The notes under the pieces were generated by a model. It did not search any database, had not been told where the DNA came from, and saw only the letters and a program-made list of their open reading frames with translations. 64,000 nucleotides of DNA from Monocercomonoides exilis PA203 (lineage: Eukaryota; Protista; Preaxostyla): assembly GCA_001643675.2 (NCBI GenBank), contig LSRY02000018.1, positions 806,001 through 870,000 on the forward strand. Direction: 5' to 3'. The translations under genes and the position numbers were made by a program. Of this stretch, positions 1 to 64,000 are shown piece after piece (within the stretch, counting starts at the first letter, position 1; the number at the start of each line of letters is the position of its first letter).

Positions 1-3000
1 GCAGCCAGCAATCTTAATCTTTCCCGTGTCTTTGAGCCATACATTGATTACTCCACCCTCTTTGCATTTTGCATTGCCAACATTTCTGAAATCACACTCT
101 TCAATATTCACGCTTCCTTCCAGTTGAGATGAAATAATCGGACTCATCGCTGCCTGCGGAGAAGCAGAACATCTGTCAAATGAAATGTTCTTCAGCAACA
201 AAGTGCTGCGTCCTCCTGCTGTCTCTGAGAAGAAAGCCGCACACAACAAAATCATACCAACTGAAATGTTATTCATTGTTATTGCTGACGAGCCTGCATA
301 TTTCATGAATGAGCTCTCCAGACGGAAGCTGTGCTCACCAATAGAGCAATTATTCAGCACCACTGTTCCTTCTTTCACTTCAATGACATGCAAAAAAACA
401 GAAGAGTCCAGCTGTTCGCTTTCAAAACTTGCATTGTTCATATTAAGAAAATTGTCTGTTAAAATGAGTGTCTTCAGCACATTTTGCACAGATGGTAAAT
501 ACAGTTTGATTTTGTTAAATGAGAGAGCATCGTGGTTGAATATTGCTGCATCAAACACCCCCATCGTGAAGTCAAATCGAAATGTAGAAAACGTTGAACT
601 CCAAGAAGGAAATACGGTCATCGAAGACAATTCAATTGGCTTGCTTATTACTGCTTGCGATACAATAGATATTCCTTTGTTTGTGGCAGTTGAATCAAGA
701 ATCTTATCCATACCATATTCAAATGTCTTGCACGGCTCGCTTTCATTCCCACATCTGAACCAGTCTTCCCCATGCTCAGAACCAGCATTCTTCACATTGA
801 CAATCGCCAGATGAATAGTCATTAAAAAAATAAGATCGATATGTTGGTCAATTGAAGAAGCATTGCACCCACACATCATGTTTTCAACATCAGTTGTTGG
901 AGTTAGAAGATTCCCAAATTTTTCAAATGTCACACAAGAATTAAGATTTGGTGCTTGGATGTATATATCTCGTCCATATTTTGCCTTGTTAGATTCAAAA
1001 CTGCATCCAGTAATTTTATAATCGCTGCTAATATCTTTCAATAGCAAAAAAACTCCTCCTCCTTTTCCAGCCGATTCACTGGCAGTATTAGATGATATTA
1101 GGCATCGATTAATTTCAAATTTTTTATTCGCCCCAACTGCAAAGGAAATGGCTCCTCCATTGATTGATGCTGTGCAAGACGATGAAGAAAAATTGCATGA
1201 TGTAGCATTGAAGGAGCCGATGCCAGTCGAAGAAGATATAACAACACATGAACTTGTCTCTTTGGTCGATGAAATTCGTTCAAATCCACAATTGGACAAT
1301 TCAATTTTCTGCGAAGATGATCCACTCACTAATTGTGAAATAAGACCTGCTTTGGAAGAGGTGAACTTGAGGTTTGCAAATCGGCTTTCAGAAAACTTGA
1401 AAATCCCATTTTGAAGGGAGAACAATGAACAAGAGCAACATAATTCACTGGAAGCATTAAATGATGTGCTTTCAAGAACAAGTCTGCCTCCGCTTATTGA
1501 AACAAGCGCAATTGTTAAAGCATTTGAAGCACTTCCAACAAAAATACAATTTGAAAAGGTTTGGGTTCCGCTTGTTCCACTCAGCAACTTCTGAACTGAA
1601 CTTCCTTGAGGAACTGAGCCAATTGAATAAACAATGTTTTGAGATTGAAAGGCGCCTGATGATATAAAAGCAGAATTCGCGGTTCCTGCAATTCCGTCAA
1701 TAATAATTGTTGCAGTTGCTGATGAATCATTTCTGCTAATAACAACATTTGACACTTCAGTTCCAGAATAAGACACTTTCACAGTTCCATTTGCTTTGAT
1801 TGTTCTGGAAGATCCATTTAGGCGTTGAATAGCCTGAGTAATTGTCCTGCAATGAGCGATTACTGATCCACAATACTTTCCATCCCCTCGCGACGCATTT
1901 GAAGCATGAATTATCGACGATGTGTATCCAAATATGAAGGGCATCAAATCAAAATCCCCCCGAAATGTTGCATTGTCTCTTCCAAACCACGCATTTGTTC
2001 TATTCGGAACATATGTCGCAGTTACCGCTGCTGAATAATAAGAGTCCACATTTGCGTTTGGCAATGAAGGAACGCATATAAAAACGTCTCGTCCAAAATA
2101 TGCTTGATTCGACGAGAACTTGCAGCTGCTTATAGAAAATTTTGATAGCGATCCGCTTGTTGAGAAGTACAATGCTCCTCCTCTTCCACTGCTTTGACTG
2201 ACGCAGCAACTTGTAAATGTGGTGTTAGAAAAGTTAATTTGAGAATCATCAGTGCTCAAGCATATTGCGCCACCATTTGTACCATTCTCGTGAAGGCTCG
2301 AAATCGAAGATATTGAGCAGCTATTAAATGCAAGAGATTTTGGATACTTTGCTGAGATGAAAATAGTGGAATAATTTTTTGATGAGGTGATATTCGTGAA
2401 ATTGCATAACGAGAATGTTAACTTCGTCACTCCATTTGTCATTTGAAATAATGAATTGTATTGCAATTTTGCGTTCTTCGTAGCAATCCTATTGAAGGAA
2501 ATGGTTCCGCTCGAAAAATAAAACAAACTATCAGATAATTCAGTCATCCAGTCACTTGGAGTCGAAATCGTAATATCAGAAACAGAAAGGTTGAAATTAC
2601 CAGAAGAACCATATATAATACGAAAAGAATTTTTGTTCACATTTATTGTAAATGTAGAAATCGTTGCATTAACAGCTCCAGAAATGGAAATCATTGAGGT
2701 TGCTGAATATTTATTCAAATTAAAAATAACTTTTGTTTGACTTTCTCCGAACGCGTCCACTTTCCCTCTTGTTGAATTAATCACCCAACTGTCATTTTCG
2801 TTGTAAGTTCCGTTCAGAAGTTTGATTCTCTTCAAATAATTTGGCCTTCGATTGCTTATGGCTGTGTTGACTGATTTGCAAGCAACGTCAACGCTTAACC
2901 CACAATTAACTGTTGTGCTACCATTGGACGCAGCAATCTGATACTGATCCATTTTAATAAGCTTAGAATAATTTGTTCCATCAATATATACTCTATTTCC

Positions 3001-4135
3001 ATCATTATATGTAAAACTTGATGAAAATGTTATATCAACATCTTTTGTTGTCCAATCGAAATTATAAACATAAAAATCTGGCCCAAGATTATTTGTTGCC
3101 TTGCAGTCATAAAAAACATTGTTTTTTATGGTTCCGTATCCAACTTCATTAATGTATATTCCTCCTCCATAATTTGCTGTGCAATTCTCAAAAGTACAAT
3201 TCAAAACAGTCAAATTATAATTGATGGTTCCCCAAATTTCTCCATCATAAAATAGACCTCCACCGTTTGTTCCTGTACAATCTTTAAAAATCGTAGAAGT
3301 AACATTTGCATTTTTCCCTGTTATGCTTTGCTTTGCACGAGAAACATGAAACAATGACGAAGGAGTTGAATGAGAGCATTCATAAAATTCGCAAAGATCA
3401 CAGATAAAATCTTGCGATGGCGAAGTAAAAGAAAGCCCATGAACAACGCCTCCATAAAATGCATCGTGAACATGAATAAACGTGGATAATTTTATTGCCG
3501 AAGAAATAACAAATGAGCAATTCTCCTTCGCAGAAGCTTCATTTCCTGTTTTCACCTTGGCTGTTACATTTGCAAAGTAACAGTGATCGACAGCTTCGTA
3601 GTTTCCAATCCCAGAGCACAGTAAAGACGACGATTTTCTTGATAAGATTGTGAAATCAGAGAAGCATGAATTTATTAGTTTTACTCCAGAAGAAGCTTCA
3701 TTCTGCAAATTTACGATAGAAGGCAACTGTCTTTTGCATGTGCAAGTGTCTATCGAAACGTTTGAAAACAAAACAGATCCTGATGAAGCAAACGGAGTTA
3801 ATGCTTTCGAAGAATAAACAAATTTTGTGTTGAAACATAAAAGTGAAGATTCTCCATCAAGAGCAGTAATTGAATATTGCTGCAAGTCAATGCAAAAAAT
3901 ATCATTAAGTTTTAAAGAAGAGTTTGACAAAAGAAACAAATAGTTTGAATTTGAGGAATTGCTGGGAATCGTTTGCTGCAGTCGCGTCGACTTAGCGGTT
4001 CCCTCGCTCGAAAATAATCCAGTTTTTTCAAATGCCCCATTTGCAGCTCCAAAGGCTGCGACAATGCAGCAAACAAAAAATTCAATCGTTAACAAATTTG
4101 TTTGATCTCGGAAGCATAACTTTTTTTCTGTTCAT
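1..4135 (-). CDS. Giant intronless surface-type protein (GG-rich beta-helix-like repeats and CG-x-C modules), N-terminal part; continues beyond the window start
   Basis: Both ends translate in the same minus frame (4095: LLTIEFFVCCIVAAFG, signal-peptide-like; 60-1: EGGVINVWLKDTGKIKIAGC). The ORF track shows no stop-terminated long ORF in this frame, consistent with about 1365 open codons running off the window. Motifs CGLSVDVACKSV, CGSVIAHCRTI, CGNESEPCKTF and NGGAI resemble those of the 2732-aa protein at 24257-32455. The ATG at 4135 is one base out of frame across an A7 run. Confidence 0.8.
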
Positions 4136-4614
4136 TAATCTTTTTCTTGCTAAACAGACAAATTCAGAAAAATTTCTTATAACAACAATTGTTCTTTCAG
4201 TGTAATGGTGAGCAAATTTGATTGAACAATTGGGACAAATACGTGATTTATAATTTCAAAAAAAAAAGAGAATGTCCTTATCATCACAAAAACAAAATAA
4301 ATATATAAAGCAATATGTTATCAATCTTAGATATTTTGGTTGATGAAATAAAAAATCATGATTTTATTTTTAACTCCACGTTATTTGTTCAATGACTGAT
4401 TTTGTCTCAGATGGAAAAGTGCGCTTCAAAATACAGAAATTTGTGTTGTCTTGCACCAAATACACACACCAAAAAACAAATAAAAGAGGAAGATAATACG
4501 TGATTTTTCTCTTTTTGTGAAGTGCCATTTCTTTGGTTTTTCTTTTCCCGTGAAGTGAGAGTGAAGTGTCAATTTCATTGAAAACACCATTCTTTGAGGA
4601 AGCATTTAATTGCG

Positions 4615-6162
4615 TCAGAAAAGAAGTACTTTTGTTTTGCCGCTAACGATGTTCGGCAGAAAATGCTCAGAAAGAATGCGCCTTATGTCTGAAAAAAATA
4701 GAAAGCACAGTCATGAAAAAAATAAAAAATATAAAAGAAGAACAATAAAGGTGGAATCACCATCATTATCAGAAATCACTTTATTTATTATTTTTGAATA
4801 AACAAAACAAGCAAACCTCCCTTTGTGTCTCCCAAAGTGAAAATGCAGAAGTTTTTCTGGTTGTGAAACATGTCTATCACAAGCAGCCGAACGTCATCTG
4901 TTCGAAGCAACGAATTTGCACATGGCTTGGATTCTGCTTCAGACGAATGCTGTTTCTTTTCTCCGTCTCCTTCTTCTTCTTCTTCTTTTTCTTCTTCTTC
5001 ACTCTCTTCTTCATATCTGCTTCTCTTCTTCTTTTCTTTTTCAAGTCCCTCTTTGCTTCGTTCATATTTCAAGTCGCTTCTTTTATCCCCCTTTCCCTCT
5101 TTCTTGCCTTCAGGAACTTTCTCTTCCAGCAATCTCAAAAGCCTACCAGGCGTTCCCACACCCACGCAAAAATACCTCTTCTTTCTCATTTCCTTTGCTT
5201 GCTCATGCACCTTCGTGTGCTTTCCATAGAGGCAGCATACAATTTGCGAAGAGTAAGCAAGCTTATCAGAGTCCATTGCCGAAGCAGAAGAAGAGTCCTT
5301 TGGAGTTTTCTTCGCTTCTTTCTTTTCTTTTCTCTCTGAAGATTTTTCTGCTTTCTTTGATTCACTTGATTTTCCTGTTTGCTCGCCTAATTTTTGTTTC
5401 ACGTATGTTTCAATCTCATTCATCAACTCCCATCCTCGTGATGCACTCATCGTCACAATCAATATTGGTATGACACATCCTGAGCGACGAGAAGGCACAA
5501 GTTCACCATCTGCTTCCCACCATTTATCCGAGCAAGCATCCAATGCCCGTGTAATCATTCCCACTGGCCTGTATAGCACTTGCGTTAATAGTTCAATGCC
5601 TGTTGAGGAAGTTGCTGAAACAGGATCGAGTTCTCTGGGTAGTGTAATGATTTGTTCAGGAGGTATGCTAACAGCATCCAAATCTTCAAATGTTTTGAAT
5701 TCAGTTGTCAGCTGAGAAACTAAATATGCAGCTTGATTTTTCTAATAAAATATATGATTTCTTTAAAGAAATAAGAAAAAGAAAAAGAAAAATACAGTCG
5801 GTGCGCTTATGATTGTAAAATTTTGGCTAGATTCTAGCTCTTTTGCAATTCTTTCTCTACGCTTCGCTTTTGCTTTCTCTCTTCTTTTTCTAGCCTTGGA
5901 ATTCGAAATAGCATCAAAAGGAAATAATGAGTCTTCAAAATCAATAAATGCAAATGAAATCACTTTAAAAATGCCTCAAACCTTCTGCAACAGATTTTTT
6001 ATTCTCTTCTTCGTCTTTCTCTTCTGAATCATCTCCAAATGGCAAATAATTGGAAGAAATGTCAAAATCATCAAGATCATCGCCTCCTTGAACTGAAGAA
6101 AATCCAATTTTCTGTTTTTGCATTTTGCTATTATCTTTTTTAGATTCAATAGCTTTAGACAT
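4615..6162 (-). CDS. CMSS1: CMS1-like 90S pre-ribosome factor, multi-exon
   Basis: Spliced reading from MSKAIESKK (ATG 6162) through GVGTPGRLLRLL and LLVIDMFHNQKNFCIFTL to a last exon DIRRILSEHFLPNIVSGKTKVLLF* (TGA 4615-4617). These motifs match the Cms1/CMSS1 family. GT-AG introns lie near 5933-5981, 5745-5795 and 4689-4816. Confidence 0.75.
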
Positions 6163-6236
6163 TCTATTAACCAAAATTAATCAAGATACAAAAAAATAAT
6201 TATTTTGATCTTTTCTTCTAATTTTTACTTTGATCG

Positions 6237-7472
6237 ATGAGTAAAGATTCATCTGGCTTTCCTTTTGCATGGAGCCAAAATGATCGAGCATCTACAAGAT
6301 TTAGGCAGTTTTCAAAAGATGATGCGCTTGATGATCTTCGAGATAACAGGGATCAGGCTATTGGTGGATTGAGAGATGATTATAGGAGTAATGTGCTTGA
6401 CAAACAGCGAGCTCCAAAAAAAGCATCTTCTTCTTCAAAGGGAACTCAAGCAACGGTATTTTATTCTTTATTTTATTGATAATGCTGATATTTTTATGAT
6501 TTTTAAACAATTCTTGCACTTAAGAAAAACGTGATTAATTCATATTTCCAATATCTCACTTCCACAGATTCAAGGCAACTTTTTGCAGCATTGGAAAAGA
6601 TAAGAAAGCTTTCAACTAAAAGTTTGTTTTTTCAATCATATGGAGTTACATTTTGTTTTTCTATAAAAAAGGTTCAAACGTTGATGTTGATCTTCTATTT
6701 TCACATGACATATTAACATATTTAATTAAAATATTAAATGAAAGCCATCCTGTTGAGATAATGGTTTGTCAACTTAAAATTCGAGAAAATATTAAAGATT
6801 AATTTTTTTTTAAAAGGAATCTGTAACAGAAATTATTTTGAATCTAGGTATGTAATTTGAGTATTTGCATTTTTTTTGTCAGCGCTATTATTCTTAATGT
6901 TTAGCTGCAAAAGTGACAGGTCCACAGGAGATGCAAATCGTGGCATCGGGTGCCGTGCCTATTTTGATGAAATTGAGCGTTTGCGGCCATCAGTCAGTTA
7001 GAAGCAATGTATTCTAAGCTTTTTTCATATTATATTTCATTCATTCTCAAATTCATTTATTTAATTTTGCATTTTCTCAATTTTTTCTGCTTATGATGGA
7101 ATTACATTTGATTATTAACTTTTTTTTCAATCTACTTATCCAACTGCAATATCTTCACTTCTCCAACGCTCAACTAACATCTCATTCGCTTCTCTATTAT
7201 CGTCTTCAATCGATTATTTAATTTTCTATTGAAAATACTAATATCAATGCTAATGATTTTAATATTCCCTTCTAATCTTCCACTTCCCTTCTCTCCTTCT
7301 CTCCTTCTCTCCACAACCCCAACAACCCCTTCATCTTCCCCCTTCCTCTCTCTCCTTCCTCTCTCTCCTTCCTCTCTCTCCTTCCTCTCTCTCCTTCCTC
7401 TCTCTCCTTCCTCTCTCTCCTTCCTCTCTCTCCTTCCTCTCTCTCCTTCCTCTCTCTCCTTCCTCTCTCTCC

Positions 7473-7558
<86 letters not shown>

Positions 7559-10427
7559 AATTCTCCCTTCTCCCTTCTCCATTCCCAGTCACTCTGGGCG
7601 CTCTCAAACATCTCTGGGGACAGTCTGGAGCTGACACACTACGTCAAGTCACAAGGCGGGGCAGAGTTTGCGCTGCTCTATCTGAAGACAGCGATGAGGG
7701 ACATCTTTGGCGACAGCTATGTGTACAATAGCGCTTCGTTTGAGAGAGAGGCGAGTTTGATTGTTGCGGATGGAGAAGGAGATGGAGAAGGAGAAGGAAG
7801 AGGAGGAGGAGGAGGAGGAAGTGATAGCAACAGTAGTAATAATTGGGGGGTTGATGGTTCATCTGCAATGGATTCATCATCATCATCATCATCATCTTCT
7901 TCTTCTTCTTCTTCCTATTCTTCTTCTTCTTCTTCTTCCACCCCATCAGTTATTCTCCCTCCCTTTTTCGCGGAGCAGCTGCAGACGTTTGTGGTGAGTG
8001 AGGTGGAGTTGTGTGTTGTGCTGTTTTTGCTTCAGAATCTAACCATGGACAGCGAAAAAGGGAAGACATATGTGCCAGCGCTGCATCCATTGGCCCGGTT
8101 GATCTATCACCCAGACGTCGAAATCAAAGCAAGCGCTGCCTGCAGCCTCGCAAACCTCACAAAGTACTCGAAATTCTACAGCAAGCTTGTTCTGAAGCTG
8201 GATATTGTTGGGGAGCTGGTGAAGATCATCAACGAGAAGCAGAAGAAAGTGACGTATCCTGCACTGTACTTGCTGGCGAACCTGTCGCCGTATGCTATTG
8301 CGAATGCTGAGGTGTGATAAATGCTTTAATAGAGAATGGTTTTTTTTTTTTTTCTTTTTTTTCTTTTTCTTTTTCTTTTTCTTTTTCTTTTTCTTTTTCT
8401 TTTTTCTTTTTTTCTTTTTTCTTTTCTTTTCTTTTTTTTTAGTCTTAATCAAAGATTATTATTATTATTATTATGAAATTTGTTCTTAATTTTTGTATTT
8501 ATCTTTATTTTTCTCTATATTCATTAATTTATTATTTATTTATTTATTTATTTCACATTCATTCAAAAATTTTCTTTTTTTTCATCTTCTTTCCTTCTTT
8601 CCTTCTTTCCTTCTTTTCTTCTTTTCTTCTATTCTTCTTCCACTTCCTTCTCCTTCTTCTCCTCCTTCCTCCTTCCTTCTTCTTCTTCCTCTCCAGTGGC
8701 TCAAAGAAACCAATGTTCTGAGCATCTGTGACACACTCGTCTCTCTCATCAGCTTCCCTCTCCCCCAAATTGTGAATGACATGCTGCTCAACTTTGCTAT
8801 TCTGCTGAGCAACATCATCGTCGATTCCCCAGACACCATCTGGTTTCTGTCCCTCCACGACGTTCTTTTGTCCCTTTCTCTTGTTCTCCTTGACAATTCT
8901 TCTGATTGGAATCTTAAAAAGGAAATAATTACTTTGTTTGTGAATGTGGCTGCTTCATTGCCCGTAAGTAAAAAAGAACCTGATTTGAATGTGATCAGAC
9001 GCAATTTCAGTGCAGCAACAGCGCTTTTGCATCAAAAATTGGCTGAAGCGCTGATTTCGCTGCTTCCTCTTGCAACTCCCATGGATGTGTATCATATCTT
9101 GTCCATTTTGAAGCATCTGCTGAGTTTTGGGGCAGCTATAGCGGTGGTGGAGAAAGAGGTGAAGGAGGAGAGGAGGAAGGCGAGGAAGGAGAGGGAGAGG
9201 AAGGAGAGGGAGAGGGAGAAGGAGAAAGAGAAAGAGTTGGATATGAAAGCAGAAGGTGAAGGAGAAGGAGAAGGAGGAGAAGATGAAGGGGAAGAATGGG
9301 AAGAAGAGGACGAAGAAGAAGAGGAAGAAGAAGAGGACGGAGAAGGAGGAAGAGGAACAGGAAGCACCAAAACAAACGGATTAGGGTTAACACCAGAAGA
9401 GGTGTCAGTGTATGATGGGAATGTTATATTGAAGCAGATAGATGTGAACGGGGGTATCCCATTGATTAAAGGGCAAATGACATCGCCTTCGAAACACATC
9501 AAAATGACAGCGCTGAAAATAAACAGCACTTTTTTGTGGAAAGTGGAGAGGGCAGACAGCAGGGTGGTGGAGGATGGGGGGATGGGGAATGAAGAAGGAG
9601 GAGAAGGAGGAGAAGGAGAAGGAGGAGGAAGAGGAATTGAAATTGAAGGAGAAGAGGGAGAGGGAGGAGGAAGAGGAGAAGGAGGAAAGGGAAGTGTGGC
9701 AGCATTTAATGGACACAGTGTGTTTTCATTGCATTCAACAGCAATTTCATCAAAGAAGAAGAAGAAAAAGAAGAAGAAGAAGAAGAAAGAAAAGAATGAA
9801 GAAATTGGAGGAGGAGGAGGGGGAGGAGGAGGAATGAGAGATGCAAGCACGAATCAAATGAATAGCTTTAATAACACTTCGTTTGGAGTACAACAAAGTT
9901 TTGTTCCTCAACAACAAACAATTGTTCCTTCTTTTCCTCCTTCTCTTTCTCTTTCTTCTTCCTCCTCTTTTCCTTCTTCTTCTTCTTCTTTCCCTTCTTC
10001 TTCTTCTTTTCCATTTCCTCAACCTCTTTCATCATCATCATCATCATCATCATCATCTCAGCAATCTTTTATTTCCTCTTCTCAAATTCAACCACAAATT
10101 CAACCACAACCACAGAATCCTCTTTCTTTTGCTTCTTCTCCTTCTCCTTCTCCTTCTCCTTCTCTTCCTCTTCCTCTTTCTCTTTCTCCTTCATTTCCTT
10201 CTTCTTCCACTTCATCCTCTTCTCTTCCTTTTGCTTACACCCAGCAATCAATAAACCCCATTTCACCAATGCCTGCCCCTTTCTCTAACACTGCAATGGA
10301 AGTTGTTATGCCTCCTTCTCTTTCTTCTTCTTCTTCTTCTTCTGCAACTTCTCCTCTTCCTCTGTCTGCTCCTCCTTTAGCTCAGCAGAATCCCATGCAA
10401 TTACAATGGAATTCGATTTTTCAATGA
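6237..10427 (+). CDS. Importin-alpha-like ARM-repeat protein with low-complexity insertions, multi-exon
   Basis: N-terminus resembles an IBB domain (RFRQFSKDDALDDLRDNRDQAIGGLRDDYRSNVLDKQR). ARM-like segments: IVASGAVPILMKL, SLWALSNISGDS, IKASAACSLANLT, PALYLLANL. Introns include 7009-7588 and about 8312-8696. Confidence 0.7.
7341..7558. repeat. 13-bp tandem repeat (CCTTCCTCTCTCT, about 10 copies) merging into a (CT)n microsatellite, intronic
   Basis: Directly visible pure pyrimidine tract just upstream of the acceptor AG at 7587-7588. Confidence 0.95.
8340..8440. repeat. Poly-T/(TTTTTC)n tract, intronic
   Basis: Directly visible. Confidence 0.9.
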
Positions 10428-10623
10428 AAATTAAGGATTTTTGTTTGATGTCTTTTTTGTATAGACCATTTCATTTTTCTTTCAATATTTCAAAAAATGT
10501 TAAAAATTAAAAGGAAACGTTTGAAAGCAGGTTATTTTTGAACATTATTTATAAATCAAAAAAAGGGGGTCTTGATCAAAAAATTCCACGATTCACCAAA
10601 ATTAGATCACACAGTGGCAAGAA

Positions 10624-11922
10624 ATGAAAACCATCGTTGTGGACTGCAAAGGGTTTGTTACACGTTATTTAAACGTTGCATTTCATTTTTTCCATTTTTT
10701 TGTTGACTTCTTGATTTGTGAAATCACTTATCCTCAATGCATTTGAATGACTGATTTTTGTCTTTATTTCGTGAAATTTTAGTCATTTAAAAGGAAGGTT
10801 GGCTTCAGTTGTCGCAAAACAATTATTAAAAGGACAACACATCGTTTTGGTTCGTTGTGAAGAGGCTAACGTTTCTGGATCATGTTTGAAACAATTTTTT
10901 CTTTATCCATTTTCATTATCAATTATCATGATGAATGTATTGGATAACACATCCATCATTTAACATTTCATATCCTTTTTTGTTTGTTTCAGTTTTCCGT
11001 AACAAGAGTATGTTTTTCACTTTCAACATTTTGTTTAAAAATGTAAAATTTATTTTATAATGATGTATTTTCAGTTCTTTTCATGCAATATCTTCACAAA
11101 ACAATGAGACACAACCCTGCTCGTGGACATGTCCACTATCGTGCACCTTCCATGATGATCTACAAAGCCGTCAGAGGTATGCTTCCTCACAAATCAACTC
11201 GTGGACAGGAAGCCCTCAAACGCTTGAAGGTATTTGATGGTGTTCCACCAAAATACCAGAAAGTGAAGAGAATGGTTATTCCAGATGCACTTCGCGTTCT
11301 TAACTTAAAAGCTGAGTCAAAATACACACGTCTGGGTGATCTTGCTTCCCAAGTTGGATGGAAATATGCTGGTATCATCTCAAAATTGGAGAAAGAACGT
11401 CTCGCAAAATCAAAAGCATATTACTACCGCAAGCAAAAGGCAATCAAGATGCATGCAATTCAACTTCGCAAATACAGAAGAAAGGGAATGAACAAAGTCA
11501 GAGATGCATTGATTCAAATCAAGAAAGCCGAGATGATTAAAAAAGATCCAGAAGCAGCCAAGAGATTTGCTGAGAAGAAGGCAAAGAGACAAGCTGAAAA
11601 AGCGGCAAAGAAAGCAAGAAAGGCATACAGGAAGAAGATCCTCGAGAAAGTTGCAGCGAAGAAGGGACCAAAGAAGTTGAGCAAGAAAGAACAAAAGAGA
11701 GCAGAGAGGAAAGCAAAGAAGGCAGCAAAGGAAGCCAAGAAGAAGGACGCAAAGAAAGATGCTAAGAAAGACCAAAAGAAAGTCCAGAAGAAAGTTGAAA
11801 AGAAAGTTGAGAAGAAAGGAGCAAAGAAGGGACCAAAGAATGTTCCAAAGAAGGTTGCAAAGAAAGCACCAAAAGCAGTTGCCGCAAGCAAGCCAGCACC
11901 AAAGAAAACAGTGAAGGCTTAA
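10624..11922 (+). CDS. RPL13A: 60S ribosomal protein uL13 (L13a/L16), 4 exons, 330 aa, with a Lys/Ala-rich C-terminal extension
   Basis: Exons 10624-10652, 10783-10883, 10993-11007 and 11075-11922 splice in frame to [48 protein letters not shown]...[46 protein letters not shown], the canonical uL13 signature. Confidence 0.97.
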
Positions 11923-12082
11923 GAGAAGTTTTCCATTTCAACTCACTGGCACAAAATAATTTGCATTTCCAACAATTGATTGTTTTTTTCTTGCGCTCAT
12001 TTCTAGTTGTTTGGAGCAAGATTATTTTTTTAAACGCATTTAAAATATAAAGCTCCATTTCAAAAATTCATAACTTTTTCAA

Positions 12083-15000
12083 ATGGATATGGGTATTTTT
12101 GATCGAATTTTATTTTCTGGGTTATTTCTATTGGTTCGATGACTTTTCGATATATTATTAATGAAGTGTATGTCATTCTTTTGTGGCATTAATATTTTTC
12201 ACACAAAATTAATTTTCAAACAGCCAAACGCTTCCAGTTTTTGGATCTGAATGGAAAAGAAAAGTCATCTCTGTAACGACAAATGACCGTCAAATACCCG
12301 ATTCACAAACGTTAATTGATATTGCAGATGCAACTTTTGATCATCGATGCTATTCCGAGATAATGTCAAAGATTTGGATGAGGATAATCCAAAAACCAAA
12401 AGACTGGAAGATATCATTTAAAGTTTGTTTTTTGCTAGAATTTTCTTCTGGTTCAAAAAGATTGGATCTTATTTAAGTGCTTAGGATTGCTTGATTATCT
12501 TATTAGAAATGGGAATCCCCAGTGCTTGAATGATATTCGACACAACAGAGAAAAGATCAGTCAACTTGAACATTTGGAATATACGAATAGTCACAATATT
12601 GAATGTGGAAGTAATGGTTTGAAAAATCTTCATATTTCACTTTTCAATTTTGTATTTTTCACATTCAATTTTCTTAAAGTTCGACAAAGAGCAACTGCTT
12701 TGCTTCAATTCATTGAAGATGACGAAGAAATAAAAGAAAGCAGAGAAGAAGCGTTGAAGTATCGGCATCGTTTTGTAGGGACAGGCTCTGGATCTGATGA
12801 TGAGGGTACATGGAACTCTCAACCTCCGGCCTATGCGATTGAAGGAAATGACGAGTATGTTTTTGAGCCACCGCTTGAAAATGGAGCCAGCAAAAATAAA
12901 AATGAAGGAGAAGGAGAACAGGAAGGAGAAGAGGAAGAAGAATGGGAAGAAGGAGAAGAAGAGGAGGAAGAGGAGGGAGAAGGAGGAGAAGGAGGAGAAT
13001 CTTCAGTTCAGAATGCTAATCGTTCATCAAGCGATCTTTTTGGAGTGCCCCATCCTTCTCCGATGCGTCCAATGCCCGCTGGCTCGCCGCTTCCTTCTCC
13101 TTCTCCTTCTCCCTCATCATCTCCTCATCCTTCACACGAAAGCAACAACAACAACACACAATTGCAGTATTCATATCAACAGAAGGCCAACCAGCAATAT
13201 TCAAACAAGCAGCCATTTCAACAGCAGTTTCAAACAGAAATACAAACGCAAACGCAAACACAAACACAACAACAGACTCAAAATGTGAGTGATCTTTCGG
13301 CTGCTTTCTTTTCTGACAGAAGCTTCGCTTCAAATTCATTTCCGGCTCAGCAGAAGACGAATTTCGGGTTTGATTTTCAAAATAGTTCTTCATCATCATC
13401 ATCATCATCTTCTTCTTCTTCTTCTTCTTCAAATAACTCTCAAACAAGCACTGAAAATAGCATCATTCATCATTCAACTGCTTCTTCTGCTTTCTTCTTT
13501 GGCTCTTCTCCTCCAACACCCACACAAAATTCTTCTTCAACGTTTTATTCCTCTTCTCCTTCTTCCTCATCATCATCTTCTCCATCTTTTAATCCGTCTT
13601 CATCATTTTCTTCTTCTTCTTCTTCTTCATTTAATTCTTCTGCTTTTTCAAACACATCCACACCAAACACAATGTCCCCTTATTCTTCGAATTCTTCTTT
13701 GCCTCCAGTTTCTTTAGAGGCGTCATTCTTTGGCTCTTCCTCTCCTTCTTCCTCTTCTTCTTCTTCATTTCCTCCTTCTTCTGCTACTTCTTCTTCCTCC
13801 TCATCATCTGTTGGACAACCATCAAACACACCTGCTCAAAATGATTTCTTTTCAACTGATTTTACTTCGTTTTCTGCACATTCTCCTTCTTCTTCTATCT
13901 CTTCTGCTTCTTCTGCTTCTTCTTCATTTAACTTTTCACCTTCTCCTTCTCCTTCATCATCATCATCATCTTCTTCTTCTTCTTCTTCTTCCACACAGCC
14001 AGACAATCTTCTTCCTCCCTCTGAAAATGACCCAAGCTATCAGTTTTTCTCTCACCAGCAGCAGAGAAAGGAGATGATGATGCAGCAAAGAAATGCTCAA
14101 CAAATGCAATCTTCTTCTTCTTCTTCTTCTTCACCTTTTTCTTCTTCTTCTTCTTCTTCACCTTTTTCTTCATCTTTTTCATCTTCTCCTTCTTCTTCTC
14201 CTCCTTCTTCGAATTTTTCTCCTTCTTCCTCATCCTCTTCCTCCTCCTCCTCCTCTTCTTCTTCTCCTTATTTTTCTTCTGTTCATTCCATTCATCATTC
14301 ACCCACTCGTTCCACTCCTCCTTCTTTGCCTTCCTCCTCCTCCTCCTCCTCTTCTTCTTCTTCTCTCTCATCATCTTTTTGGCCTTCATTTCAATCAGAC
14401 AAATCTCTTTCTCCTTCTCCGCTTGCTTCTTCTTCTTCCTCCTCTCCTTCCTCTTCTTCCTCTTCTTCTCTTTCCTCCTCCTCTTCTTCTTCCGTTCCTC
14501 ATTTGACTCAGTCTTTCTCTTCTCCTCTTGTCATTTCATCAACCAATCAGTTTCGGCAAGACACGCCTCAACAGCCTTATTCATCGTCTTCTTCTTCTTC
14601 TTCTTTCCCTTTCCAATCATCAACTTCATCACCTTCCTCTTCACTTTCTCCTTCTCCTTTCTCCTCTTCTCCCTCTTCTCCCTCTTCTTCCAATTCTTCC
14701 TCTTCTTCTTCCCTTCCATTCCAACAATCATCTCAAACATCCTTTTCATCTCATCCTCGTTCCTTCACTTTTGACTGGAGTGCTCCTTCTTCTTCTTCAT
14801 CATCCTCTTCTTCTTCTTCTTCTCGTTCTCCATTGGCTTCTCAGCAATATCAGTTTAATCAATCTAATCAGTCAATTCAATCATTCCAACCATATCAATC
14901 TAATCAGACTTATCAATCTAATCAAACATACCAATCTTCTCAAACTTCTCCATCAGCACAGACATCGCAAACATCGCAAACATCGCAATTGTCTCAGTCA

Positions 15001-15360
15001 TCCTATTCATCTGATCCACTGCAGCAGGCTTTTTCGCCTGCTTCTTCTTCTTCTTCCTTTTCGCCTTCTTCTTCTTCTTCTTCTTCTTCTTCTGCTTCTT
15101 CTTCATTTAATATTTCTTCTCAAACCCCTCACAACACTTACAGCTGGAATGGAATGCAACCTCAATCACAAATGACAACAGATCCATTTTCACCCCAAAC
15201 GAATTCACAAACGCAATTTCAGTCAAATTTTTATTCTAATTCAAATTCAAGTTCTTTTTCAAATTCCAATGCAAATTCTTATTCTTACTCGAATTCTAAT
15301 TCTCCTTTTGGCCAACAGCAAACACCCACACAACCACAGCAATCGCACTATGTGTGGTGA
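12083..15360 (+). CDS. ENTH-domain (epsin-like) protein with a very long Ser/Pro/Gln-rich disordered tail
   Basis: Exons at about 12083-12120, 12224-12422, 12478-12616 and 12680-15360 give KVISVTTND...LIDIADATFD...EIMSKIWMRI...DWKISFKCLGLLDYLIRNG...GSNVRQRATALLQFIEDDEEIKESREEA, the ENTH pattern. The start codon is tentative. Confidence 0.85.
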
Positions 15361-15375
15361 AAATGAGTGGAATGA

Positions 15376-15378
<3 letters not shown>

Positions 15379-15458
<80 letters not shown>
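15379..15458. repeat. (GA)n microsatellite just downstream of the ENTH gene stop
   Basis: About 40 GA units directly visible. Confidence 0.97.
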
Positions 15459-15465
<7 letters not shown>

Positions 15466-15665
15466 GTGTAAGTTATGCTGCAATTATCCAATTGTAATTA
15501 TCAAAACGAAAAAAGAAAGAAAGAAAAGAAATGAAAAGAAATGAAAAAGATGAGTTGTTTATTTTTGGCTTTTTGACTTTATTACTTATGTTTAAAAATA
15601 TTTTTTTCTTTTGATTTTCATTCGTGGCTTTTTTGTGTGATATATAATATCCAAAATGTTTTGTT

Positions 15666-15702
<37 letters not shown>

Positions 15703-16366
15703 GCGTTTATTTATTTGTAGATTTCTTTTTCGTTTCATTCTTTTTTTTTTTCAAAGCATTTCTGTTTGTTTGTATTACAAGAAAATCAAATGAAATTATG
15801 TGATATTTTATAAGAAAAGAAAAGGGGGAAAAAATAATAAAATAAAAATAACCCTCTTCATACATAACAAAGGATATGCACTAATAAAAGAGCGAAAAGA
15901 GCAAAAAAGAGCGATTCTGAAATGTCTCTTCCACATTATGCTGAAAGCCGAATGGAAAAGACACAACAGAGTTTGTATGAGTGAGTGTGGGGGATGAAAA
16001 GTAAAAAAAAGAAGAGAAATAAAAGAAGAATAGAAGAAATAAAGTAAGCATGATAAAAACTTCAAAAAAAAAAAAGACATTTGTGATTCAGAAATTTTCT
16101 GTCATCATCAAAAAAACATGTTATAATTATTATTATTGAGAAAGAAAAAGGTGAAAAACACATTAGTGCATAAATAGGGGGAACGAATTCAAATGGATAA
16201 AAATCCATTGCATTTGAAACTGATATGTAACATTCATTACAAACATTAACTTGAACACAGGTTAACGATTTAAATATTCATAATTATAAAACTGAAAAAA
16301 AAATATAAAAATATTATGAAGATGTGCAAGAGTCATTCAGATTAAACAATATTCAAAAGTTATTGC

Positions 16367-17203
16367 TTAACTGCTTTTTGGCTCTGACTGTATGTTCATG
16401 GGCTGAGAAATAGGTGAATTTAATCGAATCACAGGAATCGTAACATCATCTGATTCACAATCAGCCAAACGTTTCATTTTATCCTTGAACCAGAACGTTT
16501 CACCAAATTTTTTGTTAACAAGCAAAAAGATTCCGTACATGGCAGGGAGTCCAAGGTTTGTTTCAACTAATGAATCAATGATAAGTGTGAAAAAGCTATT
16601 TTTGTTCATTGGGCGAATTCCTGTGATCAGAAGAGAAAATTCCCATCCGAATTGAACAGTAATTCCAATGGCATTCAACCACAAAAGATTGATACGCTTT
16701 TTAGGATTGGTGCGGAACAAATTAATTATTATCACAATTGAATATGACACAGCAAGGAAAATTGCCATAAATCCATGGTAACTACCTGTTCCACGGGAAA
16801 TAGAAACTTGACCAAAAGGTGCACCATAGTTGTCTGCAACAAGAGGAGTTGTAATCCATTCGCAGACGATAAGAATCGTAAATTCAATCGCTCTTTTATC
16901 TTTTCGAAGCCAAAGCCAAATATAGGCAAAATTTGTGATTCCATAACTCATCGAAAGCCAAAGCAAAAATAATGCAGTATTTGCTCCAACCACTTTTCTC
17001 TCATTTAAAGCAAGATGGAAAATTCCAAAATCAACAAGCCAATAAAGAACGCCTCCACAAAGAGACCAAATGAAAGTTGCGTGCCTTCCTGTGATGAAAA
17101 GTAAAACAAGCAAAAGGATAAGCCAAACGCAATCCAACGGGATATAAAGGTAGTTTAAGTTCCTGGATGGAACAATCTCGATATCTCTTGCTTCAAGAAT
17201 CAT
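16367..17203 (-). CDS. Intronless 278-aa multi-pass membrane protein, bacterial-like
   Basis: Single ORF with about 7 hydrophobic segments. The motifs LLWLSMSYGITNFAYIWLW, YHGFMAIFL, GITVQFGWE and LVETNLGLP recall an uncharacterised family from gut bacteria (from memory, unverified). Confidence 0.8.
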   Translation of the reverse strand: MILEARDIEIVPSRNLNYLYIPLDCVWLILLLVLLFITGRHATFIWSLCGGVLYWLVDFGIFHLALNERKVVGANTALFLLWLSMSYGITNFAYIWLWLRKDKRAIEFTILIVCEWITTPLVADNYGAPFGQVSISRGTGSYHGFMAIFLAVSYSIVIIINLFRTNPKKRINLLWLNAIGITVQFGWEFSLLITGIRPMNKNSFFTLIIDSLVETNLGLPAMYGIFLLVNKKFGETFWFKDKMKRLADCESDDVTIPVIRLNSPISQPMNIQSEPKSS

Positions 17204-17387
17204 TGTTGCTATTGATGGTTAAAGTGATCAATTTATTTTTCATTCACAATAATAGATAAACGAAAAAAATACGAATTCAGATAACCTTTTCAAAAAAAAT
17301 GACAATTATGTGATTTTTTGTGAAACTCCTGCCCATTTTAAATTTTGGAAATAAACAAAAAATTAAAGAAATATTAAAGTTTTCTTA

Positions 17388-20300
17388 ATGAATTTGAATG
17401 ACAATAATAAACAATTTGAAAACAATCCATCATTGATTTTGCAACAGGTGTCAGGAACATTTTTAGCTTTCAGAAAGAATAAGGACGACATTTTATAATT
17501 TGAAATTTGTTTAATTTTAAAGTCGATGGACAGATGCGAACAAGCAACGATAAGTTACAGCGAAAAGAAGATTTCAACAGAAGAATTTAATAACATTCTT
17601 GGTTCCATACAAATGGACATGATTGATTTGAGTGAAAATCTTTCAAATCAAATTGATGAAATGCAACAAAAACTTAAAACAGTAAACCAGCTTCTAGAGA
17701 AAGCACAAGATACTGTTAAAATGGCATCTACTGATGTTGATGTGCAGGAACTTCCAAGAAAGCTTCATGAAATGAAAAAGAAAATTGAAGTTAACATATT
17801 TCAACTTGTTTGAAACAATTTAAATTAAACAATTTTCATCAAATTTTTATTTTCCAAAAGAGTGAATGGAATGATATTGCAAACAAAATACAGACTTCTG
17901 TCAAACAGCAGCTCTCGATTGCTTCAAAGACAAAGGTTTAACATTATGTTCATTTAAATCTTTCTTAATTAATTTCTTTTTGAAAATCAGAAAGAAGCAG
18001 AAGATAACATGAAAGAACTAAGCATGGATGATATATCAATTTTTAGTGAAACAAATGAAAGCCCTGACGAGGCGTACAAAAGTCATCTTGAAAATGTATC
18101 GAAAATCTTCTATTATATTTTCAACAATTACAACTTTTGACAATAAAAATTTTAAATAAAATTCGGCTTTTTATTTTCATGAAACGATTTGTTGATTTCT
18201 TGTCATCTTTGTTTTTATCTATTATCAGATTTTAGGTCAATTCGATAATCTCAACTATTTGTTTCAGAAGAAAGATATAACGCTGAAACAATTTGCGGAA
18301 GAATTGCGAAAATTGAAAGAAGAAACTGATCAATTTGTGGAACTTCTGACTTCTCAAATATCGAAAATTGACAATTCACTGGAAGAAATTAAGTTAGAGA
18401 AGGATGAAGTCGTGCGAGAGGCACAGGCTGGTAGCTTATTGGAAAAGAAAGAGGATTTAAATTCAAGCGCTCAAAGCGATGATTTAATGATTTCTTCTAT
18501 GGACGGCAAGCAAGATGAACGTGGTTTTCCTTCAGAATTTGCAGAACTTATTTGTAAAATCGAAAATTTGGAGCAACTTACAATCAAAGAAAAGTCTCAA
18601 TTGGTTTGTGTAACAGCATAATATTAAGCAATTATATCTTTATTTTGTATTCATCATTATAAATACGATGTTTTTTTGAATTAGATCAAATGGAGAAAAA
18701 TCGCAGCTGAGTTGAATAAATGCATTGCAGATGCTGCAAAATCTGCGGATCAAACATTAAAGGTATGAATAAAAGCAATTGCACTCATTTTCTAATATTT
18801 GAAACGAATTATACATTCATTCATTCATTTTTATTCTGTCTTATCTTTCTCTCTTTATTTCTCATTTTTCTTATAATGGATTCTGATAAATTAATTGTTA
18901 ATAAAATTAGAATGTCGAGCAATCACCAGAACTTGACAGCGATGCATCAGCATTTTCTGCTTTGGATTCGACAGGCTTTGAGAATCAAGCAAATGAAGAA
19001 CCGCACAACTTTTCATCTTCAAACGAGAAAACAAGTAAATCTGAAAATGAAATGAACAAAAAAGAAGATGAAAATACAGCAATTGATGGAACTTTAAAAG
19101 ATGAAAGTGAAAAAAGTGAGAAAACAGGAAAACATTGTTCTCTTCACAAAACTAAATCTGCAAATGAAGAAGAAGGAAAATCAGATGAATTAAGCTCATT
19201 GTCTGAACCTCGTTCAACAAAGAAACGCTTCTCTAAAGCAGACGAAAAAGACAGATTCTACGAGAGCGATTCTGAATATTCAGAAACAGACAGCGAAAGA
19301 GGGAAGCAACGTCTTCATCGTCATCGCAGTCATCGTCGTCATCATCATAATCATCATCATCTGAGCAGGCGGAGGCAGCATTCATCTGAAGAGCCGGCTA
19401 CGCGGCACAGGCAAGCCAACCCGCGCTTTGCATCGCAAGATGTTGTTGAGCGCTATTGTGGAGAGGTGGATAGGATTCGGAATGCGGTGATGCTGGATGC
19501 GATAGAGGCAGAAAGGGAGAAGAACTGGGAGAAGGAGAAGCAGATGATGCTGGTGATGATGAAGGTGATTGAGCTTGAGCAGCAGAAGCGGGAAGTTCTG
19601 AATAAAGAAAGAGAAGAATTGGAAACGATGAAGAGGATTGAGAGAGAGAAAAGAAGAGAAGAAGAGAAAAAGCAGAGAAAATTGGAAAAGGAGAGAAAAA
19701 AGAAAGAGAAGGAGAGGAAGAGAAAGGAAGAAGAAGAAGAGAGGAAGAAGAAACAGATGGAAGAAGAAATGAAAAGAAAGAAAGAAGAAGAGCTTCGAAT
19801 CCAAAAAGAGGAAGAAATAAGGAAACTACAGAACCTCCAAAAGATAGAAAAGAACGAAAAAATACATTTTTCTCCTCTTTTCGAAGCAGAACCTGAGCGA
19901 AAAAGCTATTTTTCTTTCTCTCCTTTGCAACGCATCAAATACACAGATCAACGCCTTTTATCTCCGACTTCACGTTCACAGCAATGTTCTCCCTCGGCAA
20001 TGTCCTTTGATGACCTCCAGGCATCCTTCGACAGGCAAATGTGGCAAAGCCCGAAAGAACAACGACAAGAAGGAGAAGAACAGCAGCAGCAACAACGCCA
20101 GCCTCATTCCGCTCCTGCGACTCCTGTTTCTTTTCATCATGAACCGTTTTCTCAAACCTCCACCGACTTTCAGAACAGAAGCAAGCCTTTGCGCTTCCCA
20201 ATAGTTTTGCCTGAAAAGATGCAGAACACACAGCCACTGCTTCATTCTCCCACTCAGCTCAAATCCAATCCTGATAGTGTTCCTCCCTCTGCTTCAATTG

Positions 20301-20911
20301 CTTCCTCTTCTCCTCGTTCAACTGCTGCTGCGTCTTCTTCATCATTCATCCACTCGTCATTGACTGCCTATGAAGCAAGTCAAAAGCTCACTTCTTCTTC
20401 ATTTAAATCTTCATCTCGAATTCCTTCATTTCTCAATCATCATCCCACACATCATGCTGCCTATTTCCCTTCTCTCAAAACGTATTCACCCAAATCATCA
20501 ACCTTTGCATCTCTTTCATCGTCACTCTCCAGTTTCACTTCAAAATCATCATCTTTTTCTTCTTCAACGCAAAAACTTGACTTTCCTTTTTCTGATACTT
20601 CAACATTACCTTTCAATTCTACTTCTTCCTCGTCTTCTTCTTCTTCTTCTCTTATTACGCAGACACCTCAATTACGCAAATTATTCTCAATTCTCGAATC
20701 CCCTCGAATACAGCATCTTTCTTCATCGTTTAAGGTACCTGCTTCCTCTTCTTCTTTCAAGTCAACTTCTTTCCAAGATTCTTTAACTTCTCCCTCCACA
20801 CAATTTTCATCTTCAAATTCATCTCCTTTCGATGTGCCTTTATTTCGTTTATCTTCATCAATTTTATCGAATCCGCTGGAACAAGCCTCGAAATCGCGAA
20901 GCACAAGATGA
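17388..20911 (+). CDS. Hypothetical multi-exon protein: coiled-coil N-terminus, charged E/K/R helix, Ser-rich tail
   Basis: Coding segments 17526-17790, 18230-18603 and 18912-20911 are separated by AT-rich GT-AG intervals. The start codon is tentative. Confidence 0.6.
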
Positions 20912-21479
20912 CACATTTTTTTCTTTTTATAAATTGATATTTAAGAGCACATTTGCTGCACAAAATTTGAATGAAGAAACTTTAATCGAAAAGTACTTTT
21001 TGAGAATAAGCATTGATACAATTCGATTTTTTTTTTTGATTTTGAGAAAATTTTATATTTCTCTTTTTATTTTTGTATTGAAAATGTTTATTTTTATTAT
21101 CATTGCAGTTTTATTTTATTTTCATAATTCAATAAATAATCCAAGTGATTGGTATTCCTCCAAAAAACTTTGAGCAAATTGACTTGATATCGGACACGAT
21201 AAAATGACTATTACTAAAGTTATCTCGATCAATTATGAAGCTTTATTATCTTTTTTGTATATGAAATAGCACGAAAATAATGCAAAAATATTTCTTTATT
21301 TCTCAGTCAAAAAATGTGGTAAAAAATGAACTTATTTTTTTCGAACTGTAAGAAAAAGAAAATTGAAATAAATATTTGAACAATATTTGTCCATTCTGAT
21401 GTATTTTTTCACATTTGAAACGCTGAGGCTGTTGCTCTCACCGTTGAATTCAGAATACATAGATTTTGGATCCTAAAAA

Positions 21480-22420
21480 TTGTACTTATCTGGAATGGAG
21501 TCATCTTCGTTTTCTAATTTCTCTTCTTCGTAGATTTCTTCTTTTTATCCAATAAACAATCAAACCCATCACTTTTTCTAACGGGATTCCGAGTGTGTTT
21601 TGGCAATTAAAAAAACAAAATAAGCTCTTTGACATATTTCTCTAACTCCTTATTTGGTGAAAAACCTTTTCAATTGAGAATGCATTCCTTCAATGGTATT
21701 TGAACAAGCACCAGTGAGTGAATCCACATGAACCATATTGTGCTGCACTGTTTTTCGAATGACGCCAATTGTTTTTTAATAGAAATAAATCTTCCACTCG
21801 TCACTTATTATTGTTGTTCACGGAAGAATGTGAGATGTGATGAGATGAATGAAAGTATTCGCAGAACCATCTGGTCCAATAAAAATGCGGAGTTTTTTTT
21901 TTGTAAAAATTGTCAGTTTTTTCTGAGGAATCAAAGATCTGTATTTTCTTTTTTCCACTCAATATTTAATGTTTTCTCTATCTCCACACACATTTGTCAA
22001 TCTCCACTATAATTCCTTCCTCGCACAACACAAATGCATATATATTTATAAGATTCACACTGGAACATTTAAATGCACCACTCCAATAACCTTCAACCGC
22101 ATTATACTCTCCAATCAAAATTTGAACATGCTTGTTTGAAACACCGATCCATAACAGAAATGTTATTAAAATATTTTTTCCTATTCTGATCATCGATTAT
22201 GTTAATGTTATATCTTTGAGCACTGATCTTTTTGTTCCACACTTCCTGCAAGTTAAATAGTGATAATTTTCTGTATCATTTTCCAGTTTCTTCTTTTTTT
22301 TTGAATGCTGCACTGTGGATGTTTTTCTCTCAGAACTCTGTTCAAAAAGCCATTTTCAAGCTCGATCTGCGTTCATAAATGCGGTTTACTTGTCAAAGAT
22401 TGATATTTTTTCATCTAAGG
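21480..22420 (-). pseudogene. Decayed Merlin/IS1595 (ISXO2-like) DDE transposase
   Basis: Minus-strand fragments occur in the expected order: CRKCGTKRSVLKD (about 22215-22250), GEYNAVEGYWSG (about 22080-22115), DGSANTFIHLITSHILP*TTIISDEWKIY (about 21785-21870) and KTVQHNMVHVDSLTGACSNTIEGMHSQLKR (about 21665-21755). These match Merlin/ISXO2 motifs (ILPGTTIISDxWxAY; VDPxTGAHTNTIEG). Stops and frameshifts are present, and no termini were found. Confidence 0.8.
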
Positions 22421-22857
22421 AGCTGCGATTTCAAGAAAACGATTTTTGACAAAGCCAATTATTTAAATTATTGGGTGATTATTTTTGAAAGTTATTATTT
22501 CTTTTTAAAAGTTCGGTTCGATAATAATACTTGAACATTAAAAAAAGATCACTGAAAAATGAAAAGACTTACAAATGGCATCATCATCTTCATTTGAGCA
22601 AAAACATATGACTGCCAAACATCTGTGATGAATTCAGCGTTCGAATACAAAATATCTGTGAAAGGCAAACAATCTTTGAGAAATCAATGCACAGAAAAAA
22701 GTTATAATTTCAAAAATAATCATGCAATTGAACCATTTCGTGATATTTTCCCAGTCGAATAACACTTGATTCTGAGTTTTGAAATTTTCAAATAATATTA
22801 TAAAAAAAATAAATTACATCGACGTGATATTAAAATTTTGTCATGGAGAAGAAAAAA

Positions 22858-23112
22858 TGGACTTTCAAGCTTTTAGCGCACAATGCATGAAAAAACTATT
22901 TCACTTATAACATTTTTAAACTTAATCAAATTTCAAAAAAAACTGATTTTCATATCTGAAACAAACATCATTGATTCAATAACATGTTTTATGACCTCAC
23001 ACGTTTGCTTAAAAAAAAAATGAACCCATTTCATTCATATTTTTTGATCACAAAAGGTTAATCAAAAGTTCCTAATTTTTCAAACAAAATGCCTGAAGTC
23101 AATGATTTTGTC
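22858..23112 (+). repeat. Diverged copy of the outer 260 bp or so of the large TIR at 46503/51659
   Basis: Colinear blocks shared with 46509-46767: GGACTTTCAAGCTTTT, GCACAAnGCATGAAAA, TTTCACT, TGATTTTCATATC, CATCrTTGA, AACATG, AAAAATGrACCCATTT, TTTTTCAAA, CCTGAAGT. Confidence 0.8.
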
Positions 23113-23912
23113 CCATGTCAGAAATTCTTTCATTGTGCAGTATTTAATGTTTCAATTCAAATTTCATCCAAAGTTTTATCAATTATGTAATTTTTACCAA
23201 TTTGTTCGTATTCTCAAATAGTTTTTTAATTTTTTTCATCCTTGTTTTTTAATTTGTATTTACGAATTTTTGACACTTTCAAATATAAATAAAGCTAAAA
23301 CAATACTAAAAAAACAAATTGTTCATTATTCTATTAGATAATGCACATCAGGTTGTTCTTTTTTATAATAATATATTCCAAGTCCGAAAATCATTCATCC
23401 TCAGATTCGATTTTTAGCCATTTGAAAAAATAGAAAATGAAGAAATCATTCACATCCAAAGATCTTTTCATTTTCATGAATTCTTTTTGATTGATCAATA
23501 TTCCAAAGGAAACAATCATTTTGATGATGATGAGCCGAACAATTTCTTTCAGAAAAGAGCACTGACTTTCATGTAAACAAGCAATCATGCTCATTCACAA
23601 TTTGAATATTTCATAAAAACAAAAATGAACACTCAAAATGATATTATAGTGAATGTGAAAAATATCAACTCAAATGACTCCCTCTGTAAATTACATATTA
23701 TCATCCTAAAATACACATCAAACGAAAAAAAGTTGCCAATGGTGTTGTTTTTTAATTTGATGAATACAGATTAAAAGAAATAAATAAATAAGAACAATTT
23801 AACAAAGAAAATGACTTTCAAATCAAATGACTCTTAACAAATCTCTCTCACACAAAAATCGGAACGAAAATACAAATAAGTGTAATTGTGAATGAAAAAC
23901 ATTACGTTTTCG

Positions 23913-23973
<61 letters not shown>

Positions 23974-24256
23974 TCTGTTTGAAAAAAGGTGATAAAGAAA
24001 AGAAAAGCTCTTCTTTGAATTCCACAGTGTTAGGCTGACTCAATCCAAGTTGTCAGCCAACACCCATTTTCAATCACCAAACAACTCTGATTCTTCCATG
24101 TTTTGAGTATTCCTACCAATATCCAAAATATCGAAAGCAACTTAATCTTTAAATATTTTCTTCGAAATACAAATGCACATGGATAATCGAATCTTTGTTT
24201 CACTTGTGTCCCTTCTTATTTGCAACAATCTCCAAGATATTTTCCTCTCGGTTTCT

Positions 24257-27200
24257 TCAACACATCTCTTCCTTTTCTTTTCTTTCATCGTTGCACTTCT
24301 TGCCTGCCTCTTCCTCTTCCGCTTCCTTCTCTGTGCCACTCCTCTCTTCTCTCACACAGCTCGATCCCTCAACATAGCAAATTGCATCTGACATCGTCAT
24401 CACTGCTGCACCTCCAACAAAATGCTGGAATGTCTCCCGCTTTATCTCCTCCAAGGAAGGCCGATTCCCTCCTGCCTCAGACAGACACCTCCCAATCAGC
24501 TGCTTAAGCGACGACTCAGACACTCTCGAAATATCTGGCCTCTGTCCATCTCTGATCTTCTCTCCTGCTATCACAGCTTCATACTCCCCAAATGGAATCT
24601 CCAGTGCCAGGCACTCCCACAGCATCATTCCAATCGAGAATGAAACAGACTTCTTTGTTGCTCCCATCTTCCTATTCATCAACAATTCTGGCGCCATCCA
24701 TCGCAGACATTCCTTTTTGTAATCGTTCTCATCTTCAAATGCCGATGAAGGAGGCGGTGAGTCGGTGAATCTCTCACTCATAATTGAAATGTTTGACGAA
24801 GAGGAAACAATGGTTATCGAAGACAAGGAAGATGAATCAGAATCGTCGGATGAAAGGAAATCAGAATGCATCACAATGCAGATCACCATGTGCTCAGAGA
24901 ACAACACAATGTGAGGACTCAGATTGGCCAATGATTGAAGCTTGTTTTCCATTTCATCAAAAGAGTGAAGAGCGAGATTGGCCACCCAGAACAGGATCTG
25001 GGAAGCTGTTTGCTCCCTCTCTTGGAGACTTCCGATCGCCATTTCTTTCTTCTCATTTCTTCCATGAAGCAACATAAACAACGAATCTCTCAGATCCACA
25101 ATCAGCTTCTCATGGGGTGATGAGCAGGCCATTGCATCCACCAGATTCGACATCGATGAGGTGGTTGGACACAGACTCTCCGATCGAACAAATGTTGAAT
25201 CTGAATCAGTTGTTGAAGTGGATGAAATGGAAGGTGAAGGAGTCTGCTTTCGAATTTCCTCTTCCTCATCTTCAACCTTCTTCAACATCCACTCAGGAAT
25301 ATTGTCTGAGTCTTTCCCCAATATGTATTCAGTCGATCCACTCTCAGCCAGCAAATGCTCAGATGACTCTGAATGCTGAAGGCTTTTCGCATATACCCTC
25401 TTCTTGATCCTCTCTTCATTATTCTTCTCTGCCTCTCTCTCCGCTCTCCTCCACTGCTCCTCAGGCGACATCTCCATCGTCACCATCTCGATCAGTTTCG
25501 GATCCTTTTTGACTGTGTCATTCACAATCTCTCTCAGATCTTTATTCTCATTCTTTGCTTTCCTCCATCGAACAATGAATATAATTGAAACAATCAGAAC
25601 AATCAATAAAATCACAATCAATGTTACAATCACAATCAATGCCCATGACCACTTCCCTTCTTTTCCACTTTCAACTATCCTTTCATCTCCTTTTGGTGGA
25701 GTGATGCTCGCATTTTTCAAAATAAATGAGTTTGTTGAAGATGGAGAATTTGAATTTCCAAACAAAATGCACACACTCACTTCGATTTCATCTCCACAAC
25801 TGCTGATGAGATCTTTCCCCACACGTCCTTCAACTTCTCTTTCTGACAAAAAGCCGCTTGAATCAAAATCATAATGTTCAATCTCTTTCTCTTCTCCTTT
25901 TCTCTTCACAACTGAGAATGACAGATTGCATGGAACAAGAAGCAACCCTTTGAATGTCAGCTTCATTCGATTTGTCTCTTCTTTTGCTTCCACACTCTCC
26001 AACATAGGAATGAAAAATGATGAATCCCTTTCTGAAGCAATCCCTTCAAAACTGCACCCTTCATTCAACATCCAAAGTGATGTGTTATCTTTCACTCCAT
26101 CACCTCCTTTCAAACTCATCACATTCAATGTTCCTGAGTCTGAACAGATGATGTTTCTTCTCAGCGATGGAAATCCTTCAATTGAGGGATTGTTATTCTC
26201 AAATCTTCCATCATTAACGGCCAATGCCCCTCCACTAATTGTTATTCCACCATCTGGTGAATTCGAGATTGCTGTATCTTTCATCATCACAGAACTCTTC
26301 ACAACATCCACAAGAGATCCATCCCATCTGCACATCTCTTCTTCTGCATTCAAATTCTTCTCATTTCTTTCTTTTGAGCTTCCATCAAAAACACAACTGT
26401 CCATTTTCACATGAAAACAATTCTCCAATTTCATCAATTTTCCTTTTTCTTTGTTTGAACTGACTCCACCCGTTGTGCAATTTGTCAATTGAATTGTCTT
26501 TTTCATTGAAGAACAAGATATTAATGTTTCTTCATCTCCTTCAACTGTGATATTTTCTGCATTTAATCTGTCCATATTCAATTGCCCACATTCAAAAATT
26601 TCTATAAGTGAATGAGAAACTGTTGAATTGAATATTTCAAACAAGTAAATCACAGACGGAAGTGGTGATGAAAGATGCAATGCAGATTCTTGAAGAATGA
26701 GATTTGATAATGTGCATTCCATAAGTTGTAATTCCCCTTTTTCCATATTATAAATGTGAAAAGGAATGTTTGCGAATGCTGCATTTCCTTCTTCATTTGA
26801 TTGTTTTGAGCTGAATGAACAGTTCATTATCTCAAGAATCCCTCCATCCGGAGAGATTAATGATTCATGTGAAGAGATGAAATTTGTATCAAACACAAAG
26901 TTCACTCTCAGCGATGAAACTGTTCCAGTTGTTGTTATCAAAGCATCCTTTGTTTTTTCAATGCTCGATTTCACTTCAACTTCACATAAATCTCTGTTCT
27001 TCGAACTCAAACTCATCTCTTCCAGATTTATTTCTCTTCCAATCACACTCTTTTCAACAACAATCATTTGACTAATGAAATCTGAAGTCAAATGCATCAG
27101 TCCATAGTCAATTGAATAACATGGAAGTGTATTTGTTCCGCATTGCCTCTCATCTGATCCATAAGCATTGCTCGCAATGATTGTGTCGCTCTGATGGATC

Positions 27201-30200
27201 GTTATAAATTCAATCAGATTCGTATCATCCTTATATTCACACTCATCTCTTCCATATATCGCATTAATTCGTGAATAATGATTCTCTCGAAGATCAAGTC
27301 GAAATTGCCTTTCATTGATCTGCGATGTGATGTTGAAGCATTCAATGAAAATATCATTCCCCACACTTGCTGTGTTTGCACTGAACTTCATTCCCACAAA
27401 TGTGAAATTCAAATCCCCTCTTTCCTTTGTTCCCAGATACACCCCACCTCCTTTCCCATTGGTGCAGCTGCATTGACTGACTTCGGACTTAATCATCTTC
27501 ATTGATCCTGACTTTCCCAATGTGAAAAATATTGCCCCTCCTTTTTCACTCATTTCTGCTTTGTCTTCTGTGATGTTGCTCTCATTCACAACCAAACAAA
27601 TCTTTTTCTCACTTGTAGATTCCAAAATGCTTGGTCCATTGTCACTTCTCTTCACTCCCGAAAATGATGAATTATCAATGTTGAGACTCATTTCCTCTCC
27701 TCCTTCATTTATCTTTGTTGTTAATCCAGTTCCTTTGATCAGAAGAAGACATCTTCCACTTTCATTCAACGATTCCACTCGAACATTCACAAAATGACAA
27801 GAAACTTCAGAATCATGAATAACAAAAATACTGTTTCCAACATTGCATGAATTCATTGACAAATCATTCACATCCACACTTCCGCCAATCACATCCACAA
27901 ATTCACAATTAAATCCACTGTTCACCCCAGCTTCTGGATGGAATGAACATTCAGTTATTATCAATTCACCACCTCTGTTTGAAATTATTGTTTTGGCTGA
28001 ATTGTCAAATCCTCGTGTTAATTGGAGCTGGATGTTGGACAATTCAAGATGATGATCATTTCGAATAAAATATTCCAGTTGACTTCCAATTGCCTTTTCA
28101 AAATTCAATATTGCTTTCACATTTTCTTCTCCCATCTTTACACTCTTTTTGATCTGATAATTGGACATGTTGAATGAATCTCGAATAATTGTTGGACCTG
28201 ATATCTGAATTGTTTTCTTTCCAATCTCCTTTTTCATATTTTCCATCCCTTTCCACATCGTTTGGCATGGCTCTTCCTCACTTCCACAACGCTCCACATC
28301 ATATCCTTCGGATGAGATAAATATCTCAATTGAGCTGAATGGAATCAGAAACATGAACAGATCTTTGTTTGAATGAAAATCATCACTCCCAACAAACAAT
28401 GTTTGATCATTCATCATTGATGAATAATCGAAATTGAATGAGTCATTTGTCACAGAAGAATTAAAATCCTTTCCAAAAATGAACATGTTCTTTCCATATT
28501 CTGCTTTATTCTGATCAAATATCAAATTTCCTGACAACTCAAACTTTGTATCCGCATCTGCCAAAGAAAGCATCATCCCTCCTCCTTTCCCTTCTCTTCC
28601 ACTCGTTGAGGGTGCACAGCACTTTTCAAATCTTGTTGATGAGACATACAGCTCAGAAGGATTCTCCAACAAAACTGACAGTCCTCCCCCTCCTTTTCCG
28701 TTCTCACTCACTTTGCATATCATAAATGTGCAATTCTCAACCCTTATTGTTCCTTTCGTTCCATCATCATCAGGACTCACACAAAGGCTTCCACCATTTC
28801 CTGCTCCCCTCGTGATGTTCTCAAATGAGGTGTTCTTCAATGTGATTGTTAAACTCTTCTCAATATGAATTGCTCCGCAACTCGGCAGATCACAATTTGT
28901 GATCGAGCAATTCTGAATTGTGGCTGAACTGCTTGTGGCGATCTCAATCAATCCACTCACTCCATCCGTGCCTGTCTGATTCATAATCACCTCATCCATC
29001 AGACACTCACAACTCCCATTCACAACAATCACACTTCCCACAAATCTCACTTCTCCCACACCCCCTCCACAGCTCATCCGGATAATCTCCACTTTCCCTC
29101 CACTCGCACTTACAAACGCATAATTCACAGAATTCACTCCACTCCCCATCTTTATTCCACAATCAGCAAATCTCAATGTGCCTCTTGAAGAATGAACAAA
29201 TGATAATCGCTCTCCAATCGATCTTCCCAATTCAAACAATATCCCCATCAATGTTGATGAAACACTGTTCATCACCAATGCTTCTTGTGTTTTTGTTCCT
29301 GTTCCTCCAACTTTCAATCCAACATCTTTGTTGCTCGAATCAATTTCATATGACTGTTCATCCAACTCCACTTCTTCATCAAATGAAAATGTGCTTGTCA
29401 GTCTGATCATTCTCTTTGAACTCAGATACCGATATTCACTCGCTTTTTCAATTGTTCTGCATGGGAAATCTTCATATCCACACAGTCTGAATTCACTTCC
29501 TTGTTCTCTCCCACTCACATATGCTGGCGATGAAAATGTCCGAAGAAACACAACAAGTGGAACAATCACATCTGCCTTGCCTCTTTCTCTTCCACTGAGT
29601 TCACTCAAATCTGCAACATTGATTCCAACTTCTGGATTGAATCCAAGTGAAGTGCTGTTGATGACAGCTGACAAATCCTGTGCTTCCACAAACACATTCT
29701 TCCCTCCCAATGTTGCAGCACAACCAGCAAAACTCACTGTTGTGATCTCAAAGTCAAATGAGTCATCAGCCAGATTCAGCATCACCCCTCCTCCATATCC
29801 ACTGCATTTGCACTGATTAAACGAAGTTGTCCCTCCACTGTGTGATATTGAATCTCCAATCAGAACCTTGCTTGCTGATGATAATAGTTCCACTTTGATT
29901 CCTCCTCCATTTCCATTCACACACTCACATCCTTCCATTGTTGTGTTCCACACCTCAAATGTCTCTCCTCCCTTCACACTCTTTGCCATCACCACTCCAT
30001 CTCCTTCTGTTGTCCGATTCACATTCCGAATTGTCACATTCCCCAGCAAACTCTCTCCTGATAAAGATCCTGCTGATGATGGCTCTGCGAACAGAGGTTG
30101 ACTCATTTTCATATTTTTTATCTCAACATTTCTCATCCTCAACTGAAACAGTGCCATCACAAATATCGATGCTGATATTTCTCTTCCTCCATTAACACTT

Positions 30201-32455
30201 GACAAGATCAGTACATCTTCCAATGAAAGAGTCCCACTTCCCACAGACACCACAAACACACTCGGTGAAGAATCTCTTGTCACGTTGTGATCGATTCCCA
30301 CATGTACCACCTCCAGCTGCCCGCTTGCCACAGTGAACAGAGTTGTTGAAGATGAAGAAAGTGAATTCGTCCCAATCACGCTCATGTCCTTCCCTCTCCC
30401 AACAATCGAAATCTTCTTTTCCCCAACGTTGATTGTCTTCTCTTCGCTTTGATGATTCCCGCTCAGTACTGTGATTGTCGAGCTCAGTTGTGAAATGCTT
30501 CCCCACGTGGCATATCCCACCGTTTTGCATGGAGCTGCCTCGCTCATCCCACATATGCAGCTCGAGTCATCTCCATTTTCCCCAACAAATCGATCCTTCT
30601 TTCCTTCCTTCAACCACCACTTCTTTTCAATATGTTGATACTTTAAACCACTTGTGTCATGTGCATAGCACACTCTATTCTCATCAGCATTCGTTGAATA
30701 CGATTCATAGAATGGATTGTTCGAAGACAAATAAAGATTGTGGCGATCATCAAACATCAGATCATGTCCATGTGGAGTGGAATCACTGCAAATGCAATCA
30801 TGAAAAAAGAGAAAATAACAATAAAGATTGAAACTTGGAGCTATCGGTTGATACGGTCTGAAAAAAAATCCTCCTCCCCTTGTTGATGCAGAACATGAGA
30901 AAAATTGAATATTTCTCATTTTGAATTGATTGGGAACAGTTATACAGTACATTCCTCCACCATGAGAATTTGTAACTGTGCATGAATCAAAACTGCAGTC
31001 AAACACGCACGCACTTTCCTCTCCTCCATTTTCAGTTCCAATACATCCTGCTCCTGAAACATTAAAATTGTCAAGATCAACACCTCCTCCATAACTGCTT
31101 GCTTTACAACCCTGGAATTCACATCCACTGATTCTGATACAATGTGAAATTGTGAAAATACTCATTCCTCCTCCAGCCCAATCTTGCGTTGAGCATGATT
31201 CGAATGTATTGTTCTCAATCTCAACGATTTTGATTTTCGCACATAATATTCCACCTCCACTCCAATAAGCAAAACAGTTGTTGAATGCACAATGCGATAT
31301 TGAAACAGTTGCGGATGACTGATCATACATGAAAATCGCACCACCATTTGAGGCCCCATCGGTGTGAGTATTATTTGTTCCTGATGCCTTCGATCCATTC
31401 CATTCACACCAAATGAATGTATTTTGCCCATTTGTTGAATCGTTCTGTTTCTCTGGATGTTTCTTCTTATCCTCGGTTCCAATGCATTCAACATTCCTTG
31501 TCCGGCAACATCCAATGAATGAGGAATTTGAGACAGTCAAAGAAGAAAAAGGGTTGTTAAGTGAGGGAACAATCCCACCATCATACACATCGCAGACTGA
31601 TGAGAATGAGCAGCTACTCATAAAGCATGTGGTTTGGGAAAATGAAGTGGATGAAGATAAACAATCTGAAGTCGCTGTTGAAATGTTGAAAAAAGAAAGT
31701 TTGGAGAGAGAAACAAGAGGAATAGAATGTGATGAGATGAATGGTGCTGAGGAAACACAAAAAGAAGAGAAATGAGAAGAACTCACAGAAACAACACATT
31801 TCCCAGAATATTTCCCTTCCAAGGCTTTCGTAGAAAACAGAGAAGGAAATGTCTGCAAAAATGTGGTTGAAGACGATCTGAGTGAAATGTTTGTAAACAG
31901 CCCACAACTTCCACTCAAGCGAAACGGAGATGTTTCATTCATTGGCACAACTTCGCAATCATTCAATTCAACATGGCTCCCATGTCCTGCTTTGATAATA
32001 TTTTCCCCATCATTTTGCCTCAGCCCCAATGATTCGAGTTTCATCGATGAATTATGAAGAATCAAACATCCTTCAACCTCACTTTCTCCAAAATATCTTC
32101 CTTTCCCCCATATTTTTTGCTCTTCACGATATTTTGAATAATTCGTTTTCTCATCTGGATTTCCTTCTTCTGTTCGGTTGTATCCTTCATTCAGCATTTT
32201 TATAAATTTTTTCATCCCTTTTTCGTGAATCTCAGCTTCTTTCGTTCCATCTTCATTTCCTTCGGCAAACACTTCACACATATATTTTTCATCATTTGCC
32301 TCATTTTGGAGCATATCTTCCCAAGGGTTCTTGAGATAAAAAATAATTCGTTCATTCGTTGATTTCTCTGCCTGCTCTGCCTCAGCACTTGTGGCACCAA
32401 TGCAAAGAAATTGCACACAAATTATGCTAATAAGCAAACGCATTCCTAACAACAT
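24257..32455 (-). CDS. 2732-aa intronless type I membrane protein: signal peptide, repeated CG-x-PC and GG-rich beta-helix-like modules, one TM helix, C-terminal kinase-like (pseudokinase) domain
   Basis: Hydrophobic signal MLLGMRLLISIICVQFLCIGA. Modules CGMSEAAPCKTV, CGYEDFPCRTI, CGSEEEPCQTM and CGTNTLPCYSI, plus GGAI/GGGV motifs. TM helix WALIVIVTLIVILLIVLIVSIIFIV followed by RWRK. C-lobe kinase motifs LRWMAPELL, FSIGMMLWECL, GQRP and NRPSLEEI. Confidence 0.9.
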   Translation of the reverse strand: MLLGMRLLISIICVQFLCIGATSAEAEQAEKSTNERIIFYLKNPWEDMLQNEANDEKYMCEVFAEGNEDGTKEAEIHEKGMKKFIKMLNEGYNRTEEGNPDEKTNYSKYREEQKIWGKGRYFGESEVEGCLILHNSSMKLESLGLRQNDGENIIKAGHGSHVELNDCEVVPMNETSPFRLSGSCGLFTNISLRSSSTTFLQTFPSLFSTKALEGKYSGKCVVSVSSSHFSSFCVSSAPFISSHSIPLVSLSKLSFFNISTATSDCLSSSTSFSQTTCFMSSCSFSSVCDVYDGGIVPSLNNPFSSLTVSNSSFIGCCRTRNVECIGTEDKKKHPEKQNDSTNGQNTFIWCEWNGSKASGTNNTHTDGASNGGAIFMYDQSSATVSISHCAFNNCFAYWSGGGILCAKIKIVEIENNTFESCSTQDWAGGGMSIFTISHCIRISGCEFQGCKASSYGGGVDLDNFNVSGAGCIGTENGGEESACVFDCSFDSCTVTNSHGGGMYCITVPNQFKMRNIQFFSCSASTRGGGFFFRPYQPIAPSFNLYCYFLFFHDCICSDSTPHGHDLMFDDRHNLYLSSNNPFYESYSTNADENRVCYAHDTSGLKYQHIEKKWWLKEGKKDRFVGENGDDSSCICGMSEAAPCKTVGYATWGSISQLSSTITVLSGNHQSEEKTINVGEKKISIVGRGKDMSVIGTNSLSSSSTTLFTVASGQLEVVHVGIDHNVTRDSSPSVFVVSVGSGTLSLEDVLILSSVNGGREISASIFVMALFQLRMRNVEIKNMKMSQPLFAEPSSAGSLSGESLLGNVTIRNVNRTTEGDGVVMAKSVKGGETFEVWNTTMEGCECVNGNGGGIKVELLSSASKVLIGDSISHSGGTTSFNQCKCSGYGGGVMLNLADDSFDFEITTVSFAGCAATLGGKNVFVEAQDLSAVINSTSLGFNPEVGINVADLSELSGRERGKADVIVPLVVFLRTFSSPAYVSGREQGSEFRLCGYEDFPCRTIEKASEYRYLSSKRMIRLTSTFSFDEEVELDEQSYEIDSSNKDVGLKVGGTGTKTQEALVMNSVSSTLMGILFELGRSIGERLSFVHSSRGTLRFADCGIKMGSGVNSVNYAFVSASGGKVEIIRMSCGGGVGEVRFVGSVIVVNGSCECLMDEVIMNQTGTDGVSGLIEIATSSSATIQNCSITNCDLPSCGAIHIEKSLTITLKNTSFENITRGAGNGGSLCVSPDDDGTKGTIRVENCTFMICKVSENGKGGGGLSVLLENPSELYVSSTRFEKCCAPSTSGREGKGGGMMLSLADADTKFELSGNLIFDQNKAEYGKNMFIFGKDFNSSVTNDSFNFDYSSMMNDQTLFVGSDDFHSNKDLFMFLIPFSSIEIFISSEGYDVERCGSEEEPCQTMWKGMENMKKEIGKKTIQISGPTIIRDSFNMSNYQIKKSVKMGEENVKAILNFEKAIGSQLEYFIRNDHHLELSNIQLQLTRGFDNSAKTIISNRGGELIITECSFHPEAGVNSGFNCEFVDVIGGSVDVNDLSMNSCNVGNSIFVIHDSEVSCHFVNVRVESLNESGRCLLLIKGTGLTTKINEGGEEMSLNIDNSSFSGVKRSDNGPSILESTSEKKICLVVNESNITEDKAEMSEKGGAIFFTLGKSGSMKMIKSEVSQCSCTNGKGGGVYLGTKERGDLNFTFVGMKFSANTASVGNDIFIECFNITSQINERQFRLDLRENHYSRINAIYGRDECEYKDDTNLIEFITIHQSDTIIASNAYGSDERQCGTNTLPCYSIDYGLMHLTSDFISQMIVVEKSVIGREINLEEMSLSSKNRDLCEVEVKSSIEKTKDALITTTGTVSSLRVNFVFDTNFISSHESLISPDGGILEIMNCSFSSKQSNEEGNAAFANIPFHIYNMEKGELQLMECTLSNLILQESALHLSSPLPSVIYLFEIFNSTVSHSLIEIFECGQLNMDRLNAENITVEGDEETLISCSSMKKTIQLTNCTTGGVSSNKEKGKLMKLENCFHVKMDSCVFDGSSKERNEKNLNAEEEMCRWDGSLVDVVKSSVMMKDTAISNSPDGGITISGGALAVNDGRFENNNPSIEGFPSLRRNIICSDSGTLNVMSLKGGDGVKDNTSLWMLNEGCSFEGIASERDSSFFIPMLESVEAKEETNRMKLTFKGLLLVPCNLSFSVVKRKGEEKEIEHYDFDSSGFLSEREVEGRVGKDLISSCGDEIEVSVCILFGNSNSPSSTNSFILKNASITPPKGDERIVESGKEGKWSWALIVIVTLIVILLIVLIVSIIFIVRWRKAKNENKDLREIVNDTVKKDPKLIEMVTMEMSPEEQWRRAEREAEKNNEERIKKRVYAKSLQHSESSEHLLAESGSTEYILGKDSDNIPEWMLKKVEDEEEEIRKQTPSPSISSTSTTDSDSTFVRSESLCPTTSSMSNLVDAMACSSPHEKLIVDLRDSLFMLLHGRNEKKEMAIGSLQEREQTASQILFWVANLALHSFDEMENKLQSLANLSPHIVLFSEHMVICIVMHSDFLSSDDSDSSSLSSITIVSSSSNISIMSERFTDSPPPSSAFEDENDYKKECLRWMAPELLMNRKMGATKKSVSFSIGMMLWECLALEIPFGEYEAVIAGEKIRDGQRPDISRVSESSLKQLIGRCLSEAGGNRPSLEEIKRETFQHFVGGAAVMTMSDAICYVEGSSCVREERSGTEKEAEEEEAGKKCNDERKEKEEMC

Positions 32456-33855
32456 GGATACGAATCCCCACGAAGAATGATGATTTATTTTTTTTTCCTG
32501 TATTAGTTTTTTTAATTATGGGCACAAATCAACAAAAAAAATATTTCTTTTTTTCTTTTTTTTTTGTTCTTGGAGATATTGTATTCGCTATTTATTTTTT
32601 TTTTATCAATTGTGATTGGTTTTTGATGTATTTTGATTTCTTATTTGTTCGATCCTGAGAATAATACAAAATGAATTGTTCGAAATAATTGACATTTTGA
32701 TTTTTTTGTTTTCTCATTGAGAAATGTGATGAAATTCAGCTGAGATGCAATAGAATTTTATTCAAAGCGTATGATTCAGATGAACAAATTTCTTTGAAAA
32801 CAATAGTCCGAAATTCATTTTTTTTTTTAAAACTTTCATTTGTTAAATGAGCAAAAAAGGTTTGAATGACATGAATGATGTATCGTTAATTCATATTCTT
32901 GTTTTTTGGTGTTTGCGTGATTTTTTTGAAGTTCTTTATTGTCATCATCAGATCCATTGAGTTTTATATGAAATTGATATTTGTTGATTGATATTTTGGA
33001 TGAAATGGATATTCTTGTTCAAAGAAATGGAGTTTGTTCTTTCTTTTAATTAATGGAGTGATGTGGGATATTTCATTCCTTTTTTGATTTATTTTGTGTT
33101 TTTGTCTGAAAGATACACAACTTTTATCGTTTGAGAGTTTTCAAATGGATGAAATGGCTGAAAAAGAGAGAATTTTTTGAAAGGCTTTGACATTTCAGTT
33201 ATGGATATATTTTTCATTAAATATGAGACTATCGTCTGTTTGATTTGAATATTTCATCTTTTTTCGAAATTTTTTAAATTGTGATTTCACAATCTTATTT
33301 TATCTTCATGTTCTTTTCAGGGCAATGGAAGTTCAGATGCAAAAGCCAAAGGTTTTTTATTTATATTGACAGATTTCTGTTTGGTTGAAGATTTTTTTAT
33401 ATCTGGTAGAAAGGCAAAGAATAATTGAAGAACAGAGAAAGACTTTTGAAGAAAAGAGATTGTGATCAGCCTTGGAAAACAAAATGTGAAAATAATACAC
33501 AAAAGGGCATAATCATATTGAAGAACAATTATTTATTTCATGCAGTGCTTGAGGATTGTATTGAATGGTTGAGACAATTCTGAGTGGGAATGGAATTGAT
33601 GTTGATGATGATTGAAGAAGGGAACAGGCAACAGCATTGCTTGGAAGTGAAGAGATAGATAAGAGGGGAAAAAAGATCGATTTGGCAGAGAAAGAAGGAA
33701 TTGAAGAAAAAGTGAAGATATGAGTGGGTTTGTTGATTTGTGAATGCGACAAAGTTCTTCTGGAAACGAAAAGAGGAAATCATTGGACAACTGAAGTTTT
33801 TCTTCTTCAAACATCACGTTCTTTTTCTCATTGAATCTTCATCAACTCCATCAAC

Positions 33856-36521
33856 TTGGCAAGAAAAACCTCAAATTCCTCTTCTTCTTCTTCTTCAACA
33901 GAATGCAGAAAACAACAAGAACCATTCAATCGTCCATCAGTGCCTTTTGGATACCCTCCATTTTACCCATTTCTTTTCCCTCCTCCATTTTTGCCTTCAC
34001 CTCCGCAGCAGCAGCATGCACAGCAAAATGAATCGAAGAAGACACAGAAATCTACAAACATTGAAGAAAAAGAAGAAGAAGGAGAAGAAGGAATGAGTTC
34101 ATTGAATGGAAAAGGAAAAGCTACATGTGATTTGCTGGGACAAGAGCACATTTCAAAGCAGCAGAAGAATCCAAAAGATAGGAAAGTTGACAATTCCAAA
34201 AATGATGGGACGAAACAGACAAGAAGGGAAGGCAACATCGAAGATGAATTGGTTGCAGAGCTGAAAGATGATTCAACAGAAGAAAAAGAAGACTGCGATG
34301 AAGGGGGAGGAGAAGTGAAAGAGAATGAGATTGATAAGTTTTTTCCCTGTGAAAATGAGGAAGAAACTCAAAATGAAAATGAAAATGAAATGCAACATGA
34401 GACATCAGAAAACGAGGAAGAATTTCGAGGTGAAGATGAAACAGATAGAACAAAAGAAAAAGAAGAAGAAGAAGAAGAATTCCAAGAGGGAAAACAAAAG
34501 TCAACAGAAAAGAAGACATTTGTGTTTGGATTTGACAGCCAGTTGGGAGAAAGGATGGCATTTGATGACAGACTGGAAGAGGAAAGAAGATGGAAAGAGG
34601 AGAAAGACAGGCTGGGTGAGGCAGGCACGAGTGAAGCAACAGACTTTTCACAGAAACAACAGAAACAGGGAGATTTCGATGAAAAGAGGCAGATTCCTCA
34701 ACATTCCAACAAATTTGAATCCAGAAAGAGGCAAAAAGCACCTGAAGACAGAGCCTTTGACAGAAACTCTGTGTTTTTGACATCGTATTCGCGACTTGCC
34801 TCAGCTTCGCCTTGTCTTGCCATCCCATCTGCATCTGAGAATGGCAGAGGAAAAGAAGGAAAAGAAGGGAGAAGAACAGATAATCAGGACAATAGAGATG
34901 ATATCAATCATTTTTCATCATCATCATCAGTTTCTTCTTCTTCTTCTCTCCAATCTCCCCATCTGCACAAGACACACGCATCTCCTCGCTCTTCGTTGCA
35001 TTCAGTCGAAGACCCAGTTTTGTCGATGACACTGCCTTCGCATTCAGGAAGTGAGCTTCTTCGGATGAAAGAGATGCAACAACAAACAGCTGACTCTTCC
35101 TTCACTTCCTCTTCTCCCTCCTCTTCTTCTTTCAACAGCTCTTCCATTTCGCCTCTTGAAGAAGATTCCTTTTTCAGAGCAGTCAAACATCATTCGCCTC
35201 CAGCTGATCTTTTCTTTCGCTCGCAAAAAGAGAAAGAGATCATTTCATCATCATCATCACTTCCTTCTTCTTTGGAACATCCACAAGTCCAACCTCTTTC
35301 TCAGAGATCAGCCCAATTCATTTCATCTGGTGTTGCACTTGATCATTCTGCACATTCAAACATGTTTGCGTCTTCTCCCATTGCTTTGCTGCTATCCTCC
35401 TCGATTAAAACACAGCAAAAAGCCAGTCTTTTTCCAGAAGACGACATTTCGACTCTTCTTGCAGATGGCCTTCCATCCAGATCGAATGCTGTTGGCTCGA
35501 CTGATATTTCTGATGGAGTGAGCACACCTCCTGCTTCTGCAAAAGATGACAACAATCCATCATCATCATCTTCTTCCTTCTCTTTCTCCTCTTCTTCTTT
35601 TTCTTCTTCTTCCTCTGAGAATATTCATCCGTTCATTCGGTACAGCCAAAGCACAGCCGAGCAGAGTGTTGCACAGGCACAGCAGACAGATGTGTTGGAA
35701 GACGGATGGATGCCTCTGAGCGAAAGTGCTGTGATTCGATGGAGAAAGAGAGAATGAATGGTATTTCACATGAAACCGATGAAAAGGAAGAAGAAGAAGA
35801 AAGTGATGATGACGATATTGTGTATGAGCATGCACTTGGCAGCTCTGTGGAGTTTTGTGGTTCTTCATCGCTGGCAGCGCCAGGAGCCTTTTTTGGCTCG
35901 CCTCTGAAAACACAATCGGGTTCAGGGACGAGTTCAGCGATGAGGAAGCACACAGGATGGAATGGGAGAGGAGGGGCGGGTGGAGACTGGGAAAGGGCAG
36001 AGACAAAAGGGGAGAAAGATTTTTTGCTGATTTCAGGAAAGGCGAGGATCAAGAACTCGACGAGGATTGGGAGGGAAAGAGAGAAAGAGCAAATGAATTT
36101 GAGCAGCCGAAAGAGGAACACGAAAACCAAAAGCAAAGAAAGAAGCATCAAGAAAAAGGCAAGATCTCCTTCACAGACAAAACAGGTTATTTATTTGTTC
36201 ATTTCTTTCTTTCTTTCTCTCTCTCTCTTTCAATTTTCTTTTTCTTTTTCATTTTATTTTTGAACAATTTCTTTTGAATGACAATTTTTGAATGTGTTGA
36301 AATGTGTATTTGTTTTTAATTCCATTCATTTATCAAATTATTTTCATTTTCCATGTTGTGCTTATTCTTTTGTGTGTTTTGTGCTCATTTGAAAGCAGAA
36401 GCAGTCTGTCTTGTCGGGTGCCTCTTTGGTGAGTGAAAAAGAGAAGCAAGAGCGCAAAATGGCGATTCTGCAGAAGATCTTGCAGCGAGCTTCTGAAGAG
36501 CAGGAGGGCAACGAGAGATAG
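33856..36521 (+). pseudogene. Low-complexity hypothetical gene with an apparent frameshift near 35705 and no clear 5' end
   Basis: ORF 33856-35757 overlaps ORF 35706-36263 in another frame. An intron at about 36187-36398 is followed by a last exon KQSVLSG...QEGNER* (TAG ending 36521). Upstream fragments at 33545-33720 contain stops. Confidence 0.45.
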
Positions 36522-37367
36522 CCATTCAGCTTGAACTGTTCACAATTGGGTGTTCATGAAAGGGTTTTTGAAGTGATTGATTTTTCTGTCTGTTTGCTTT
36601 GTTTTTCAGTTGCCAAGCGATTTCCAACATTGTTTGAAGAAAGAATCTGGATTCAACAAAACAATTACCACGCTCAAGCAAGTCGGTTCATTTCTTTGAT
36701 TTGTTTTCTTCTTTCTTCGTTCGTCTTTTTCTTTTTCTTTTTCTTTTTCTCCAAAACTGTCACTTCAATTGACTCTTTCCTCTCAAAATTCAGTTCGTTC
36801 TCAATCGCATCTTCTGATCCTTTTTGCACAAGTTTTGTGGTGAGAAATATCCAAGTCAATTGTTTTATAGTGATGCAGATGGGATATTATGAATGAATGC
36901 ATTTTGATGTTAATATGTCATCAAAGAATCGATTTTCCATTTGATTTTCAAAGACCATTTTTGAAATGAGAAAAATCAATGCTCTTGGTGAAGTCAATGA
37001 AGTCAAAGCAACAGGCATTGCATCCATCACTTCCGCTGGGCGAGAACAAATTCTTTCTCTCAACTTCATTTTTTCTTTAATAAACATCCAAATGTCCGGG
37101 AACAAAAAATGAAATCATCATTCATTTTGAGAACTTTCACAAAACCCATTCAGTTGATTTTCTTTCCTTTTTCTTTTTCAATATCCTTTTTTGGATTTGA
37201 CATTTCAAATAAGTTATTGTGAAATACCTTCTATTCCAGTGACTTTATTGTTTTCTGTTCTTTCTAACTTTAATACAATCTTTGAACAGATGTTTCCTCA
37301 CCAATATTCTCAATTTTTGTTTTCCTTTATGAAAAAAAGAAAACGATTGTTCCTTTTTGCTTGATTA

Positions 37368-39377
37368 GTGTCATCTTTTTATTGGCACTTTTTTCTTTAT
37401 TGGCACCAAAATTTTTTGAAATGAAAAAAAATTGAAAACACATCAAAAAAAATCAAAACTCGAATCAATTACTCTTCTTTCTTTTCTTTTTCCATTTTCA
37501 CGTTCAAAGGGATCAAATTCTTCAGTTGTTTCATCGTCATCATTCTTTATTTCTCTAAGTGAACGAATCACAATTTTCTCCAAAGGCAATTCCACTTCTT
37601 CAATTTCCTTTTCTTTTTCTTCAATTTCTTCAATTTTCATCTTGTGTTTTTCATTATATTCATCCCATTCATCAAGAAGCTTTTCTTTTGTTATTTCTTT
37701 TCCGAAGAAGTCGAAACAATGAGAATGAGAAGGAATGAAGTATTGAGAAGACTGAGGAAGCTTCATCAACACAGATCCAGATCCATTGCTGAGGACTCCG
37801 CTGTTAATGAAGGCTTTTTTGATCACAGATGGTGTGAATGCTGTGTGAAGGGTTTGTGGTAACACATCTGCAACAGCTGTTCTTTTTGAAGATGAGGAGG
37901 TGGATGATGGAGAGCTGTAATTGTTTGATAGCTCTGACTTCAATACTGCAAGTACGCCTCTGTCCGGCGGCTGCGATATGTGCGTGGTGTGTGGAACGAA
38001 GGTGACGACATCAATTTCGGCTTCCTTGAACTGTCTCCATATCGTCGGATCTGCCCGCGATGAGTGTGAATCCAGGAGATGAAGGCAACGGTGAGTTTCT
38101 TTAAGAATTCGCTTTCTTCTGTCAATGATAGCTGGCAGCAGAACTGTTAAGGCGTATTTTTTGAATGACGTTTTATCCATCCAGCCGTTTGTGTTTGGCC
38201 AAATGTCAAGCGACAGCATCAACAGTGTTGTCAGTTCTTTCGGAAGAGTTGCTCTTGGCCACAGCACGACAGACGGAAGAGAGAAGCCATCAGCAGCTAT
38301 TCCAGCAACGAGAGTGGCATTCGGAATCCGTTCGGCAGTCTTTTTGAAACCAGCTTGTTCATCTGCGGGATGAACAACAACGCCACGTGTAGAAGTTGGA
38401 ATGCGAAGCGAAGATTCATCTATGTTGAAGATTAATTCCTCGAAATATTTGTTTACATCGTGTAGCACTTGCAATTCCGTATACCACGGCTTTAGGACTT
38501 TCTGACAAGATGCTGCAAGTCTGTTAATATCAACTTGCTTTGGCAGCGAGGACTTCAATTCAGGATGGCGCTTTATGAATGCGTGAACCGTCTTCAGAGT
38601 GACTGTCTTTTTCTTCTTTTCTTCATTTTCTCCTTCTTCTTCACTATCGTTAATTATATTTTCCATCTAAATACAAATTAATATTCAATTCAAATAACAA
38701 TTGCAAACCAGATCACGCGCTTTTCGTAACGAGAGGCTTGTCCCAGATCGAGATTCAATTATGACTTCTTCCAAGAATTGCTTTTCTTTTTCACCGCTGA
38801 TAATTGGTGGATGACCAACTTTTGCAATCGGCCTGCCGTTTTTTATGGCTTTAACTGCGTGCTCCAAAGATTTTTTGCGGATTCCACCATATTAAACACC
38901 GTCGACCAGCCTGACAACATTGTCATTAACAATGTGCGCAATCCTTTCTAATCTTGAACTGTATTTTCTGTAATGGAATGTAGACATTGCTTCCTTCAGC
39001 CGCTTCTGCGCCGCTTCAGCTTTCTTCTTCACTAGTAATTTCATATATATATAATGGGTAATGATCGTTAATAAATTTTTTTATTTATTAATTCTCATTA
39101 AAGAATTTAAAATTAATATTTAAATTTTTGAATGAATTAGAAATATTTACAAACCTTTGTGCAGTCCAATTTCTCACGAAAGCTCAATGGAAGGACTTGA
39201 ACCCACCCATTTCCCCCCATGAGAAATTGGATTTCTTTCAAAATACAAATCTAAAAATATTTGACATTTGCATTTAAACAAAAAAATATTTTTTAAAATA
39301 TCATTTGTGGGTCAGATTAATTTTTATTTAAAAAAAAAGTTCCAATAAAGAAAAAAGTGCCAATAAAAAGATGACCC
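37368..39377 (-). mobile_element. Complete pogo/Fot1-like (Tc1/mariner superfamily) DNA transposon, 2010 bp
   Basis: 36-bp TIRs G(T/G)GTCATCTTTTTATTGGCACTTTTTTCTTTATTGG at 37368-37403 and 39342-39377 (one mismatch), flanked by TA at 37366-37367 and 39378-39379. Confidence 0.93.
37443..39044 (-). pseudogene. DDE_1-family transposase (DD35D), 2 exons, with a premature TAA in exon 1
   Basis: Catalytic motifs FNIDESS, LLDSHSSR and SQPPDRGV, with 35 residues between the 2nd and 3rd Asp; also NGWMD and PHTTH. Exon 1 starts MKLLVKKK (39044) and has an in-frame TAA at about 38893-38895. The intron is at about 38667-38708. Confidence 0.85.
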
Positions 39378-39776
39378 TATTATCATCCTTTTCTCATATT
39401 TGTTGGAATGTTCGCAAACACCTTTTAATTTAGTAATAACATTTTATTCCATATCCATTGAGAAAGACAAACTCATCAACGTAATAAAAGTGTGTGTTCT
39501 TTTTTAAAGAATCTGTTGAGCATTCTTGTTATTATTTGAATTTCAAACTAATGATTCAATAGAAGTTCAAATGGAACAATCTTTTCATTCAACAACAATG
39601 AACCGTTTTTCGTGTGATTTTTTTAACTATCAAAATAATGATATTGGTTGAAAAATACACAATTGAAAAATAAATCAGAAATTTTTCTTCTCACGAAAAG
39701 AAAATATGGTTCGAAACAAAATACCCATAACAAAAATTGTTTGTTCTCGATTCTTAATTATTCATTTTTTTTCGAA

Positions 39777-41194
39777 ATGGCAACAACGTGTGACTATTTG
39801 TTATTTCTTTCTTTATTCACATTAATTATTTTATTTGGTGAAATATTCCGTTCATTGAACTTTGGGAAATGTTCTCATCACCAAAAAAAATGTTCTTCCT
39901 TTTAGAAAACAATCGCCATGTCCTTCACCTTCTCCCCCGGTTCAGCGTGTTGCTTTGACGGGAGGGGACAAGGAAATTGAGGAAACTTCGCATGAATTGT
40001 GCAAAACATTTGAGGAAATGCATTTGAAGGATGAATTGCTTCGTGGAGTTTATTCATATGGCTTAGAGACTCCATCACTTATTCAGCAAAAAGGAATCCT
40101 TCCAATTGTTAGAGGACGTGATCTTCTTGCTCAAGCCCAGTGTAGAACAGGAAAAACAACCGCTTACTCAATTGCTTGCTTGCAGAAAGTTGATCCTTCT
40201 TACCACTTCACACAAGCGTTGATTCTTGCTCCGTTTTGTGAACTTGCAATGCAAACGCACAATGTTTGTTTTTTTCAAATGTATTTTGATGATATTTTTA
40301 CATGTGCTTTTAAAGATGATTTCAAAAATAGCGAGATTCATGAAAGGACTCAACATTTTGAGAGTTGTTGGTGGAGAAGCTATTAGCGAAACAGCAAGGA
40401 AAGTTGCTGAAGCTCCTCAACATATAATTGTTGGAACACCTGGGAGAGTGGCGCATATGATTCGTTCTGAAATTCTTGATGTTTCTCATCTGAGAATCTT
40501 TGTGCTCGACGAAGCTGACGAAATGCTTTCTCAAGGGTTTAAGGATAAGATTTTTGATATCAACTCAAATTTGCCGAAAAATACACAAACAGTTGTGATG
40601 AGCACAATTATGCCCCAAGAAATTATCGAGATTACTCGCCAGATTCTAAACGATCCTGTTCAAATTTTGGTTCCTCGCGATGAGCTCACACCTGACGGGC
40701 TGCGCCAATTCTATGTGGCTGTTGAAAAAGAAGAATTCAAAGAGGAAGCACTGTTCGACCTTTACGATTCGATCCAGGTTGCACAATGTGTCATCTTCTG
40801 CAACTCCAGGCGCAAAGTGGACTATATCACTGAAGATCTTCGGAGCAGAAAGTTCACAGTCAGTTCGATTCACGGTGCCATGGAACAAGAAGACAGAAAC
40901 CGTATTCTGCAAGATTTCAAAGATGGGAAAAACAGAGTGCTCGTTACAACAGATTTGTTGTCGCGTGGCACTGAAGTTCAGCAGGTTTCGCTTATTGTGA
41001 ACTATGACTTGCCGATGGAAAAGGAGTCATATATTCACAGAATTGGCATATCAGCCCGTTTTGGAAAAAAAGGAATTGTCATCAATCTTGTCACAGAAGA
41101 AGATGGACAGATGCTGAAAGACATTCAGGAATTCTATGGAACAAAAATGGAGGAAATGCCAGCTGATATCAAAGAACTGCTGCAGCTGAAATAA
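39777..41194 (+). CDS. EIF4A: eIF4A-like DEAD-box protein with degenerate helicase motifs
   Basis: Exons at about 39777-39787, 39906-40263 and 40316-41194. Clear eIF4A scaffold: LLRGVYSYG, VGTPGRV, VLDEADEML, VIFCNSRRKV, SLIVNYDLP, YIHRIG, EEMPADI. Confidence 0.85.
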
Positions 41195-42529
41195 AAGAGA
41201 AAATGGTGAGAGAAAGAAGGAAAGGGAAATCTCAGCTATGTGAAAGGAAAGAAATGAGAAAAGAAAAAGATGAAGAATTGATGAAGATGAGAATGAATAA
41301 AAGGCAAATAAGTGAATGAGTGTTGATAGAAGAGAGAGAAATCAAATGAAGAAGAGATGAAGAATTGTTGAGGAAATTGTTTTGTTTGCTTGATACTTGT
41401 TGGAAATTGGATGAATTCTTCATTCAAATTGATCAAAATGGAAATAATCATCTGAAAAGAAAAAGAAAGAAATAAAAACCATCAGAGCCCTTTCTTTTCA
41501 TTCTCTTTCATCTTTCTTCAACACAACTTTCAAAGGACAAGAATCACAAACTGGAAATGGGTTTGTAGAAGATAATGATCTGAAAAATTAGAAGGCATAA
41601 CTCACAAATGCCAATCAGCCACTTTTCATTCTCATCTTCGGTTTTCAAACAACTTCCTCATCAGTTGCCATCATTTCAATTCTTGATGTCAATAAAGAAG
41701 ATGAATGACAAAAGACAAAAAGATTATTCAACATATTGCGTTATCAAAAGTTTTTCAACAGTTTTTTCTCATATTCAAGAGTGAGTTTCACACATTTCTT
41801 GATTTTATCTTTTTCATTTCAGAAAATCCAATTTTTTGGTTTTTTATTTGATGACGGTACAATATTTCATCTTTGAAAATACGAATGTTCCAAAAACAAA
41901 AAAAATGTTTTCTTTAGATTTTTTCAAAAGCATGAGTCATTTCCAAAGATTAGCATCCTATTTGACATTTTCTGTGTTTCATTCATAAATGTGAATCCTC
42001 TTCAAACAGAGGTGGAATGTGATAGAATTCCAAATGAAAAGAAATAAAAAATATGAAAGCAACCAAAAGAGAAAAATTTAATGAATAAGAAAAAAATAAA
42101 ACTGAACTTCTCCTAAATGTTTTTCCTTCTCTCACTCTTTTCTGCTGATCTCATCGTTCAATAAAGTCACAGCGATACTGCGATATAAATGATTATTATT
42201 ATTATTAAAACTTATTGATACTTTCACTATTTCGTTTTGATTTGATTTCTAAAACTTGTCTGTGATGTTTATTTTCTTATTTTGTTTTTCATGTGGAAAA
42301 AAAAAAAACTTTTCATGTTGTTATAACATGATTGAATATTTTTTATTAGTATTTTTTCCACTTCTTTTGCAAATGAGATTTTGTATATAGGTGGAATAAC
42401 GTTTTCAAAAAAATGAAACAGCTATTTCACCCACATTTTATTTTGATGAGAACATAATAAAGTTTTTGACAGAAATAAAAGTATATCTGCTTTGGGGCGT
42501 AGAAACTTTAAGCGTTGAAAATTTGTTGC

Positions 42530-44951
42530 ATGCTTAAATGGAATAAAGATTTTAGAGCAGGTTAGAAACAATGTTTGTTTTCATTGATTTTTGAATTATT
42601 TTTTTATTTAATTATTTTGTTTTGCAGAAGTTGAACAATTTTTGGATGATGTACGATTCTTTTATGCAGAAACTCAAAGAGCTTTGCCAAAGAAGCTGAT
42701 TGAAAAATTGTCAAGTTTTCTTTCTTCCCAATCTCCAAATTGCGAGAAATATCCTTTTAAACTTTTGCGAAGGGCAATCGTGGAATGTAACAATAAGCAA
42801 AATGAGCTTCAATTGCTTCTCAATGGATTGGTGTGCGTACTGAAGCACTGCTACAGTTTGACGAAATTTAGACATGATGATCCTGCATTCGAAATTCTTT
42901 TAAACCTTGACTTTCCCAAGTTGATTGAGGATATGTTAATATATTTTTTCAATTTGCAACAGAAATCATTTAACGAAGCGGTTCCTGTTATTGAGCTTCT
43001 GTTTCGTGTTGTTGCATATGGAAGGATTTTCAGCGAAATGAGAAGAGGCGCACAAGAGCAGATTGTTTTATTCAATTTGGACAAAGCATTACCAGAAAAG
43101 CAAAATGAAGATAAATTGATACTGGCAGATGAATGTTTGTTCCATTTATTTGCAATGAATTCGGAACCTTGGTCTTATCAGAGATTATTGAGTTTGCACA
43201 ATGAAAATAGTTGCTTTTTTTCTTCTTATTTTACATTTTTTGTTCTTCATATACTTATACAGGTCGAATTTTGTTGGACAACAAAAAAATTTTGAAAAAG
43301 CGAATATTTCACGTTCTCAAGCAGCATGGCGAAAGCAAAAGCGAAAGACTGAGCTTGTCGGGGTTTTCAAAAGGGATGCTATTGAGGTTGGTGTTGTGCT
43401 TGGACAATGCGATTCGAAAGAAAGACAAGGAAGAACGCATTGAGCAGGAGCAAAAGGAATATGATGCGTTATCACACGAGTGGTCTAATAGGAGGGAAAA
43501 GAAAAGTTTTCTTGACGGATTGTATGGCTCAAAATCTCCGTACATTGAGGATGAAGAAGCATTTGGAGATGTTGCATTTGATACAGCCTGTGACGCGCTT
43601 TGCTGTTGGTGCGAATGTGTTTGTGGTGATGGAAAAGAGTGCATTTGCATCAGAAATGAAAAAGTGAGAGAGGCAGTGAACATGAAATGGGGAAAGGTGT
43701 GGCGTGACGTTCATAAAATGATGAAGGACAGTGCGATGAAGACGCTCGAACTGTGCTGCTTTGGGAAGAAATATCTCGGAGAGAGAAGAGACATCACAGA
43801 CGGAGAGAGCAAAGTGGAAAAGTTGAAAAGGAAGAGACGGTCAAGATTTTTGAATCTTTTTTACAACACTGAGATGATTCGCAGCATTGTTGCAGTTGCG
43901 CACATTAATCAAAACAAAGACAATGATGAAAGTGCAATGAAGCTTCTTTTTGCAATAATTCGTTCGGGATGTAACGAAGGAAGAAGCAAAGTGAGGGATA
44001 TGCTTTCTGGAGTTGTGTCGACCATTTGCGAACTTCTGATGAGAGGGAAATATAGCAGAGATTACAAATATCGGACATGGCTGTGTTTTGTAGGGGATAT
44101 GATACAAACAACAATCACTCGGCCTTGTTTTGGGTTCATGCAGAAACCGCTGTATGGATACTTTGGAAGGATTAGCCCTGTATTCTTTCAAGCGGACATT
44201 TCTGCGCTTCGAGATATGCTTGAAGAAGAAGGGTACGGAGACCTGTTGAACGCAATTTCTATTTCGAAGTACCGCACGCAACCGCCGCTTACAGAGGTCC
44301 CATTTTTGTGGTACGAACTGATTAGCAACTTTGTCACACTGACTCGCAGCGAGGCTCTCTCATTGAGCAATCGCACTGTTGTGAGGGAGAGGTATGCAAA
44401 CGAAGATTTCCTTGGGCAATCAAATTCGTTGTATTTCTATAACAGAAAAGTGAAATTTGAAGAATTGGATCCTTATTCATCAGTTTACAGCGATTCATCT
44501 TCATTCTCCGAGTTGGAGATATCAAGTGATGAAAGTGACTACTCCATCCTTTATTATTGGTATGATTATTTCAATGCCTATATAGAAACGATGTTGTTCA
44601 ATGAAGAAGAAGAGGTCAGATGGGTGCAGGAGCCAGATGGATTGTGGAAAAAGAAAATGGAAAGGGTGATTCCCTTTTTTGATTGTAATTACTCCAGCAG
44701 ATTTTTCAGTCACAAACGTAAATATCGGGCAAAGCACAAGTGGAGACGGGTGCAGACGAACAGAATGAGGAAGCGAAACAAAGGAAAAGTGCTGAAAAAG
44801 ATGAAGAAGGAAAAAGGATTTCGAGAAATAGGGAAGAAAAGAAAGCAGAGAAGAGACGATGCGAAGTATGAGATGAGAACGGAAATGTGGGAACGTGCAC
44901 TTCATGAGCTTTCAGATGAAGAACACCCAACTGATCCATATGAGTTTTCTG

Positions 44952-44982
<31 letters not shown>

Positions 44983-44986
44983 GTGA
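42530..44986 (+). CDS. Hypothetical multi-exon protein with a basic patch and acidic tail at the C-terminus
   Basis: Long ORFs 42642-43295 and 43211-44986 can be joined by a short AT-rich intron near 43210-43262. The start codon is tentative and no family was recognised. Confidence 0.6.
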
Positions 44987-46168
44987 AAAGGAGGAAGAGA
45001 ACGAAGATCTTGGGAACAGTTATCAATAAAAACAAAAGCGGATTTGCAGAAGAGAGCTTGTGAATGATGCAAAAAGAAATTAACTCGTTTATTTTGGCTG
45101 GTTTGATATGTGAAATCTATTGAAGAGCAACGCATTGTTTGCATAAAATTTCAACATTGTTAATTATTTCTGGTGTAAAGAGATTAATATTTACGAAAGT
45201 TATTGTTTACGTTTATGAGTCATAGCTGATATTTTAAAGGTTTTTTTTTATATGTTTTTTTCATTGTTTTTTCATCAGTTTTTAATGGAATTCTGAAAAT
45301 GATGGAGAAGTTGCTTTATGTTTCGGTGTCTGTTAATTATTTATTGTTTCTCTTTGTTATTCACAAATTTTTGTTTATCGTTTTCCATTGGCTTTGTATG
45401 TTAATCATTTGAACAACATGCATTTTGTTCTATTTTTGAAATTTTCCATTATTTATGCATGAAAAAAAGATTGTTACGAATATTGCATAATCGATTGATT
45501 TTTTAAAATTCGGAAAAACAATTTGAAAGGTTTTCCGCACTTTGAATTCGTTGTTATGTAGATTGCGATAATGTTGAAGTGAGTTTTAGTGAGAACTTGT
45601 TCATTCATGAGGGGAAATATATGTTAAAAAACTTTTATTGAAGATCTTTGCTCAATTCAACATGATGATCAAACCCAAATAATAAAATAATTAATTAATT
45701 AACTCAATAATAAATAAAATAGTTAAATCAAAACCAGATCTTTTTGATTTATTATCAATTGTTTGAACTCAAATCAATCTTCAGGAACTTTTTTTCAAAA
45801 GAATGGTTCATTGTTGACTATTTTTTTTTTTAATTTTCATTTTATTTTATTTAAGTTTTTGTTTTAATTGTGTGATGAATTATTAATTAGTTCTTTGTTC
45901 AAAAAAAATCCACCTTTTTTGAATGAAATAAAAAATGAATGCAAATTATTAGATTAAAAAAGAAAAGAATTGGTGCAAAATAAATTGAAAAAGTTAATTT
46001 TATGTTGTTTTTTTCAAGAGTCCTTCATTTTCCAAACTTTTCAAATAAACAGTCGAAATTTATTGATCTTATAATGAAGAAAAAAATTTGACTATTTTTT
46101 GGTTAACTGTGACTAAGTTGGGAGGTTATTTTTGTTATGAAAAATTTTTTTCGAAGTATTGATTATTT

Positions 46169-46232
<64 letters not shown>

Positions 46233-46502
46233 AAGTTATTTTTCCTTCACATGGATTTTGCAGATAATTGTCAATAGACAATAAGCTTTTAATGAATACA
46301 TGACAAAGAAATCTGTAAACGGAGTAATTTATTTTCTGTATTCATTCATTAATATTCAAAGTTAATTTTTTGACAAGATTTTTCTGAGATAAAGATGATT
46401 TTTATAAAAACAATCACCTCTTTGGAAAATGCTTATATTACCATTTATTTCATTCAAGAAATGAAAATGCTTTAAAGTGAGAAATGCTTTAGAAATTAGT
46501 GA

Positions 46503-47487
46503 AAATACGGACTTTCAAGCTTTTTTTTTTTTGCACAAAGCATGAAAAGATTGTTTCACTCACTTCTTAATATAACTTTATCAGATTTTAAAATAGATTT
46601 GATTTTCATATCCGTTTACAGGCATCGTTGAAATCAAAACATGAAGTTCTCAAATATTTCAGGAATGTCAAAAAATGGACCCATTTTTGTTGTGTTTTTT
46701 TACTCAAAAAGTCAGTGTAAAATGCATATTTTTTCAAATGAAAATCCCTGAAGTGAAATATTTTTCCATATTATGTTAAATAATATTGCAACAGATGAAA
46801 ATTTTACATTTTGCACAAAAATCCTTATTAATAGCATTATATCATTTGCGATTCACCGTATCTTAACCTTAGACACACAACTTGATTCGACACGTCAGAG
46901 ATATGGTATATCAGCTATAGATCCATCTCGATAAAGATCAATCAATATTATTTATTTATGTGTATCTGATGGCTGTTATCATCTTGTTTAATAAGTTGGA
47001 ATAAACAATGATAATAAGATAGAGATCGAGAGTTATTGCTTATATTCTTAGGGGTTTATCATGATTAGATTTTCAGTGATGTTCTATAAAGAAGGAGTTA
47101 TTGATAGGAGTTAATCGATATGTATCTATAGCTGATATATCATATGTCCAAGTAGGAGATTAGCTAAAAGATTAGCTGAAAGTGTCGAAGATGGAAATAT
47201 TAGTGTGAAAATTGTGTGTTATCGTTGATGTGATCGCAAATAAAAATAATAGATTAAGTTTTTGCTTCATAGCAAATGGATCGGAAGAAGATATACACAA
47301 CTGTGGAAGAAGCGAAGGCTGCTCAACAGAAACAGATTATACAGTTTCAGGAAAAACGTAGGGAAGAAACTAAGTATTACAACGAACATGTATCTGAGAA
47401 ACAGAAGAAATTGATTAAGTTATTGAGGAGAAAGGTTATCGAAGATGATGAGCAGTTAGATGAGTTGATGGAAAAAGTTAATGGTTA
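46503..47487 (+). repeat. Left TIR (985 bp)
   Basis: Direct comparison with the reverse complement of 50675-51659. Confidence 0.97.
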
Positions 47488-47506
47488 TTTGCATACACCA
47501 GGTTGA
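47276..47506 (+). CDS. Small charged helical protein (76 aa) encoded in the left TIR
   Basis: Intact ATG-to-stop ORF MDRKKIYTTVEEAKAAQQKQ..., identical over 70 aa to the copy in the right TIR. Confidence 0.6.
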   Translation: MDRKKIYTTVEEAKAAQQKQIIQFQEKRREETKYYNEHVSEKQKKLIKLLRRKVIEDDEQLDELMEKVNGYLHTPG

Positions 47507-47967
47507 TTGGGCAAATTGTGTAAATTGATGAAATATAACAGACTACACACATTTGTTGTACCGTAGATTGTATCAAACAATGGTCACGGTGGCATTATGG
47601 TGGATTGTCGCATTGATGTTTTTCACTTGACTTGAGTGTTATTTTGGTGTATTAAGCTTTCAAAAGTCTAAACTGGTAAACAGGACACCGAATTGTGGCA
47701 ATATCAAAGACTCAGCTGAAGGGAAATAATTGGTTGAATCTCCGTGCTGGGGGCGTGTCCTGGTGTTCAGGTGTCCAGGATAGTTTTGTTTCATCTGAAG
47801 TGAGCTGTAAACATGCCATTTCTGCCAACATGAGCATTTTCCCCCTAATTTTTTATGATTTTGAAGGTTTTTATTTCATTTCGACTGTATCATCATTTTG
47901 CCACATTGCCACATGGTATGATTGGTGATATATAACAGTTGGCATACACTTTTGTATCGTTTGTGTC

Positions 47968-50342
47968 TTATTGATTTCCTAAAAAACGAATATGTTCAGT
48001 CAATTTCCACAGAACAGTCGATGTTATCTTCATCTTCTCGTTGTTTGAGGAGTTGTTCATACTCTGACTTGAGTTTGTAACACCACACTTGATTTTCTCT
48101 TCCATCACTTTTCTTGTGCTCATATCTGTCTTTAATTGCCAATTGGAATGAGCGATCGTTCTTGTATTCAACTGGTCTTAAAAACAAAGTGCATCAGAAC
48201 ATCTCCACCCTTATTTGAGTTTATTGAAATGCTCCTGACAGAACACATCATTGACAGAGAGTGATGCTTCAATGATATATTCCTTTGCCTCCGTTGTTGG
48301 AATAGCTCTTGTGTTGAAATTGGTGAGATCTTTGCTGATGAAATAACAGAGAAGTTATTTATAGAATTCGTTGTAGAAAGAGTTTGTGAAATCCTTGAAG
48401 AATGTGAGATTGTTCTTGTATTTTGAGTTTCAATCACAAACAACATATCTTCTGTCACCAATCTCAATCTTTTCCGGGTATGTGTGATTTGTCACAAATA
48501 TGAAGTTAACAACGTTCTCAGCTGTTCTTCTTGGCTGATTCTTCTCATTGATTCTGATTGTTGAATCCGCGATTATTCTCTTCAATGCGTCAAAGTTAGC
48601 TGTTCGATCATCTCCAACATTCTTCAATTCGTTATGAACAATGAAAATTTTCTTTTCGACGATAGAGTTGAACTGTCCTGTCAGTTCTGCAATCTCTGTA
48701 ACATTCGGACATGAATATCCTGACAACAGTTCAGTTAGTTTATTTGTCCAGACATTCTTTCCAATACCTTGCAAACATTTGAGAACAAGTGATGTTTCTG
48801 CTTTTTTTCCCAGGATTTTGAACAATTGAAGAAATCAAACAGAGGATGTATTGATAGAGTTCTTCGTTGTCATTGGCAACAACTTTTCGTGTGAAATCAA
48901 AGAATGGTTTGACAATTTCGTTGTTTTGTCCGTTTGCCATTTGGTGTTTGAACTCATGGAACAGAGAGAATATTCGATAGTTATCTGAGAAGAACTTCAC
49001 ACCATCGATCGACAGAACATGTGAGTATTGTTCGAAAGCTGTCTCAACTGTGAGAGTCTTTTTATCATCATCCCAGAGTTTTATTGTTTTGAACAGTTCG
49101 AACATTGCTGATTTTGTCTTGAATGTTATCGAATAACAAGAGGAGTGAATGTCAAACTATTTCACAATGAATTCCATCCTTGCTTCAACAAACCTCAGAA
49201 CTTTTGTGAGATCTTCAGCGACTTCAGACAGAAAGGAGTATTGATTTCGACAAGCTTTATCCCTGATTTCAGAGAACGAGAATGATGAGTTGAGATTAAT
49301 TTCATGAACGGTAATCTCTCGTGGAGGTTCTCCCTTTCGCTCGTTTTCTTTTCTGAGGAGTGGAACGATCACTTCGTTGTTATATGTTGGATTCTATCTT
49401 ATGACAATTTTTTGTAGAACAAATGGATGTGACTTGTTATCTCTTTATCTGTTTCGTTTCCCTTCAAAGTGAGTGATTGCATTTGATGTTAGGGCAGCTA
49501 TCTCTCTGATTTGATTGAAAAGATAATCTATTGATTGGTTGTCGAAACCGTTAATGTTGACGAGAGAGTTGAGAGCTGCAAACAACGGTAAAAGAGTTAA
49601 CTCAAAATCAAGTGAAAGATAGCCTGTGTCGTTATGTATTTCAACATCTTTAAGTCCATTAACAAAAGCAAGAGCGACAGTTGGAGACATATCAACGATT
49701 CCATCTTGTGTGAGAAGATTATATGGTTCAGCTGCCATTGCTACTAATGAATTCTCTGTTTTGAGATCAATACCGAAGATGTTAAAAACACTCTCGAGTG
49801 ATGAAAGATCTCTGAGCTCTCTGTAATTGTTGAGGGAAATGTATTTGGTGATGATTCTTTTGCCATCTTTCATCTCTCTGAATGAAGAGTCAGCTTGAAT
49901 AATAAGCCTCTGTTTTCCATCTCCAATACCTGCAAAAATGTCGATATCGTACTCTCGACTCGTGAACACTTTTGTTTGTAAACAAATATTTGAAGCGATA
50001 ACCACACAGCTTGCAATAAATGAAAAGACCACAATGAGCTGTTTGCACAAGCCCGACATTTCGGGGGAATTTCTCGAGAATGGAATTCCTGATGGTTTTC
50101 GTTTGTTCAGCTTGAAGGGATTTGTTAATATCAACATCAATAACACAAAGATCCTCACATTTGCTGTTATCGATAGCTGTTCCAGTGTGTCGTTTGCCCT
50201 GCTTCTTGTCGGAATATTTCTTGAAGTCGAACAAATCAAAAATGTGATCTTTCATTCGTTCTCCCCGCGTTTGCTGCTCAGTTGAAATTGAATCGATTAA
50301 TTTTTGGATTATGTTTTCAGAGTCTGTTTGGGGCTCTGTTAT
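47968..50342 (-). pseudogene. Frameshifted primase-polymerase fused to an SF3/D5-type (DUF5906/NrS-1-like) helicase
   Basis: Successive minus-strand fragments. Prim-pol-like: LCVIDVDI and VQTAHCGLFIYC (compare DxD and TxxGGxHxY), then DIDIF. Pre-helicase: FSLFHEFK...VANDNEELYQYILCLISSIVQNPGKK. Helicase: Walker A LKCLQGIGKN, LTGQFNS, Walker B IFIVHNE, LKRII..STIRINEKN, motif C NFIFVTN and arginine finger DRRYVV. Confidence 0.8.
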
Positions 50343-50673
50343 TTTTTAAAAATTATAAAAACAAGTTTTTTTTTAAACGAAGATATTTTCTCAACGTCAA
50401 TTTATGTGGAAGATGACATTGAGGTTAATGTCGAAAATAGACGATAACAGTTAATTTTCACATTAATTGTATTTTGCCCATTTTGCTCAGTTTGACCGTT
50501 TGCCCACATTATCTCTAGAATGTTATTGACTCGGTGCACCCAGTGCAGGTGTAAAAGCACTGAGATTTGAGCTGATATTTCCACGCCACAGCATCCTAAT
50601 TATCTGCCCAATCCACCCAGTGCAAGCAATGACAGTTAACGCATTCAACCAAAAATATAAACAAACTTCCAAC

Positions 50674-50886
50674 TTAACCATTAACTTTTTCCATCAACTC
50701 ATCTAACTGCTCATCATCTTCGATAACCTTTCTCCTCAATAACTTAATCAATTTCTTCTGTTTCTCAGATACATGTTCGTTGTAATACTTAGTTTCTTCC
50801 CTACGTTTTTCCTGAAACTGTATAATCTGTTTCTGTTGAGCAGCCTTCGCTTCTTCCACAGTTGTGTATATCTTCTTCCGATCCAT
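50674..50886 (-). CDS. Small charged helical protein (70 aa) encoded in the right TIR
   Basis: Same ORF as in the left TIR; its TAA stop falls exactly at the inner TIR boundary. Confidence 0.6.
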   Translation of the reverse strand: MDRKKIYTTVEEAKAAQQKQIIQFQEKRREETKYYNEHVSEKQKKLIKLLRRKVIEDDEQLDELMEKVNG

Positions 50887-51659
50887 TTGCTATGAAGCAA
50901 AAACTTAATCTATTATTTTTATTTGCGATCACATCAACGATAACACACAATTTTCACACTAATATTTCCATCTTCGACACTTTCAGCTAATCTTTTAGCT
51001 AATCTCCTACTTGGACATATGATATATCAGCTATAGATACATATCGATTAACTCCTATCAATAACTCCTTCTTTATAGAACATCACTGAAAATCTAATCA
51101 TGATAAACCCCTAAGAATATAAGCAATAACTCTCGATCTCTATCTTATTATCATTGTTTATTCCAACTTATTAAACAAGATGATAACAGCCATCAGATAC
51201 ACATAAATAAATAATATTGATTGATCTTTATCGAGATGGATCTATAGCTGATATACCATATCTCTGACGTGTCGAATCAAGTTGTGTGTCTAAGGTTAAG
51301 ATACGGTGAATCGCAAATGATATAATGCTATTAATAAGGATTTTTGTGCAAAATGTAAAATTTTCATCTGTTGCAATATTATTTAACATAATATGGAAAA
51401 ATATTTCACTTCAGGGATTTTCATTTGAAAAAATATGCATTTTACACTGACTTTTTGAGTAAAAAAACACAACAAAAATGGGTCCATTTTTTGACATTCC
51501 TGAAATATTTGAGAACTTCATGTTTTGATTTCAACGATGCCTGTAAACGGATATGAAAATCAAATCTATTTTAAAATCTGATAAAGTTATATTAAGAAGT
51601 GAGTGAAACAATCTTTTCATGCTTTGTGCAAAAAAAAAAAAGCTCGAAAGTCCGTATTT
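50675..51659 (-). repeat. Right TIR (985 bp)
   Basis: Direct comparison with 46503-47487. Confidence 0.97.
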
Positions 51660-52663
51660 CTCCCCGTTTGGTCTAATTATAACAAGATTAACATCAATTT
51701 TTTCCCTTTCATTAATCAATGCTCCTTCAAAAATTCTCAGTTAATCCTCATTTCATTCTCCTCAGTATTTCTTTTTTTGCGCAAAAACCTAATTGTTTTT
51801 TCATATTTTCAGGGTGCTCTTTTTTTCTTCATTCTTTCATTCTAAATTTATGAGCAAATAACAAAACAATCTTTGTCCTTTATCCAATAGATATATTGGA
51901 AAGACCTGTTAGCAAATAAATTGGAATGAAACAAACCCAAAAAAAAGTTATGCAAAAGAATCTGAAATGCGGCGCTCATTAATAATTATTATTTGAAAAA
52001 ATTCGAATTCATGATGCTCAAATATTTTCCAAGTTCGTTTGATACTAAAGATTATTTTTTTCTTTCTATTTCTCAAATGTTTCTCTTTTTATTTCTTCAT
52101 ATCGAAACACTCAATTCATTGAACTCTCAACAATTTATGAGATATATATTTTCTGTCATTTCCTAATTATGAAAGATGGAATTCAAGCGAAATATTGCTT
52201 GCTTGTTTTCTTCTTCTTCATATCAAGCCATCAAACACTTTTGATCTCGAACCAGTAATCAGAAAAAAATGTTTATACATAATTTTGATATTTCAAAATT
52301 GAGAATTCCGATATACTTTCATTCTTCGTTTTATAAAACATAAAAAGAAACAAAAGAAACAGGAAAAAGAAAGAAAGAAAAACAATTTCACTCAAGAATA
52401 GTAAAAAGGAAAAGTGACTTGTCGCTCTGATAAATTGATAAACAAATCAATTAAATGTTTGTGAAATTAACACAATAGCAATATTAAATCATATTCGTAC
52501 AAACACAACATCAAAAAATTCTCAAACAAAACAATATTGAACTAATGAATAAATTATACATTCAAAAAGCTAATTTCAATTATTATTAAAAAACAATCAA
52601 AAATTTTGTAAATGAATTTACGAGCTTCATATTTCTCGATTTTTTCCACATATATAATTAAAT

Positions 52664-54540
<1,877 letters not shown>

Positions 54541-55080
54541 TATTCAGATAATCCAGAAAATTGAGATTATATTGATCTTAAATATTATATTTTATTCTTT
54601 TTCTAAACTTGGGATAATGAGAAAAATGAATAACGATGTTATTTATGTTTAGATGATTCACAAACTGTTTTTGCTCTTGCAATATCAACTATCTTACAAT
54701 TACTCTCTTTTTATCTTTTTTCCAGAAATAATTATCTTTCAAGAACTTCAACAAAAGATTTCAGACTATGAGGAAATACATTTATTGACAAACAATTGTT
54801 AAATATTGGATGAAATCAAAAAGTGTGCAATAATAATATCCACACTTATTTTTGATGAATGTTGTTTCATTCCCTTTTAATTATGTGACTGCAACAAAAA
54901 TGTTTACATATCAAACGCAAGTTTCTATTTTCTATCAACAAAAAATCAAAATAAAAAATAAAAAATACTAATAATAACAAGCAAAAACTGAAATGAGGAT
55001 TTGGATACATATTCATATTTAAGCATTGACACATAAACATTATGACAAACAAAGAATCCGTCACCACTAATTTACTCATT

Positions 55081-56267
55081 TTATAATCTTCTTAAAATCC
55101 AAATAATAATCCAAAATACTAATAAAATACTAACTATTCGAAGGTGAAGTGGATATTCGTTAAATCTGTTCCATAACGATAATTGTGTTCTCTTTTCTTT
55201 ATGGATTTTTTTCCCCTTTGAATCTTGCCCAGTTTGATGTGAACTTTTGGAAGAAGCAGGGTGAATTGAAGAAGATAAAGAAGAGGATGATGCAGAGGAG
55301 GATGATGAATTGAAAGAAGACGAATCAGAAGACGATTGGATATGACGCTGAGTTAGCACAGAATCTTTTCTTTCTTTCTCTTCTTCTTCATCTTCTTGAT
55401 TCAATTTTTTTTCATCTGCTATTTGTTGAATAGCTTCATCGTCCTTTATTTCTTCGCCCTTGCTATTGATGGGCTCTTCATGAAACGATATTGAGCAGCT
55501 TTCTATTTTTTGTTCTTTTTCTGTTTGTGATTCACTTTGTTTTTCAGATTCAGTTTTTGCTGAGTTTTCAACATTTAGTTTTCTGTATTCGGAGTTTGAA
55601 AGGAAAGTTGAATGGTCCATTCCGCATATTGAACATTTGAAATTTTTTGATCCAAAAGCCAGCTTTTTACATTCCTGCTCTGAATAATTCAATGCTCCAA
55701 CTCCACCCGCTGCATTTTCAGTGAAAAATGAAGCTATTGCAATTAGAATAGTACGAACTTTCATTATTAAAAAAAAGCAGTAATGTGCTAACCAAAAATT
55801 GAGCAAAATATGCACACTATCCCAACTGGCTCTCCATTCTTCGGGGTGAAAGCTTGTTACTGTGAGGCAAACCTTTGTGTGAGTACTAAATCTGCCGCTT
55901 GGAGCTACATCAAATATAATCATAAAATCAAACTAATAAAAATTTCCAAACTCAAAAACATAAGCTCCGGAGGCTTGTAAGGATATTCGGAAGGAAGACG
56001 AAGACGTCCATGGTATAAGCCTTCAGAATATGGACTATCTGGTGGACCGCGAATAGTGAAGTGAATTTCAAACTTCATTTAGATTAAACAATATTAAATA
56101 TGCATTAGAACTTCAAAAAGAAACAGATTAAAGCAAATTATACAAACAATATCGTCATCCAATGGTTTTGCGTAAAATTCTTTATCGGGCCCACATATTT
56201 TTGTCAATTGTTTAATTTCCTGCATAATTCTCTTTATAGAAGGATTTTTAGCATTGTACATCGCCAT
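55081..56267 (-). CDS. UBE2J1: Tail-anchored ubiquitin-conjugating enzyme, Ubc6/UBE2J family, multi-exon
   Basis: MAMYNAKNPSIKRIMQEIKQL, HFTIRGPPDSPYSEGLYHGRLRLPSEYPYKPP, PSGRFSTHTKVCLTVTSFHPEEW (active-site Cys) and a hydrophobic C-terminal anchor. Confidence 0.9.
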
Positions 56268-56424
56268 GGTTCACGAAGTTCAAAAACTTAATATAAACCT
56301 TAATTTTTTTAAACACTCCAATATTTTTGTTGCAATGGAAATTGGATATACTGATAATAAGGCTTGAAGAAATGAACATTTGAATAAGAATTGGTTATGA
56401 TCATGCCTTAATAAATTATTCAAA

Positions 56425-57030
56425 ATGGAGGAACAAAGAACATCTTTACCTGATTCTAATGATAAACCTAAAAAAGAAAGCACTGTTGAGCCTGCTGTAG
56501 CTGAGTTATTTGACGAGTTGAAGCAAGTTTCGGATGGATTATTGACGTGTTTGATAACTTAAATGAATTATAATAAAAATTTCATAAAAATTTGTAATTT
56601 TAATATCTCTCGCATGATGAATACATTTTATAAATAAAAAACATATATTTTCTTCTATTCAGCTTCACATGAAAACTTTTCGCTTTTGACAAAAATGAAT
56701 GAAATGACTGCATCTCAATACTCTCAATCTGCTGATGAACTTGAAAAAAGTGGAGAAGTGCTTGGACAAGTGTTTGAAAAACGTATGTTTTTATAATATT
56801 TGGATCTTATTCATTTACGGTTGCGGACTTTCGAATTTTCTTCGAAGTTCAACTTTTTCAACCTCATTTTGATCAAATTGAACAGATTGAATTCAGCATA
56901 TCAAATCTTGAATCTCTTGCAAAATCTCTTGATGACTATTCAAAGCTTCTTGGTATGAATCACTTGCTTATAATTTCTTTAATTATATTATAATTCAATT
57001 ATCTCAGAGCTCAGATTTAAGCGTCTTTGA
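56425..57030 (+). CDS. BLOC1S2: BLOC-1/BORC subunit BLOS2-like protein, 4 exons
   Basis: Exons 56425-56548, 56663-56782, 56848-56952 and 57008-57030 splice in frame to ...SSHENFSLLTKMNEMTASQYSQ...FQPHFDQIEQIEFSISNLESLAKSLDDYSKLLELRFKRL*. This matches the BLOS2 pattern (LLENMN; LQPYLDQI; LDAYSKKLEAKYKKL). Confidence 0.85.
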
Positions 57031-57261
57031 AGATTTTTTCTTCTTCATATTTCTCTACAATTCGAATAACAAGTGGGTAAATTGGATTGTTTCGTTGTTA
57101 CCTGATTGAAAATTTGTATTTTTGTTTATTTTTTTGATTGAATTCATTTCACATTTATTTAATGTTTTAAAACATTTACATATAAATTACATTATTGATT
57201 TGAAGAGAGAAAACATTGTTTATCACACTCTTTTGGATCAGACCAAAATGAAAATTTTGAA

Positions 57262-59260
57262 ATGTTTCATCTTTTCATAAATTGTTTAATTATATCCGTT
57301 TTTTCACAAAATACAACATGTGATCTCAAGGTGGTGGATTTTGTATGTGGTACGGGATCTGGGTGCGTTAATGGAACTTGTGGCAAGTGCATTGATGACT
57401 CACATTGTAGCGAACAATCTTTTTGCAACAATGGTGTTTGCGAGCATAGAGGCTTGTTTCCATTGAGTGGCTGGACGGCAATAAGCATAATAGGTTCATT
57501 TGGAATTTCAATCCTCGGGGGTGCAACTGGACTCGGTGGCGGATCATTTGTTGTTCCAGTTTTGTGCCTTTGCTCTGGATTTACATCCACCCAAGCTGTA
57601 GCCATTGCGCAGGTTTTTTGTTTTATAATTTTTAGAGTGAAATTTGTTACCTGGTTTTGAAAATGTTCTTCTATTATGTTTTTAATTGTAAAAGGCAACA
57701 ATTTTTGGTAATGGAGTTGTTGCATTTATTAATGGCATATTTGGACGTCATCCCACAAGAAATAGACCAAGAATTTCATTTGATATATTGTTTGTAATGT
57801 TTCCCTCTTTATTGGCCGGCTCGTTTTTGGGTGTTTTCGTGGCTCCTCTTGTTCCACAATTTGTAATTACCATCTTGCTTTGCTTCTTTTTAATATCAAC
57901 TTTGGTGAGAACATTGCAAAAAGCAATTCGTGAATTCAAAAAAGAACAGCAGATACGCAAGGCCCAAAAGGCTGAGATGGAAGCCAAAAAAGATAGCTCT
58001 GTTACTGTTCCACCAATCAACAACGAAGATACGAGCTCAAATTCTTCGAGTGACAGACAAAGCGCAAATTCAACACAGTGCCAAGCGAATTCCGATCTTC
58101 ACGAGGGAAATTTAGTTGAAGCTTCAGAAAGCTCCTCTGAAAATCGTGATGCGTCTGAAATTGTCCAAAAGTCTGACTTGGATAGCATAGAAAAAGGAAA
58201 AAGCGAAGAGAAGCAGATAAACGAGTTTCTGCAGAGCAGCTATGAAATGGAAGAGATGACTTCTTCCCAGCCAGCATATTGTCGGAAACGTGACGGTTCT
58301 ACAGCCCAAGAGACATTCACTGTTGATACCGAGAATTCATCCACTTCACAAAATAGTCCCCCCTCTGAATCTTCAGCGCAGCGGACATCACATCTCACTG
58401 ATGGTTCGCATGCTAACAATGACTCCGCGGCATCTTCAAGCTCATCAGAAGACGAGCAAGACAATTCACATCCTGCTGTATCTCCTTCTAACACTCCTTT
58501 GATCGACGAATCTCTTTCCCCTGAGCAACAGGCCCAGCTCGCCAAGATGCTCAAAAGCGAGGCACATCCTCCCATTTTGAAGCTCCTGTTCTGCATAGCA
58601 GTGTGGGCGACGATGATCGTGTTTTCCTTCGCGCGCGGCGGCAAAGGCGGAACTCCGTCGCTGTTTGGCGTGAAGCGCTGTGGCTGGGTCGACTGGTTTC
58701 TGTTTGCGCTATATCTGGTGCTTTCCCTTGCGCTTGCTGTGTTCGCAGGGTTTGTGTTAATCAGAGAGCACAAGACGAAAAAACAGTTGCACTACCCCTT
58801 TGCCGATGGTGATGTGCAGTGGCGCGTGAAGACAGCGGTGCTTTATCCGCTTTTCTGCATTCTCGCCGGTTTTCTGGCAGGCTTTTTGGGAATTGGCGGG
58901 GCGCTTGTGACTTCGCCAGTGCTGATGGAGATGGGGGTGATTGTGCCTGTTGTCACTGCCACAACCTCAGCGTTGCTTCTGGCCACGTCCTCGGCATCGA
59001 CTGCGCAGTATGCAGTCTCTCTGTTTCTGCCGTATGATTGGGGTTTGTTCTTCTTTGGGTTGGGGATACTGGGATCGCTGGTGGGCACACTTGTGATTGC
59101 GAGGCTGGCGATCAAGTACCATCGATATTCAGTCCTTTTGTTCTCGATAGCGCTGTTGTTCTCGATTTCTCTGATTATTTCTGGATTCCATGGGATTTAC
59201 ACGATTGTGCTCATCATCATACACGGAGGGAGAGTTTCGTTTTCTTCACCTTGCAAATGA
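57262..59260 (+). CDS. TauE/SafE (DUF81) sulfite-exporter-family membrane protein with an N-terminal Cys-rich domain
   Basis: Paired motifs GATGLGGGSFVVP and AGFLGIGGALVTSP, plus RPRISFDI, PSLLAGSFLG and ATATTS. One intron at about 57613-57693. Confidence 0.88.
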
Positions 59261-59719
59261 AAAAAAAAAAAGAAAAGAAAAGAAAAAGTCTTTCTTTTAT
59301 TCCTCGTCTTTCATTTCATTTTACGTGCTTATGCATTTATAATTTTTTTTCGAGTGCATGAACCACGTAATGCTTATATATTTAAATGTGTATTTTTCCG
59401 CTGTTCCTTGTTTTTAAGAGTTCAAAAAGTTTTTTTCTTTTAATTTTCTATTCATACAGAAGTAATTTGACTGTTGTTTTCATTTGTTAAATATTTATAT
59501 TTTTTGGCATGTGATTTTTTAATTTGTAATTCTGATTATTTTGTTGTTATCTTTGAAGAATTTTGGTGATTTCTTTTTCGTAATAAAACCTTATGTTCAG
59601 ACATTTTTCGATGTATCTTTTGTCTTTTTTTCCATAAAACTGTTAAAACGCATTGCATGAATCAGCCTATCTATAGTGCAGTGCAGAAAAGTCAAAGAAA
59701 GCATTGTGAAAGTTTTATC

Positions 59720-59776
<57 letters not shown>

Positions 59777-60834
59777 ATTTCTTTCGATTTAATTCATCTC
59801 TTTTAAATTTGTATTTTTTTGTTAAAAAAAAAAATTAAAAATGAAAAATGAAATTGTTCGTGAAAACAAACTATTTTTGACAAAGGAAAAAAAATTCATT
59901 TTCGAAAATAGCAAACGCACAATATGAGAGCAAATAAGGTCAAGAGGTGCAAAAAATGACCAAAAAGTTGATAAACAGAGCTTAAAAGAAAAGAGAAAGA
60001 AAGAGCTTTTGAGAGACTATCATTCTAGAAAATGCACATCATTGAATGTGGCAATGAAAATAAAGCGGAGATTTATTAAACAAAAGAATTCGTCATTACA
60101 TATTGAAAAATTTCAAACGAAATTTGATAAAGTTATGAGACAAGCAGAAACAAAAAATTGTAACAAAAAAGAATAAAATAAACACATGAACTTAAAATTG
60201 AAATCTCTAATATAAATAGATACTAGAACAACAAATATAATTCAAAACAATTCTTTTTTCAGAAATAAATGAAAACAGTTCAAAATATACATAAACATAT
60301 TCATAGAAAAGTTCAGTGAAAAAAGTCAACGAATGATCAAAATACAAGAGACAAAAGAATCTTTCACTCTCAAAGCTTTTGATGTATTCAAAAATACATC
60401 AAAAAGAAGGTGCATTTCATTGCTTTCTTGAGCGATTCCTGTGAAGGAGAAATTTCACAGACTCAAAAAAAGCATTTGACAAAAGATTAAAAGAAATTTA
60501 GCAATTATAAAAAGAGAATAAAAATTGTTTCATTCAATTTGAAAAGAACAGAAAATAAATAGACAAAATGTTTGAAACAAAAAAAAAAAAAACGTTTAAA
60601 ATAGAAAAACATATTCAAGCAAAGTTTTGCTCAAAACTTCGCAAACAAAATTGATAAAACATAAAATGCAACATACAAATGGAAGTTCAACCAAAAACAT
60701 TCAAAAAATTCGCTCAGCATTTATTCTTTGAGCATAACCAAACATAAACTAACACTTAAAAAGTAAGTTATCAAGGCCTTAAGTTATAAAATAAATTCTA
60801 ACATTTCTAAGGCACCTTCGTTGCTACAATATTC

Positions 60835-63106
60835 TCAAATAAAAAACTGCATAATAAACGTTGCGATCCCCCATAAAATGAGAAACCCATGAAACACTAC
60901 AGTTGCAATGAGTTTTGATTTGCTCTTCAAATCATGTACTTTATCTAAGAATTCAAATAAATATTCATTTTGAAATTGCATTTCGAAAACAGAATAGAAA
61001 AGAAAGAAATTATTTTTTTATTTTCTAAATTTAAAAAAAATAAAAAAAAAAAAAAACATTTAAATAGAATAATTCCAAAATTTAAAAATAAATAAATAAA
61101 TAAAGACTTTACAATAAACAAACCTTTATGATAACTCTTAATGTACAGAACAATATGGCAGAAGCACGGAAGGCTGTAAATATAAACACATCCGCAAAAA
61201 CTGCCGGCAAAACGCAGCACATTTCCAACAGATGGATAAAACACTGCAACAAGCGTTGTAACAGCCACAAAAATAAGCGAAAACGGAATAACATGAAACC
61301 AAAACGATAATTCTATTTCATCTTCATTTTTTTCTTTCTCTTTTTCTTTTTCTTTCTCTTTCTCCTCTTCTTGTCTCTCAACCTCATCTTTCTCTATTTG
61401 CACTTCATTTTCCGTCTTCATTTCTATTTTATACTCATTCATTTCGGTTTCCTCTTCGTTTCCATTCGGTTTTTGGCATTCATTTTCATCTATTGTGATT
61501 GAAATGCAATTTATCGCCTGTATTGCCTTCTTCTCATTTACACTATTATTCTCAGTGTTTGGAGTAGGCTTGTTTGTTGAAGAAGAAGATACAGAAATGG
61601 AATGTTGAAAAGAAGAATCAGTAATGCCATGAGATGAATGAGAAGAAGATGGAGAAGGGTGGAGGCACGCAGAATCAAAACAGCCTTCCGCTGTTAAATC
61701 ACCTTCAATATTCTGCAAATGGTGAGCAGTCATTCCTTCAAATGGCAAAGTTATCTGCTCTGAATCAGCCACCTCAAACCCCTCTTTGCACTCTGCCTCA
61801 ACATCTTTCGAAATGTCTGTGCAGACCGAAATGAATCTCTCATTAAAGACACCTTCAGCACCATTCACTGCTTCCTGTTCTCTCGAAAAGAAGGAAGGAT
61901 GCTGGCCACATTCACAGGAAGAATCGATGCTAATTTGAGACACTTCCTTTTCACTGTTCTCTTCTTTGTTACAAATCTTGGTGCAATTGCTGCGATTATC
62001 GATTCCAACGATACTGTTAATAGCATCACTGTTTCTATTTTCCTCCATCTCTATCTCACATTTTTCTGCATTAACTTCCATTTTTCTGGATCGGCATGAC
62101 CATAAAAGAACACATCTTGGACAGAATGCAGCAAATATTGAAGAGCGCATTGATCGGAAAATGACAGGAAACGTCACCAGCATCTGAAAAATAAGGCTGA
62201 TGCGTGCAATAATGGCAACAACGCTGCCGGACGCGAGCATCATCAGGTAATTGTCAAGAATCGGCACATTCGTCTCACCAGTGTGTGGGTTTGTGAAGTG
62301 GTGGAACCCAAAATAGCCTGTTACGCCCACAAGCGCATACAACACAATATCTACCGTAAATCCTAAGACTATGTCTCGTTCGTCGTTTTTTGGATTTTTG
62401 GAATTGAGAAATATTGAAGGAATGATACTGTGAATGAAAAATGACATTGATAAAACGCCAAGCGAAGAAGGAAAAGTTGGTTGACACAAATCAATCAATT
62501 CATTATGAAAGCCATGAGGCGGTGCCAACCCAGTTATAACAATAATGACCGAAACAACAATGACAGATATAATTCCGAATGATGAACCTTTTATTAAGAT
62601 TGATTGATTTGGTATCAGAACAAGTCCAAAAAGAATAACGGCAATAAAAACTGCGGACATTTTTGTATTCCACCATATTCCCACTTTAGCATTTGCAAGA
62701 TTACAAATGGCTCGAACAATCTGCTCAAAATTCTGAGCAAGAAAAATATGTAAAGCAATTATGGCGACGAGAAGAACAAGTGCCGTAACTCCTCGAGCAA
62801 CATAATATCCAGATTTCCCAAAAACTTCCCTGCAACGAATTGAAAAATCAGATGTGCCCTTGCTGTTGCGCAAAACTAAAATTGCAGTGTAGCATGAAAT
62901 GTACCCTGTGAACAAAACAAAAAATATTCCCAGAGCAAGGCCAGCCTTCGATATTACTTTAAAGAAGTATCAGAATTAAAAAAATTTTTTTCATTCAAAA
63001 GAATAATCAAACCCCATGGAAGAGTCACAACAGTTGAGCCTATCATCAAAGTTGATATTGAAAAGATATTTGTAAAGCTGCTGTGTTTGTTACTTTTTGA
63101 ATTCAT
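60835..63106 (-). CDS. SLC38A9: SLC38A9-like amino-acid transporter, 3 exons
   Basis: IFSISTLMIGSTVVTLPWG / AGLALG, LGVLSMSFFIHSII...NDERDIVLGF, ARISLIFQMLVTFPVI, VLRFAGSFCGCVYIYSLP, and a last exon ending HGFLILWGIATFIMQFFI* (TGA 60835-60837). Confidence 0.8.
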
Positions 63107-63216
63107 CTGTGTAGTTTATTTTTTAACTTTTAGAAATGAAATATTTCAAAAATTTTGATAAATGTGTATTTGAAAAGTAATTATGGGAACATTTTTTTAA
63201 AAAAAGTTCTTCTGTG

Positions 63217-63252
<36 letters not shown>

Positions 63253-64000
63253 AATCCAATTGATTTTTATTTTCAGAAAAGTTAAAAAACATATGAATTT
63301 ATTCATATCAATTTTCTTTTGTGCAAACTGAGTTCATTTGATTCATCAAATATGCATTTGCTTTTCGAAAGGAAGTAACTATTCAAAGAGACTAATGTTC
63401 TAGCCTGATTATTTCAATTGAATAATAATATAATGATATGCTTTTATATCTTACGAAATTTGCTGGAAATAATCACTGGAATTGAATTTTGATATTCACG
63501 GTATTTTCTTTTCAAGCTTATGTTACAAATATTTCATTCGTCAATAAGGAAAAGCTGAGAAATTAAAAAATTGCTCTTTTGAAATAATAATTATTTTTCA
63601 AACAATCGAAAAAACAAGCATAAAATTTTAATTATTAAAAACATTTAAAAAAAAGCTTTGAAGAAGAATTATAAGGGAAAAAATATTCATATTGTCTTTC
63701 TTTCAAAAAAAAAAAAAAAATAGAAAATTCGAAGTTCAAGATTTCTAACAATAAAAGTTATGAATACATAAACATAAAAATCCTCCGCTTAAAGAAATAT
63801 TCAATATAATTAATAATTCTTTGAAGAATTTTATGTAAAAAATTTTTCTCAAAAATGAAAAAAGGCAATTCAAATGGAAAAAAAAAGACAGATGTCGAAC
63901 AAAAACTGGAACAAAAAATTGCATTTCAACGAATTTCACCAACAAAATTGGGAACAAACAAGAAATTAACTTGCCTCTAATTTTTCGTTGATTTGTGGAA

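Follow-up and report, generated by a model that had tools for sequence, protein, structure and literature searches.

The locus at positions 46503 to 51659 of the window (64,000 nt of Monocercomonoides exilis PA203, contig LSRY02000018.1) is a dead chromosomal copy of a dispersed element, in which a decayed primase-helicase gene lies between two almost identical inverted arms. The chance is close to even that it belongs to a many-copy oxymonad element whose family is a capsid-less and integrase-less offshoot of the metamonad Polinton-like viruses (PLVs).

The left arm (46503-47487, forward strand) and the right arm (50675-51659, reverse strand) are 985 nt each and enclose a core of 3187 nt. They are 99.9% identical, with a single A/G mismatch at arm position 15. 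The comparison of the arms and independent sequencing contigs agree on this structure, so the 985-bp inverted repeats around a 3.2-kb core in the first-pass annotation are real. All four junctions are spanned by contigs of the public runs without a single difference: 46239-46531 and 51615-53700 over the outer ones on the left and right, 47465-47839 and 50111-50702 over the inner ones. All read evidence consists of such assembled contigs, and the four runs come from one sample and one study and are not mutually independent. Within the same run, the exact contigs over the inner and right outer junctions have a depth of ~96-102 and the left-flank contigs 40-57. An exact arm contig (46528-46648) reaches 167, about double the junction contigs, as expected for two collapsed arms. 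A fold-back chimera or misassembly is thereby contradicted, and the single-copy depth of the exact contigs implies that a close sibling of this copy does not exist. The D5 gene takes up the core except for two short spacers. In agreement with the first-pass annotation, an ORF and profile scan found no pPolB, integrase or capsid genes inside this copy: the 3187-bp core has no pPolB or RVE integrase gene, neither an ORF nor room for a major capsid protein (MCP) or packaging ATPase, and no tyrosine recombinase was found in this copy.

The 985-bp repeat had been taken as the element's own TIR. It is instead a composite, and its outer 270 bp are a complete, independent high-copy MITE. The limits of the perfect repeat are not those of the element: transposon-type termini lie ~6 bp outward (46497 and 51665), and ~400 bp inward of the arm edge there is a second boundary, that of the family (46897/51265). 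The left MITE (46497..46769, forward strand; ~270 bp), delimited by a depth jump, loose contig ends and a solo copy, has a G-rich 5' end, a 3' end in ...TTTTTCC and AT flanks on either side. Its mirror (51393..51665, reverse strand), delimited by arm comparison and contig ends, has the terminus GGGGAG, which lies outside the perfect repeat and is closer to the family end than the left terminus. Summed contig depth at 46498 jumps from 40 to 44,000-79,000, loose ends with GGGG before 46501 occur in 15, 4 and 7 contigs, and the MITE is at least 10 times more abundant than the replicase core. A solo copy is present in the same window at 22845-23114, and five more loci were recognised by eye in a paper's supplement. 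AT flanks are found on both sides of two of the three MITE copies in the window, an 8-9-bp duplication is absent at this locus and at the solo copy, and no transposase gene was found inside the outer MITE. The two outer MITE termini differ in their last ~6 bp and at the sole arm mismatch. Since both outer ends are MITE termini and differ from each other, each side may have had its own MITE. Because many contigs of other copies begin at 46897, the MITE cannot be a fixed component of the family.

These outer ends also bear on the earlier observation that target duplications and AG...CT ends, the latter typical of Polintons, are absent. It stands for the outer ends, which are MITE ends and have no 6-bp target duplication; it does not extend to the family ends, as it was made where the homogenised tract stops. 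The family boundary further in opens with AGAG, and its flanks were overwritten by the arm duplication. Directly inside this boundary lies a nested inverted repeat (46898..47148, mirror 51014-51264) with 50-bp arms that are 82% alike and a ~150-bp spacer; its fold has a z-score of -4.07, which none of 200 shuffles reaches. Loose contig ends occur at 46897 in 8 contigs and at 51265 in 7 (agreement about 0.5), and other copies begin at 46897 with unrelated flanks. This nested repeat probably forms the end module of the replicase family, and since other copies start ~400 bp inward, the family unit is probably ~4.4 kb and would begin at the nested hairpin. The hairpin may itself be a second MITE, in which case the family would have no long TIR of its own. 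The loose-end consensus shares TACA immediately outside AG, and the terminus may thus lie elsewhere than at AG. A flip-flop inversion of the hairpin spacer was considered for the joints 46932-51056 and 47108-51230 and rejected, since their sides are only 21-34 letters long and the 82% repeat explains them.

The primase-helicase, previously described as the only gene, is accompanied by a small basic helical ORF of 76 codons in the inner end of each arm. The left ORF (47276..47506, forward strand) is 81% identical to MONOS_17995, and a stop at the edge of the arm truncates the right one (50674..50886, reverse strand). The accession of MONOS_17995 is consecutive to that of a family D5 gene on the same contig (KAH7819006/KAH7819005), from which the pairing of both genes at this second locus is known. 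The small-ORF region has 3 to 5 times the summed depth of the core. Searches of Pfam, PHROGs and Atlas gave no match above chance; the predicted product is likely a DNA-binding or accessory protein. A relic of its 3' end was looked for in the right junction (50602-50629); the score of 32 falls short of 37, the 95% level of the shuffles, and gives no more than a hint. Upstream of the replicase, the segment 50424..50493 (reverse strand) has an old inverted match to the region upstream of the small ORF (47178-47243); it scores 46, and the best of 100 shuffles reaches 43. This motif is likely a shared promoter or a relic of older arms. A promoter scan with a bacterial model gave 15 sites where 23 were expected; the host is a eukaryote.

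The replicase (47998..50345, reverse strand) combines an AEP primase-polymerase, a helical domain, an SF3 helicase of the D5/NrS-1 type and a C-terminal domain. The earlier call of a prim-pol and SF3 helicase fusion is thus right by profile and fold, the gene being a decayed pseudogene and not intact. Three frameshifts and six premature stops divide it into four frame segments, which are 66-88% identical to the intact relative P0015; the intact protein has 804 aa. PF19263 is above its cut-off in the window piece (E 4e-18) and in P0015. In the window copy, the histidine motif of the primase is lost and Walker A is altered. Its private changes comprise 8 synonymous to 19 non-synonymous, compared to a neutral ratio of 27:69, and the copy is neutrally decayed and dead. 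An alternative code (TAA/TAG as Gln, as in Streblomastix) was rejected, because the intact relative has Y, W, E, C, Q and K at the stop positions and host ORFs are read in the standard code.

The six stops imply ~7% divergence, at which ~140 arm mismatches are expected (lower bound ~50), as opposed to the one seen. Given how far the core has decayed, the two arms are much too similar to each other and were therefore homogenised later, the near-identical ends likely having been made identical after the element's death. Perfect arms are therefore no evidence of recent activity or of a free linear form. Their reading as the mark of a live linear replicon does not fit a unique copy with a ~7% decayed core and arms homogenised later. 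At this locus, arm-to-arm gene conversion or template switching would have transferred a tract of ~970 bp that contained the flanking MITE across to the opposite side, creating the perfect repeat and erasing any target duplication at the family ends. As a general caution, near-perfect long TIRs can come from later homogenisation and give no date for an insertion.

The fold comparison proposed earlier identified a prim-pol of the pRN1/NrS-1 type and a helicase of the NrS-1 type. The N-terminus of an intact relative matches the prim-pols of pRN1 (Z 10.1, rmsd 3.5, 153 aligned) and NrS-1 (Z 8.4), and the top fold match of the C-terminus is the NrS-1 helicase (E 1e-18). D69/D71/H107, the Walker A GK, NE, N618 and R631 are invariant in all 26 full-length relatives, which share 25-45% identity; judged from sequence, the enzyme is under selection between families. 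In a quick tree, the window family clusters with another M. exilis family (46%) and one from Streblomastix (SH-aLRT 100), and by these sequences the related families form an oxymonad clade. The nearest Atlas protein cluster is mostly parabasalid and the next mostly Preplasmiviricota. Sixteen of the 20 relatives looked up are on contigs of 2.4-4.5 kb and four on contigs of 9.6-20.9 kb, the size of a Polinton or PLV. For S. strix, the PMC10703272 supplement gives at least 25 D5 genes in one orthogroup. The helicase piece had no matches in IMG/VR, where a search with an alignment gave 33 loci with only generic helicases at 22-33%. No relatives were found in JGI metagenomes or GTDB, degenerate-motif searches gave 0, 1 (a chance match) and 0 loci, and tblastn against plasmids and phages gave helicase-only matches below 30%.

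Within M. exilis, 16 NCBI protein records or gene models on 13 distinct contigs belong to the family, one of them full length; this count is a minimum (at least 16 gene models). Pairwise identity is 67-96% with a median of 84% (143 pairs, star-like). The summed contig depth of the core is ~13-37 times that of the flanks (run X2), a value that is not a copy number. Records, depth and the second locus together support a multi-copy family with a compact layout of primase-helicase and small ORF. A ~10%-diverged contig joins the small ORF to the left core (47469-47762/47806). Opposite-strand joints (47527-50453, 47802-50455 and 47855-50671) link regions behind and in front of the gene, indicating inverted arms with different inner boundaries in other copies; the sides of the joints are short (23-82 letters), those below 30 being flagged unreliable by the tool. 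Identical D5 fragment twins lie two genes apart elsewhere (KAH7829183/185), so local duplications occur. The PMC10120064 supplement lists 6 MCP matches in M. exilis and 820 in S. strix, so that in M. exilis the 16 D5 records outnumber the MCP genes listed there. The M. exilis genome has 35% unclassified repeats (PMC8767320), and table S11 of the PMC6759080 supplement has 196 M. exilis genes of transposon or virus origin, which may be relevant to gene content. The supplements of PMC8767320 gave no match, and no published description of this family was found in open-access literature listings.

A family of this kind would copy its DNA with its own replicase and borrow an integration enzyme. By analogy with pRN1 ORF904 or NrS-1, the hexameric helicase would unwind the ends with their hairpins, and priming and extension would fall to the prim-pol. 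For integration, the family might depend on an enzyme acting in trans, either a Polinton-type integrase of the few elements with capsid genes or the DDE transposase responsible for moving the GG-ended MITE. The family would have gone through a burst of spread, followed by death.

The locus could instead be an ordinary non-autonomous deletion derivative of a full-size M. exilis Polinton or PLV, sharing its ends and D5 gene and depending on integrase, polymerase and capsid in trans; this is conceivable and on the unlikely side. The AGAG at the inner boundary resembles Polinton ends, and the four relatives on long contigs also fit. However, non-autonomous derivatives usually retain ends and not a whole replicase, the AG with TACA outside it may not be a terminus, and joints in other copies set the 3' side of the gene directly against arm sequence. 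The D5 records of M. exilis also outnumber its MCP genes. In favour of such a derivative are the MCP genes of M. exilis (6) and S. strix (820) themselves (PMC10120064), the T. vaginalis Mavericks, which hold a primase gene together with integrase, pPolB and capsid genes (PMC7845603), and the AEP-SF3 fusions, which are common as a PLV replication module (bioRxiv 10.64898/2026.06.19.733378). Rather doubtful, too, is an undescribed self-synthesising class of ~4-5 kb with hairpin-ended repeats, an AEP-SF3 replicase and the small ORF, which would replicate as linear DNA and borrow its integration. Its hosts would be oxymonads and other gut protists, it would have no capsid, polymerase B or recombinase, and the full-length relatives on 2.4-4.5-kb contigs (16 of 20) would be members.

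Only one M. exilis copy is unbroken, which would fit passive carriage as well. A viral fragment (D5 and small ORF) may have been moved as cargo between two GG-ended MITEs, as a Pack-type composite with a host DDE transposase and an idle replicase. The mutually different MITE termini, the abundance of the MITE and the neutral decay of copies agree with this. It is nevertheless improbable, as the left MITE is bordered by AT of its own on each side like a stand-alone insertion, the inner module starts at 46897/51265 with unrelated flanks, and D5 families expanded separately in M. exilis (two) and in S. strix (PMC10703272) with catalytic residues kept. A D5-bearing viral relic without family TIRs, made palindromic here by a local inverted duplication, would explain arms that are a patchwork much younger than the core and a right small ORF cut at the boundary, and the twin D5 fragments set a precedent. 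Opposite-strand joints in other copies, the older inverted match within the arms and the raised depth of the small-ORF region make it quite improbable. The 99.9% arm identity would suit a live linear plasmid-like replicon that integrated recently, or a fold-back assembly artefact. This is very improbable, given the stops, frameshifts and altered catalytic motifs on the one hand and the exact contigs over all four junctions with about double depth in the arm on the other.

If the unit of the PLV offshoot consists of only a replicase and a small ORF between repeats, it would be the smallest known reduction of a Polinton or PLV in a eukaryotic nucleus. It would also account for part of the unclassified repeats of M. 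exilis (PMC8767320) and for the many 'Poxvirus D5' gene models of this genome. The direct experimental use of this copy is limited, as it is dead. The G-rich ends and AT flanks of the outer 270 bp are similar to GG-ended MITEs of DDE transposons (PHIS group or Merlin). The PHIS group (Harbinger/ISL2EU) has a short target duplication of 0-4 bp (PMC10045372). Merlin has GG termini, an 8-9-bp target duplication and an IS1595-type transposase (PMC8101967), whereas neither this duplication nor a transposase is present here. In its domain order and fold, the replicase resembles pRN1 ORF904, phage NrS-1 and SaPI PriRep, where a single-protein replicase is sufficient for small replicons. These are, however, prokaryotic circular plasmids, phages or satellites, with only 12-20% identity.

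With metamonad Polintons/Mavericks such as T. vaginalis Tv1.6, in which a primase gene is present (PMC7845603), and with AEP-SF3 PLVs, the element shares long inverted arms, dispersed chromosomal copies and a primase-SF3 fusion. It differs in its size of ~4.4-5.2 kb compared to their 15-30 kb, and this copy is without capsid, ATPase, pPolB, RVE and tyrosine recombinase genes. Polintons are defined by pPolB and RVE integrase genes (PMC5499653), and their 6-bp target duplication (PMC10045372) was not found at the outer ends of this copy. Transpovirons are likewise small, capsid-less, bounded by inverted repeats and centred on a replicase, and an origin from PLVs via gene loss has been proposed for them (PMC5499653). 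If the ~4-5 kb class were real, it would be their SF3 counterpart, resident in the host nucleus. The transpoviron likeness suggested at first does not hold for the protein itself, since transpovirons have an SF1 helicase fused to an inactivated pPolB and are associated with mimiviruses, whereas here an AEP is joined to an SF3 helicase in the host chromosome.

The element is bounded by two arms (46503-47487 and 50675-51659) of 985 nt with one mismatch, separated by 3187 nt, in agreement with the first-pass annotation of long TIRs around a 3.2-kb core. Among the contigs of four public runs, all from one sample and one study, difference-free contigs span the left (46239-46531) and right (51615-53700) outer junctions as well as both inner junctions (47465-47839 and 50111-50702). 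These exact contigs across all four junctions contradict a fold-back or misassembly, the alternative named in that annotation. Within one run, the exact arm contig has a depth of 167, the junction contigs 96-102 and the left-flank contigs 40-57. The inverted-repeat structure is real and the window copy is unique. Its site is an intergenic stretch, with an intron-split host thiolase gene (52664-53985, minus strand) 1 kb to the right.

The core carries a prim-pol/SF3 helicase pseudogene (~50345 to 47998, minus strand), delimited by comparison with P0015 (KAH7829568.1), an intact 804-aa relative, to which four frame segments are 76, 85, 88 and 66% identical. Relative to P0015, the gene has suffered three frameshifts and six premature stops; a seventh, terminal stop is the natural end in other copies. 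Since the six stops face six different residues, a changed genetic code was rejected in favour of decay. The helicase part of P0015 gives PF19263 and VapE-like matches, and the best structural match of its model (pLDDT 83.7) is the NrS-1 helicase region (E 1e-18). Modelled on their own (pLDDT 87.1), the first 320 residues match the prim-pols of pRN1 (Z 10.1, rmsd 3.5, 153 aligned) and NrS-1 (Z 8.4), so that the fold bears out the original call of a prim-pol plus SF3/D5 helicase. The catalytic motifs are unchanged in all 26 full-length relatives; in the window copy, the histidine of the primase and the first glycine of Walker A are lost. Among the 40 of 1026 rows listed, 27 gene differences separate the window copy from the majority, 8 synonymous and 19 not, a ratio near the neutral 27:69. 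Judged by its sequence, the window copy is dead.

All 12 protein matches of the core gene are from M. exilis (63-85%). The family comprises 16 NCBI protein records on 13 distinct M. exilis contigs, only one being full length, and its pairwise identities (median 84%, 143 pairs) are star-like, the pattern expected when a family expands in a burst and then decays. In run X2, contig depth summed over the core amounts to ~13-37x that of the flanks, a figure that is not a copy number. According to PMC8767320, unclassified repeats make up 35% of the M. exilis genome; literature searches, with most subscription papers and Repbase outside their scope, found no description of the element family. A second M. 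exilis D5 family, represented by P0030 (MONOS_9167; own orthogroup, at least 3 genes), is 46% identical. A quick tree built from 49 selected proteins places this family and Streblomastix strix proteins together with the window family (SH-aLRT 100), and a supplement row of PMC10703272 lists one S. strix orthogroup with 25 or more genes. A profile-free search retrieved 358 proteins at E<=1e-30. Of 20 full-length relatives outside M. exilis (partial and distant rows omitted), 16 come from contigs no longer than 4.5 kb and four from contigs of 9.6-20.9 kb, a weak hint because short contigs are common in metagenomes. The nearest Atlas cluster is mostly parabasalid, the second nearest mostly Preplasmiviricota. 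One relative, the P0024 cluster, has three records on contigs of 10.7, 10.7 and 11.6 kb and is perhaps a complete ~11-kb element.

The arms are composite. Their outer ~270 bp form a complete MITE (46497-46769) with AT on both sides; summed depth at 80% likeness climbs at 46498 from 40 to 44,000-79,000, and just before 46501 unrelated flanks ending in GGGG are found in 15, 4 and 7 contigs of three runs. A solo complete copy of this GG-ended, 270-bp MITE, 69%-diverged, lies at 22845-23114 (plus strand), again with AT on both sides, and five further M. exilis loci were recognised by eye in the first ~400 letters per record of the PMC8101967 supplement. The perfect repeat includes neither terminus, and the right one, GGGGAG (ending at 51665), is unlike the left one, TAGTGA. 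Inward of the MITE, the arm has another inverted repeat nested in it (46898-47148), which forms a hairpin with a fold z of -4.07. In other copies, unrelated flanks meet the hairpin start (46897/51265) in 8 and 7 contigs and sequence runs on beyond the inner side of the hairpin (variant at 47158), so the replicase family, on these contig boundaries, probably begins at the hairpin and is ~4.4 kb long; the hairpin could instead be a second MITE. Contrary to the first-pass annotation, the perfect 985-bp repeat is not wholly the element's own TIR: part of it is a MITE, and it is a product of later homogenisation. Elsewhere in the window, a pogo/Tc5-like DNA transposon (37366-39379) has a DDE_1 ORF (37446-38666, minus strand, E 3e-10) enclosed by 62-bp inverted repeats 85% alike. 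Badly broken frames at ~21400-22700 (minus strand) show, by eye, a motif like Merlin/IS1595 transposases; a Pfam search with a 41-aa piece gave no match.

The six stops correspond to ~7% divergence and hence ~140 expected arm mismatches (lower bound ~50), against the one observed, and both arms have alleles in common that are absent from the majority of other contigs. The simplest account would be that one arm was copied onto the other after insertion. As both the only mismatch and the terminal differences fall in the outermost ~20 bp, the homogenised tract is suggested to have ended inside a second MITE. Opposite-strand joints in other copies (47527-50453, 47802-50455 and 47855-50671; sides of 23-82 letters) point to inverted arms with different inner boundaries there. 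For P0029, another relative, the identical decayed D5 fragments KAH7829183 and KAH7829185 share a contig and differ by two in gene number; this may be another locus that was homogenised or duplicated.

The replicase had been taken as the only recognisable gene. A basic 76-codon ORF (47276-47506) nevertheless lies at the inner end of the left arm, its right-arm copy being truncated at the arm boundary, and its single homologue, MONOS_17995 (81%), is paired with a family D5 gene through adjoining accessions on one contig (KAH7819006 and KAH7819005). The D5 gene and the small ORF have an upstream motif in common, in inverted position (at 50424-50493 and 47178-47243, respectively), with a match score of 46 compared to a maximum of 43 in 100 shuffles. 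Short GC-richer repeats (CCCAGTGCA twice), spotted by eye at 50530-50630 and 47745-47785 in the two spacers, are possible origin iterons.

Building on the established anatomy, fold, family, decay and homogenisation, we tentatively favour, at close to an even chance, a family that copied itself. Its DNA would have been copied by a single-protein replicase of the pRN1/NrS-1 kind, which would load at the hairpin-bearing ends, and integration would rely on an enzyme provided in trans. The main rival, that the element simply derives from a complete Polinton or PLV as a non-autonomous form, is a lesser but serious possibility: the tables of PMC10120064 give six MCP matches for M. exilis, PLVs commonly carry AEP-SF3 modules, and the T. 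vaginalis Maverick Tv1.6 bears a primase gene, though not necessarily one of this family (PMC7845603). That the core is passive cargo bounded by MITEs is unlikely, a palindrome of purely local origin more doubtful still, and a live plasmid or an artefact highly improbable.

Compared with known systems, the element would function as a pared-down PLV replication module, and its logic parallels that of transpovirons. Against the definitions in PMC5499653, and for the window copy only, it has neither the pPolB or RVE of Polintons, nor the capsid gene of PLVs, nor the SF1-pPolB fusion of transpovirons. The reported absence of the extra Polinton genes therefore holds for this copy, and its transpoviron likeness does not extend to membership. 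In T. vaginalis, primase-helicase homologues are abundant and PLV-like carriers are suspected, according to PMC11296320. The bolder reading, in which minimal self-synthesising elements of this kind form a new class, is less likely than not; the element is probably a compact oxymonad variant of the Polinton/PLV world, as yet undescribed.

Follow-up and report, generated by a model that had tools for sequence, protein, structure and literature searches.

Identity between the two ends of an element is commonly taken to mean that it inserted recently. A locus of Monocercomonoides exilis raises the question of what such identity means when the gene between the ends is dead, as it holds two nearly identical inverted arms around a heavily decayed core. 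We analysed this locus in a 64-kb stretch of genomic DNA (hereafter the window), in which ordinary host genes lie near the element, namely a DEAD-box helicase and a thiolase (39859-41194, 52664-53985), each read in several frames, with introns as the likely reason. Considering all the evidence, we think it rather probable that two things hold jointly: the locus holds a dead member of a repeated family of virus-derived 5.2-kb elements, in which a single primase-helicase gene is flanked by kilobase inverted arms, and the two arms of this copy were converted in place after its gene had died.

Arms, inner repeat and ends of the element

Exact alignment of the two arms identified a single mismatch in 985 bases (984/985 identical), in full agreement with the preliminary description, which had reported about one mismatch in this length. 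The span that it had given, 46503..47520, does contain the left arm, while the right arm lies outside it. Long terminal inverted repeats, a trait of Polinton-like viruses and endogenous virophages, are thus present in the element, and they enclose a spacer of 3187 bases. The mismatch (46517 in the left arm, 51645 in the right) sits 15 bases from the outer end, leaving the inner 970 bases without any; here the left arm has the letter of the family and the right arm deviates. The inner boundary of arm identity is sharp. The features of the arms are:

46503-47487, plus strand: left arm, 985 bases (from the arm alignment; exact contig over 46671-46925)
50675-51659, minus strand: right arm, 985 bases (from the arm alignment; an exact 7672-base contig covers 51615-51800 at depth 100.9)
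46898-47148, no strand assigned: imperfect hairpin with stems 46898-46947 and 47099-47148, mirrored at 51014-51264 in the other arm; 82% stem match
47276-47506, plus strand: small open frame of 76 codons, basic and charged, running 19 bases past the inner end of the left arm
50674-50886, minus strand: mirror copy of the small frame, stopping at the inner boundary of the right arm

The hairpin is more stable than expected for its composition (folding z −4.07, with 0 of 200 shuffles equally stable), and from its sequence it is a candidate origin or recognition site. At 51058-51230, contigs of other copies switch strand within the hairpin (X1 depth 209 and 88), which may mean that the loop is flipped in those copies or that their stem is more nearly perfect. 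The small frame has one known homologue, P0011 (80% identical), which shows no shift of frame near 47488. Against Pfam the small frame gave nothing above the curated cut-off; a weak match to DUF4108 (E 0.01) fell below it, disappeared when P0011 was searched, and was set aside. No tRNA was detected in the window and no Rfam family in 45500-52500. Many contigs share just the outer 200 bases of the arm or just its hairpin-and-frame part (breaks at 51265 and 51462), and the stretch 51302-51375 is private to the studied copy. The arm therefore looks modular, and other element types may share its modules. Elsewhere in the window, an older, unpaired copy of the outer 260 bases of the element was found at 22851-23119 (69% identical), with neither core nor partner arm in the window.

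Just inside the arms, the preliminary description had noticed a weaker inverted match, which it read as an older arm of this copy continuing inward. The match is indeed there (22 of 28 bases, 47489-47516 against 50602-50629; 30 of 40 columns when extended), but it is offset by 44 bases from the arm register and so is not a direct continuation. Taken alone it is only modestly significant, with shuffle p values of 0.009, 0.035 and 0.13 under three scorings and 16 of 500 shuffles in another test. Other copies run past 47489 with letters that match the inner remnant at 17 of 21 positions by eye, which makes the remnant a true homologue of the small-frame end. In addition, another diverged copy spans the right inner junction (50575-50776, where 25 differences and 6 gaps fall within 202 bases), and thus both boundary and remnant are older than the studied copy. 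The offset and the shared junction together weaken the reading as an older arm of this copy, and the remnant is likely ancestral. The inner and outer neighbours of the arms are:

47477-47516, plus strand: left partner of the inner diverged match
50602-50640, minus strand: inner remnant, homologous to the small-frame end, 44-45 bases inside the arm register
46493-46502, plus strand: likely the eroded true left end, outside the matched arm (8/10 match by eye to the end of another copy)
51660-51669, minus strand: likely the eroded true right end, outside the matched arm (6/10 match by eye to the loose ends of 19 contigs)

For the family, the true ends were inferred from short loose ends; those of 19 contigs run ~10 bases past the matched boundary. 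In the studied copy, the 10 bases beyond the arms are identical between the two sides at only 4 of 10 positions. A target-site duplication, including one of the 5-6 base Polinton/Maverick type, was sought at the flanks and none was found: the direct repeats there amount to one asymmetric match of 5 bases and the two 4-base stretches contained in it, and chance alone would give 2.3 matches of 5 bases. A duplication may have been erased by age, or the family may never make one.

Arms this similar could also have been collapsed or invented by assembly or polishing. The published M. exilis assembly combined long reads with ten polishing rounds, according to the accessible part of PMC8767320, and two of the frameshifts in the core (see below) lie in homopolymers. 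Our sequencing evidence consisted of contigs from four sequencing runs of a single sample, runs from which the assembly was probably made; none of the contigs spans the whole element and no spanning read was seen. Gaps in contig cover (for example at 48802 in X1) were not counted as evidence. Against an artefact, each of the four junctions is crossed by exact contigs that extend 29, 23, 28 and 45 bases into the arm (only 45 passes the 31-base bar), and both alleles of the arm mismatch occur in exact contigs. Depth points the same way. X1 single-copy depth is 85-102 over the core and right flank and 40-85 in the AT-rich DNA of the left flank, and a private 255-base arm piece (46671-46925) forms one exact contig at X1 depth 217.9. 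Relative to single-copy depth, private arm sequence reaches 2.2x in X1, 2.3x in X2 and 3.2x in X4; in X1 and X2, the bin 51302-51375 shows the same doubling, and depth is back to single-copy from 51672. Since both alleles exist and private arm sequence is at doubled depth, the arms are not a polishing collapse, a fate that the preliminary description had considered for arms that might differ in the reads. The artefact reading of the arms is largely refuted by these contigs, and we regard it as highly improbable.

A dead primase-helicase gene between the arms

The core between the arms contains one recognizable gene, which takes up ~2380 of the 3187 inner bases:

47960-50342, minus strand (50342 to about 47960): dead PrimPol and superfamily-3 helicase gene (DUF5906, NrS-1-like), with 7 stops, 3 frameshifts and the start lost

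Its pieces are 65-88% identical to P0004 and P0006, annotated as 'putative Poxvirus D5 protein' of M. exilis, and the M. exilis 'Poxvirus D5' proteins are its nearest named homologues; P0006, an 804-residue open protein, is a near-intact relative. For the C-terminal part, matches were found to DUF5906 and to the NrS-1 phage helicase (profile E 2e-36), and the N-terminal part has a weak profile match to pRN1 ORF904 (E 0.008). A structure model of P0004 (mean pLDDT 90.5, pTM 0.65) matches the fold of NrS-1 (E 2e-19) and, more weakly, those of ASFV PrimPol and the SaPI5 primase-helicase, at 11-19% identity. Kinship of the core to NrS-1, ASFV PrimPol, SaPI5 PriRep and pRN1 ORF904 is at the protein level only, and the window copy is dead. 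A protein library search found 360 representatives with E values no higher than 1e-30, and 51 of the 150 listed homologues were aligned together with P0004 and P0005 (53 in total). Three N-terminal residues are nearly invariant in this alignment (D69 in 53/53, D71 in 52/53 and H107 in 52/53), and we take them to be PrimPol catalytic motifs.

The preliminary description had seen several frameshifts and eroded catalytic motifs in this gene, and both are present. The assembly has three frameshifts (near 49980, 48802 and 48182), along with seven in-frame stops and a lost start codon. Of 54 alignment columns in which conservation is at least 80% and P0004 has the conserved residue, the core has lost 7, including the catalytic His of the primase and the first Gly of Walker A. 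The Walker B 'NE' was considered as a further sign of erosion and rejected, as all 53 aligned proteins have NE, which is thus native. A non-standard genetic code was likewise rejected as the source of the stops, since all three stop codons occur, at places where the homologues have varied residues.

Compared with the majority of five annotated copies, the core protein differs at 77 of 548 sites, while those copies themselves differ at 2.9-5.1%. Loss at conserved sites (13%) equals the overall loss (14%), as neutral decay predicts. From the seven stops, substitution is estimated at 5.2% per site (95% range 2.1-10.8%). Silent changes make up 10 of 26 listed coding differences against an expected 26% (p 0.10), and from this excess part of the divergence may predate gene death; the 26 classed differences come from 30 inner rows, with three at a frameshift and one non-coding row left out. 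As to whether the frameshifts are sequencing errors, as had been considered, exact contigs cover none of the three, and the two in homopolymer runs could be errors. Exact contigs do cover three of the seven stops (49447, 49396 and 47998) as well as the lost start. The gene is dead whether or not the frameshifts are errors.

Probable homogenisation of the arms after gene death

If the arms had decayed independently along with the core, they should differ at many places. The 5.2% per site implied by the stops predicts ~100 mismatches between the arms, and independent decay at 3-6% would yield 59-118, against the one observed. On this clock, the last homogenisation would date to ~1% of the decay time since death, with an upper bound of about 13%. 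Comparison with the rest of the family, made with contig pieces of other copies rather than whole copies, gave the same picture. At 142 places in 49600-51800, at least half of the family depth differs from the studied copy; 40 of these are shown, 10 of them in the arm, and at all 10 of these listed places the left arm shares the minority letter of the right arm. The longest of the listed pieces from other copies resemble the arm at 83-91% (13 records) and the core at 83-90% (9 records), and such pieces lean to diverged copies for arm and core alike. Identity within the copy thus far exceeds identity between copies and is accompanied by shared derived bases, which is the pattern by which arm-to-arm conversion is recognized. 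The shared minority letters, the equal distance of arm and core from other copies, and the ~100 expected mismatches all uphold the earlier suggestion that the arms were homogenised after the core had died.

We hold, with moderate confidence, that repeated arm-to-arm conversion in place after gene death best explains the matching arms. After insertion, the whole copy would drift by ~5% per site. Separated by 3.2 kb, the arms would pair inside one chromatid when breaks are repaired or DNA is replicated, and each would overwrite the other, so that new mutations would be either copied into both arms or erased. Towards the outer edge the conversion tracts would die out and the last ~10 bases would stay unmatched, and the most recent overwrite would fall at the late date estimated above. 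The living family, likely a derivative of a Polinton-like virus, would replicate through a primase-helicase of its own, with a putative helper needed for integration. For an old insertion, homology-limited conversion predicts differences that gather at the outer edge, while a fresh transposition should leave matched ends.

Besides conversion, the preliminary description had proposed panhandle-type replication and recent mobilisation in trans. An active member of the family could have recently moved this dead copy, with its arms rebuilt from one template via a panhandle, an intermediate that has been proposed for Polintons and is known for adenovirus ends. Near-intact relatives such as P0006 exist, each arm has a hairpin, and ends are far commoner than cores in the family (in X1, depth summed at 80% likeness rises to 44066 near the end and is 793-3382 over the 5' part of the gene, where a single copy has ~100 and the sum is not a copy number), which is what movement in trans would lead one to expect. 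We nevertheless consider such a move unlikely. The exact pieces of the core are at single-copy depth, so the core has no identical sister; the flanks yielded no target-site duplication; the sole mismatch sits at the arm end; and the likely true ends differ between the two sides, even though an enzyme that mobilises the element should require them. The differing outermost bases, the missing duplication and the single-copy core favour conversion in place, which fits best of the mechanisms proposed earlier, with recent mobilisation fitting worse.

A single recent repair event, by template switch or break-induced copying, could instead have replaced a whole arm once, with no continuing correction. 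This would suit the 970 inner bases without mismatch and the sharp inner boundary, and similar long-tract repair has been proposed for the Galileo element of Drosophila in the accessible text of PMC3573991. Such an event would need to date from the final ~1% of the decay time, or from the final 13% or so at the most, and the inner junction is common to another copy, which makes the boundary old. Other copies also have doubled private arm pieces: 4 of 13 listed arm records are near twice single-copy depth (two of the four being one piece in two runs) and 9 of 13 at single depth, compared with 0 of 9 core records doubled. These doubled records may hint at a family-wide process, and duplicated loci or solo arms could mimic them. 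One snapshot fits both repeated conversion and one recent overwrite, and we judge the single event to be improbable.

Kinship of the family and meaning of matching ends

The copy number of the family is likely to be in the tens for cores, with many more ends in the genome. To place this family, we compared its gene content with that of known elements. The primase-helicase gene, a replication trait of Polinton-like viruses and virophages, is present (dead in this copy). The capsid and packaging ATPase genes of these viruses were not found, as the seven frames of the element gave only DUF5906 above the Pfam cut-off, and the element has no integrase frame (rve or tyrosine recombinase). Also absent are the protein-primed polymerase B and rve integrase of Polintons/Mavericks, the superfamily-1 helicase fused to an inactive polymerase of transpovirons (the helicase here being of DUF5906 / NrS-1 type), and, between the repeats, the transposase gene of cut-and-paste TIR transposons. 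Lacking capsid, ATPase, polymerase B and integrase, the element was not filed as a Polinton, Polinton-like virus or transpoviron. It resembles a reduced derivative or satellite.

With Polinton-like viruses and endogenous virophages (EMALEs) the element shares a primase-helicase gene and long inverted ends, the repeats of EMALEs being 0.2-2.3 kb with a median of 0.9 kb according to passages of PMC8547959. It differs from them in lacking capsid, ATPase, integrase and target-site duplication, and in its size of 5.2 kb against the 15-30 kb given in a section of PMC10120064. Transpovirons are closer in size class (~7 kb) and likewise have inverted ends, a helicase as main gene and no capsid, and they are sometimes integrated in a protist genome, as described in parts of PMC5499653; their superfamily-1 helicase fused to a dead polymerase differs from the PrimPol and superfamily-3 helicase seen here. 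Transpovirons are also marked by a free linear form that depends on a giant virus.

Relatives outside the genome were sought by pattern matching. The viral contig collection held no relative (0 of 13 matches with P0004 and 0 of 86 with the homologue alignment), and among metagenome contigs 0 of 141 matches were confirmed with P0004 and 3 of 255 with the alignment. No long inverted repeats were seen on these three metagenomic contigs, all of them partial. The metagenomic relatives are 41-43% identical and adjoin an HNH gene in L002 and L003. L003 encodes a 43% identical helicase and, beyond the HNH gene, a Pox_A32 packaging ATPase, while L002 has a 1285-residue frame without a Pfam family. The helicase genes of L002 and L003 are near-identical and helicase-only, without the PrimPol part, and the two contigs are likely pieces of one Polinton-like virus. 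The HNH and A32 ATPase genes beside the metagenomic relatives point to a Polinton-like virus source for the element. Among the full-length homologues P0012-P0027, 8 of 10 clusters examined sit solely on contigs of 2.4-4.5 kb, a length similar to that of a core flanked by long repeats; ordinary fragmentation would account for this as well.

The family could be a new class of minimal Polinton-like-virus satellites, 5 kb in size, with one primase-helicase and hairpin-bearing kilobase arms in tens to hundreds of copies, in which cores flip orientation and arms are copy-corrected long after death, possibly by the active primase-helicase of the family; we offer this as a doubtful, speculative proposal. 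No description of the family was found in the literature searched, which mostly comprised papers outside subscription and their main texts, and the supplements of PMC10120064 may list such loci. The family thus seems undescribed, and the contrast between its arms and its copies seems unusually clean.

Arm-to-arm conversion itself is already known from palindromes and has been proposed for Galileo. Spacer inversion is a predicted by-product of such conversion in sex-chromosome palindromes, whose arms are mostly 8 kb or more with selected genes. These palindromes likewise have within-copy identity far above that between copies, as stated in the accessible portion of PMC8327919, whereas here the arms are 1 kb long and flank a dead mobile gene. 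In Galileo, the repeats of one copy are 98-100% identical against a mean of 92-97% between copies, for which recombination and conversion have been proposed, as far as excerpts of PMC3573991 describe; Galileo encodes a transposase, which the element does not, and the contrast is larger here (99.9% against 83-91%).

What follows from this locus is that matching ends alone do not show that an element is young, with in-place copying between the arms as the likely mechanism. End identity would here understate the time since gene death ten- to a hundredfold. Since unclassified repeats make up 35% of the M. exilis assembly, according to the part of PMC8767320 that treats them, the family allows part of this fraction to be named as virus-derived. 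It also suggests that the annotated 'Poxvirus D5' genes of M. exilis are cores of mobile elements and not host genes. With many paired arms of varied ages in one genome, the family would provide a measure of inverted-repeat conversion in a protist.
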